Source of the DNA: Candidatus Saccharimonadota bacterium | GTDB lineage: Bacteria; Patescibacteriota; Patescibacteriia; 2-12-FULL-60-25 | Direction of reading: 5' to 3' | NCBI GenBank assembly: GCA_022843095.1 | Contig: JALHOH010000001.1 | Coordinates: forward strand, 180,001 to 212,000 | Length of the DNA stretch: 32,000 nucleotides | Shown here: in pieces, positions 1-32,000 of the stretch | How the letters are laid out: every line of letters begins with the position of its first letter | Position numbering within the stretch: position 1 is the stretch's first letter | Notes under the pieces: generated by a model | Told to the model about the DNA's origin: nothing | Database searches by the model: none | Seen by the model: only the letters and a program-made list of their open reading frames with translations | Made by a program: the position numbers and the translations under genes

Positions 1-675
1 TTGCGCTCCCTCTTTCTGGGGGAACGCATGACCGGGGTCACGTCTTCCGAGCAACTTCGGAATTACGGACTGCCGTACGTCATCCCAATCCCGCTCACGT
101 ACGATCTGCCCCGCGACGAAGCAGGGCAAAAGGACGTCCGCGCGTGGAGCATCAGCATCGCGGATCTCCGCCGGGCGCTCGAGCGTCCGGGGCAGTTCAT
201 CTGCCCCACAAAGGACGCGTACTACGCCCGCCGCGATCGCGGAGGACGCGATTTCGTCCTCGCGCTCTCGTCGAAGGATGGCGAGCGACTGGTGGCCTTC
301 GGCCGCGAGCCCCGACTGGGTGATGCACGGTTCGCTGCCGAGCGCTACAACCGCGAAGTTTCGCTCGAGGACCTGGAAAAGAACGAAACGGTGCACCTAC
401 TGGAGCCTGGAACGCTCTTTCTCCTGGACGAGGCGTTCCTTTCGCGTCTACTCGCGCTCATCTCCTTCTACGAACGGTTCATCGCACCGTTCGAGGAGGG
501 GCTTCTGGGGGTCGCAAAGATCCCGCGGAAGGGGCCGGCACCACGCGCACCCAAAGAAGGCGCGCCCTCCAACCAGCATCACGACCGGCGGACCGGACGT
601 GGGTCGATTGGGGAACAACTGAAACGAAAACTCGACCGCGATCGTGACCAGCAGCGGAGCGGATCTGACGGCTGA
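1..675 (+). CDS. hypothetical protein, C-terminal part (ORF open to the left window edge)
   Basis: Frame +1 is open from position 1 to TGA 673-675. The composition is protein-like (LPYVIPIPLTYDLPRDE, FLLDEAFLSRLLALISFYERF), unlike the Arg-rich shadow ORFs in other frames. No family recognised. The TTG at 1 is probably not the real start. Confidence 0.5.
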   Translation: MRSLFLGERMTGVTSSEQLRNYGLPYVIPIPLTYDLPRDEAGQKDVRAWSISIADLRRALERPGQFICPTKDAYYARRDRGGRDFVLALSSKDGERLVAFGREPRLGDARFAAERYNREVSLEDLEKNETVHLLEPGTLFLLDEAFLSRLLALISFYERFIAPFEEGLLGVAKIPRKGPAPRAPKEGAPSNQHHDRRTGRGSIGEQLKRKLDRDRDQQRSGSDG

Positions 676-814
676 GCTCGCGAAGCTCGGGGTCAAGATC
701 GGCGCCCTCGCCCTCACGGCAGGCGCAGTGTACGGACTCGGCTGGAAAGCAGGCGTCGTGATTGGCGTAATCCTTGCGCTGATCTTGGATGACTTCTTCC
801 ACTTTCTGCGGTAG
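644..814 (+). CDS. possible small hydrophobic protein (56 aa, GTG start, two predicted TM segments)
   Basis: My own frame +2 translation: (M)TSSGADLTAELAKLGVKIGALALTAGAVYGLGWKAGVVIGVILALILDDFFHFLR, stop TAG 812-814. It is below the ORF-track length cutoff. It overlaps the end of the upstream ORF and is followed at once by a strong terminator. No clear SD, and the start codon is uncertain. Confidence 0.35.
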   Translation: MTSSGADLTAELAKLGVKIGALALTAGAVYGLGWKAGVVIGVILALILDDFFHFLR

Positions 815-818
815 ACGC

Positions 819-851
819 AAGACCCACCAACTCCTTGGTGGGTCTTTTTAT
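819..851 (+). terminator. rho-independent terminator
   Basis: Stem AAGACCCACCAA (819-830), loop CTCC, stem TTGGTGGGTCTT (835-846), then a T-run. Confidence 0.7.
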
Positions 852-1030
852 TCCCTTGACGCAACCTGTTTTGTCTTCTACGGTTCCAGTGTCCCCTTCG
901 TTCTGCGAAGCGTCATACGCACCTGTCGTCCGATCGTACACGAACCGATGCCGATGCTCTCGGCGTCGTCTCTCTCCTCTCGTGCATGGTCAGGCGATCG
1001 CGTGATGCCTCTTTGCAGAGCCAAGGGGAT

Positions 1031-1729
1031 TTATTGTTGCGTAGAAGTCACGACCGACTCCCGATCAAACCGGATGCGCCGCGTCACCACCGTTTCTTCA
1101 CTGTGACGACGTTTCGCGGACACATAAATCGTGGTGATCCCACGAGGAATGCTCAATTCTTCGGAAAATGTTCCGTCTTGTTGCACCACCGCCTTTTTTC
1201 CATTCACAAACACATGTGCTTCGGGCCAGGTTTTACCAGTCACGCGCAACAAAGGCTGCTCGACCTGCGTCCCATCAGCCGGGGTAAACACCTCAAGGGA
1301 CGGCGGCTCTGTAATCGTGCGCACCTGAAAATACACATACCCGCCAAGCAATCCCACAAATCCCAAAAAAAGCGCGAGCGTAAGTACGCGTGGGGTGACC
1401 ATAAAATCCCGCGTGGTGAGCGCTGGTGTGGTCGGTAGTGGATCGGCGTGGGCACACGGCACCTGACCGCGACAGGATTCCCGGAATTTTTGCAGCACAA
1501 ACCCGGATTTTCCTCCAAGATGCGACAAATATCCACGGAGCATCCGCTCGAGTGCGACGGGATCATCAAATTGCTGCCAGGCGTCTTCTTCCCACGCGCG
1601 CAACGTGGATTCGGCGATTTTCGTCACACGCGATGCCTCTGCACGCGTCCATCCGATGCGCTCACGGAGCTCGACCAAATCATGACCGATCCCGTCCACG
1701 CGATGCACCTGTTTTTGCGTGAACGACAT
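1031..1729 (-). CDS. HTH-domain membrane protein (RodZ-like architecture: N-terminal HTH, one TM, extracytoplasmic beta-rich domain)
   Basis: 232-aa ORF. N-terminus GHDLVELRERIGWTRAEASRVTKIAESTLRAWEE resembles an XRE/RodZ-type HTH. Hydrophobic segment VLTLALFLGFVGLLGGYVYF. Starts 5 nt after the ftsK stop on the same strand. Confidence 0.6.
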   Translation of the reverse strand: MSFTQKQVHRVDGIGHDLVELRERIGWTRAEASRVTKIAESTLRAWEEDAWQQFDDPVALERMLRGYLSHLGGKSGFVLQKFRESCRGQVPCAHADPLPTTPALTTRDFMVTPRVLTLALFLGFVGLLGGYVYFQVRTITEPPSLEVFTPADGTQVEQPLLRVTGKTWPEAHVFVNGKKAVVQQDGTFSEELSIPRGITTIYVSAKRRHSEETVVTRRIRFDRESVVTSTQQ

Positions 1730-1734
1730 ACGTC

Positions 1735-4080
1735 CTAAAATTTCTGTTCTTCCTCTTCCCCTTCAACCAGCTCTTCCTCCCCCTCTTCCTGCTCATCCGC
1801 CTCTTCGTCTTCCTCCTCTTCCTCCGGTGCAACATCAAGAGGTGGAAGTGTCACCACGTTCTTGGGTGTCGGCGCCGCCGGAATCTCCGCTTGTCGAGTA
1901 AATTCCGCCTTCAAGATTTCACGCGGCTTCGCCCCATCTGCCGGCCCAATAAATCCCTGCTGCTCCAACAAATCCAGAAGACGCGCGGCACGGGCGTACC
2001 CCACCTTCAAACGCCGTTGCAACAACGATGCGGAAGCTTTTCCTGCGCGGGTAATTTCTTCCTTCGCGTGCGGGATTAACGGATCAGAATCCTCTGCATC
2101 TCCCCCATCCTGAGACCAAACCGTCGCCGTTCCATCCCCGCGCTCCACGACACTCGCATCATAATCCGCGGGTTCGTATTTTTGCTTGATGTAATCCACG
2201 ACGCGATGGATTTCGGTTTCCGAGACAAACGCCCCTTGGATACGTTTCGGGACGCTGACTTCCGCGGTGCTAAACAACATGTCTCCACGACCCAGCAATT
2301 TTTCTGCCCCTTGCTGGTCCAAAATAGTGCGAGAATCCGTCGCCGACGCCACAGCAAAGGCGATGCGCGCCGGAATGTTCGCCTTAATCAACCCCGTGAT
2401 GACGTCGACCGATGGACGCTGGGTCGCAAGTACCAAGTGAATCCCGACCGCGCGCGCCATCTGTGCCAAACGGACAATCGGTCCTTCAACTTCTTGCGCG
2501 GACGTCGCCATCAAGTCCGCCAATTCATCGATGATAATCACCAGATACGGCATCTTCTCCTGAGAACGCGCGTTGTAACCAGCCAAATCACGCGTCCCAA
2601 ACTTAGAAAGCAAATCGTAGCGGCGATCCATTTCGCGCAACGCCCATTTGAGCGCATTCACCGTTTGGTCGGTTTTGGTGATCACCGGCGTAATGAGATG
2701 CGGAATCCCGTTATACACCTGCAACTCCACACGTTTCGGGTCCACCATGATGAACTTCACGTCGTCCGGCCCAGCCGTATACAGAAACGACATGATGAGC
2801 ACGTTCAACATGACGGATTTTCCAGAACCCGTCGCCCCGGCAACCAGCATGTGCGGCATGCGACCAAGGTCCGCCACCCAGGGCTTCCCAGCCACATCCT
2901 TCCCAAGCACAAACGTGATGGGCGTTTTTCGTTCACGGAACTCTTTTGCCTCTAAAATCTCGCGCACTCCGACCGTCGCAACCGATTGATTCGGCACCTC
3001 AATCCCCACCAATGGCTTGCCGGGAATGGGGGCCTCAATACGAATCGGATGGGCGGCCAACGCTAGCGCGAGGTCGTTATGCAGACCGGTAATACGCGAC
3101 AGCTTAATCCCATCACTCGGTTTCAACGTAAACTGGGTAACCGTCGGACCGACCGCGACTTCACCCATTTCTACCGGAATTCCAAATGTCTCGAGGGTAC
3201 GATGAATCACCTGCTTATTGTGTCCGATGTCCCCAGAAGACGGTTTTGAATCTCGCCGATCCAATAAATCCAACGGAATATCGATGCGTGGATATTTCTT
3301 TTTCGGTTTTGGCGGAGGGGGTGCCGGCGCTTCCTCTACCTCCTCTTCCTCCTCGCCCTCTTCCTCCATCTCTGCCCCCTCTTCTTCTACCTCCTCATCC
3401 AAAGCGGACTCCTCTTCCGACTCTTCCTCCTCGTCTACTTCCTGAACGCGAGACTCTGGACGCGCCTCGCGTGACGATTCAGCTACAAGTGCCGCCTGAC
3501 GCCGACGCTCCATCCATGCACGAAACGGGGCCGTCAACGCGCGAAACGCCCCTTCTACTGCAGGAGGAACCCATCGGAATACGTACAAGAGCTGCTGCAG
3601 CGTCAAATTAAAAACCAAAAGCAACGAAATAATCACGAAGGCACTCAGCAACGTGATCGATCCAAAAAACCCAATCATTGCAAGCAGCGGGTTTGCGATC
3701 ACTGCGCCCAATTTTCCTCCGGCTTCCCGAAGCGCAAAATCATTCACCGCTCCGGCATCCGGGAAAGTCACCGCATGGATGAATGGATTCAAGGAAATGT
3801 ACAGGAGGATGATCCCGATGGTGTTCGTCAAACGAATCGGAAACCGTTGCGGCGCCAACACGTGATACGCCCAGGCCATGAGAAAGAATGGGAGGAAAAA
3901 TCGATCCCATCCAAACACATGCGCAAGCCCCTGATCCAGCATGCGACCCAATGCTCCGGCAAGCTCCATGCGCGCGAGCAGAATCAACACGGCAAACGCG
4001 AAAAGCACGACAACGGCGATGCCGCGCTTTGTCTCTGAATCAAGCGAGAGATCCAGGGAACGCTTGCGTCGTGGGGACAT
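1735..4080 (-). CDS. ftsK: DNA translocase FtsK/SpoIIIE
   Basis: 781 aa. N-terminal TM segments, Walker A GATGSGKS, Walker B LVIIIDELADL, and a gamma winged-helix region SASLLQRRLKVGYARAARLLDLLEQQGFIGP. Glu-rich linker and Glu-rich C-terminal tail. Confidence 0.93.
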   Translation of the reverse strand: MSPRRKRSLDLSLDSETKRGIAVVVLFAFAVLILLARMELAGALGRMLDQGLAHVFGWDRFFLPFFLMAWAYHVLAPQRFPIRLTNTIGIILLYISLNPFIHAVTFPDAGAVNDFALREAGGKLGAVIANPLLAMIGFFGSITLLSAFVIISLLLVFNLTLQQLLYVFRWVPPAVEGAFRALTAPFRAWMERRRQAALVAESSREARPESRVQEVDEEEESEEESALDEEVEEEGAEMEEEGEEEEEVEEAPAPPPPKPKKKYPRIDIPLDLLDRRDSKPSSGDIGHNKQVIHRTLETFGIPVEMGEVAVGPTVTQFTLKPSDGIKLSRITGLHNDLALALAAHPIRIEAPIPGKPLVGIEVPNQSVATVGVREILEAKEFRERKTPITFVLGKDVAGKPWVADLGRMPHMLVAGATGSGKSVMLNVLIMSFLYTAGPDDVKFIMVDPKRVELQVYNGIPHLITPVITKTDQTVNALKWALREMDRRYDLLSKFGTRDLAGYNARSQEKMPYLVIIIDELADLMATSAQEVEGPIVRLAQMARAVGIHLVLATQRPSVDVITGLIKANIPARIAFAVASATDSRTILDQQGAEKLLGRGDMLFSTAEVSVPKRIQGAFVSETEIHRVVDYIKQKYEPADYDASVVERGDGTATVWSQDGGDAEDSDPLIPHAKEEITRAGKASASLLQRRLKVGYARAARLLDLLEQQGFIGPADGAKPREILKAEFTRQAEIPAAPTPKNVVTLPPLDVAPEEEEEDEEADEQEEGEEELVEGEEEEQKF

Positions 4081-4110
4081 GCGTGGTGAACACGGGTAGT
4101 GTACCGCACC

Positions 4111-5217
4111 TTACGACTCTTCGGAAACGGTGGCTACCGCAAGATCCATCGATTCTGCGTCTTCCCCGCCGGATGGAACCTGAGATTGCCCCTCATTTCC
4201 AACACCTTCACGCTTTTGCCACGCCTCTAAGCAACGTTCACGAATTTCCTTCAGCGACTGTGGACGCTCTTTCAATGCTGCTTTCGCATTTTCACGACCA
4301 ACTCCTAGTTTATCCTGTCCAAAACTATATGAGTTTCCGGATTTTTGTACGACTCCAAGTTCAACGCCCGTATCCAGCAAATCACCTGCAACAGAAATTC
4401 CTTCGTTATACATGATATCAAACTCTGCAACACGAAATGGTGCAGCTACTTTATTTTTCACGACTTTAGATTTTACTCGGTTACCAATAATTTTTTCGCC
4501 GAGTTTGATTTGCGCTGAACGACGGACTTCGATGCGCAACGAGGAATAAAACTTGAGGGCGTTCCCACCGGTCGTGGTTTCCGGGTTTCCAAACATCACC
4601 CCAATTTTCATGCGGATTTGGTTGATAAATACAACCACGGTCTTTGACCGATTCACGATCCCCGTGAGTTTACGCAATGCCTGCGACATCAAACGTGCTT
4701 GCAACCCGACAAACTGATCGCCCATTTCGCCCTCAATTTCCGCTTTCGGCGTCAGTGCCGCGACAGAGTCCACAACGATCACATCCACCGCGTTCGAACG
4801 CACCAGCGTATCGACGATATCAAGGGCCTGTTCTCCCGTATCTGGCTGAGAGATAAGCATGTCATCGACATTCACGCCGATTTTTCGGGCGTATTCTGGA
4901 TCCAAGGCGTGCTCTGCATCCACAAACGCAACCACCCCTCCTGCACGCTGCGCTTCTGTAATGATGTGTAGTGCAAGTGTTGTTTTTCCAGAGGATTCCA
5001 ATCCGTAAATTTCGATAATACGACCACGCGGAACACCAAAGACGCCAAGCGCGAGATCAAGCGACAAGCATCCCGTTGGTATCACTTCCACCTGCATTTT
5101 ACGCGCCTCTCCCAAACGCATGATCGATCCTTCCCCAAACTTTTCTTTGATTTGTTCGATGGCGCTTTGAACGGCAATTCGGCGTCCATCGCGTTCATCC
5201 GTCATTTTCTTGGCCAT
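4111..5217 (-). CDS. recA: recombinase RecA
   Basis: 368 aa. [19 protein letters not shown]-loop [22 protein letters not shown] and [15 protein letters not shown] are all classical RecA blocks. Confidence 0.97.
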
Positions 5218-5232
5218 AGGAAAAAGATAAGT

Positions 5233-5247
5233 GTTCTAATTCTGTTC
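5233..5247. promoter_or_regulatory. candidate SOS/LexA-type operator (GTTC-N7-GTTC direct repeat) upstream of recA
   Basis: GTTCtaattctGTTC at 5233-5247, 16 nt upstream of the recA ATG (5217). It lies within a tandem TGTTCTAATTC / TGTTCTATTCG duplication. The pattern matches the direct-repeat SOS box known from Alphaproteobacteria. Confidence 0.3.
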
Positions 5248-5342
5248 TATTCGCACTGTAACACGGGATCGCCGCGCACGGGAGTCAGCGTCAAGATATC
5301 CCTGTGGAGAAACGGCCCTCACCGTACGTGAAGGCCGTAATG

Positions 5343-6566
5343 TTATTCCGGACAGAGTCCTCGCGACGCGCGATCGAGGGGGATAGCAAACTTTGTCCCA
5401 ACCCCCCAGGGATCTCGGCACGTCTGCACCTGATCCACGATGTCTTCGCCATCCTGAAGGATGGAATTGATCCCGCCCATCCGCGCCGTCCGACCGGGCG
5501 GATCAAACGAGGGATACACGGAATCGCACCGCGCGCTCACCATCAAATACCCCCGCCACGTCCAAGGAAACCGAAGCATGAGCGGCTGATCCGCGGCAGA
5601 CGCGATTGTCCGTCCATTTGGGTCCCAAGTCAGCATCTGAAGCCGACCGGGACAGAGCGCTCGAAGCGTGGCGCTCGGCGTGACCACCAATTCACGCATC
5701 ATTGGAGACATTCCCGCATCCGCCGTCATGGGTGGTGTAATCGGCGGAGGAGGCATCATCGGAAGCGATGCATCCGGCATCGGCGTGACCGCGGGCGACG
5801 GCATCGCGTCAGATGCAGCGCTCGCATCCATTATCGTGGGAGACGCGTCGTGCACACACGGAGGGGCGGATGACTCCCCCTCCAACTGCATCCGAACTTC
5901 CGACAGGAAGGTCGCCGGATCCGCAAACGATCGTCGCACAGATGGTGAACGATCATACCCACGAAACCACGCGCTCGGATCTTCCCGCTGTGCATCCGCC
6001 ATCGACTGCAGACGGATGCCAACATGCAGATGCTCTGCTCCATCTCCATTCAACGCGTCACGCTCGACATATCCAAGCGGACGATCCATACGCACCTGCT
6101 GACCCACCGCGAGACCCGTTCCAGAACCGGAACGCCCTTCGGTCTGACGCAGATGTCCATAAATGGAGAGAAACCGGGTGATCGTCACCCGCTCTCCTAC
6201 TCCATTCGTCACCTGCACCGAATGTGGAAGCAGGTGCTCGACGACCGCAACGAGCGTCCCATACCCTTGCGCCGCTCGATACACACGAAGGATCCCACAC
6301 CCGATCGGATACACGGGCGTTCCTTCTGCGAGTCGCACATCTCGTCCAAGATGGTTCCCGTCTGCCAAGAAACCACGACGCGCGTAGAGCTCCGCAAACA
6401 GGACCTCTTCGACAGGGGGTCGAAGAGTACCCGCGGTACAGGTGGCGACGACCGGAACCTCCGACGTCCCATCCACCTCGCCCTCGGCACAGGCCTGAAG
6501 CAAGAGAGAAAGAAACACTAACCCAACACACAGAGATCGAACCCACAAGGCACGAACCGTTTTCAT
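5343..6566 (-). CDS. secreted M23/LytM-family metallopeptidase with C-terminal extra domain
   Basis: 407 aa. Signal or lipoprotein-like N-terminus MKTVRALWVRSLCVGLVFLSLLLQAC. M23 motifs HLGRD (HxxxD), SIYGHL and GDGAEHLHVGIR (HxH). Pro/Met-rich linker, then about 170 aa unassigned. SD GGGAGG 6 nt before the ATG. Confidence 0.8.
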   Translation of the reverse strand: MKTVRALWVRSLCVGLVFLSLLLQACAEGEVDGTSEVPVVATCTAGTLRPPVEEVLFAELYARRGFLADGNHLGRDVRLAEGTPVYPIGCGILRVYRAAQGYGTLVAVVEHLLPHSVQVTNGVGERVTITRFLSIYGHLRQTEGRSGSGTGLAVGQQVRMDRPLGYVERDALNGDGAEHLHVGIRLQSMADAQREDPSAWFRGYDRSPSVRRSFADPATFLSEVRMQLEGESSAPPCVHDASPTIMDASAASDAMPSPAVTPMPDASLPMMPPPPITPPMTADAGMSPMMRELVVTPSATLRALCPGRLQMLTWDPNGRTIASAADQPLMLRFPWTWRGYLMVSARCDSVYPSFDPPGRTARMGGINSILQDGEDIVDQVQTCRDPWGVGTKFAIPLDRASRGLCPE

Positions 6567-7020
6567 GCTGTCCTCCCTTTGCAGAGGACGAGTGTTGATC
6601 GAACACCCGCCCTGTCCCGACAGGAGATCTACCCATCGGGAAAGGGCGCAGGTGTTCCTGCTCCCATGTCGATTCGGTATCGGAGAGGGATATTCCCAGC
6701 GCCGATGCGCCTGCCGTGCCGAGCATCTCGTGCATCAGACAACGCGCGTCTTCACTCCACCGTCTGTTACAAACGATCCCGCCAAAATCGCCAAAGCCAT
6801 TTTGGGGAACGCGTCTCGAGCCGTTTCACTCGAGAACGTTCCATGCCGCTCCGCTCGTCTGTGAACATGCACCGATCGAACACCTTTCAAGCGTACGCGA
6901 GACTTCTTTTCGACGCCTAAAAACCTGTTTTGTTTTTCCAACAGACCGATGATGGATCAAAAAAACTCTTCGATTTACGCAGTGACCGACGTTTCAATTA
7001 TGTCCTTTTGTTGCAAACGT

Positions 7021-8253
7021 TCATTGCGTTTGAACACGCTCTGACCCGTGCATGTGGATAATCTGTCCTGAACGAATGCGAAAGACAGACCCTATAAGCA
7101 GGACATAACACGCGATCACCCACTGCCACGAAAACGAAATGTCTTGGAACACGCCAAATCCAATCCAGCTGGGAATAGCACTGATCAAACGCAACCCTTC
7201 TGCCCAATGCTCCGCGAACGCCGCAGTCCACGGATGCGGAAACGCAAGGAACACGAGTCCTGTCATCGTCACCCCTGGAATCATGTATCCCGCAAGCACG
7301 CTGCACAGCACTCCCCACACCGACCAGGCCTGAAAGAGCCACATCGTGAGAGGCGCCGTCCACACCGCGGTCGAGAGACTTGCGGCACTCGAGGTGCGCA
7401 CTGTTTCCCCGGGAAGCCAGGTCGGCAATCGTTCCGACAGCCACGGCGTCCACGTACACAATGCGATCATGCACAAAAACGACAACTGAAAACCAATATC
7501 AAAAAACGGCGCCCACGGTTGCCACCAAGCAAGCACCGTCGCGGTAAGCAAAAGCGTCCACATGGGTCGCGCGATCCGACCCGGAAGCGGAGCGGCAAGC
7601 GTCACGATCGCCATGATTCCTGCACGCAGAATCGACGCGCCACCGCCGGCGAACAGGATAAATCCGACGATTCCCAGGGAAAGCGCCCCCAGACGCGCAC
7701 GGATCCCCATCCCCAATGCATGCAACACAAACGACGCCATCAAAACAAGCCACGCCACATTCGCTCCAGAAACGGCGATGACATGCAGTAACCCCGCATC
7801 ACGAAACGCGCGACGCGTAGAAGATGTCATCCCACGTTCCCCATACAACACTCCGGCCACCAAGATTCCGTCATCTCCGGGTATCGCATGTGTGATGCGC
7901 GATGTGAGTCGTTCACGCCGCTCCTGGATCCACGTCGGTGCGTCAGCCGACGTCATCGTTCGTGCGACCACGAGTGGCGCGTTCGGATCAAAAAGCCGGA
8001 CCGGTGGAAGCAGAGCCGACACCTGTCCAAAACGCCATGCGCCCGCCACGAGTCCAATGAATCCAAACAACCATCTTCGAGAAGGCGCATTTGCTTTCAT
8101 CGTGGCAGCCAAAACCCCGGCAGCAAGACCAACGAGGAGCACCCACTCAGGTACACGCGCAGGCAAGAGCCATGCCGCACACCCCATCCCAAACACAATC
8201 CCAAGGCAGAGCCACGCCATCCAAGATCGATCGTCGATCACACGCTCGCGCAT
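7021..8253 (-). CDS. comEC: ComEC/Rec2-family DNA internalisation channel protein (short form)
   Basis: Polytopic membrane protein with the ComEC signature FRDAGLLHVIAVSGANVAWL. The track ORF extends to 8328. The ATG at 8253 lies 1 nt after the upstream gene's stop (TAA 8257-8255) and avoids a 74-nt overlap, so it is preferred. Confidence 0.85.
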   Translation of the reverse strand: MRERVIDDRSWMAWLCLGIVFGMGCAAWLLPARVPEWVLLVGLAAGVLAATMKANAPSRRWLFGFIGLVAGAWRFGQVSALLPPVRLFDPNAPLVVARTMTSADAPTWIQERRERLTSRITHAIPGDDGILVAGVLYGERGMTSSTRRAFRDAGLLHVIAVSGANVAWLVLMASFVLHALGMGIRARLGALSLGIVGFILFAGGGASILRAGIMAIVTLAAPLPGRIARPMWTLLLTATVLAWWQPWAPFFDIGFQLSFLCMIALCTWTPWLSERLPTWLPGETVRTSSAASLSTAVWTAPLTMWLFQAWSVWGVLCSVLAGYMIPGVTMTGLVFLAFPHPWTAAFAEHWAEGLRLISAIPSWIGFGVFQDISFSWQWVIACYVLLIGSVFRIRSGQIIHMHGSERVQTQ

Positions 8254-8254
8254 G

Positions 8255-9538
8255 TTACGGCCGTCCGACCGACCAGTACCGGAATCCGGCCGCGCGCGCC
8301 GTTTGCGGATCAAACAGGTTGCGCGCATCGATCAACACATCGCCCCGCATCGTCCGCTTCATCTCCGCCAAATCAAGCTGACGAAACTCATCCCATTCCG
8401 TCGCAACCACCACCGCATCCACCCCAGAGATACAAGCAAAGGGACTGTCCACGCGCGTAAAACAGGTCGCCGTTGTCGCATCATGCAAAACCGCGCGGGC
8501 GTCATACGCACAAACCGATGCCCCTGCCTCGGCACAGGCCGACGCAATCGCAATCGCTCCAGAGGCACGCGTATCATCTGTCCCGCCCTTGAAGGCAAGT
8601 CCGAGTAATCCGATGGTTTTCCCACTCAGCGATCCAAGCTCGTTCATCAACGCATCCATCACATGCGTCCGCATGGAGGTGTTCGCGTGGACGGCCGCAT
8701 CGGCAATACGAGATGGAACGCCCGCGGCGCGTGCCATCACCTGATACGCGGAGACGTCTTTTGGAAAACAGGAACCGCCCCACCCAAGTCCGGCGTGTAA
8801 AAACGCGCGTCCGATCCGCGGGTCAGAACCGATCCCGTCGGCCACGTCCTCAATGTTTGCCCCCACGGCACGCGCGAGTTGCGCCACTTCATTGATGAAA
8901 CTGATCTTTACCGCCAAGAAGGTGTTGTTTGCGTACTTGGTCAGCTCCGCCGATTCCGGAGACATGACAATTTTTGGACAATCCCAGGCGGCATACAATT
9001 GCTCGAGCATCGCGGCCGTGTGCGCATCACGAACCCCAAAAATAATCCGGCTAGGCGTAAAAAAATCCTCGACCGCACGACTTTCGCGCAACATCTCTGG
9101 GTTCGAGGCCACGGTGTGTGCGTGTGCCGCGTGTGCAAGACGCGCTTCAATCTGTTTTGCCGTTCCAACCGGAACGGTGCTTTTGGTCACAAAAACACAG
9201 GGACGATCCGCATGCGCGATCGCTGCATCCACTGCGGCAAACACATAGCGCAGGTCCGCGGATCCATCCGGCGCAGACGGTGTTCCGACCGCGAGCAACA
9301 CAAGCACCGATCCAGGAATCGCCTCTGCGTATGAAGTCGTGAATCGCAAACGACCAGCCTCTTTTGCACGCGCGATGACCTCACCCAATCCAGGTTCATG
9401 GATCGGAACCTCCCCGCGAAGCAACCGCGCAATTTTCTCCGCATCCACATCAAGACACACAACCTCGTGTCCACGGTCTGCGAGACAGGCACCGCTTACA
9501 AGTCCGACATACCCCGTCCCGATCACGGTGATGCGCAT
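8255..9538 (-). CDS. UDP-glucose 6-dehydrogenase (nucleotide-sugar dehydrogenase family)
   Basis: 427 aa. N-terminal Rossmann motif MRITVIGTGYVGLVSGACLA, catalytic-Cys block GWGGSCFPKDV, C-terminal UDP-binding domain. Confidence 0.9.
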   Translation of the reverse strand: MRITVIGTGYVGLVSGACLADRGHEVVCLDVDAEKIARLLRGEVPIHEPGLGEVIARAKEAGRLRFTTSYAEAIPGSVLVLLAVGTPSAPDGSADLRYVFAAVDAAIAHADRPCVFVTKSTVPVGTAKQIEARLAHAAHAHTVASNPEMLRESRAVEDFFTPSRIIFGVRDAHTAAMLEQLYAAWDCPKIVMSPESAELTKYANNTFLAVKISFINEVAQLARAVGANIEDVADGIGSDPRIGRAFLHAGLGWGGSCFPKDVSAYQVMARAAGVPSRIADAAVHANTSMRTHVMDALMNELGSLSGKTIGLLGLAFKGGTDDTRASGAIAIASACAEAGASVCAYDARAVLHDATTATCFTRVDSPFACISGVDAVVVATEWDEFRQLDLAEMKRTMRGDVLIDARNLFDPQTARAAGFRYWSVGRP

Positions 9539-9595
9539 AGCTCAATGTCCGACAGATTACACGCCGTGTTTTCATTCAAACAAGACCCGGCCTCA

Positions 9596-10117
9596 TTACA
9601 AAAGTCCTAGCGCATCAAGCGCCATGTAGGCGCCATTCACATCCGTTAACGCCCCTTGCTTCAGTTGTACCCGAAATTCCTCCAGCGGAACAACCAGAAC
9701 GTTCGCAAATTCACCCGGGTCTAACGCTTGATCCCCGACACGCACGCAATCGGTTGCCACGCAGACATGACGCTCTCCGGCAGAATACGCACAGGTCATC
9801 GTCTGACCGACATATCGAATCGTCCCCGCATATCCCGTCTCTTCGCGCAGTTCACGCGCTGCCGCCTCTTCAAAGGTTTCACCGGATTCCATGCCTCCAC
9901 CCGGGATCTCACGCACCATCCGCTCCGGACCCGGCCGAAACTGCTCCGCCAAAATCACCTGTTTTTCGGGCGTTAATGCAAGCACACAGACGGCCCTTCC
10001 TTCACGCTTGATTTCAAACGATTGGAGGGATCCATCCGGCAACTCAAAGACACGTTCGATCACCGTACGACGCATCGGTTCTTTTACCGGACGCTCCTCC
10101 CGTTTGATCCAGGCCAT
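9596..10117 (-). CDS. NUDIX hydrolase
   Basis: 173 aa with Nudix box GGGMESGETFEEAAARELREETGY. Confidence 0.85.
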   Translation of the reverse strand: MAWIKREERPVKEPMRRTVIERVFELPDGSLQSFEIKREGRAVCVLALTPEKQVILAEQFRPGPERMVREIPGGGMESGETFEEAAARELREETGYAGTIRYVGQTMTCAYSAGERHVCVATDCVRVGDQALDPGEFANVLVVPLEEFRVQLKQGALTDVNGAYMALDALGLL

Positions 10118-10120
10118 ACC

Positions 10121-11209
10121 TCACGCATTCACGCGGAAGTAGCACACGTCTCCATCCTGCATCACGTAATCCTTGCCTTCGATGCGCGTCAGTCCTTTCG
10201 CGCGGCAACCCGATTCGCCGCCGTTTTCCAAATAGTCTTTCCAGTTCGTGACTTCAACGCGGATAAAATTTTTCTCAAAATCCGTGTGAATCTTTCCGGC
10301 AGCTTCTGGTGCTTTTGCTCCACGACGCACCGTCCAGGCGCGCGCTTCGTCCGGCCCACTCGTCAAAAACGTGATGAGACCAAGCAACGTGTATGCTTCT
10401 TGAATCAACCGATCTAACCCCGAAACACCCGCGCCAGTCATCATCAAATACTCCCGCTTTTCTTCCGGTGACATGGATACAAGATCCACCTCCATCTTGA
10501 TGCACACCGGCACCTGCATCCCGCGAAGCCCTTCTGTTTTTTGTTTCCACGATCCGTCGGCGAGCTGGGATTCGCTCACGTTGACCACATACATCATGGG
10601 CTTAAGCGTGAGCGGCTGATACAAGCGGAGTTGCGCCTGCTCTTCCTCCGTCCATGCCACATCGCGAAGCATCGTCCCCGCTCCGAGTGTTTCCACCGCT
10701 TTTTTTAACGTCGCGATCTCATGCTCCAGCGCCTTCGTCATCCCGCTCTTCGAGGACTTCTCCGCATTCTGTAGCCGCTTGGTAAGCTGATCCAAATCCG
10801 CGATCGCCAGTTCCATGTTGATTGTTTCCGCATCGCGCACCGGATTCACCGATCCATCTACGTGGAGAATATTGGTATCTTCAAATGCACGCACAACCTG
10901 GGCAATCGCATCGGTTTCGCGAATATTCGCCAAAAATTTGTTGCCGAGCCCCTGTCCTTCGGACGCCCCTTTTACAAGGCCGGCAATATCGACAAATTCA
11001 ATCACGGTTGGAATCACCTTCGCGCTCTTATCAAACGCCGCAAGTTGCGCCAGACGATCGTCCGGCACCTCTACAACCCCGACGTTCGGGTCGATCGTGC
11101 AAAACGGATAGTTTGCACAATCTACCTGTTTTTTGGTGATTGCAGAAAACAACGTGGATTTCCCCACGTTCGGAAGGCCAACGATACCGATTTGAAGCGC
11201 CATATGCAT
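10121..11209 (-). CDS. ychF: redox-regulated ATPase YchF (Obg-like GTPase family)
   Basis: 362 aa. IGIVGLPNVGKSTLF P-loop, and a C-terminal TGS-like domain ending KDYVMQDGDVCYFRVNA. An alternative ATG lies 6 nt downstream. Confidence 0.95.
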   Translation of the reverse strand: MHMALQIGIVGLPNVGKSTLFSAITKKQVDCANYPFCTIDPNVGVVEVPDDRLAQLAAFDKSAKVIPTVIEFVDIAGLVKGASEGQGLGNKFLANIRETDAIAQVVRAFEDTNILHVDGSVNPVRDAETINMELAIADLDQLTKRLQNAEKSSKSGMTKALEHEIATLKKAVETLGAGTMLRDVAWTEEEQAQLRLYQPLTLKPMMYVVNVSESQLADGSWKQKTEGLRGMQVPVCIKMEVDLVSMSPEEKREYLMMTGAGVSGLDRLIQEAYTLLGLITFLTSGPDEARAWTVRRGAKAPEAAGKIHTDFEKNFIRVEVTNWKDYLENGGESGCRAKGLTRIEGKDYVMQDGDVCYFRVNA

Positions 11210-11290
11210 CCGATCCTACGCAACCCCGCCCGACCAAGCAAGGGTTGACGGATCCTTGGGACGCGCTAGGGTTCGGGGACGGAGGTACTC

Positions 11291-11617
11291 ATGGAGGGAT
11301 ATCCCGAACGATCCATTCAGCTCATCCAATCCAACGGAACGCCGTGCAGACTTTCCACCGGCATGATGCTCACGATCTGGCACAACCCGGTCACGGGCGT
11401 GACCCTTTCAGCAAAAAACGTCGATGGATCCGCGCTCCTCTTTCGGCAGGGAGAACACACTACTCCCAGCCTCCCTCTTCCCGGTTCGGTCGCGGAAGCG
11501 GCGGACATCTTGCGCCTCTTGGCCGCCCTGATGGGGGGCGCCTGCGAGCTCTCTACCATGGAACCTGGGAAGTTCACCTACCGCTTCACCATTCCTCCCA
11601 AAACAAAAACCCGCTAA
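11291..11617 (+). CDS. hypothetical small protein (108 aa)
   Basis: GGAGG (11281-11285) sits 5 nt before the ATG, and a strong terminator directly follows the TAA. The C-terminus LMGGACELSTMEPGKFTYRFTIP vaguely resembles the end of a histidine-kinase ATPase domain. Confidence 0.5.
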   Translation: MEGYPERSIQLIQSNGTPCRLSTGMMLTIWHNPVTGVTLSAKNVDGSALLFRQGEHTTPSLPLPGSVAEAADILRLLAALMGGACELSTMEPGKFTYRFTIPPKTKTR

Positions 11618-11618
11618 G

Positions 11619-11650
11619 CCCCCACGATCACGTGGGGGTTTTCCTTTTTC
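11619..11650 (+). terminator. rho-independent terminator
   Basis: CCCCCACG (11619-11626), loop ATCA, CGTGGGGG (11631-11638), then TTTTCCTTTTT. Confidence 0.7.
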
Positions 11651-11697
11651 CGGAGATTGACCGATCAGTCGTTATCTCCTACATTTCCCCCACTGAT

Positions 11698-12990
11698 ATG
11701 CCGCACACCACCATCACCCATCTGCCAAAATCGGAGGTAAAAATCGAATTTGAAGTGAGCGTAGATCTTGCACAGCCCTACCTGAAAGAAGCCGTGCGCG
11801 AAATGAGTGAAGCGCGCCCAATTCCTGGATTCCGTCCGGGGAAAGCGCCCTACGAAGAGATCAAAAAGGCGTTTGGTGAAATGCGCATCTACGAAGCGGC
11901 GTTGGAACGCATCGTGCGCGCCGAGTACGCCCGTGCCATTGTGGGTGAAAAACTCGCCCCCATCGCCTCTCCGACGGTGAATGTCGATGCTCTGACCCCG
12001 GGGCAGCCCATCAAGTTCCACATCATTGTCCCGGTCGAACCGACCATGACCACGGCTCCGGATCTTTCTGCGTGCACCGTAAAGAAAGCCGCGGTAGACG
12101 TGAAAGAAACGGACGTGGACGAAGCGGTCGAAGAGCTTCGCAAGATGCGCCGCGAAGAGGTAAAGGTTGAACGCGCTGCGACCTTGGAAGACCTGGTCTT
12201 GATTGATTTGGAAATGACGCGGGATGGGGTTGCGCTCGAAGGCGGGACGGGCCGCGATTATCGCGTCTATCTCAAGGAACAACACTACATCCCGGGTTTT
12301 GCCAAAGAACTCGAAGGGATCTCCGCCGGAGAAACGCGAACCTTTACGCTCCAATTCCCGGAAGAACACTTCCAAAAACACCTTTCTGGTCAGCCGGTCG
12401 ACTTCAAAGCAACGGCAACGGGTGTATTTGAACTTCGGATGCCAACGGCAGACGACGCGTTCGCAAAGGGGGTGGGTCTCGAAACCCTGACGGCGCTGCG
12501 CGAGAAGCTCAAGGAAAACATGACGCTTGAACGTTCCCATAAGGCGAACGAAGCGGCGGAGATCGAAATGCTCGAAAAACTGACAGATGCCGCAGCCTTC
12601 ACCGAAATCCCAGAAGTGTTGGTCAACGAAGAGGTGCGCCGCATGATGAACGAGCTGCAACAGGGCGTCGAAGAACAAGGGATGAAATGGGAAGACTACC
12701 TGTCGAATCTGAAGAAAACCGCGGATGCGCTCAAACTCGACTTTGTTCCGCAGGCCCTGCGTCGGATCAAAACTGCGGTCTTGATCAAATCCTTCGCGAA
12801 ACAGCAGAACATCCAGGTCGAACAAAAGGAGTTGGATGAAGAACAGGACCGAATTTTGTCGGGAATCAAGCCGACGGATCACGAAACGCGTGCGCAGGTC
12901 AGCTCTCCAGAGTTCCGCGACTACATCGCCGTTCAGATCCGAAACCGCAAGACGCTTCAGTGGATCAAAGAACAGTGCGTGAAGGAATAA
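11698..12990 (+). CDS. tig: trigger factor
   Basis: From ATG 11698: MPHTTITHLPKSEVKIEFEVSV, with the ribosome-binding signature PGFRPGKAP. About 430 aa. The 616-aa track ORF (from 11140) is an in-frame upstream extension across the ychF start and the 108-aa gene, and is rejected. Confidence 0.92.
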   Translation: MPHTTITHLPKSEVKIEFEVSVDLAQPYLKEAVREMSEARPIPGFRPGKAPYEEIKKAFGEMRIYEAALERIVRAEYARAIVGEKLAPIASPTVNVDALTPGQPIKFHIIVPVEPTMTTAPDLSACTVKKAAVDVKETDVDEAVEELRKMRREEVKVERAATLEDLVLIDLEMTRDGVALEGGTGRDYRVYLKEQHYIPGFAKELEGISAGETRTFTLQFPEEHFQKHLSGQPVDFKATATGVFELRMPTADDAFAKGVGLETLTALREKLKENMTLERSHKANEAAEIEMLEKLTDAAAFTEIPEVLVNEEVRRMMNELQQGVEEQGMKWEDYLSNLKKTADALKLDFVPQALRRIKTAVLIKSFAKQQNIQVEQKELDEEQDRILSGIKPTDHETRAQVSSPEFRDYIAVQIRNRKTLQWIKEQCVKE

Positions 12991-13005
12991 TCCTCAGCAG
13001 CTATC

Positions 13006-13030
13006 AAAAAAAGGCTTCGCGCCTTTTTTT
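13006..13030. terminator. bidirectional rho-independent terminator
   Basis: AAAAAAAGGC ttcgc GCCTTTTTTT. The A-run/T-run flanks allow termination in both directions. Confidence 0.65.
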
Positions 13031-13386
13031 GTTTGTGTTTGTTTCTGGTCCTGACACATCTATCTTGGTGCCTTACGCATAGAACGCCAGTGTTTCGGCG
13101 AACAAGCGCAACGAACAAAGGGAGATGGCGAATGCAAGCATGAGCTTGTCATTCAGCACCGCAGAGAAGTGCTTATCATAAAGACGAGCAACACCGCGGA
13201 CGGTCGGGCTATTCATATGTCTGTCGTCGGATGTTTTATTTTTTTATTTGTTTTTATCCGACAATAACACAGTACCATGATTTGACGGTCTGATCAAGTC
13301 CATGAAGGGAACGAGAAAAATATATTTTAGTTTTAATGAAAAAATGAGCGCTCGCATTTTTGTCCATCTTCTGACAAGATGCTGAT

Positions 13387-14223
13387 ATGCTCATCGGTGC
13401 ACACGTCAGCGTTGCGGGAGGACTCCCGAACGGACCAAAGAACGCCCATGCATTGGGACTGGAGTGCTTCCAATTCTTTTCGCGTTCCCCCCAAGGTGGC
13501 CCGGCACCAGAAATCACCCCAGCCATCCAGGATGCGTTCCTGAACCAGTGTCAGACCTTGAACCTCAAGCGCTGGGTCATTCATACGCCGTATTACATTA
13601 ATTTTGCCAACCCGGAATCGCGCATTCGAAAAAATTCGGAACGCATCGTCCGGGAAGAGCTGGAACGGGCAACCCTATTATCGGCAACACATGTGATGTT
13701 CCACCCCGGTTCAGGCAAAGAGGTCGGCCAAGAACGGGGACTCGCAATGGTCGTTGAAGGGATCAAACGTGTTCTAGATGGATACGCAGGTTCTGCAAAG
13801 CTTCTGATCGAAATCAGCGCCGGCGCAGGGAGCGTGATTGGCGCCTCCTTTGAGGAAGTGGCGGAAATCCTGGCCGGAGTCGATCATCCGGAACTAGGCG
13901 TCTGCTTTGATACGGCACATGCGTTTGCAAGTGGGTATGATCTTCGCACCCCTGACGCAGTACATGCGACCTTTGCCCAATTTGATCGGCTCATCGGACT
14001 CGATCGTCTCAAAATGAGTCATTGCAATGACAGCAAGATCCCCCTCGGCGGACGCAAAGACCGCCACGACCATCTTGGCGATGGACACATTGGCGTCGAA
14101 GGATTTCGCGCCATCGTGAATCACCCACGCCTTAAGCAATTGGACCTCTTCCTTGAAACGGAACCGACGGATCAGGCAAAGGACATCGCCTTGCTGTACG
14201 CATTACGGGCGGAACGCGTATGA
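13387..14223 (+). CDS. nfo: deoxyribonuclease IV (endonuclease IV)
   Basis: 278 aa. MLIGAHVSVAGG, HTPYYINFANP, and the CFDTAHAFASGYD and HLGDGHIG metal-site blocks. Confidence 0.92.
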   Translation: MLIGAHVSVAGGLPNGPKNAHALGLECFQFFSRSPQGGPAPEITPAIQDAFLNQCQTLNLKRWVIHTPYYINFANPESRIRKNSERIVREELERATLLSATHVMFHPGSGKEVGQERGLAMVVEGIKRVLDGYAGSAKLLIEISAGAGSVIGASFEEVAEILAGVDHPELGVCFDTAHAFASGYDLRTPDAVHATFAQFDRLIGLDRLKMSHCNDSKIPLGGRKDRHDHLGDGHIGVEGFRAIVNHPRLKQLDLFLETEPTDQAKDIALLYALRAERV

Positions 14224-14534
14224 AACTGCGCGTGCACCTGACCCCAAACGCCCGCACCACCGGCATCACTTCCTGGGATGGGGACGTCCTCCGTATCCGC
14301 CTGCATGCGCCACCCATCGAAGGGCGTGCGAATCGAGCGCTGTGCCAGTTTCTAGGAGCCCTTTTTCAGATCCCTCCGACGGCGATTACGCTCCTGCATG
14401 GCTCCAGTGGAAAACAAAAACTCCTGGACATTCCAGGAGATCGAACTACGGTTCACGCGATCCTTCAACGGATGGCACCGGATCCATCCCGCCCGGATGC
14501 CACGGATGGCATCGGAGCATCCGCGCCATCGTGA
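14220..14534 (+). CDS. DUF167/YggU-family protein
   Basis: 104 aa. The pattern [29 protein letters not shown]...[10 protein letters not shown] is typical of DUF167. ATGA start/stop overlap with nfo. Confidence 0.8.
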
Positions 14535-14733
14535 GACGAGACCCGCGCAGAGCCCCAAACCGCAGAAATGCGGTTTTTCCGTATGCGCTGCAGGTGGGAT
14601 GAAAGCGACAACGCGGTGTCCGCGTAAATCGAGCCAACGGCCCGTGATCCAAAGACAACGTTCGTTGATAGACGGTCACAAGTGCCGCGAGCAGGCGTCC
14701 GAGCCATCGATCAAACACATAGAAGGCAATCAT
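14446..14733 (-). CDS. yidD: membrane protein insertion efficiency factor YidD
   Basis: From ATG 14733: [27 protein letters not shown]...[11 protein letters not shown]...[17 protein letters not shown] overlap with the rnpA stop (14730-14733). The 5' extension of the track ORF is rejected. Confidence 0.85.
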
Positions 14734-15137
14734 ACCTCTGCCTGATAAATAACCGATGTTTTCCGGCGCGCTTTTGGCGGACGTGGCTTCGCGGGAGCAA
14801 GTAGCGCCTCGGGGATTTTTTGAAACGTGCGGCGAATGGATGCAAGCAACACCTCCCATTCTGCCGTCATCGCTTCTGGTTTCGCGACGAACAGCAAATC
14901 CATGTTTACCGGCCATTCCGCACGAACAACGGCAAGCGCTTCCCTGAGCCGCCGCTTCACACGATTTCGATCAACGGCCCGCTTAAACACCTTCGCCGAC
15001 GCCACAAAACCAATTTTCGTAGGCGCATGAGAGGATCGGACGCGCACCGTAAAAAACGGCCCGAATACCGGCCGACCCTTTTGAGACAAGAGCGCAAAAT
15101 CGCGCATCCGTCGCAATCGATCCGCTCGTGGAAGCAT
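14730..15137 (-). CDS. rnpA: ribonuclease P protein component
   Basis: 135 aa. [13 protein letters not shown] start and [16 protein letters not shown] (RNR motif). Canonical position downstream of rpmH. Confidence 0.88.
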
Positions 15138-15154
15138 GATTCTGTTGTTATTCT

Positions 15155-15181
15155 ACAAAAAATCGGCGAATCCGCCGATTG
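15155..15181 (-). terminator. hairpin plus U-tract between rpmH and rnpA (terminator/attenuator)
   Basis: Minus strand: AATCGGCG gatt CGCCGATT (15180-15161) followed by TTTTGT, located 6 nt after the rpmH stop. Confidence 0.5.
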
Positions 15182-15186
15182 ATTGC

Positions 15187-15354
15187 TTACCGACGGCTGG
15201 TCTTTCCAGGCGTCTTGATGGCCACGCGGCGGCGCCCCTTGGCGCGGCGGCGGGCCAGGACGGCGCGCCCTCCTCGAGTGCGCATACGTGCGCGGAATCC
15301 GTGCACTTTGGCGCGGCGGCGCTTCTTCGGCTGGTACGTTCGCTTGGTTGCCAT
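15187..15354 (-). CDS. rpmH: 50S ribosomal protein L34
   Basis: From ATG 15354: [43 protein letters not shown]. The first 15 codons of the track ORF are discarded. Confidence 0.93.
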
Positions 15355-15444
15355 ATGAGATGATAGGGGGATTCTTCCATATCCTTTGAAAATGAGCAAG
15401 AGCCCAGGGGATTTTTTTCCGACCCCTGTTGATGAATGACCGAC

Positions 15445-15496
15445 TTATCCACGGGATATCCCCAAGTTTGACAACGGCGTGCGACATTGGAATTAT
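15445..15496 (+). promoter_or_regulatory. candidate dnaA promoter with adjacent DnaA box
   Basis: TTATCCACG (15445-15453, 8/9 to TTATCCACA), TTGACA (15468-15473), 17-nt spacer, then AATTAT (15491-15496). This favours ATG 15518 as the dnaA start, because the track's GTG 15479 lies inside the promoter. Confidence 0.4.
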
Positions 15497-15517
15497 CACG
15501 AACGAATCTACGCCCCC

Positions 15518-16924
15518 ATGACTATGGATCTCCAAGCTCTTTGGCAAGCCGCTCTCGGTGAACTGGAACTCACGCTTTCTAAAGCGAACTTCACGACGTG
15601 GTTCAAGAACACGTTCATTTCCTCCTTTGATAATGGCAAGGTCATGGTGTCCGTCCCAAACGCCTTCACGAAATCCTGGTTAGAAAAGAAATACCATGAT
15701 GCGATCTATCGGGCGCTTCGGAATTCTACAACCCAGCCCATTCGAGAAATCCACTACCGCGTGGAAGTGAAGAATACGACCGTTCTTCCAATCGAACCCC
15801 CGTTGCCCGAGCATGCTCCGGTCATGGCAAGCGAACCGACAGCGCCTGCAGCCCCCGCTTATCCTGCAGCACCGGCATCCACCCCCTCGGCGGACGTCGG
15901 GCTGAACCCGCGCTACGTGTTTGAAACGTTCGTGGTGGGCAAAAGCAACGAACTCGCCCATGCGGCGTGCATGGCCGTCTCGACAAAACCCGGGACCGTC
16001 TACAACCCCCTCTTCCTCTATAGTGGAGCCGGGATGGGAAAAACCCACCTTCTGCAAGCCATCGGACATCACATTTTGCAAACAACCCCGGGAGCACGTA
16101 TCCGCTATGTGACCTGCGAGCGTTTTACCAATGAATTCATCCAATTTGTGCGGAGTGGACGTGGGGCGGATTTCAAAGACATGTACCGCACCGTCGATGT
16201 ACTCTTGATCGATGACATTCAGTTTTTGACCGGCAAAGAAGGGACGCAGGAAGAATTCTTCCACACGTTCAACCATCTCCATCAAAACAACAAACAAATC
16301 ATCATCGCCTCCGATCGACCGCCAAAAGACATTCAAGGTCTGGAAAGCCGTCTTCTGACCCGCTTTGAGTGGGGCATGATGGCCGATATCTCAAAGCCGG
16401 ACTTTGAAACCCGTGTCGCTATTCTGCAGGCCAAAGCGCGCGAAAAAAGCTATCACATCGCGACAGAACTACTGCACACCATCGCCGGGGCGATCCAATC
16501 AAATATCCGCGAACTGGAAGGGGCGTTGAACAAAATTATCGCCTACCACCAATTCAAAAACATTCAGCCCACCGTTCAATCCGTTGAACCCTTGCTGCAA
16601 AGTTTTTCCCCGACGATCACAAAGCGCACCATGTCACCTCGAGCGCTGTTGGAAGCCATCGCCCTCTACTACGAGATTTCGATGGAACAGCTCTTGAGCC
16701 AAAGTCGCGAACGTCGCTTTGCCCTTCCGCGACAAATTGCCATGTACCTGCTTCGCGAAGAGATCAAATGTTCCTACCCGGCAATCGGCGGACATGTGGG
16801 AGGCAGAGACCATACCACCGCCATGCATGCCTGCGAAAAAATCGGGAATCTCTGCGCGCAGGATGATCAAATTCGTCAGGACATCAGCACGATTCGTGAA
16901 CGACTCTACACAGGAAGCAAATAG
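15518..16924 (+). CDS. dnaA: chromosomal replication initiator DnaA
   Basis: MTMDLQALWQAALGELELTLSKANFTTWF, Walker A GAGMGKTHLL, LLIDDIQFL, and C-terminal DNA-binding blocks LPRQIAMYLLRE and GGRDHTTAMHACEKI. Confidence 0.97.
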   Translation: MTMDLQALWQAALGELELTLSKANFTTWFKNTFISSFDNGKVMVSVPNAFTKSWLEKKYHDAIYRALRNSTTQPIREIHYRVEVKNTTVLPIEPPLPEHAPVMASEPTAPAAPAYPAAPASTPSADVGLNPRYVFETFVVGKSNELAHAACMAVSTKPGTVYNPLFLYSGAGMGKTHLLQAIGHHILQTTPGARIRYVTCERFTNEFIQFVRSGRGADFKDMYRTVDVLLIDDIQFLTGKEGTQEEFFHTFNHLHQNNKQIIIASDRPPKDIQGLESRLLTRFEWGMMADISKPDFETRVAILQAKAREKSYHIATELLHTIAGAIQSNIRELEGALNKIIAYHQFKNIQPTVQSVEPLLQSFSPTITKRTMSPRALLEAIALYYEISMEQLLSQSRERRFALPRQIAMYLLREEIKCSYPAIGGHVGGRDHTTAMHACEKIGNLCAQDDQIRQDISTIRERLYTGSK

Positions 16925-16927
16925 AAG

Positions 16928-16955
16928 AACGCCCAAAATACGGGCGTTTTTCTTC
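16928..16955 (+). terminator. rho-independent terminator after dnaA
   Basis: AACGCCC (16928-16934), 7-nt loop, GGGCGTT (16942-16948), then TTTTCTTC. Confidence 0.65.
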
Positions 16956-16977
16956 ACTTCACACCTGATCCCCAACG

Positions 16978-17225
16978 CGATCCACAGAATCCCCCCTCCT
17001 ATCCCCAACTCATCCCACCCACATCCCCCCATTGTCCCCGGGGACAACCTGCGGACGCGTCACGGCATAACACTGTGCGCATCCTGTGCGAAGCGCCCAC
17101 CGCTTTTCTCCTTCCCCAATTCTATCCACCGCGCTCCCCCGTCTCTCCCCAATCCACTGGGGATGGAACTTCCTCATAATCCCCTTTCTTCTCTGCGAAT
17201 TCCGTACTTATCCCCGCCATCCACA
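16978..17225 (+). promoter_or_regulatory. cluster of degenerate DnaA-box-like motifs in the dnaA-dnaN spacer
   Basis: All on the same strand: CGATCCACA 16978, CTATCCCCA 16999, CTATCCACC 17122, CAATCCACT 17150, TTATCCCCG 17208, CCATCCACA 17217. Each matches TTATCCACA at 6-7 of 9 positions. Also a 16-bp palindrome TTGTCCCCGGGGACAA at 17032-17047. Confidence 0.4.
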
Positions 17226-17272
17226 CGCCCTACTACCCTTTCTGCTTTCTATATGTCTAAATCTCTCTAACT

Positions 17273-18400
17273 ATGATCTTCGCCTGCACTCAAGAAAATC
17301 TCGCACAAGGACTCGGACTCGTTGGACACATTGCGGGTAAGAATGCGAACCTCCCGATTCTTGGAAACGTACTCATGAAGACGGATGGAGGAAACCTCCG
17401 TCTTTCGACGACAAACCTAGAAATGGCGGTATCCGTCCTCATTCGAGGTCGTGTCGAACAACCAGGAGAATTCACGGTTCCCGCAAAGCTGTTGATGGAA
17501 TACGTCGCATTGCTCCCAAATGGAAAAATCGAACTCATTGTTGACGGCGATGCGTTGGAAATCAAAACCGAAGGAAACACCACCAAGATGAAAGGGATGG
17601 CCGCTGCGGAATACCCGCTTCTCCCAAAGCTCGCGACTGAAGAACCCTACAAACTCGAAGCAGGCGCACTGCGTCAGGCGATCTCGCAGGTCGCGTTCGC
17701 TGTATCCTCTTCAGACTCACGGCCAGAACTTTCGGGGGTGTCCTGCTATTTTCACGGACTTGGAGGACCAAACACCCTTGTCATGGCAGCCACTGACTCC
17801 TATCGCCTCTCAGAACGCGTCATCACCCTCCAGGGAGGCAATACGAAGGAGCAAAAGTGTATTGTGCCCGCGAGAGCCATCCAGGAAGTCGCACGCATCC
17901 TGTCGGCGTATAAGGACGAAATGGCCACACCGGAAGAAGCGTCGTGGTCCATGACGGATTCACAGTTTGTCCTGACATTTGGGAACGTGGAGTTGGTCTC
18001 GCGTCTCATTGAAGGGGCGTTTCCAGATTATCGCCAGATTATCCCCACTCAATTTCGCACGGCGTTCACTGTGACGCGCGGAGAGTTGCAAAAGGCGTTC
18101 AAGGCAGCGAGTCTGTTTTCAAAGCAAGGATTGTTTGATGTGCATGTGGCTGTGGAAAACGGTGCGCTGAAAATTAGTTCTTCGGACACCGGCACCGGTG
18201 CGCATACCACAACCATTGCGCTTGCCGAGTCGGTTGAACCAAATAAAGTCACGTTGAATTATCGGTATGTCTCGGACGGGTTATCGGCTATGGGAACGGA
18301 TACGGTGCGTTTTCAAATGATCGATGGGATGAACCCCGTCGTCATCACGCCGGCGAATGGAGAAGGGTTCCAGTACATCGTGATGCCCATCCGCCAGTAG
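17273..18400 (+). CDS. dnaN: DNA polymerase III beta sliding clamp
   Basis: 375 aa, MIFACTQENLAQGL...NLEMAVS...ATDSYRLSERV...FQYIVMPIRQ. Directly downstream of dnaA. Confidence 0.95.
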   Translation: MIFACTQENLAQGLGLVGHIAGKNANLPILGNVLMKTDGGNLRLSTTNLEMAVSVLIRGRVEQPGEFTVPAKLLMEYVALLPNGKIELIVDGDALEIKTEGNTTKMKGMAAAEYPLLPKLATEEPYKLEAGALRQAISQVAFAVSSSDSRPELSGVSCYFHGLGGPNTLVMAATDSYRLSERVITLQGGNTKEQKCIVPARAIQEVARILSAYKDEMATPEEASWSMTDSQFVLTFGNVELVSRLIEGAFPDYRQIIPTQFRTAFTVTRGELQKAFKAASLFSKQGLFDVHVAVENGALKISSSDTGTGAHTTTIALAESVEPNKVTLNYRYVSDGLSAMGTDTVRFQMIDGMNPVVITPANGEGFQYIVMPIRQ

Positions 18401-18428
18401 CCTTCCGAGCTATGATATACTCCTCCGT

Positions 18429-18686
18429 ATGGAGGACTTGCAGCCCGCGCTTTCACCAACCGTGCGTTCCCCGCGCAAGTTTTTGAAACGCGCCATTCCA
18501 AAAGTGATTCCGGATCCCTCGAAAACCATCATTGTGCTGCGTGCCATCGAGTCTGCGGCCGCAAGTCGGCTGGATGAGGATCTCTTGGCCGTTCAATTCG
18601 CCTCGCTGGGGTATCAGGACGAAATCTTGCTGGAGCTTCAACGGATTTATCACGAATATCTGGAAAAAATACACACCGCCCCGTAG
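18429..18686 (+). CDS. hypothetical small protein (85 aa)
   Basis: Non-biased composition (AIESAAASRLDEDLLAVQFASLGYQDEILLELQRIYHEYLEK). Its stop lies in the loop of a strong hairpin. 28 nt downstream of dnaN. No family recognised. Confidence 0.45.
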   Translation: MEDLQPALSPTVRSPRKFLKRAIPKVIPDPSKTIIVLRAIESAAASRLDEDLLAVQFASLGYQDEILLELQRIYHEYLEKIHTAP

Positions 18687-18694
18687 GGCGGTGT
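18673..18694. terminator. hairpin between convergent genes (bidirectional terminator)
   Basis: ACACCGCCC cgta GGGCGGTGT, a 9-bp stem, between the 85-aa ORF (+) and the PBP gene (-, stop at 18697-18699). Confidence 0.6.
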
Positions 18695-18696
18695 TA

Positions 18697-21555
18697 TTAA
18701 TCTGTAATATTCAGCCACATGCTGGTTGTTTCTGCGGATCCATCACGGCGCGTCGCTTCGATGCGTAGTTCGTATCGCCCTGCAGGAGGGCCGAGTGACG
18801 CACGCAATGGCACCCGTGCGGTGGTCGGATTGAAGGCGGAGTCCGCGAGGCGGCGCTGCCCGTCTGTGCCATAGAAGACCGCATCCACCCGTTGATAGTT
18901 TTCCGGATCCGGAATGGAGACTTCAATGGTTTTGGGGAAGGTTGTGCGTTGCCAAATCGGCTCGCCAACCGGTGAAAGGATGCTAATCCCCGCGGAGGGC
19001 ACGGGTGAGGTTCCGGGTTGAAGCTGAATGACGATGCGCGCCGTGCCACGATTCCCGACGTCGTCGATGGCGGTGACATTCAGGTCGTAGTAGCCCGGAG
19101 GAACGGATCCGGGAACGCGAGCTTCAATCGTCCAGGGCGCAGAAACGGAAATCCCGATGGGCGTTTGGTTCAGCGACGCCTCGAGTCGCACCACCCCGCG
19201 CGGTGCCTGCACATGTGCGGAGACAAGGAATTGTCGTGAGACAAGCGTTGATTGATCCGAGGGGGAAAGAATGGTGACCTTCGGTTGATTCTCCGGGGTG
19301 TGCACGTCGTCGAATCCGGGAAGGACGGTGCTGGTGGCATTCCATTTCGTTCGCTGCACCCACGATTGGACGGCCGTTTCCCAGGCGACGTACTGCGGAT
19401 CACTCATCGGGTTTGCTGGAGGCGGACCCTGAGGATCGTCTTTGTCGACGTAGTGCAGAATGCTATGCGGTTCATACGCGATCCGCTCTTCGACAAATTC
19501 CGGCGGGGTAAATGCAGTCGCGCGTTTGTTGGAGATGCGGTCGACCTGCACTTTTTCTTCGAACCCGGTGCCCAAGATGGCAGGCTTGGTCACGGTCGGA
19601 GGGGTTGGAGGGGTGAATTTTACAACCGGCATCCCTTGGCTTGCGCGTTTCATGTACGCCTGCCAGATCGGTGCCGCGATGATGCTGCCGTCAGCCCCAC
19701 GCTTCATCGCATCGTTGTTGTTATTGCCAACCCACACGACGGCAACCAGATTCGGGGTATACCCCGCGGTCCAGGCATCGTGAAAATCGTTGGTTGTCCC
19801 TGTTTTTGCCGCAACCGGTCGATCGGGCAACACAAGCACCGTTTGTCCGAACGTGCGCGATTTATTGTCTGACATGACATCCGAAATCAGCCGCGCGACC
19901 TGCGGATCCATCACTTGTTTCCCTTCGCTTGGCTTCCATTCCTGAAGCGTCTGACCGCTCGGATCCGTGACCTTGAGAATTGGGGCGGTTTCATGGCGCA
20001 AGCCATCTGCAGCAAAGGCACCATACGCGGCCGCGTGTTCCAATGGGACCACCTCGCCTCCGCCAAGCACGAGCGCAAGTCCAAAACGGCTGCGTTCCTG
20101 AAAGGTGGAGTAGCCTAATTCTTCTGCAAAATCGATCACCCGACCCACTCCCACGAGGTACAACATTTTCACCGCAGGAATGTTGAGTGAGCGCTGCAAC
20201 GCGCTCCGAATGGTGGTTGGACCATTTTCTTTGAGGTCGTAGTTTTTTGGTTCGTACGGGCGAGCTTCTGTCCCAAAATTTGTGGCTACATCCCACAGCT
20301 TTGTTTCCGGGAGATACCCTTTCGCAAATCCCGCGGCATAGACAATGGGCTTGAAGCTCGATCCCGGTTGTCGTTTGGAGTTGGTGGTTACGTTTTGCTG
20401 ACCATCAATGGTTTTATCGAAGTAGTCTTTCGATCCAACCATAGCGAGAATGTGGCCATTCGTCGGATCAAGCGAAATGAGAGCGGCATTGGAAAAACTG
20501 TATTGCTTTCCACGCGCTTCAACCCCCTTCTTTACCTCTTCTTCCGCAATTTGTTGTTTGGTCCAATCAAGCGAAGTGATCACGCGCAGTCCGCCTTCCG
20601 CAGTCTGTTTGACGCCGTATTGTTCTTCCAGAAGTCCGCGCACGTACATCACAAAATGAGGCGCTTTGATGTTGGTGATGCGTTGCGCACGCAGTTTTTC
20701 GAGCGTCTTTACGGTCTTTGCGGCCTCCGCTTCCTCTTTGGAGATGTATCCCTGTTCCGCCATTAAATCCAAAATGTACTGCTGGCGAACGGTCAGCTGC
20801 TTGCGGTTATCTCCACGGGAACCGGTGCCGTACGGATTGTAAAAATCCGGGCGTTGCGGGATCGCGGCAAGCAGGGCGGCTTCATCCAATGAAAGTTCTT
20901 TGGCCCGTTTCCCAAAATAACTTTGTGAGGCCGATTCAATCCCGTAGATGGTGGAACCGTACGGAATTTCATTCAGGTACATCTGCAAAATCTGATCTTT
21001 GGAATACTCTCGTTCAATTTGAAGCGCCAGCAAGAACTCCTTGAGTTTGCGAGAAAACGTGCGCTCGTTCGTCAGAATGGCGTTTTTCACCAACTGTTGG
21101 GTGAGCGTCGAAACACCCTGGAGGCGCTGGCCTTTGGTGACGGATAAAAATGCGGCACGAAAATAGGCGCGCCAATACACCCCGTGGTGTTCGTAAAAGT
21201 TTTTATCTTCGATAGCGACCGTCGCATGTTTGATGCTATTTGGGATGTCTTCGATCGTCACGAGCGTTCGATTTTCTTCCCCGTGGATTTCATACAGCAG
21301 AACTTCGCCGGTTCGATCAAAAATCTTGGTAGATTGCGGGACCGCGCGGGTCCGCAAGGTGTCCGGGTCCGGAAGATCGCGAGAAACCCAGGCGGCAAGC
21401 AGCGTAAACGCGATAATCCCCGCAAGTCCAAGGGAAACACCAAGAATCGCCAGGACCTTTAGCGCGGTTTTCCAGCGTTTTTTTTGAGACTTTGGGGCAG
21501 TTCCCTCATCGGCGGAGGGTTCCTTGCGCAGCAGTTTTTTGAGGCGGAACGGCAT
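18697..21555 (-). CDS. class A penicillin-binding protein (PBP1A-type glycosyltransferase/transpeptidase) with long C-terminal extension
   Basis: 952 aa. N-terminal TM. GT51 motifs EDKNFYEHHGV and RKLKEFLLALQIEREYSKDQILQMYLN. Transpeptidase motifs SSFKP, SLN and KTGTT. About 310 extra C-terminal residues. Confidence 0.93.
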   Translation of the reverse strand: MPFRLKKLLRKEPSADEGTAPKSQKKRWKTALKVLAILGVSLGLAGIIAFTLLAAWVSRDLPDPDTLRTRAVPQSTKIFDRTGEVLLYEIHGEENRTLVTIEDIPNSIKHATVAIEDKNFYEHHGVYWRAYFRAAFLSVTKGQRLQGVSTLTQQLVKNAILTNERTFSRKLKEFLLALQIEREYSKDQILQMYLNEIPYGSTIYGIESASQSYFGKRAKELSLDEAALLAAIPQRPDFYNPYGTGSRGDNRKQLTVRQQYILDLMAEQGYISKEEAEAAKTVKTLEKLRAQRITNIKAPHFVMYVRGLLEEQYGVKQTAEGGLRVITSLDWTKQQIAEEEVKKGVEARGKQYSFSNAALISLDPTNGHILAMVGSKDYFDKTIDGQQNVTTNSKRQPGSSFKPIVYAAGFAKGYLPETKLWDVATNFGTEARPYEPKNYDLKENGPTTIRSALQRSLNIPAVKMLYLVGVGRVIDFAEELGYSTFQERSRFGLALVLGGGEVVPLEHAAAYGAFAADGLRHETAPILKVTDPSGQTLQEWKPSEGKQVMDPQVARLISDVMSDNKSRTFGQTVLVLPDRPVAAKTGTTNDFHDAWTAGYTPNLVAVVWVGNNNNDAMKRGADGSIIAAPIWQAYMKRASQGMPVVKFTPPTPPTVTKPAILGTGFEEKVQVDRISNKRATAFTPPEFVEERIAYEPHSILHYVDKDDPQGPPPANPMSDPQYVAWETAVQSWVQRTKWNATSTVLPGFDDVHTPENQPKVTILSPSDQSTLVSRQFLVSAHVQAPRGVVRLEASLNQTPIGISVSAPWTIEARVPGSVPPGYYDLNVTAIDDVGNRGTARIVIQLQPGTSPVPSAGISILSPVGEPIWQRTTFPKTIEVSIPDPENYQRVDAVFYGTDGQRRLADSAFNPTTARVPLRASLGPPAGRYELRIEATRRDGSAETTSMWLNITD

Positions 21556-21607
21556 AGAAGGGTTTCTTAAATTTATCTTAATCTACAATAATTTCATGCG
21601 TCAAGGA

Positions 21608-21636
21608 TTGACAAACTTGTGATTTTACGCTATGGT
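21608..21636 (+). promoter_or_regulatory. candidate sigma70-type promoter
   Basis: TTGACA (21608-21613), 17-nt spacer, TATGGT (21631-21636). About 40 nt upstream of the 3D-domain gene. Confidence 0.5.
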
Positions 21637-21677
21637 ATTGCTCTCTCCGATGATATATCGGTTTCTGGATTGGATCT

Positions 21678-22298
21678 ATGAATATGCTGCAAAGTGTCTC
21701 CAATCAGTCGTTTACGAAGAAGTTTGTCCTTACGGCGCTTCTCCTGACTTCCTGGATCGGCCCGCTTGTTCCGCTCGCGCATGCCGCATCTTCTGATACC
21801 TCGTTATTGAAAACGTGGGTTGCGGGAAAGAATGACGTGAAAACGGAACAGTATGAAATTCCGGTGATGGAAGAGGAAAAGAAGCCGGTGAAGACCATGA
21901 AGTTGGATATCACTGCCTATTCTTCTGCCGTGGACGAATGTGACGATAGCCCGTTTTTGACTGCGGACGGTTCGGTTGTGCGCGATGGAATCGTGGCGAC
22001 GAACGTCTTGCCGTTTGGAACGAAATTGCGTATTCCTTCGCACTTTGGTGACAAAGTGTTCGAAGTTCGTGACCGCATGAACCCGCGCTATTCCTACCGT
22101 ATGGACCTGTGGGTGGAAAATAAGCAGGTTGCACGTCAGTGGGGAATTAAGCGGAACATCACGGTGGAAATCATTGAGATGGGAAATGGAAAGAAGTCCT
22201 GGGATCAGTGGAAGGGGCGCATGAAAGAAATGCAGATGGTTGGGAAGTACGGCCCAACGGCCTTGAAGGAAGAGCCGGTGAAAAAGGAAGACGCGTAA
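21678..22298 (+). CDS. secreted 3D-domain protein (MltA/RlpA-like double-psi beta-barrel, cell-wall-binding/lytic)
   Basis: 206 aa. Signal peptide ending PLAHAASS. ITAYSSAVDECDDSPFLTADGSVVRDGIVATNVLPFGTKLRIP...FEVRDRM matches the 3D-domain pattern. Confidence 0.8.
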   Translation: MNMLQSVSNQSFTKKFVLTALLLTSWIGPLVPLAHAASSDTSLLKTWVAGKNDVKTEQYEIPVMEEEKKPVKTMKLDITAYSSAVDECDDSPFLTADGSVVRDGIVATNVLPFGTKLRIPSHFGDKVFEVRDRMNPRYSYRMDLWVENKQVARQWGIKRNITVEIIEMGNGKKSWDQWKGRMKEMQMVGKYGPTALKEEPVKKEDA

Positions 22299-22301
22299 TC
22301 G

Positions 22302-22332
22302 AAAAACATCCGCCATCGTGCGGATGTTTTTC
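22302..22332. terminator. hairpin terminator shared by the 3D-domain gene (+) and tRNA-Cys (-)
   Basis: AAAAACATCCGC catcgt GCGGATGTTTTT. Confidence 0.65.
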
Positions 22333-22333
22333 T

Positions 22334-22408
22334 TGGAGGCGTGGGCGGGAATTGAACCCGCGCATAGGAGTTTTGCAGACTCCTGCCTTACCACTTGGCT
22401 ACCACGCC
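22334..22408 (-). tRNA. tRNA-Cys (GCA), CCA encoded
   Basis: Reverse complement: GGCGTGGTAGCCAAGTGGTAAGGCAGGAGTCTGCAAAACTCCTATGCGCGGGTTCAATTCCCGCCCACGCCTCCA. Acceptor GGCGTGG/CCACGCC, anticodon arm GGAGT-CTGCAAA-ACTCC, T arm GCGGG-TTCAATT-CCCGC, discriminator U. Confidence 0.93.
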
Positions 22409-22536
22409 GACGAGTGAGGAACGAGAAAACAAAGAGGCTTTTTTCGAACGAATGGGATCGTAGCAAAATGGTCCTTCCGCGGGAAGAGGGAGGCAAAGAC
22501 AACGGGGTGCGGCAATGCTACATTGGCCTACGTTCT

Positions 22537-25224
22537 ATGCAGAAACCTCGGTTGTATATCTTGGATGCTAATGCCCTGCTCCATCGTGCCTGGCATGCCC
22601 TTCCGCCGCTCACGGCCCCTTCGGGGATGGTGGTGAATGCAGTGTATGGCGTGTTGATGGTGGTCATGAAATTAGTGACCGATCATAAACCGGATGCTTT
22701 TGTCGCCTGCTGGGATACGGAAGCACCCACGTTTCGACACGAAAAATACGAGGCGTATAAAGCGCATCGGGAAGAGCAGCCAGACGAGCTGTATGCCCAG
22801 GTTCCGGTACTGCAAGAAGGGCTTACCTATCTTGGAATTCCTTCGGTGGAGCTGGATGGATATGAAGCGGATGATCTGCTGGGCACGATAGCAACACGCG
22901 CCGTGCGCGATGGTTGGGATGTGACGATCGTGACCGGTGATCGCGATGCCCTGCAATTAGTGCGCGACGGAATTTCTGTGCTCGCTTTTAAGAAAGGGGT
23001 AACCGAAACGGTGTTGTTTGATGAAGCGGAGGTCAAAAAACAGTATGGCCTCTCCCCCGCGCAATTTTTGGAATACAAGGCCATGCGCGGAGACCCGTCG
23101 GACAACCTCCCGGGGATCAAGGGAATTGGAGAAAAAGGCGCCACGGATTTGCTGCAGCGCTTTGGGGATTTGCAAGGAATTTTGAATGCAGCACACGATC
23201 CGGCGTCAGCGCTCACAAAATCCGTACGGGAAAAACTGTTGGCGGCAGAATCGGATCTCCCGAATCTTTTGGAATTAGTGAAGATTGTCACGGACGCCCC
23301 CATTGAATATACGCCGAAACAACATTCCGCCGTAATTACAGACGTTGAGGGGTTCAAAAAGTATCTGCTGTCGTACGGATTTAAGACGCTGGCTGGACGT
23401 ATTGGCCAGGAGCGTCCGAACACGGCGCTCTCACGTGAGGCAGCTGTTTCGAGTAAGCCGAAAACGGGGAAGACCACGGAAATCGGTTCGCAGTCCGGAA
23501 CGTTTGTCGTTTCGTATCTGGAGTCGGTGCAGGAGGTATCGTCATGGGTCCGTGATCTCCAGACGGCGCTTCCCCTGCTTATCCATGTACAGCGCGGTCA
23601 GGAAGGATCTCTGTTTGGGGGTGCCGTGGATGGGGTGATTGTTGGTCAGGGTACACAATTATCCGTGATTCCTACGGCAACCTGCCGAAACACCGAGGTT
23701 ACCCAGCTGTTGCAGGAGGTGCTTACGCGTGCGGACCTGTTTCGTGTGGCTCATGATGGAAAACTACAACAAAAATGGTTAGAGGTCCTTGGAATAGAGG
23801 CTGGCGCTTGGTCATTTGATACCATGCTTGCCGCCTATTTGTTGGGAGCGGGAGAACGGAACCATGATATTTCGCAGATCGCGTTTACCTATGCCGGGAT
23901 GGTTGTGACGCCTGAGGCGTCGCCCGTGGTCGAGGCGGAGTCCATTTTGCGATCGATCGAGCCGCTTAAGATGGCACTAGAGGAACAGAGGCTGACGCAG
24001 GTGTTGAACAGGTTTGAGTTGCCGCTCATCCCCATCTTACGATCCATGGAACGCATGGGGATCAGGATTGATGCGGACTATCTTCGGACGCTGCATGATG
24101 AATTTCTCGCCCGCAAACAAGGGCTCGAGCAAACAATGGTGCAGCTTGCAGGGAGACCGTTTAACCCGGCGTCTCCGGGCCAGCTTGCGGAGGTGTTATT
24201 TACGGATCTTCAACTCCCGACCAAGGGAATTAAGAAAGGGAAAACAGGTTTATCTACGGCAGCCCAGGAATTGGAGAAACTGCGCGGCTCGCATCCTATT
24301 ATTGAGTGCGTCGAAGAGTATCGCGAAGTGGCAAAACTGCTTTCGACCTATGTGGATGTGTTGCCGACGCTCACCGATCGCGAAGGGCGCGTGCATACAA
24401 CATTCAACCAGGCGGTCACCGCGACGGGACGCCTGTCTTCGACGGATCCAAATTTACAAAACATCCCCATCCGGACGGAGCTTGGGCGAAAAATTCGGCG
24501 TGCATTTATTGCGTCACCAGGATATCGGTTAGTCTCATGCGACTATTCGCAAATCGAACTACGTATCATGGCGGCGCTTGCCAAAGATGAAGGCATGCGT
24601 TCGGCCTTTCTGCGCGGAGAAGATATTCATACAGCAACCGCCGCCGCAATTCTGGGGATTCCTCCTCAAGAGGTCACGAAAGATCAGCGTCGCATCGCAA
24701 AGGCGATTAACTTTGGTTTGATTTTTGGCCAAGGCCCGCAAGGGTTGTCGCAGGCGGCGGGAATCTCCTTTGCCGAGGCAAAGGAATTCATCGCTAAGTA
24801 TTTTGAGGCGTACGCCGGTATTCGGCGGTACATGGTCGAGACCAAAGCATTGGCGCAAACACTGGGGTATGTAGAAACGCTGTTTGGACGTCGACGCTTG
24901 CTTCCGGAGATCACTTCCCTGCTCCCTCAAATGCGTGCCCAGGCAGAGCGCATGGCGATCAATATGCCCGTCCAGGGCACGGACGCAGACCTCATGAAGC
25001 TTGCCATGATTCGGTTGTCACAAGATCTCCCCACGCGGTATCCAAAAGCACGCATGTTGCTTCAAGTGCATGATGAATTGGTCTTTGAGGTCCTGGAACA
25101 CGAAGTGGAGCCGTTTGCTGCGTACGTGAAAGAGTGTATGGAGCAGATCGAAAAGATCGGAGTTCCGATTGTGGTAGAGGCGAAAGTCGGCCAAAATTGG
25201 GAAGAAATGCAAAAATTGCCCTAG
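22537..25224 (+). CDS. polA: DNA polymerase I
   Basis: From ATG 22537: MQKPRLYILDANALLHRAWHALPP (5' nuclease domain). Polymerase motifs DYSQIELRIMA, RRIAKAINFGLIFGQ and QVHDELVFE. The track ORF's upstream part (22318-22536) overlaps tRNA-Cys and is rejected. Confidence 0.95.
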   Translation: MQKPRLYILDANALLHRAWHALPPLTAPSGMVVNAVYGVLMVVMKLVTDHKPDAFVACWDTEAPTFRHEKYEAYKAHREEQPDELYAQVPVLQEGLTYLGIPSVELDGYEADDLLGTIATRAVRDGWDVTIVTGDRDALQLVRDGISVLAFKKGVTETVLFDEAEVKKQYGLSPAQFLEYKAMRGDPSDNLPGIKGIGEKGATDLLQRFGDLQGILNAAHDPASALTKSVREKLLAAESDLPNLLELVKIVTDAPIEYTPKQHSAVITDVEGFKKYLLSYGFKTLAGRIGQERPNTALSREAAVSSKPKTGKTTEIGSQSGTFVVSYLESVQEVSSWVRDLQTALPLLIHVQRGQEGSLFGGAVDGVIVGQGTQLSVIPTATCRNTEVTQLLQEVLTRADLFRVAHDGKLQQKWLEVLGIEAGAWSFDTMLAAYLLGAGERNHDISQIAFTYAGMVVTPEASPVVEAESILRSIEPLKMALEEQRLTQVLNRFELPLIPILRSMERMGIRIDADYLRTLHDEFLARKQGLEQTMVQLAGRPFNPASPGQLAEVLFTDLQLPTKGIKKGKTGLSTAAQELEKLRGSHPIIECVEEYREVAKLLSTYVDVLPTLTDREGRVHTTFNQAVTATGRLSSTDPNLQNIPIRTELGRKIRRAFIASPGYRLVSCDYSQIELRIMAALAKDEGMRSAFLRGEDIHTATAAAILGIPPQEVTKDQRRIAKAINFGLIFGQGPQGLSQAAGISFAEAKEFIAKYFEAYAGIRRYMVETKALAQTLGYVETLFGRRRLLPEITSLLPQMRAQAERMAINMPVQGTDADLMKLAMIRLSQDLPTRYPKARMLLQVHDELVFEVLEHEVEPFAAYVKECMEQIEKIGVPIVVEAKVGQNWEEMQKLP

Positions 25225-25250
25225 GACACGCGGTCGCGTAGCATGGCGGC

Positions 25251-26081
25251 ATGGTCATCGTCTGTGAAGGGCCGGACACATTTCGCGCACAAGAAAAAGC
25301 GCGTGAATTAGAGCGTGCCTTTCGAGAAAAATACGATGCGCACGGCACGAGTATCGAACGGGTTGCGCAGGGAAAAGAGGCGGCAAAGGAGGTCATTACA
25401 CGGTCCGGAGGATTAAGTCTGTTTGCGACCAGGCGCTTTATTCGCACCGCGAATTTGTTTCAGGATCTCGCAAAAAAAGAGGAGTCCCCGCTGGTGCATG
25501 CGTTGGCGCAGACAAATGAGACGACGATTGTCGTTTCTGTAGAAGACAAGCCGGTTTCTGCTGCCCTAGAGAAGAAAATAAGTGAAGTAACAAAGTGCAT
25601 TCGATACCCATTCCCCCTTCTTCAAGGAGGCGCATTCGTAGAGTTTCTCCGCACTTGCGTGGCGAAACATGGATTTTCGGTCTCATCGAACGTGCTTGAG
25701 AAAATCGCCACAACCACAGACGGAGATACCTGGGCTGCCTGGAATGAGCTACAAAAGGCGCAGGCACTGGGGGATGCGTATGTCCAAGTGAACCGAAAGG
25801 AAGAGGCAGCAGATGCGTTTCTCCTTGCGGAACGGATGGTTCGGGGGGATGTGTTGTCACCTACGGATCGTCTGACGATCCCTCTCGGAGTGCAGGCGCA
25901 TGTATTTCGGCAGGCATTGCGCTGTCTGGATGGAAGCACGGTAGGTCTATCGCCATTTTTTGTGAAAAAATGGAGAAATATCCATGAATCAACAGAGATT
26001 CGGTTGCGATACGCTCACTTTATCCGAAGCTTGGTCGGTTCTCGAGTAGGACTGGGTTCTGAGCAGGAAATGGGTTGGTAA
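25251..26081 (+). CDS. holA: probable DNA polymerase III delta subunit (HolA-like)
   Basis: 276 aa. N-terminal MVIVCEGPDTFRAQEKAREL and SLFATRRFIRT are like delta-subunit domain I. Later TWAAWNELQKAQAL is like the delta NELeKL block. Convergent with rpsT, a common holA neighbourhood. Assigned by pattern recognition only. Confidence 0.6.
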   Translation: MVIVCEGPDTFRAQEKARELERAFREKYDAHGTSIERVAQGKEAAKEVITRSGGLSLFATRRFIRTANLFQDLAKKEESPLVHALAQTNETTIVVSVEDKPVSAALEKKISEVTKCIRYPFPLLQGGAFVEFLRTCVAKHGFSVSSNVLEKIATTTDGDTWAAWNELQKAQALGDAYVQVNRKEEAADAFLLAERMVRGDVLSPTDRLTIPLGVQAHVFRQALRCLDGSTVGLSPFFVKKWRNIHESTEIRLRYAHFIRSLVGSRVGLGSEQEMGW

Positions 26082-26086
26082 CAAAA

Positions 26087-26103
26087 AATCCCGATGTGGG
26101 ATT
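26087..26103. terminator. short hairpin between convergent holA-like gene and rpsT
   Basis: AATCCC gatgt GGGATT flanked by an A-run and a T-rich run. It overlaps the rpsT stop codon. Confidence 0.4.
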
Positions 26104-26365
26104 ATTTTGTTGCGTTCAGCTGCTTGTGGAGGGAAGAAATCTTGCGTGCAGCTTTGTTTGGATGAAGGACGCGATTCTTTGCGGCCTTTCCAAGTGCCTG
26201 TTGCAAGGTTGGCATCGCCTTAGCGGCATCCGCCTTTTTCCCTTCTTTCAGCATGGCAGCAATGGACTTGCTCAATGCCTTTACGTGCGTTTTCATCCGG
26301 GCATTCCGGTCGGCGCGCGTAATGTTCTTGCGCAAATCTTTAATGGCGGCGTGCTTATTCGGCAT
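26102..26365 (-). CDS. rpsT: 30S ribosomal protein S20
   Basis: 87 aa, MPNKHAAIKDLRKNITRADRNARMKTHVKALSK. Basic all-helical S20 pattern. Confidence 0.92.
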   Translation of the reverse strand: MPNKHAAIKDLRKNITRADRNARMKTHVKALSKSIAAMLKEGKKADAAKAMPTLQQALGKAAKNRVLHPNKAARKISSLHKQLNATK

Positions 26366-26382
26366 AGAAATGAAGTGTTCGC

Positions 26383-26411
26383 AGTGTATGTGTGTTTAAA
26401 ACATTCGTCAA
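26383..26411 (-). promoter_or_regulatory. candidate rpsT promoter
   Basis: Minus strand: TTGACG (26411-26406), 17-nt spacer, TACACT (26388-26383). Back-to-back with the tRNA promoter. Confidence 0.4.
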
Positions 26412-26420
26412 CAGGTCTTT

Positions 26421-26449
26421 TTGACAGTCGGGATTTCAATCCTTATAAT
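26421..26449 (+). promoter_or_regulatory. consensus sigma70 promoter for the tRNA-Arg/tRNA-Ala unit
   Basis: Perfect TTGACA (26421-26426), 17-nt spacer, perfect TATAAT (26444-26449). tRNA-Arg starts at 26472. Confidence 0.65.
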
Positions 26450-26471
26450 TTCGCCGCACTTCGATAACCCT

Positions 26472-26546
26472 GTCTCCATAGTTCAATGGATAGAACGAGG
26501 GACTCCTAAGCCCTAAATCGTGGTTCGATTCCACGTGGAGACGCCA
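26472..26546 (+). tRNA. tRNA-Arg (CCU), CCA encoded
   Basis: GTCTCCA-TA-GTTC-AATGGATA-GAAC-G-AGGGA-CTCCTAA-GCCCT-AAAT-CGTGG-TTCGATT-CCACG-TGGAGAC-G-CCA. Cloverleaf folds by hand, anticodon CCT. Confidence 0.93.
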
Positions 26547-26579
26547 CGTGGTACATGTAATAAAGTACATGTAGGGCCT

Positions 26580-26597
26580 ATGTTTCACGTGAAACAT
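26580..26597. promoter_or_regulatory. parS: parS site 1 (ParB/Spo0J-binding centromere palindrome)
   Basis: ATGTTTCACGTGAAACAT. The inner 16 bp TGTTTCACGTGAAACA is the fully symmetric form of the parS consensus TGTTNCACGTGAAACA. Confidence 0.85.
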
Positions 26598-26643
26598 TAG
26601 CGTAGTGGTTTCGGTGCGTTCAAGTCCGAAAATATGAATTCGT

Positions 26644-26719
26644 GGGCCGATAGCTCAGTTGGTAGAGCGCTGCATTCGCATTGCAGAGGTCAGGGGTTCG
26701 AATCCCCTTCGGTCCACCA
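26644..26719 (+). tRNA. tRNA-Ala (CGC), CCA encoded
   Basis: GGGCCGA-TA-GCTC-AGTTGGTA-GAGC-G-CTGCA-TTCGCAT-TGCAG-AGGTC-AGGGG-TTCGAAT-CCCCT-TCGGTCC-A-CCA. The G3:U70 Ala identity pair is present. Confidence 0.95.
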
Positions 26720-26725
26720 CGTTGA

Positions 26726-26758
26726 ATACCCAGGTTGAATGACCTGGGTATTTGATTT
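26726..26758 (+). terminator. rho-independent terminator after tRNA-Ala
   Basis: ATACCCAGGT (26726-26735), loop TGAATG, ACCTGGGTAT (26742-26751), then TTGATTT. Confidence 0.7.
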
Positions 26759-27035
26759 CCCAGAAGTTTGCTCCCCCTCATCCGACAAGCTGAATAAATA
26801 CGAGGCCGTCCCTTACACCCCCGTTTCCGGTCTTTATTCGTGGCCTGTTTTTGTGGTCTCTTTTGTGTCTTGAGTGAAGGGCTGGTCTTGGTCGGTATGG
26901 AGCGATCCCGCATTGGGAATCAATGGACTTGCTGGCGGCAAAACGCTGAAAACGGTCAGGTTAATGACGGGAGTTTGATTTTTAATTTTGCAAAACAAGC
27001 ATTTTTTTGACCCATAAATAGATAAAAAATTAATA

Positions 27036-27053
27036 ATGTTTCACGTGAAACAT
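27036..27053. promoter_or_regulatory. parS: parS site 2
   Basis: Identical 18-mer. The palindrome extends to 20 bp (AATGTTTCACGTGAAACATT). Confidence 0.85.
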
Positions 27054-27096
27054 TGTGTTAATGCATTAACAGATAATGTGTCGTAAAAATCTTAGT

Positions 27097-27120
27097 CTTA
27101 TGTTTCACGTGAAACATAAG
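27097..27120. promoter_or_regulatory. parS: parS site 3 (24-bp palindrome)
   Basis: CTTATGTTTCACGTGAAACATAAG. The left flank TTAGTCTTA is shared with site 4. Confidence 0.85.
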
Positions 27121-27180
27121 CGATCGGTTCTTCGATTTTTGATACAAGCCGTTGTTCTAAATACTCGAAAGTAGAAGGAT

Positions 27181-27222
27181 AAAATTAGTCTTATGTTTCA
27201 CGTGAAACATAAGACTAATTTT
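27181..27222. promoter_or_regulatory. parS: parS site 4 embedded in a 42-bp perfect palindrome
   Basis: AAAATTAGTCTTATGTTTCAC|GTGAAACATAAGACTAATTTT. Both arms checked base by base. Confidence 0.85.
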
Positions 27223-27457
27223 TGTAGTGTTCTGAGTGGTTTGTTAGCTCGCATGACTGATGCCTTTGCAGGTTCATTGTCGGCCTTCATGTAACCGGTC
27301 CAACGGTGTATTGAGAGTAAGTGATCCGGCGCTTAGTGAGTTTCGAATGTTTTTGGAATCGTGCGGTTTGAATTGTGGGGTTTGTCGTTCTGTGGTTTTT
27401 GATGGGAAGTGAATTTGTATATTTATCGTGTCTACGGATCAACTGAGTCATAAGCAA

Positions 27458-27475
27458 ATGTTTCACGTGAAACAT
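27458..27475. promoter_or_regulatory. parS: parS site 5
   Basis: Identical 18-mer. The right flank AAGACTATTTTT resembles the right arm of site 4. Confidence 0.85.
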
Positions 27476-27486
27476 AAGACTATTTT

Positions 27487-27633
27487 TGTGGATAAGTCGT
27501 GAATGAAAATGGATGTTTTCGTCTAGATGGAAAATGGAGTCGCGAGTGAAATGGGCATGATTCATATGGATAAATGATAATTAGGAGTCTGACTCGTACA
27601 GAGAGAAATGGATGTGGATAACACTGTAGATAA
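27487..27633 (-). promoter_or_regulatory. DnaA-box cluster (candidate oriC core)
   Basis: On the + strand: TGTGGATAA 27487-27495 (9/9), TATGGATAA 27565-27573 (8/9), TGTGGATAA 27613-27621 (9/9), TGTAGATAA 27625-27633 (8/9). All are in the same orientation (TTATCCACA on the minus strand). AT-rich DNA lies at 27660-27740 and 26975-27035. Confidence 0.6.
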
Positions 27634-27836
27634 CGAAAAGAAGCTGTTCAGATCAGGAAAAGGAGTCATCAGGTTCTATTTTTCTCTAGAAATAAACAAA
27701 TAATATACGAATAAAATATTTTACGACACAATAGGACGAATTGTGAAAAGAAAGATCCTAGGAGAGCTACTAAAACTTTCTAGAGGAGCACGCCGTAGAA
27801 CTCGTGAGCGGTGAAGTCGCGTGTTATACTTTATGC

Positions 27837-28754
27837 ATGCGAATCCCGTACGTGTTTATCGTTCTCCTCGGTTTCCTACCGTTCTCCTTTGCGGTAGCGG
27901 GCATGAGCAGTGTGAATTATCAGATTGACTGGGATAATTTTAATGCGGGTGGATTGGATGCTTCTTCGAGCACGAATTACTCGATGCTGGATACGATCGG
28001 CGATAACGCATCTGGGACTAGTACGAGTGCAAGTTATCAACTATCTGCTGGATATCGAGGGATTGAGGATCAGTCGAGTTTAAGTTTTATTGTAATCACA
28101 CAGGCAAATGGAACGCAGGTGACGTACAGCGCATTTTCAAGCGGTGGAGAAACGGTCACGGTGAGTTCTGCCGCCGGATTTTCGGTGGGTGACTATCTCG
28201 TGGCGGTAGAAAATAAGGGATTTTCTCAGGATATCGCCATGGGAAAAATCACAGACATCTCAGGAAATGTGATTACGGTTGATTATTGGTCGGGAGATCA
28301 TCCCCAGATGAGCGCAGTTCCCGCAGGTGGAAATGACTACGTCTATAAGTTAAGCGGTGTTTCTGCAGAAATGGGGACGGTGACGCAGGGGACGGAGAAT
28401 ACCACGGTCACGATGGCATCCGTTCTTTCAACGGGTTCGACGGGGTACACTGTTTACGCGCATGTGAACCATGCGTTGCAAACCGTGGGTGCGCAGACCA
28501 TCGCGAATGTGGCAGATAGTTTAGTTTCTGTAGGTTCTGAAGAATACGGTGTTGCCACGACGGGGACATCTGCTCTCATGACCGGATCAGACTTTCCGCT
28601 CACAACCTCGCAGCAGGCAATACAAAATCGCGCGAGTGCTACGCCAAACGTAGCGGATCGAATGGGAGTGATCTACAAGTTATCCGTTTCCGCTGCAACG
28701 CAGGCGGGGACGTATACGCAAGACGTCACCTACACACTCACGGTTAATTACTAG
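27837..28754 (+). CDS. secreted protein of unknown function (triple S-x-N/S-Y repeat, pilin/WxL-like C-terminal strand)
   Basis: From ATG 27837: MRIPYVFIVLLGFLPFSFAVAG signal peptide. The track start, GTG 27804, is possible but adds a non-signal-like 11 aa. Ser/Thr/Gly-rich beta-type composition. Ends AGTYTQDVTYTLTVNY. Confidence 0.75.
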   Translation: MRIPYVFIVLLGFLPFSFAVAGMSSVNYQIDWDNFNAGGLDASSSTNYSMLDTIGDNASGTSTSASYQLSAGYRGIEDQSSLSFIVITQANGTQVTYSAFSSGGETVTVSSAAGFSVGDYLVAVENKGFSQDIAMGKITDISGNVITVDYWSGDHPQMSAVPAGGNDYVYKLSGVSAEMGTVTQGTENTTVTMASVLSTGSTGYTVYAHVNHALQTVGAQTIANVADSLVSVGSEEYGVATTGTSALMTGSDFPLTTSQQAIQNRASATPNVADRMGVIYKLSVSAATQAGTYTQDVTYTLTVNY

Positions 28755-28756
28755 GT

Positions 28757-29695
28757 ATGCGCTTCTTTTGGCTTTTGCTTACGGTGGCCTTTGTCGGATT
28801 TCCGCGTATTTCTGAAGCGTTTACCATGTCGCCGACGATGCTGGATGTGTTGGTCCAGCCCGGGGCATCTGCGTCGGCGTATGTCACGATTGGGAATGAT
28901 GAGCGTGAGCCTGCTACGTACTATCTGAGTGTCCAAAAATTTGTTCCAAACGGTGACCAAGGGCAGCAGGAGTTCTTACCACCCACAGAAAAAAGCGGTT
29001 TACCTTCATGGGTGCAGCTCGATCGGGTGAGTGTGACGCTACGACCGGGAGAAATTCGTCGCGTTCCGTTTGAGGTGAAGGTTCCGGCAGGTACACAGCC
29101 GGGCGGATACTACGGTGTTCTGTTCTTTTCAAATGTTCCGCCGGGCTCAAATGCAGACCAATCCATCGTCGCCGGGTCGCGTGCGGGGATGTTGTTATTT
29201 GTTACGGTAAAGGGGGCAATTATTGAAGAAAGTGAGTTGCAAACATTTGAAGTGGATCACATGTGGACCAACCGTTTACCGGTTCTTTTTACGTCTGTTT
29301 TACAGAATAAAGGGAATGCATTTCTGATCCCGCAAGGGTCTGTGACGGTGAAGAATCTCTTTGGACAAACCGTTGCTCAGTTACCATTTAATCCAGAATA
29401 CAAGCGCGTTCTCCCAAATTCGGGTCGTCGTTATACGCAAGCATGGGCAAAACGTACCCCGGAAAATGGTGGGGGATTTTGGTATGAATTAAGCGAGGAA
29501 TGGAAGAATTTTGCATTCGGACGCTATCGTGCGGAATTGCGTATCGTAGGACAAAGCGCAGGAACCATGCATCGAGCAGAAACCGTTATTTACGTGTTTC
29601 CTTGGCGTCTGATGTTGGTCGCAGGTTTCCTGACGGTGTTAATCAGTGTTCCACTTGTGCGGGCACGGCGTGATGCGCGTGCACGGTCGAGCTGA
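28757..29695 (+). CDS. signal-peptide, C-terminally TM-anchored two-domain surface protein (DUF916/DUF3324-like architecture)
   Basis: 312 aa. Signal MRFFWLLLTVAFVGFPRISEA. Ig-like-looking domain patterns (LDVLVQPGASASAYVTIGNDEREPATYYLSVQKF, VSVTLRPGEIRRVPFEVKVPAGTQPGGYYGVLFF). C-terminal TM WRLMLVAGFLTVLISVPLV plus a basic tail RARRDARARSS. Starts 2 nt after the previous stop. Confidence 0.75.
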   Translation: MRFFWLLLTVAFVGFPRISEAFTMSPTMLDVLVQPGASASAYVTIGNDEREPATYYLSVQKFVPNGDQGQQEFLPPTEKSGLPSWVQLDRVSVTLRPGEIRRVPFEVKVPAGTQPGGYYGVLFFSNVPPGSNADQSIVAGSRAGMLLFVTVKGAIIEESELQTFEVDHMWTNRLPVLFTSVLQNKGNAFLIPQGSVTVKNLFGQTVAQLPFNPEYKRVLPNSGRRYTQAWAKRTPENGGGFWYELSEEWKNFAFGRYRAELRIVGQSAGTMHRAETVIYVFPWRLMLVAGFLTVLISVPLVRARRDARARSS

Positions 29696-29713
29696 TCAGG
29701 GTACACTACGCTC

Positions 29714-32000
29714 ATGCGTACGGGACGATTTGTTGCAGCCTTGTTGTGGTCATTTTTTGGTATTGCCATGGTGTTTGCCTCTGCGCTCGCGGCAACGCTC
29801 ACCAGTCGAAGTGATACCATGACGCGCCAGCAGGTGAGTCAATCGTCCAATCATGAAATTCGGTTTACCACACCGACGGGGGTAGATGCACCCACAGATA
29901 CCATTCGGCTCTCGTTTCCGTCTTCGACGTTTTCGCTTAGCGCCATTGGTTTCGGTGACATCGATCTTTTACATGGGGCCGTGACCGGTTTTGAAACGAG
30001 CGAAACATTGGGCGCAACAGCGGCGGCGGGCGTGTGGGGCGTCGCAACGACCTCGCAGACGATTGTTTTTACCCCACCCACGAATGCAGCTCTTGGAGAA
30101 ATCGCGGCCTCGGCAAAGGTCGTGATTCGCATCGGGACAAATGCCTCTGGTGGCGTGGGTCAGATTGTGAATCCAAGCGGATCCGGTAGATTTACCATTT
30201 CTATTGATGGGGGGTTTGGGGATGTGGGAGGCATCGAAGTGCCGATTGTTTCTGGAGACACGGCCGCAGTGTCTGCCACCATCCCTGCAGCAGGAGGTGG
30301 GGGCGGCGGCGGAGGGGGTGGCGGCGGCGCTCCAATTCCAGGAGATACGACAGCACCGCTTATTTCGAATATTCGCGCAGAAGCAATTACGACCTCATCC
30401 GTTCAGATTGCCTGGGATACCGATGAAGCGTCTGACACGAAGGTGGAGTTCGGGATGACGGTCGGGTATGAGCTTGGTGCATCTTCTACGTCGGGTTTGG
30501 TGACCGCGCATCGTATTTGGTTGTCGAACCTGAATCCGAGCACCGTCTATCACTTTCGCGTTTCCTCCAAAGATGCGCAGGCAAACACGGCAACGTCGGC
30601 GGATCAGGTCTTCACGACGCTCGCTATTCCGGCCCCTCCGGTTCTTTCGAATATCCGCGTTCAATCGCTGACCGATGTGTCTGCGGTGGTATTGTGGGAT
30701 ACGGATATTCCCGCGACGACCCGTCTTGAATACGGCCGCGTTGTTCCATACAGCGCAGAGCAATCGATCGCCGGGACACGTACCAGTCACGCGGTGCCAC
30801 TGTCGGGATTGCTTCCTGGAACGACCTATCAGTTTCGTGTTAGCGGGACCAGTACAGCCGCGCTTTTTTCTCAATCGGCAAATCAAACCTTCACAACAGT
30901 GACGGATACCACCCCACCCGCGAATGTGAGTGGACTCGCGGCGTCACCGGGAGACGGGGTTGTGAAATTAACCTGGGTCAATCCGACTGATCCGGATTTT
31001 TCTCGTGTCATCATCGTTGCGCGCACGGATCGCTCGCCCACCGGAATCGCGGATGGACGCGTGGTCTATTCTGGGAATGCCTCGACCGTGACAGACAGCG
31101 GGTTGATTAATGGAGTCACGCAGTTCTATGCCGTGTTCGCCCAGGACGACAAAGGGAATGCGTCGAGCGGTGCTCTGGTTGATGCGACCCCGGTTGGACC
31201 ACCAGCCCCGCCACCAGTGCCGCCTGTTTTGCCTCCACCAGTTCCGGTTCCGACCCCAACGCCCACCCCCGCGCCCCCGAGTGGTCCGGGAGGGACGGTG
31301 ATCACGCCACAGCCGACGCCTGCACCGACACCAGCCCCGACCCCAACGCCTGCACCATCTCCTGCACCAACTCCAACGCCAGCTCCGATCCCGGAACCCA
31401 CGCCAACCCCGACGCCAGAACCGACACCGGATCCAACCCCCATTCCGGTTCCAACGCCAGGCGGGGAGATCGTTCGGATTCAGCCTCAATTTTCCGTTCC
31501 AAATAGCCCTCTTCTTCTTCAGCCAGGAACAACGGGTGAAGTAACTCTGCTTTTTGGGAAGCCTGTCTCAATTTCCGTCCCATCTGCCGGTTTGCCGTCT
31601 CTGCCTGTGCGCGGAGAGATTCAGTTTGGTCGAGATCGGTACGCGCTGACCCCTAGCCCATTAAGTGGTGCGTTCTCCGCCGTGTTTGTCCCGTCGTCGA
31701 TGGGAGCGGTTTCCGCAACGGTTCGGGTGTATTTTACAAACGGCGCGGAAGCGGTCACAACGATTCCGACACGCGTGATTGCGCAGGGCGTGGTACGAGA
31801 GGCCTCTTTGGCGGGTGAAGGTGCACTGATCGCGGATGCAACGGTCACGCTCTACGATGAAGCGGGTCGCGTTTGGAATGCGCGTGCATTTGGCCAACAG
31901 AATCCGGTGGTAACGGGGAAGGAAGGGGTGTTTGGTTGGTATGCGCCGACCGGAGCCTATCGCGTGGTGGCATCGAAGAATGGGTATCAGTTGCAAGAGA
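29714..32000 (+). CDS. large secreted surface protein, 3'-truncated by the window (N-terminal domain, poly-Gly, 3 FN3-like repeats, Pro/Thr linker, CarboxypepD_reg-like region)
   Basis: Not in the ORF track. I translated frame +2 codon by codon from ATG 29714 to 31999 and found no stop (over 762 codons). Signal [28 protein letters not shown]3-type repeats such as [31 protein letters not shown]...[10 protein letters not shown]. All minus-strand track ORFs here are shadows. Confidence 0.85.

Follow-up and report, generated by a model that had tools for sequence, protein, structure and literature searches.

The window, by which we mean the whole stretch of 32,000 nucleotides that was analysed, opens with a run of minus-strand genes (ftsK, recA, an M23 peptidase gene, comEC, ugd, a NUDIX protein gene and ychF), followed by tig and nfo on the plus strand and by yidD and rnpA on the minus strand, the last two diverging from dnaA. 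Homologues of the FtsK encoded here bear the NCBI name Candidatus Uhrbacteria. Beyond dnaN lie a class A PBP gene on the minus strand and a tRNA-Cys gene, then polA, a HolA-like gene, rpsT on the minus strand, two further tRNA genes and an intergenic island, to the right of which are three genes for secreted proteins; the first of these (s316) shows a weak match to the CPR-type pilus protein PamT and the third has fibronectin type III domains. The window is a chromosome origin region and no plasmid, and the coordinates of the features discussed below are collected in Table 1. A 276-aa neighbour protein was considered as a hidden centromere-binding protein and was rejected, having turned out to be a HolA-like delta subunit of DNA polymerase III (TIGR01128, E 2e-13, a score below the family cut-off).

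Table 1. Features of the origin region and of the candidate centromere, in window coordinates; parS assignments are predictions.
Feature	Position	Strand	Remarks
dnaA	15479-16924	+	Pfam; marks chromosome origin region
dnaA-dnaN spacer, probable oriC	16925-17272	+	C-rich; DnaA-box-like cluster
dnaN	17273-18400	+	Pfam; marks chromosome origin region
Consensus sigma-70-type promoter, TTGACA-17-TATAAT	26421-26449	+	12/12 matches; 23 bp upstream of tRNA-Arg
tRNA-Arg(CCT)	26472-26546	+	ARAGORN, Rfam; left anchor of conserved locus
parS-1	26580-26597	.	Exact match; core 26581-26596; in tRNA-Arg/tRNA-Ala spacer
tRNA-Ala(CGC)	26644-26719	+	ARAGORN, Rfam; inside parS-1 to parS-5 span
AT-rich non-coding island with parS-2 to parS-5	26720-27803	.	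1.08 kb, between tRNA-Ala and pilus-like surface-protein operon
parS-2	27036-27053	.	Exact match
parS-3	27100-27117	.	Exact match; extended left flank TTAGTCTT common to parS-4
parS-4	27193-27210	.	Exact match; centre of 42-bp perfect palindrome 27181-27222
parS-5	27458-27475	.	Exact match; right flank AAGACTA common to parS-4 (I2, I3)
Four DnaA boxes	27487-27633	-	27487 and 27613 perfect TTATCCACA; 27565 and 27625 one mismatch

The sequence ATGTTTCACGTGAAACAT, a perfect palindrome of 18 bp, occurs in five exact copies in the 32 kb, where 0.03 are expected by chance, and none of 100 shuffles attained five copies; the null consisted of dinucleotide-preserving shuffles, which gave 0.03 matches even with three mismatches tolerated. 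The positions in Table 1 and the spacings between the sites (456, 64, 93 and 265 bp) are exactly those given by the first-pass annotation. It had also taken the 16-bp core for the canonical symmetric parS, and we agree, as the core is TGTTNCACGTGAAACA in its fully symmetric form, TGTTNCACGTGAAACA being the consensus that PMC7022226 lists for ParBs of chromosomes, and all five sites match this class perfectly. No further parS-like site with up to three mismatches to TGTTNCACGTGAAACA was found in the window.

The surroundings of three of the sites are related to each other. parS-3, parS-4 and parS-5 have extended flanks in common, in both direct and inverted orientation: the flank of parS-3 belongs to a repeat family (D1), parS-3 and parS-4 together form a 37-nt inverted repeat (I1) in which 27084-27120 pairs with 27190-27226, and the palindrome centred on parS-4 (I7) consists of two gapless arms, 27181-27201 and 27202-27222, that are 100% complementary. 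These common flanks and the 42-bp palindrome suggest that the array has grown through local duplications. A tandem-repeat origin was rejected, as Tandem Repeats Finder detects no repeat unit, and the absence of tandem periodicity, the irregular spacings and the lack of adjoining par genes set the array apart from an iterated centromere of the plasmid, sopC-like type. Helical phasing of the sites was not significant (best Rayleigh p of about 0.008 over 11 periods tried), and the metagenome set described below is biased in this respect by its search pattern.

The island has the lowest GC content of any stretch in the window, 0.39 compared with 0.54 for the window as a whole, and the corresponding island of each relative is likewise the lowest point of its own locus. 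The first-pass annotation had described an AT-rich island adjoining tRNA genes, which is borne out by these values and by the tRNA-Arg and tRNA-Ala genes that flank parS-1. Its statement that the sites occupy 0.9 kb of non-coding DNA holds in part: tRNA-Ala(CGC) lies inside the span, but the remaining 1.08 kb has no conserved open reading frame and no Rfam family beyond the two tRNAs. Indeed, none of the open reading frames of the island is conserved in relatives; one of 97 aa was discarded because relatives match it only through the antisense of tRNA-Ala, and another of 92 aa because it has no match, while sub-threshold 'miRNA' matches to Rfam are spurious products of the 37-nt inverted repeat. 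Should tRNA-Arg and tRNA-Ala share a transcript, as we presume, parS-1 would be transcribed through and would belong to a heavily transcribed unit.

Among GTDB species representatives, the PolA sequences nearest to that of the window (55-63% identity) come from MAGs of Candidatus Uhrbacteria or of the 'Patescibacteria group'. We compared the locus with that of twelve close relatives (PolA 55-66% identical), of which eleven are genomes (L001, L004-L010, L012, L048 and L059) and one is a metagenome (L198). The gene order polA, holA-like gene, rpsT on the minus strand, tRNA-Arg(CCT), tRNA-Ala(CGC) and pilus-like operon is found in all twelve, as are parS sites at the tRNA locus, numbering 3 to 13 with up to one mismatch and spanning 0.1-1.4 kb; perfect sites alone amount to 12 in L004, 13 in L005 and 12 in L048. 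At least one parS lies between tRNA-Arg and tRNA-Ala in 11 of the 12, and in the more distant L015-L017 (PolA 43-44% identical) a single parS is retained exactly in this inter-tRNA spacer; L018 has no parS site. The first-pass annotation had asked whether homologous islands exist in related genomes, and these syntenic islands supply the answer.

Outside the island, no parS was found in the 22-kb loci of the relatives (about 250-270 kb in total), nor in the relative L205 over 22 kb towards ftsK-rpoBC, with the same result for L205-L207 together, nor within 10 kb on either side of about 60 polA loci from other, non-CPR phyla. For a set of 91 sites, taken together from the window and the eleven relatives that are genomes, the information content is 1.7-2.0 bits at all 16 positions of the core, 0.6-0.7 bits at the first and second positions on either side, where A or T is preferred, and about zero beyond. 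A sensitive blastn comparison of the island with those of the relatives aligned nothing except the sites themselves, the spacers having no homology. Within the sequence examined the core is conserved and the site rare elsewhere, the pattern expected of parS under selection. The synteny, the varying copy number (3-13) and the non-homologous spacers together indicate an array whose position is old and whose content is turning over; judged from these comparisons, selection acts on exactly the ParB-sized 16-mer and not on the spacers.

We also looked for the partner genes. The first-pass annotation had noted no parA or parB in the window, and this was confirmed by Pfam and NCBIfam scans of the main open reading frames and by ParA and ParB HMMs run against all open frames of at least 70 aa. 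No parA or parB was found in the 22-kb syntenic loci of the twelve relatives either, nor any par gene in the 22 kb on the ftsK-rpoBC side of L205, where an HTH_25 protein, unknown proteins and rpoB/rpoC are encoded. When the window and the relatives are combined, this lineage has no par gene between about -25 and +20 kb of dnaA; this is unusual, as parAB is usually located there. A literature search found no discussion of ParB/parS or of chromosome segregation for Patescibacteria/CPR. The conservation pattern makes it close to certain that the array has a cognate binding protein; we infer that this would be a canonical ParB encoded elsewhere in the genome, and the presence of a ParA is inferred likewise.

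Dense arrays of this kind were then sought in metagenomes with a pattern of three perfect sites at separations of 30-60 and 60-90 bp, that is within about 200 bp, a pattern that the window itself fits. The scan matched at least 120 metagenome loci and four IMG/VR contigs, giving 124 listed loci, and the most perfect sites found in 900 bp ranged from 3 to 13 among the 120 metagenome matches listed, half of which have at least five. The first-pass annotation had therefore overstated the rarity of closely packed perfect sites, and the number of metagenome loci shows that dense perfect arrays are a form of centromere widespread in nature. ParA and ParB HMMs were built from open reading frames of the array loci and every open frame of every locus was searched, by which parB was found in 42, parA in 52 and either gene in 54 (about 44%) of the 124 matches listed. 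Among these matches the median distance between the par open reading frame and the nearest parS is 75 bp, and it is no more than 300 bp in 45 loci, which supports the reading of the window's sites as a parS cluster; this association with parAB is direct evidence of what such arrays are. Among the matches listed, loci with parAB are GC-rich (median 0.56) and those without are AT-rich (median 0.37). The ParBs examined either look Firmicutes-like or come from high-GC lineages outside the CPR. To the AT-rich loci lacking parAB belong several CPR-like contigs (L086, L100, L103, L115, L147 and L190) that carry the array 0.3-1.1 kb upstream of dnaA, among them L086, where 15 perfect sites fit into 970 bp at 1.1 kb upstream; the DnaA of the L086-type contigs is 43-45% identical to that of the window. 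To the same group belong the more distant CPR contigs L143 and L148, in which the arrangement is rpsT, tRNA-Ala and array.

Taken as a whole, the evidence makes it very probable that the five palindromes are chromosomal parS sites, forming a predicted multi-site ParB loading centre and the origin-proximal centromere of an Uhrbacteria-like (CPR/Patescibacteria) chromosome. The first-pass annotation had predicted a centre for ParB loading and nucleation, and we reach the same reading with this degree of assurance from the canonical motif, the distance of 9-10 kb from dnaA-dnaN, the synteny in twelve relatives and the selection confined to the core.

The position of the array relative to the origin of replication bears on this directly. 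The DnaA-box core ATCC[AC]C occurs 11 times in the dnaA-dnaN spacer, compared with 0.76 times in shuffles, which makes the spacer the densest 350 bp of the window in this respect; in relatives the same spacer holds two or three near-perfect DnaA boxes. The cumulative GC skew of the window has its minimum at 17831, and in relatives with dnaA in view the minimum falls at or to the left of dnaA/dnaN (L001 4077 and L006 4030, in both of these at dnaA/dnaN itself, as in the window; L012 1051) and never at the island. The spacer is therefore more likely to be oriC than the island. Since the skew minimum and the box cluster place oriC there, the array would lie 9.3-10.2 kb to its right, a distance of about 1% of a genome of about 1 Mb, which makes it origin-proximal in the manner of chromosomal parS sites, these being normally found in the ori domain (PMC7022226).

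One could nevertheless regard the island as part of the replication origin, either a second DnaA-box cluster or an unwinding region, with palindromes that are not primarily centromeres. Four DnaA boxes, two of them perfect, begin 12 bp past parS-5 where 0.34 are expected, a convergent pair of boxes lies in the same intergenic region of the distant relatives L015-L017, the island is the lowest-GC stretch here and in each relative's locus, and in other CPR-like contigs the dense arrays lie just upstream of dnaA. However, the cumulative skew is still climbing across the island, the densest box-like cluster lies elsewhere, in the dnaA-dnaN spacer, and the islands of the close relatives hold 0-2 boxes, near expectation, so that the island has no conserved DnaA-box cluster at a skew switch. 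Such a role would also leave the conservation of exactly the parS 16-mer unexplained, and we consider it very unlikely. As for the boxes themselves, the first-pass annotation was right in placing them beside the array in the window, where their number is significant, but the cluster is not a conserved feature of close relatives.

We reached a similarly low estimate for the palindromes being operators of the tRNA or pilus-like operon, bound by a ParB-like regulator such as KorB or by an unrelated HTH protein and without a role in segregation. The placement of the sites invites such an interpretation, as parS-1 is within a tRNA operon with a consensus promoter, parS-2 to parS-5 are upstream of a conserved surface-protein operon, and in certain species ParB can silence genes in the vicinity of parS (PMC7022226). 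Yet 3-13 copies at free spacing would be atypical of operators, the sequence is that of the pan-bacterial parS, no regulator gene adjoins the array, and similar arrays occur at the 54 loci encoding parA or parB among the matches listed, all of which renders the operator interpretation highly improbable.

That a plasmid or phage partition locus once integrated at the tRNA genes and left the array as a relic is harder still to credit. tRNA genes are common integration sites, four 'viral' IMG/VR contigs bear similar arrays and the composition of the island is distinct, but an integrase, parAB and a direct repeat of the tRNA 3' end are all absent, conservation is limited to the 16-mers, and the synteny extends over all twelve relatives and the distant CPR contigs L143/L148; we give the relic hardly any weight. 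Finally, although the copies are palindromic and identical and three have common extended flanks, attributable to local duplication, there is next to no chance that they are a dispersed REP-like or MITE-like repeat clustered by happenstance, because the other 31 kb of the window and the sequence outside the relatives' islands hold no copies (about 300 kb of flanking sequence examined, in which the dispersal that the first-pass annotation named as a sign of a REP-like repeat is not seen) and the conserved unit ends at 16-18 bp.

Read as a centromere, the array can be set beside several known systems. The parS sites of model species are distributed over distances of tens to hundreds of kb, whereas five identical perfect sites lie in 0.9 kb here and the relatives have as many as 13 in 1.4 kb. 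The array further differs from the clusters of model bacteria in that it does not lie beside parAB, over about -25/+20 kb of dnaA, and in its uncultivated CPR host. What it has in common with them is the 16-bp palindrome of the TGTTNCACGTGAAACA class, the presence of several sites and the location in the ori domain, and ParB-CTP loading, spreading and SMC recruitment are presumed to be alike. The totals of parS sites in Table 1 of PMC7022226 are 10 each for Bacillus subtilis and Corynebacterium glutamicum, 5 for Caulobacter crescentus, 21 for Streptomyces coelicolor and 22 for Myxococcus xanthus.

Closer in form are the arrays of uncultivated bacteria that lie directly upstream of parAB operons in the metagenome loci (for example L110, L124, L127 and L199), which have 5-9 perfect sites within 0.4-1.3 kb at a GC content of 0.59-0.63. 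The perfect 16-mer, the comparable density and the irregular spacings, mostly of 40-110 bp, are alike, whereas in those arrays the median distance from the nearest site to a par open reading frame is 75 bp and the one described here is anchored at tRNA-Arg/tRNA-Ala with no par genes nearby. The sopC centromere of F consists of 12 tandem 43-bp repeats, each with an inverted repeat that binds SopB, is plasmid-specific and adjoins sopAB. By analogy, the two would resemble each other in gathering many identical sites for a ParB-family protein within less than 1 kb into one partition complex, but in the window the spacers are unrelated and irregular, the consensus is the chromosomal one and no par genes adjoin. 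Like the window, the L086-type contigs combine a CPR-type DnaA with a dense perfect array in AT-rich surroundings and lack parAB in the locus; they differ from it in that their array is directly upstream of dnaA, a position from which we take these arrays to be probably within or abutting oriC, whereas the array described here is 10 kb off, at the tRNA locus.

In ParABS systems, as described in PMC7022226 and PMC8494293, ParB dimers bind parS and CTP, close into clamps and slide away, to be replaced at the site, and the zone of ParB that forms in this way loads SMC and is transported by ParA. If the array works in the same way, the helix-turn-helix domains of ParB dimers would recognise each 16-bp site, and the dimers would bind CTP, close into a clamp and slide off, after which a successor would take the place of each. 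Since clamps slide off and are replaced, each parS would serve as an independent loading gate, and five gates within 0.9 kb would multiply the rate of ParB loading, making it perhaps about five times faster than with one. The smallest spacing between sites is 64 bp in the window and 32 bp in relatives, which should allow every site to hold its protein simultaneously. The outcome would be a single compact complex, a dense zone of ParB spread over roughly 10-20 kb and reaching the dnaA-dnaN origin about 10 kb away, and it is this complex that a ParA, if there is one, would move and onto which SMC would be loaded.

We also offer, with considerable doubt, a more specific proposal, in which Uhrbacteria and related CPR have a hyper-dense, fast-turnover array of perfect parS sites (3-15 per about 1 kb) that is anchored in a strongly transcribed tRNA operon, physically uncoupled from parAB and used as a high-capacity platform for ParB loading, possibly by an orphan ParB. 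Such a platform could offset a very low protein copy number in ultra-small cells and, in the window, may couple to DnaA through the adjoining boxes.

The array is, all in all, a fairly ordinary kind of chromosome-segregation site, given how commonly metagenomes contain arrays of equal density; its mildly new aspects are its density and perfection, the rapid turnover in copy number, the anchoring at a tRNA locus apart from parAB and the CPR host. It provides a concrete, sequence-defined candidate centromere for a lineage of CPR/Patescibacteria, one whose position is conserved while its copy number shifts quickly, and for annotation, the array and the dnaA-dnaN spacer mark the origin region of Uhrbacteria MAGs. 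Tight perfect arrays are widespread in uncultivated bacteria, in contrast to the scattered and degenerate sites of model organisms, and such dense arrays lend themselves to experiments on how site number sets the rate of ParB-CTP loading.

The spacer between dnaA and dnaN is strongly asymmetric between its strands, with 41% C and 14% G, and it carries 11 DnaA-box-core motifs (ATCC[AC]C) versus 0.76 in shuffled sequences, ten of the 11 in the same orientation. This spacer is the probable oriC; despite this, no match to TTATCCACA was found within it at up to one mismatch. In six low-GC, CPR-like metagenome contigs (L086, L100, L103, L115, L147 and L190), very dense arrays of perfect parS sites lie immediately 5' of dnaA, that of L086 holding 15 sites in 970 bp, and the centromere probably abuts oriC in these lineages.

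Two further groups of contigs from the same scan were observed. In human-gut metagenome contigs with a GC content of ~0.5 (L093, L096, L118, L142 and L177, and also L116 and L136), 12–17 perfect parS sites over 6–9 kb surround one parAB operon; the scores against the ParA HMM are identical in four of them, and thus these contigs probably represent one recurrent species. Four contigs catalogued as viral in IMG/VR (L081–L084) contain 3–6 perfect chromosomal-type sites each, L081 also encoding ParB, and could be either cellular DNA that was mis-binned or elements relying on centromeres of the host type.

Inspection of the array in the window revealed that all five sites (26580-27475) have an A at position −1 and a T at +1, which extends each to an 18-bp palindrome. 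The sites of L004, a close relative with the array at the same tRNA locus, display the same uniformity. Across the relatives, position −1 is A at 57% of the sites and T at 35%. These patterns suggest either homogenisation within an array or a lineage-specific extended preference. In addition, parS-3 and parS-4 lie in the two arms of an inverted repeat (37 nt, with 69 nt between the arms), and parS-4 is the centre of a perfect palindrome. Both structures have cruciform potential and are a sign of inverted duplication.

Coordinates of the features at the array, at the origin and in other contigs
Feature	Location	Strand	Position
dnaA-dnaN spacer	window 16925-17272		
tRNA-Cys(GCA)	window 22334-22408	-	
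Perfect sigma-70 consensus promoter, TTGACA-17-TATAAT	window 26421-26449		23 bp 5' of tRNA-Arg
Candidate terminator	window, about 26729-26758		after tRNA-Ala
parS-3/parS-4 inverted repeat	window 27084-27226		
42-bp perfect palindrome	window 27181-27222		centred on parS-4
Four DnaA boxes	window 27487-27633	- (all)	immediately past parS-5
Secreted-protein operon	window 27804-32000		
Convergent DnaA-box pair, 46 bp apart	L015 16849/16895		
Convergent DnaA-box pair, 46 bp apart	L016 12263/12309		
Convergent DnaA-box pair, 46 bp apart	L017 16736/16782		
Dense parS array	L086 1044-2012		
Dense parS array	L100 5532-6223		

The candidate terminator consists of a hairpin with a T-rich tail behind it; it was recognised by eye, and the scan tool made no call there. 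Upstream, the longest polA reading frame opens with a GTG at 22318, and its 5' end (region 22318-22548) is overlapped by tRNA-Cys; the actual polA start must therefore lie further downstream, at about 22549. The operon beyond the island comprises three secreted-protein genes and is kept in all relatives. Its first protein gives a sub-threshold match to the CPR-type pilus protein PamT and the second a weak match to a WxL-interacting PGBD, while the third, of >768 residues and running past the window end, contains fibronectin type III domains and Pro/Thr-rich linkers.

The four-box DnaA cluster is not conserved in the close relatives. In the distant relatives L015, L016 and L017, the box pair sits 5' of the gene homologous to the window's first surface-protein gene. 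Boxes placed near the array or this gene may reflect DnaA-dependent regulation or a cluster that titrates DnaA.

Follow-up and report, generated by a model that had tools for sequence, protein, structure and literature searches.

Introduction

The closest described relative of the locus analysed here is the Pam pilus of Candidatus Mycosynbacter amalyticus and other Saccharimonadia and Microgenomatia (Troman et al., 2026 preprint, bioRxiv 10.64898/2026.03.03.709456), for which curated NCBIfam models are available (NF058578, NF058579 and NF058581). In that work the action of the chaperones, the placing of PamT at the tip and that of PamR at the base are proposals based on AlphaFold, not experiments, and the donor strand of the pilins is the inter-domain linker, not an N-terminal extension. 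A second point of comparison is provided by the csc/WxL clusters of Firmicutes, in which the WxLIP protein combines DUF916, DUF3324 and a TM helix (PMC10599100; PDB 9i1y, 9i25) and which by definition encode at least two WxL proteins (PMC10599100), and a third by the chaperone-usher pili of Gram-negative bacteria (Pap/Fim, CFA/I, Csu).

At the 3' end of the window (the whole 32,000-nt stretch of DNA analysed) three genes, here A, B and C, had been singled out in a preliminary description as a surface-fibre or surface-complex assembly module, uncharacterised and perhaps undescribed. The idea of such a module is supported by the present analysis, but its novelty as a system is not, as the CPR Pam pilus is on record both in the 2026 preprint and in curated NCBIfam models. 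We consider it probable that the cluster encodes a donor-strand surface-fibre system of the Pam type, reduced and divergent, in a genome like those of Candidatus Uhrbacteria (Patescibacteria, Parcubacteria group). What is new is the lineage and the reduced, rearranged architecture, the Pam system itself being already known.

Results

Three genes conserved as a unit

Genes A (27837..28754), B (28757..29695) and C (29714..32000, partial) lie on the same (+) strand, each with a predicted signal peptide, and are separated by 2 nt (28755-28756) and 18 nt (29696-29713), the ORFs and the sequence confirming the arrangement first reported. Numerous homologues were found for each gene and the order A-B-C is retained in about 34 of 40 related Patescibacteria loci, even at 19-35% identity, which together indicate that all three are real genes and answer in the affirmative the question of whether they are co-conserved across genomes. 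This synteny already contradicts the reading that three functionally unrelated secreted-protein genes are neighbours by chance, which we regard as highly improbable. It would suit that reading that no Pfam family is above threshold for A or B and none links all three, and that no intergenic regulatory feature between the genes rises above background, but the 2-nt and 18-nt gaps point to co-transcription, the homologous gene pair co-occurs in canonical pam operons too, and in Liptonbacteria a part of A is fused to C-like domains (see below). The locus adjoins polA, tRNA genes and a DnaA-box region. The ten large window ORFs scanned include no gene for a sortase, usher, type IV pilus or ATP synthase, in line with the earlier statement on sortase and usher.

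Gene A and its relationship to PamT

The ORF of gene A encodes 305 aa; with translation from a GTG codon at 27804 instead, the product would be the 316-aa form of the NCBI entry, P0016. By sequence reading, residues 1-22 (27837..27902) form the signal peptide, MRIPYVFIVLLGFLPFSFAVAG, with cleavage before MSS, and alignment shows the mature start M-S-S-x-N-Y to be conserved throughout the family. The N-terminal segment that follows (residues 23-84; 27903..28088), delimited by conservation and pLDDT, consists of three degenerate repeats of about 20 residues (S-x-N/S-Y-x-[ILM]...G) and is the best-conserved portion of A, yet it is unstructured in the monomer model (pLDDT <50 at residues 16-31 and 33-75). 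It is also present in canonical PamT and in short PamT-like proteins. Both of these lack the next part of A in the alignment, an inserted domain of about 86 residues (residues 85-170; 28089..28346; pLDDT >90); two-stretch matches to the A family profile likewise jump over positions ~89-170, and comparison with canonical PamT of L045 and L043 shows the N-terminal segment and C-terminal domain in common with the insert as the extra element. The inserted domain has a weak structural likeness to phage tailspike and depolymerase modules and a weak sequence-profile match to phage tail-tube proteins.

The remainder of A (residues 171-305; 28347..28751) corresponds, by hhalign and Foldseek, to a Pam pilin domain. 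The NCBIfam PamT model matches A at E=1e-11 with a score of 44.6 bits, far under the PamT equivalog cut-off of 240 bits; in the A family 39 of 40 members match PamT and 20 of 40 match CPR_Pam_pilin_C, and the family profile retrieves 2,748 representative clusters. As the NCBIfam search reported no CPR_Pam_pilin_C match for A of the window itself, the case for homology of its C-terminal domain comes from profiles at the family level, for which hhalign against two-domain Pam pilins gives 97.9% and E=3.5e-13 in an alignment that reaches the last residue. Foldseek matches to A are weak (best E=1.2e-3), with chaperone-usher pilins and tip adhesins predominating. The protein ends in ...YTQDVTYTLTVNY, the last strand being ...G-T-Y-T-Q-D-V-T-Y-T-L-T-V-N-Y. 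Hydrophobic residues alternate in this C-terminal strand, a Gly 14 residues from the end is invariant and the last residue is aromatic, a pattern that we take to echo the classical chaperone-usher pilin C-terminal motif. Judged by its sequence, A is distantly homologous to PamT, which is the tip pilin in the Pam pilus of CPR bacteria. The proposal that A is a WxL-like subunit was rejected in favour of this PamT-like pilin, there being no WxL match in Pfam and no WxL chain among the top 50 Foldseek structural matches.

The window and most Uhrbacteria loci contain no pilin-like gene besides A, which would fit an alternative in which A forms the shaft as a self-polymerising homopolymer chaperoned by B, with C a separate adhesin or base. 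An N-terminal strand-like repeat of each A would then fill the groove of the next, as in Pap/Fim pilins; the combination of highest conservation with pLDDT <50 is the typical look of donor strands, the repeats contain alternating hydrophobic residues, and the segment could indeed be a donor strand. We nevertheless consider a shaft of A unlikely. Canonical PamT has the same N-terminal segment and is modelled in the preprint as a non-polymerising tip. In a Liptonbacteria ORF (L040) the A signal peptide and N-terminal segment (54% identity, E=1e-21) are fused to a C-like stalk with FN3 repeats and the hydrophobic segment of C (E=4e-23); neither the C-terminal domain of A nor the N-terminal domain of C is present, so that here the segment occurs without an acceptor domain. 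Furthermore, in a sister subclade the genes for A and B are separated by one for an additional two-domain pilin, A', which matches Pam_pilin_C end to end (E~1e-11) and carries the canonical linker strand, and the existence of this dedicated pilin suggests that A is not the shaft. In that subclade A' could polymerise between tip and base.

Gene B, a predicted membrane-anchored chaperone

Gene B encodes 312 aa with a signal peptide that by sequence reading is MRFFWLLLTVAFVGFPRISEA, cleaved before FTM. Its AlphaFold2 model (pLDDT 87.9) comprises two beta-sandwich domains followed by a C-terminal helix (283-311), in agreement with the two domains and C-terminal TM anchor described previously. The DUF916-like domain 1 (residues 22-151; 28820..29209), bounded by model secondary structure and pLDDT, contains a low-confidence loop (126-141) and then a conserved hydrophobic strand, R-A-G-M-L-L-F-V-T-V (142-151); G153 is invariant in the homologue alignment. 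Domain 2 (residues 159-280; 29231..29596) is again a beta-sandwich in the model, and the predicted TM helix with its basic tail (residues 283-311; 29603..29689), after which comes RRDARAR, is kept as a hydrophobic stretch plus basic tail in all of the 15 homologues.

The relatives of B fall on two sides. Pfam PF06030 (DUF916/WxLIP_PGBD) matches residues 30-124 at E=3e-4, no Pfam family being above threshold for B; a B profile matches the PDB sequence of EfmWxLIP1 at E=7e-5, and the top Foldseek match is WxLIP of Enterococcus faecium (9i25_C, E=4e-13), followed by CfaA, CsuC, DraB, SafB, Caf1M and CupB2 (E 1e-9 to 2e-7). On the other side, BLASTP aligns B with a canonical pam-operon chaperone (P0179) at 26% identity over 280 aa (E=6e-18), an HMM built without the bridging sequence gives E=3.6e-46, and the canonical pam operons with that chaperone encode PamT (277 bits) and PamR (408 bits). 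A different lineage of Patescibacteria has a chaperone gene of the B family near that of an 808-aa protein with a Pam_pilin_C score of 104.8 bits. From the sequence matches and the model, B is a TM-anchored two-domain PapD-like chaperone of the DUF916/WxLIP_PGBD superfamily and PamC/PamD-like. In the literature searchable here we found no discussion of a link between Pam chaperones and WxLIP. The earlier notion of a DUF916/DUF3324-like partner thus holds for DUF916, whereas the second domain of B has no DUF3324 match in Pfam. The chaperone/donor-strand principle, also raised earlier, gains support from the Pam pilin domain in A (hhalign) and the chaperone-usher chaperone fold of B (Foldseek).

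These matches bear on a further alternative, namely a static WxL/Csc-like surface complex and not a fibre, in which B would be a permanent anchor displaying A, with C an independent co-expressed adhesin. The top structural and PDB-sequence matches of B are E. faecium WxLIP, including an entry with WxLIP bound to a long WxL protein, B matches WxLIP_PGBD/DUF916 and would be held by a TM helix, and the trio of small secreted, WxLIP-like and large surface protein has its counterpart in csc/WxL clusters (PMC10599100). However, WxL domains (Pfam) and W-x-L motif pairs are absent from both A and C, the C-terminal domain of A corresponds to a Pam pilin domain, the DUF3324 match is wanting, and B is far nearer the pam-operon chaperones (E=6e-18 pairwise) than Firmicutes WxLIP (E~1e-4). 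With fewer than the two WxL proteins that define a WxL cluster (PMC10599100), the locus falls outside the csc/WxL clusters, and we think a static complex of this type improbable.

Gene C, a predicted giant stalk protein

Gene C leaves the window at its 3' end. It had been described as a protein of over 760 aa with FN3 repeats and a Pro/Thr stalk; the features stand, but the 762 codons visible are only about two-thirds of the protein, the orthologues being ~1,075-1,165 aa long. By sequence reading a signal peptide of 26 residues is cleaved before ATL. The N-terminal domain (residues 27-193; 29792..30292) is conserved in 35 orthologues, has no Pfam and no PDB sequence match, and ends in a candidate donor (linker) strand, A-A-V-S-A-T-I-P (residues 184-191; 30263-30286). 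Against canonical Saccharimonadia two-domain pilins, a target of four sequences only, hhalign gives 61.8% (E=7.7e-5) over 142 columns that are collinear from the mature N-terminus through the linker strand, compared with 0.2-0.5% for controls; with the six Uhrbacteria A' pilins as the only target the value is 3.8%, a different region being aligned. The domain is a candidate Pam pilin N-domain with its donor strand.

A poly-glycine hinge of 12 Gly (residues 194-205; 30293..30328), a run conserved in the orthologues, leads to three FN3-like repeats (residues ~211-493; 30344..31192), the third of them by sequence reading; in the window part Pfam detects fn3 and Pur_ac_phosph_N at E~1e-12. A Pro/Thr-rich spacer (residues ~494-577; 31193..31444) and a further beta-sandwich region (31445..32000), which ends at the window edge, complete the visible part. 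In full-length orthologues Pfam finds two to three fn3, three CarboxypepD_reg, SdrD_B, bMG3 and NOMO-like domains, and some 60-90 codons past the window end they share conserved hydrophobic segments with RRKRxKWG behind them; to judge from the sequence, these segments are probably transmembrane.

A proposed route of assembly

The signal peptides suggest that A, B and C would be exported by Sec. B would remain in the membrane through its C-terminal helix and, by homology and fold, would lend a strand to the incomplete Ig-like C-terminal domain of A, like PapD/FimC and PamC/PamD. C would form a stalk of about 800 extracellular residues made up of the hinge, FN3 repeats, spacer and further beta-sandwich domains; the hydrophobic/polybasic segments of its last third would fix C in the membrane, and its distal N-terminus would bear the pilin-like domain that ends in AVSATIP. 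We suggest, with moderate support, that this strand displaces that of B in the groove of A by donor-strand exchange, so that A would be locked onto the tip of C and cap a membrane-anchored stalk. More speculatively, the N-terminal repeats and inserted domain of A might then lie at the far end of the fibre, touching a host or a surface.

Discussion

The locus compares with known systems as follows. Chaperone-usher pili share with it the PapD-like two-domain chaperone fold of B, the weak matches of the A C-terminal domain to CfaE, CfaB, CsuA/B, the PapG pilin domain, PapA and FimA, and, in the extra domain plus pilin domain of A, a resemblance to the two-domain tip adhesins CfaE and FimH. In contrast, sequence similarity is not significant, usher and outer membrane are absent here, the chaperone is apparently membrane-anchored, and the Pam donor strand is an inter-domain linker whereas theirs is an N-terminal extension.

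B and the WxLIP of csc/WxL clusters each have two Ig-like domains between a signal peptide and a C-terminal TM helix, their similarity is detectable in both sequence and structure, the layout of the trio is alike, and in both systems a strand of the anchored protein is proposed to enter its partner. Beyond the WxL and DUF3324 domains, the differences are that the locus has no LPXTG protein, that the partner A has a pilin-type incomplete Ig domain, and that WxLIP is thought to be a permanent anchor binding peptidoglycan and host and not a transient assembly chaperone.

With the Pam pilus the locus shares a CPR host, Sec signal peptides on all components, the absence of usher and sortase, a homologous two-domain PapD-like chaperone with a C-terminal TM helix, a subunit (A) with the PamT N-terminal segment and Pam pilin C-terminal domain, and an FN3-containing membrane-anchored protein encoded after the chaperone gene (PamR there, C here). 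It differs in the sub-cut-off PamT score and 86-residue insert of A, in having a single chaperone gene, in its setting beside polA, tRNA genes and the DnaA-box region and not beside the ATP-synthase operon, and in its lineage, Uhrbacteria of the Parcubacteria group being unmentioned in the preprint (bioRxiv 10.64898/2026.03.03.709456). Neither a PamA/PamB/PamE-type two-domain shaft pilin nor, in the NCBIfam search, PamR was found at the locus, so that 'pilus' may be the wrong word for it. In place of PamR (~300 aa) it has C (~1,100 aa), which carries a pilin-like N-terminal domain where PamR has a bare N-terminal strand and has its hydrophobic segments internally, not at the C-terminus.

Locus structure and conservation

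Three co-oriented genes lie on the forward strand: A (27837-28754, 305 aa, with a GTG upstream at 27804 that gives the 316-aa form in NCBI), B (28757-29695, 312 aa) and C (from 29714 past the window end, 762 codons visible), separated by gaps of 2 nt (A-B) and 18 nt (B-C). By reading of the sequence, each N-terminus combines a basic residue with a hydrophobic stretch and a cleavage motif of small residues. Among related loci, which were gathered using 11 closer sequences, the order A, B, C is retained in about 34 of 40 at identities as low as 19-35% (tblastn), typically 2.5-5 kb 3' of polA; chance adjacency of three secreted-protein genes is very hard to credit beside this. A, B and C are genuine genes, each with numerous homologues, and the structural reading of the cluster in the preliminary description (ORFs, 2- and 18-nt gaps, signal peptides and gene order) is borne out. 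Nearly all relatives are Candidatus Uhrbacteria or unnamed Patescibacteria MAGs (NCBI lineage: Patescibacteria group; Parcubacteria group; Ca. Uhriibacteriota).

Loci with an Uhrbacteria-type A-B-C were also found on contigs labelled 'uncultured Gammaproteobacteria', 'Methylococcaceae' or 'Anaerolineales' (L004, L010, L012, L013, L019, L021, L022, L025, L026, L028, L029, L031, L032, L036, L037 and L041). The polA of such contigs has 42-60% identity and occupies the same position where the contig reaches far enough upstream, and they appear to be MAG sequences that were mislabelled or mis-binned, not proof of the system outside Patescibacteria. On the 3' side, C in the related loci always precedes a very large signal-peptide protein of up to 4,604 aa with LVIVD repeats (for example L001:14785-20957, L028:15536-19465 and L022:18351-20813), followed in several loci by a TPR-repeat protein of about 800 aa. 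These two proteins, which would lie beyond the window, may be part of the same surface module as A-B-C.

The other window genes scanned comprise ftsK, recA, a comEC-like competence-protein gene, a UDP-glucose dehydrogenase gene, ychF, dnaA, dnaN and a PBP gene. The window's polA was assigned through homologues, and polA also lies upstream in the related Uhrbacteria loci. The long polA ORF from GTG 22318 starts over an opposite-strand tRNA-Cys gene (22334-22408), its first 30 or so codons ('...WAGIEPA...') being translated tRNA; polA homologues align from about residue 60-80 of this ORF, and the true start must lie further downstream than GTG 22318. The AT-rich intergenic sequence that separates the tRNA genes from gene A contains, within 26580-27475, all five exact copies (26580, 27036, 27100, 27193 and 27458) of a perfect 18-bp palindrome with a CACGTG core, ATGTTTCACGTGAAACAT, where chance would give zero copies; the palindrome may serve as a repeated binding site for a regulator or be a REP-like element. 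Just 5' of gene A, four DnaA-box-like sites, two of them perfect (TTATCCACA), lie at 27487-27633 in a region of 38.6% GC, about 10 kb from dnaA (15479-16924) and dnaN (17273-18400), where the cumulative GC skew has its minimum. Both this cluster and the dnaA/dnaN region are candidate replication origins. A promoter and terminator scan of 27400-32000 gave counts at background level.

Gene A encodes a remote PamT-like subunit

The Pam pilus has been described in Ca. Mycosynbacter amalyticus, where cryo-EM showed that PamA and PamB each have an N-domain connected through a linker strand to a truncated Ig-like C-domain, the subunits being joined by donor-strand exchange (bioRxiv 10.64898/2026.03.03.709456). 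AlphaFold-based proposals add the TM-anchored PapD-like chaperones PamC and PamD, the tip pilin PamT and the FnIII/TM anchor PamR, so that much of the assembly model is predicted, not demonstrated (bioRxiv 10.64898/2026.03.03.709456). The suggestion in the preliminary description that the module was undescribed is out of date since this preprint of 2026 and release 20 of NCBIfam.

Pfam gave zero matches to A at E ≤ 1; identification of A as a WxL, TasA/camelysin or SCPU protein, the families proposed for checking in the preliminary description, was rejected on that outcome. The NCBIfam model 'CPR-type pilus protein PamT' (NF058579) matched residues 8-121 of A on model positions 13-117 (E = 1e-11, 44.6 bits), a score well short of the 240 bits set as the equivalog cut-off, whereas canonical PamT proteins score 278-297 bits. 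The same model matched 39 of 40 members of the A family. Half of the family (20/40) also matched the curated CPR_Pam_pilin_C model (NF058581, best E = 1e-10); for the window's own A no match to this model was reported at E ≤ 1, and the curated cut-off of 55 bits was not reached. When the A family was aligned with two-domain Pam pilins by hhalign, residues 171-305 matched through the last residue (97.9% probability, E = 3.5e-13; the C-terminus of A reads ...YTQDVTYTLTVNY). At the level of the family, A possesses the Pam pilin C-terminal domain, which is truncated, Ig-like and strand-accepting.

From alignment with the canonical PamT proteins of two Saccharimonadia pam operons (L045 and L043), A consists of a signal peptide (residues 1-22), an N-terminal segment common to canonical PamT (residues 23-84, window 27903-28088) with three degenerate repeats of about 20 residues (S-x-N/S-Y-x-[ILM]...G), an insertion restricted to the Uhrbacteria family (residues 85-170) and the C-terminal domain (residues 171-305). 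Judged from these alignments, A is no PamT equivalog but a remote, PamT-like homologue that carries an insertion. The A-family profile found 2,748 clusters at E ≤ 1e-3 among 1.84 billion representative proteins, and many of the matches are proteins of 210-240 aa that cover profile positions 1-88 and 171-306, skipping the middle; these are PamT-like and likewise fall under the PamT cut-off. One short PamT-like relative (P0296) has large flanking proteins and no obvious chaperone in its neighbourhood.

In the AlphaFold2 monomer model residues 80-305 are very confident (pLDDT >90) and residues 23-75, the most conserved part of the A family, are unstructured. Foldseek matches of A to the PDB were weak (best E = 1.2e-3) and mostly to chaperone-usher pilins or tip adhesins (CfaE, CfaB, CsuA/B, CsuE, the PapG pilin domain, PapA and FimA). 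A second set, of about 90-100 residues, was to phage tailspike/depolymerase modules; because of their length and separate alignment these are assigned to the inserted domain, over which the A profile also gave its only matches to PDB sequences, weak ones to phage tail-tube proteins.

Gene B encodes an anchored chaperone of the DUF916/WxLIP superfamily

In the AlphaFold2 model of B (pLDDT 87.9), two beta-sandwich domains precede a TM helix (283-311), this C-terminal hydrophobic helix being followed by RRDARAR. A low-confidence loop lies between strands 116-125 (GGYYGVLFFS) and 142-151 (RAGMLLFVTV), and we infer a resemblance of this loop and the 142-151 strand to the F1-G1 loop and G1 donor strand of PapD-like chaperones. 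The top Foldseek match was an E. faecium WxLIP bound to a long WxL protein (9i25_C, E = 4e-13; also 9i1y), followed by the chaperones CfaA, CsuC, DraB, SafB, Caf1M and CupB2 (probability 1.00, E from 1e-9 to 2e-7). B is thus predicted to share the fold of the periplasmic PapD-like chaperones, at the level of fold only, being membrane-anchored and not soluble.

Pfam WxLIP_PGBD (DUF916, PF06030) matched B at 21.2 bits (E = 3e-4) against a gathering score of 27.3, the B family profile matched EfmWxLIP1 (E = 7e-5), and Pfam found no DUF3324 in B. B is a member of the DUF916/WxLIP superfamily, not a canonical WxLIP. A search with the B family alignment returned 658 proteins, mostly of about 330 aa with PF06030, an annotation carried by hundreds of B relatives. 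Among them is P0179, the chaperone gene product of the canonical pam operon L045, which also encodes PamT (277 bits), two Pam_pilin_C pilins and PamR (408 bits). B and P0179 share 26% identity over 280 residues (BLASTP, E = 6e-18), and an HMM built without the bridging sequence linked B to the pam-operon chaperone at E = 3.6e-46; no NCBIfam model matched that canonical chaperone itself. Through homology to this operon gene, B is a chaperone of the PamC/PamD type, with two PapD/FimC-like domains and a C-terminal TM helix. L048, from another Patescibacteria lineage, encodes a B-family chaperone close to an 808-aa protein with a C-terminal Pam_pilin_C match of 104.8 bits, and no recognisable pilin was found alongside a distant B-family member (L049).

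The structural match to a WxLIP in complex with its WxL protein could also be taken to mean that B is the permanent anchor of a static WxL-like complex. Set beside the homology of B to a pam-operon chaperone and the lack of a DUF3324 match, this seems improbable, and we favour B as an assembly chaperone.

Gene C encodes a giant stalk protein

Full-length C orthologues have 1,075-1,165 aa and are laid out as an N-terminal domain, poly-Gly, two or three FN3 repeats and a Pro/Thr spacer, followed by three CarboxypepD_reg domains and by SdrD_B/bMG3-like and NOMO-like beta-sandwich domains. The part of C in the window has FN3 repeats (Pfam E = 1e-12), a 12-glycine run and a Pro/Thr-rich spacer. The N-terminal domain (residues 27-193 in the window) is kept in all orthologues and matched nothing in Pfam or among PDB sequences. 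By hhalign it aligned with four canonical Saccharimonadia two-domain pilins (61.8%, E = 7.7e-5, 142 collinear columns) from the mature N-terminus (pilin side AAEVQPRSLTMS) to the linker strand (AVSATIPAA against LGVQVEVPPY), the A and B families as controls giving 0.2% and 0.5%. Against the six Uhrbacteria A' pilins alone (extra two-domain pilins encoded between A and B in a sister subclade) the value was 3.8%, with another region aligned. That the domain may be pilin-like, with a candidate donor strand, is a moderate lead.

Twelve C orthologues contain the sequences ...FNLLNYLQFLFTQPxLLFxRRKRxKWG... at about residue 810-850 and ...YLLFRRLAxPxKPKxWG... at about residue 1000, each of these hydrophobic/polybasic segments being followed by a CarboxypepD_reg-like domain; in the window's C they are expected about 60-90 codons past position 32000. 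The view that C has no membrane anchor, taken from its non-hydrophobic extreme C-terminus, was dropped when these conserved internal segments were found, and C is probably membrane-anchored (TM calls by eye). The PamR model (NF058578, cut-off 300 bits; canonical PamR 406-408 bits) gave no match in C at E ≤ 1. With its FN3 repeats and hydrophobic/polybasic segments, C may be a functional analogue of PamR.

Natural variants in favour of an A-C link

The A' gene encodes a protein of 326-359 aa and is found in L014 (11061-12116), L016 (11086-12165), L017 (11133-12113), L018 (11119-12129), L020 (11022-12083) and L024 (6825-7877); the clade of the window is without it. A' is a two-domain Pam pilin that matches Pam_pilin_C end to end (E~1e-11) and aligns with Saccharimonadia pilins, V-x-V-T-A-x-V-P linker included. 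An operon with A' would bring tip, shaft, chaperone and base together.

A second variant is a single ORF (L040:879-3024) on a 3-kb contig of Ca. Liptonbacteria (JAZDLT010000005.1) in which parts of A and C are fused. It starts with the signal peptide and N-terminal repeat segment of A (54% identity, E = 1e-21), then runs through FN3 repeats and Cys-rich spacers into a stalk that resembles C and includes the hydrophobic/RRKRK segment (E = 4e-23), lacking both the C-terminal domain of A and the N-terminal domain of C. By its alignments this ORF is a natural Rosetta-stone fusion of A and C parts, in which an anchored stalk would carry the A-type N-terminal segment distally, and the domains missing from it are exactly the two proposed here to form the non-covalent A-C joint. 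The A' operons and the fusion ORF alike favour A and C being physically linked.

Proposed assembly and its significance

From the demonstrated gene structure, co-conservation and homologies of A and B, the following course of assembly can be envisaged. A, B and C would be exported by Sec, and membrane-anchored B would stabilize the incomplete Ig-like domain of A until a linker-like strand of C ousts the strand of B, locking A on the tip of the anchored stalk with its N-terminal segment and inserted domain facing outward as a contact surface. Putative donor-strand exchange into an extracellular filament is supported only indirectly, by the predicted disorder of the N-terminal segment of A and by the match of C to the pilin linker strand. 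A was the sole match to the pilin HMM in the 32-kb window; as the window's clade has no shaft pilin within 32 kb, the product would be a capped single-chain fibre and not a polymeric pilus. Polymer formation by A itself, through its conserved and disordered N-terminal segment, is an unlikely alternative next to the fusion ORF that joins this segment to a C-type stalk. We tentatively propose, as a possibility short of an even chance, a minimal 'snap-on tip' in which a secreted PamT-like tip with an extra putative binding domain is locked by donor-strand exchange onto one anchored stalk of about 1,100 aa, without a polymeric shaft and catalysed by a WxLIP-type anchored chaperone.

CPR/Patescibacteria are believed to lead a host-attached life, and among filaments specific to CPR bacteria the Pam pilus is the first of known structure. 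The Pam toolkit of PamT-like subunit and anchored DUF916-type chaperone extends into the Parcubacteria group, with about 2,700 representative clusters by the A profile alone, which takes this recently found pilus class into another major CPR group in reduced form. The toolkit would be reducible to three parts (tip, chaperone and a single giant stalk protein), and a tip subunit able to gain an extra domain is a candidate host-specificity determinant. Pam chaperones share a superfamily with the WxL-interacting proteins of enterococci, listeriae and lactobacilli, a link apparently unremarked: WxL and DUF916 are unmentioned in the Pam preprint (bioRxiv 10.64898/2026.03.03.709456) and the literature searched held no paper tying Pam chaperones to WxL/DUF916. 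This kinship suggests that the poorly understood WxL/Csc complexes may also use strand complementation. If the snap-on tip is true, B-type proteins would unite Firmicutes WxL/Csc complexes, CPR Pam pili and Gram-negative chaperone-usher pili in one ancient strand-complementation assembly family, of which the membrane-anchored chaperone would be the monoderm form.

Comparison with known systems

The preliminary description likened the cluster to csc/WxL loci and to chaperone-type donor-strand pili, and each likeness holds in part. Patescibacteria are monoderm, and no usher-like gene was found in ten large window ORFs (Pfam) or among the called genes of a related locus (L001). Lacking an usher, the locus falls outside the chaperone-usher systems; what it has in common with them is the PapD-like fold of B, which here is anchored, together with weak structural matches of A to their pilins. 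A WxL cluster is defined by at least two WxL-domain proteins with a dual W-x-L motif (PMC10599100). Pfam matched no WxL domain in A or C at E ≤ 1, and no WxL chain was among A's top 50 Foldseek PDB matches. As it has no WxL proteins the locus is not a csc/WxL cluster; its chaperone B nevertheless falls in the WxLIP superfamily, with the TM helix present and DUF3324 unmatched.

From the Pam system the locus differs in missing three curated defining features: A does not score as a PamT equivalog, shaft pilins are lacking at the locus, and there is no PamR. The two-domain shaft pilins PamA/PamB/PamE are absent from the 32-kb window, although A' is present in the sister subclade, and PamR is RbmA-like with two FnIII domains and a C-terminal TM segment, to which C is unmatched. 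A conserved ATP-synthase neighbourhood has been reported for pam genes (bioRxiv 10.64898/2026.03.03.709456); the canonical locus L045 adjoins ATP synthase, which is absent among the window genes scanned. The window locus thus lies in another neighbourhood and another lineage, yet it is homologous to the Pam locus and would be alike in its working.
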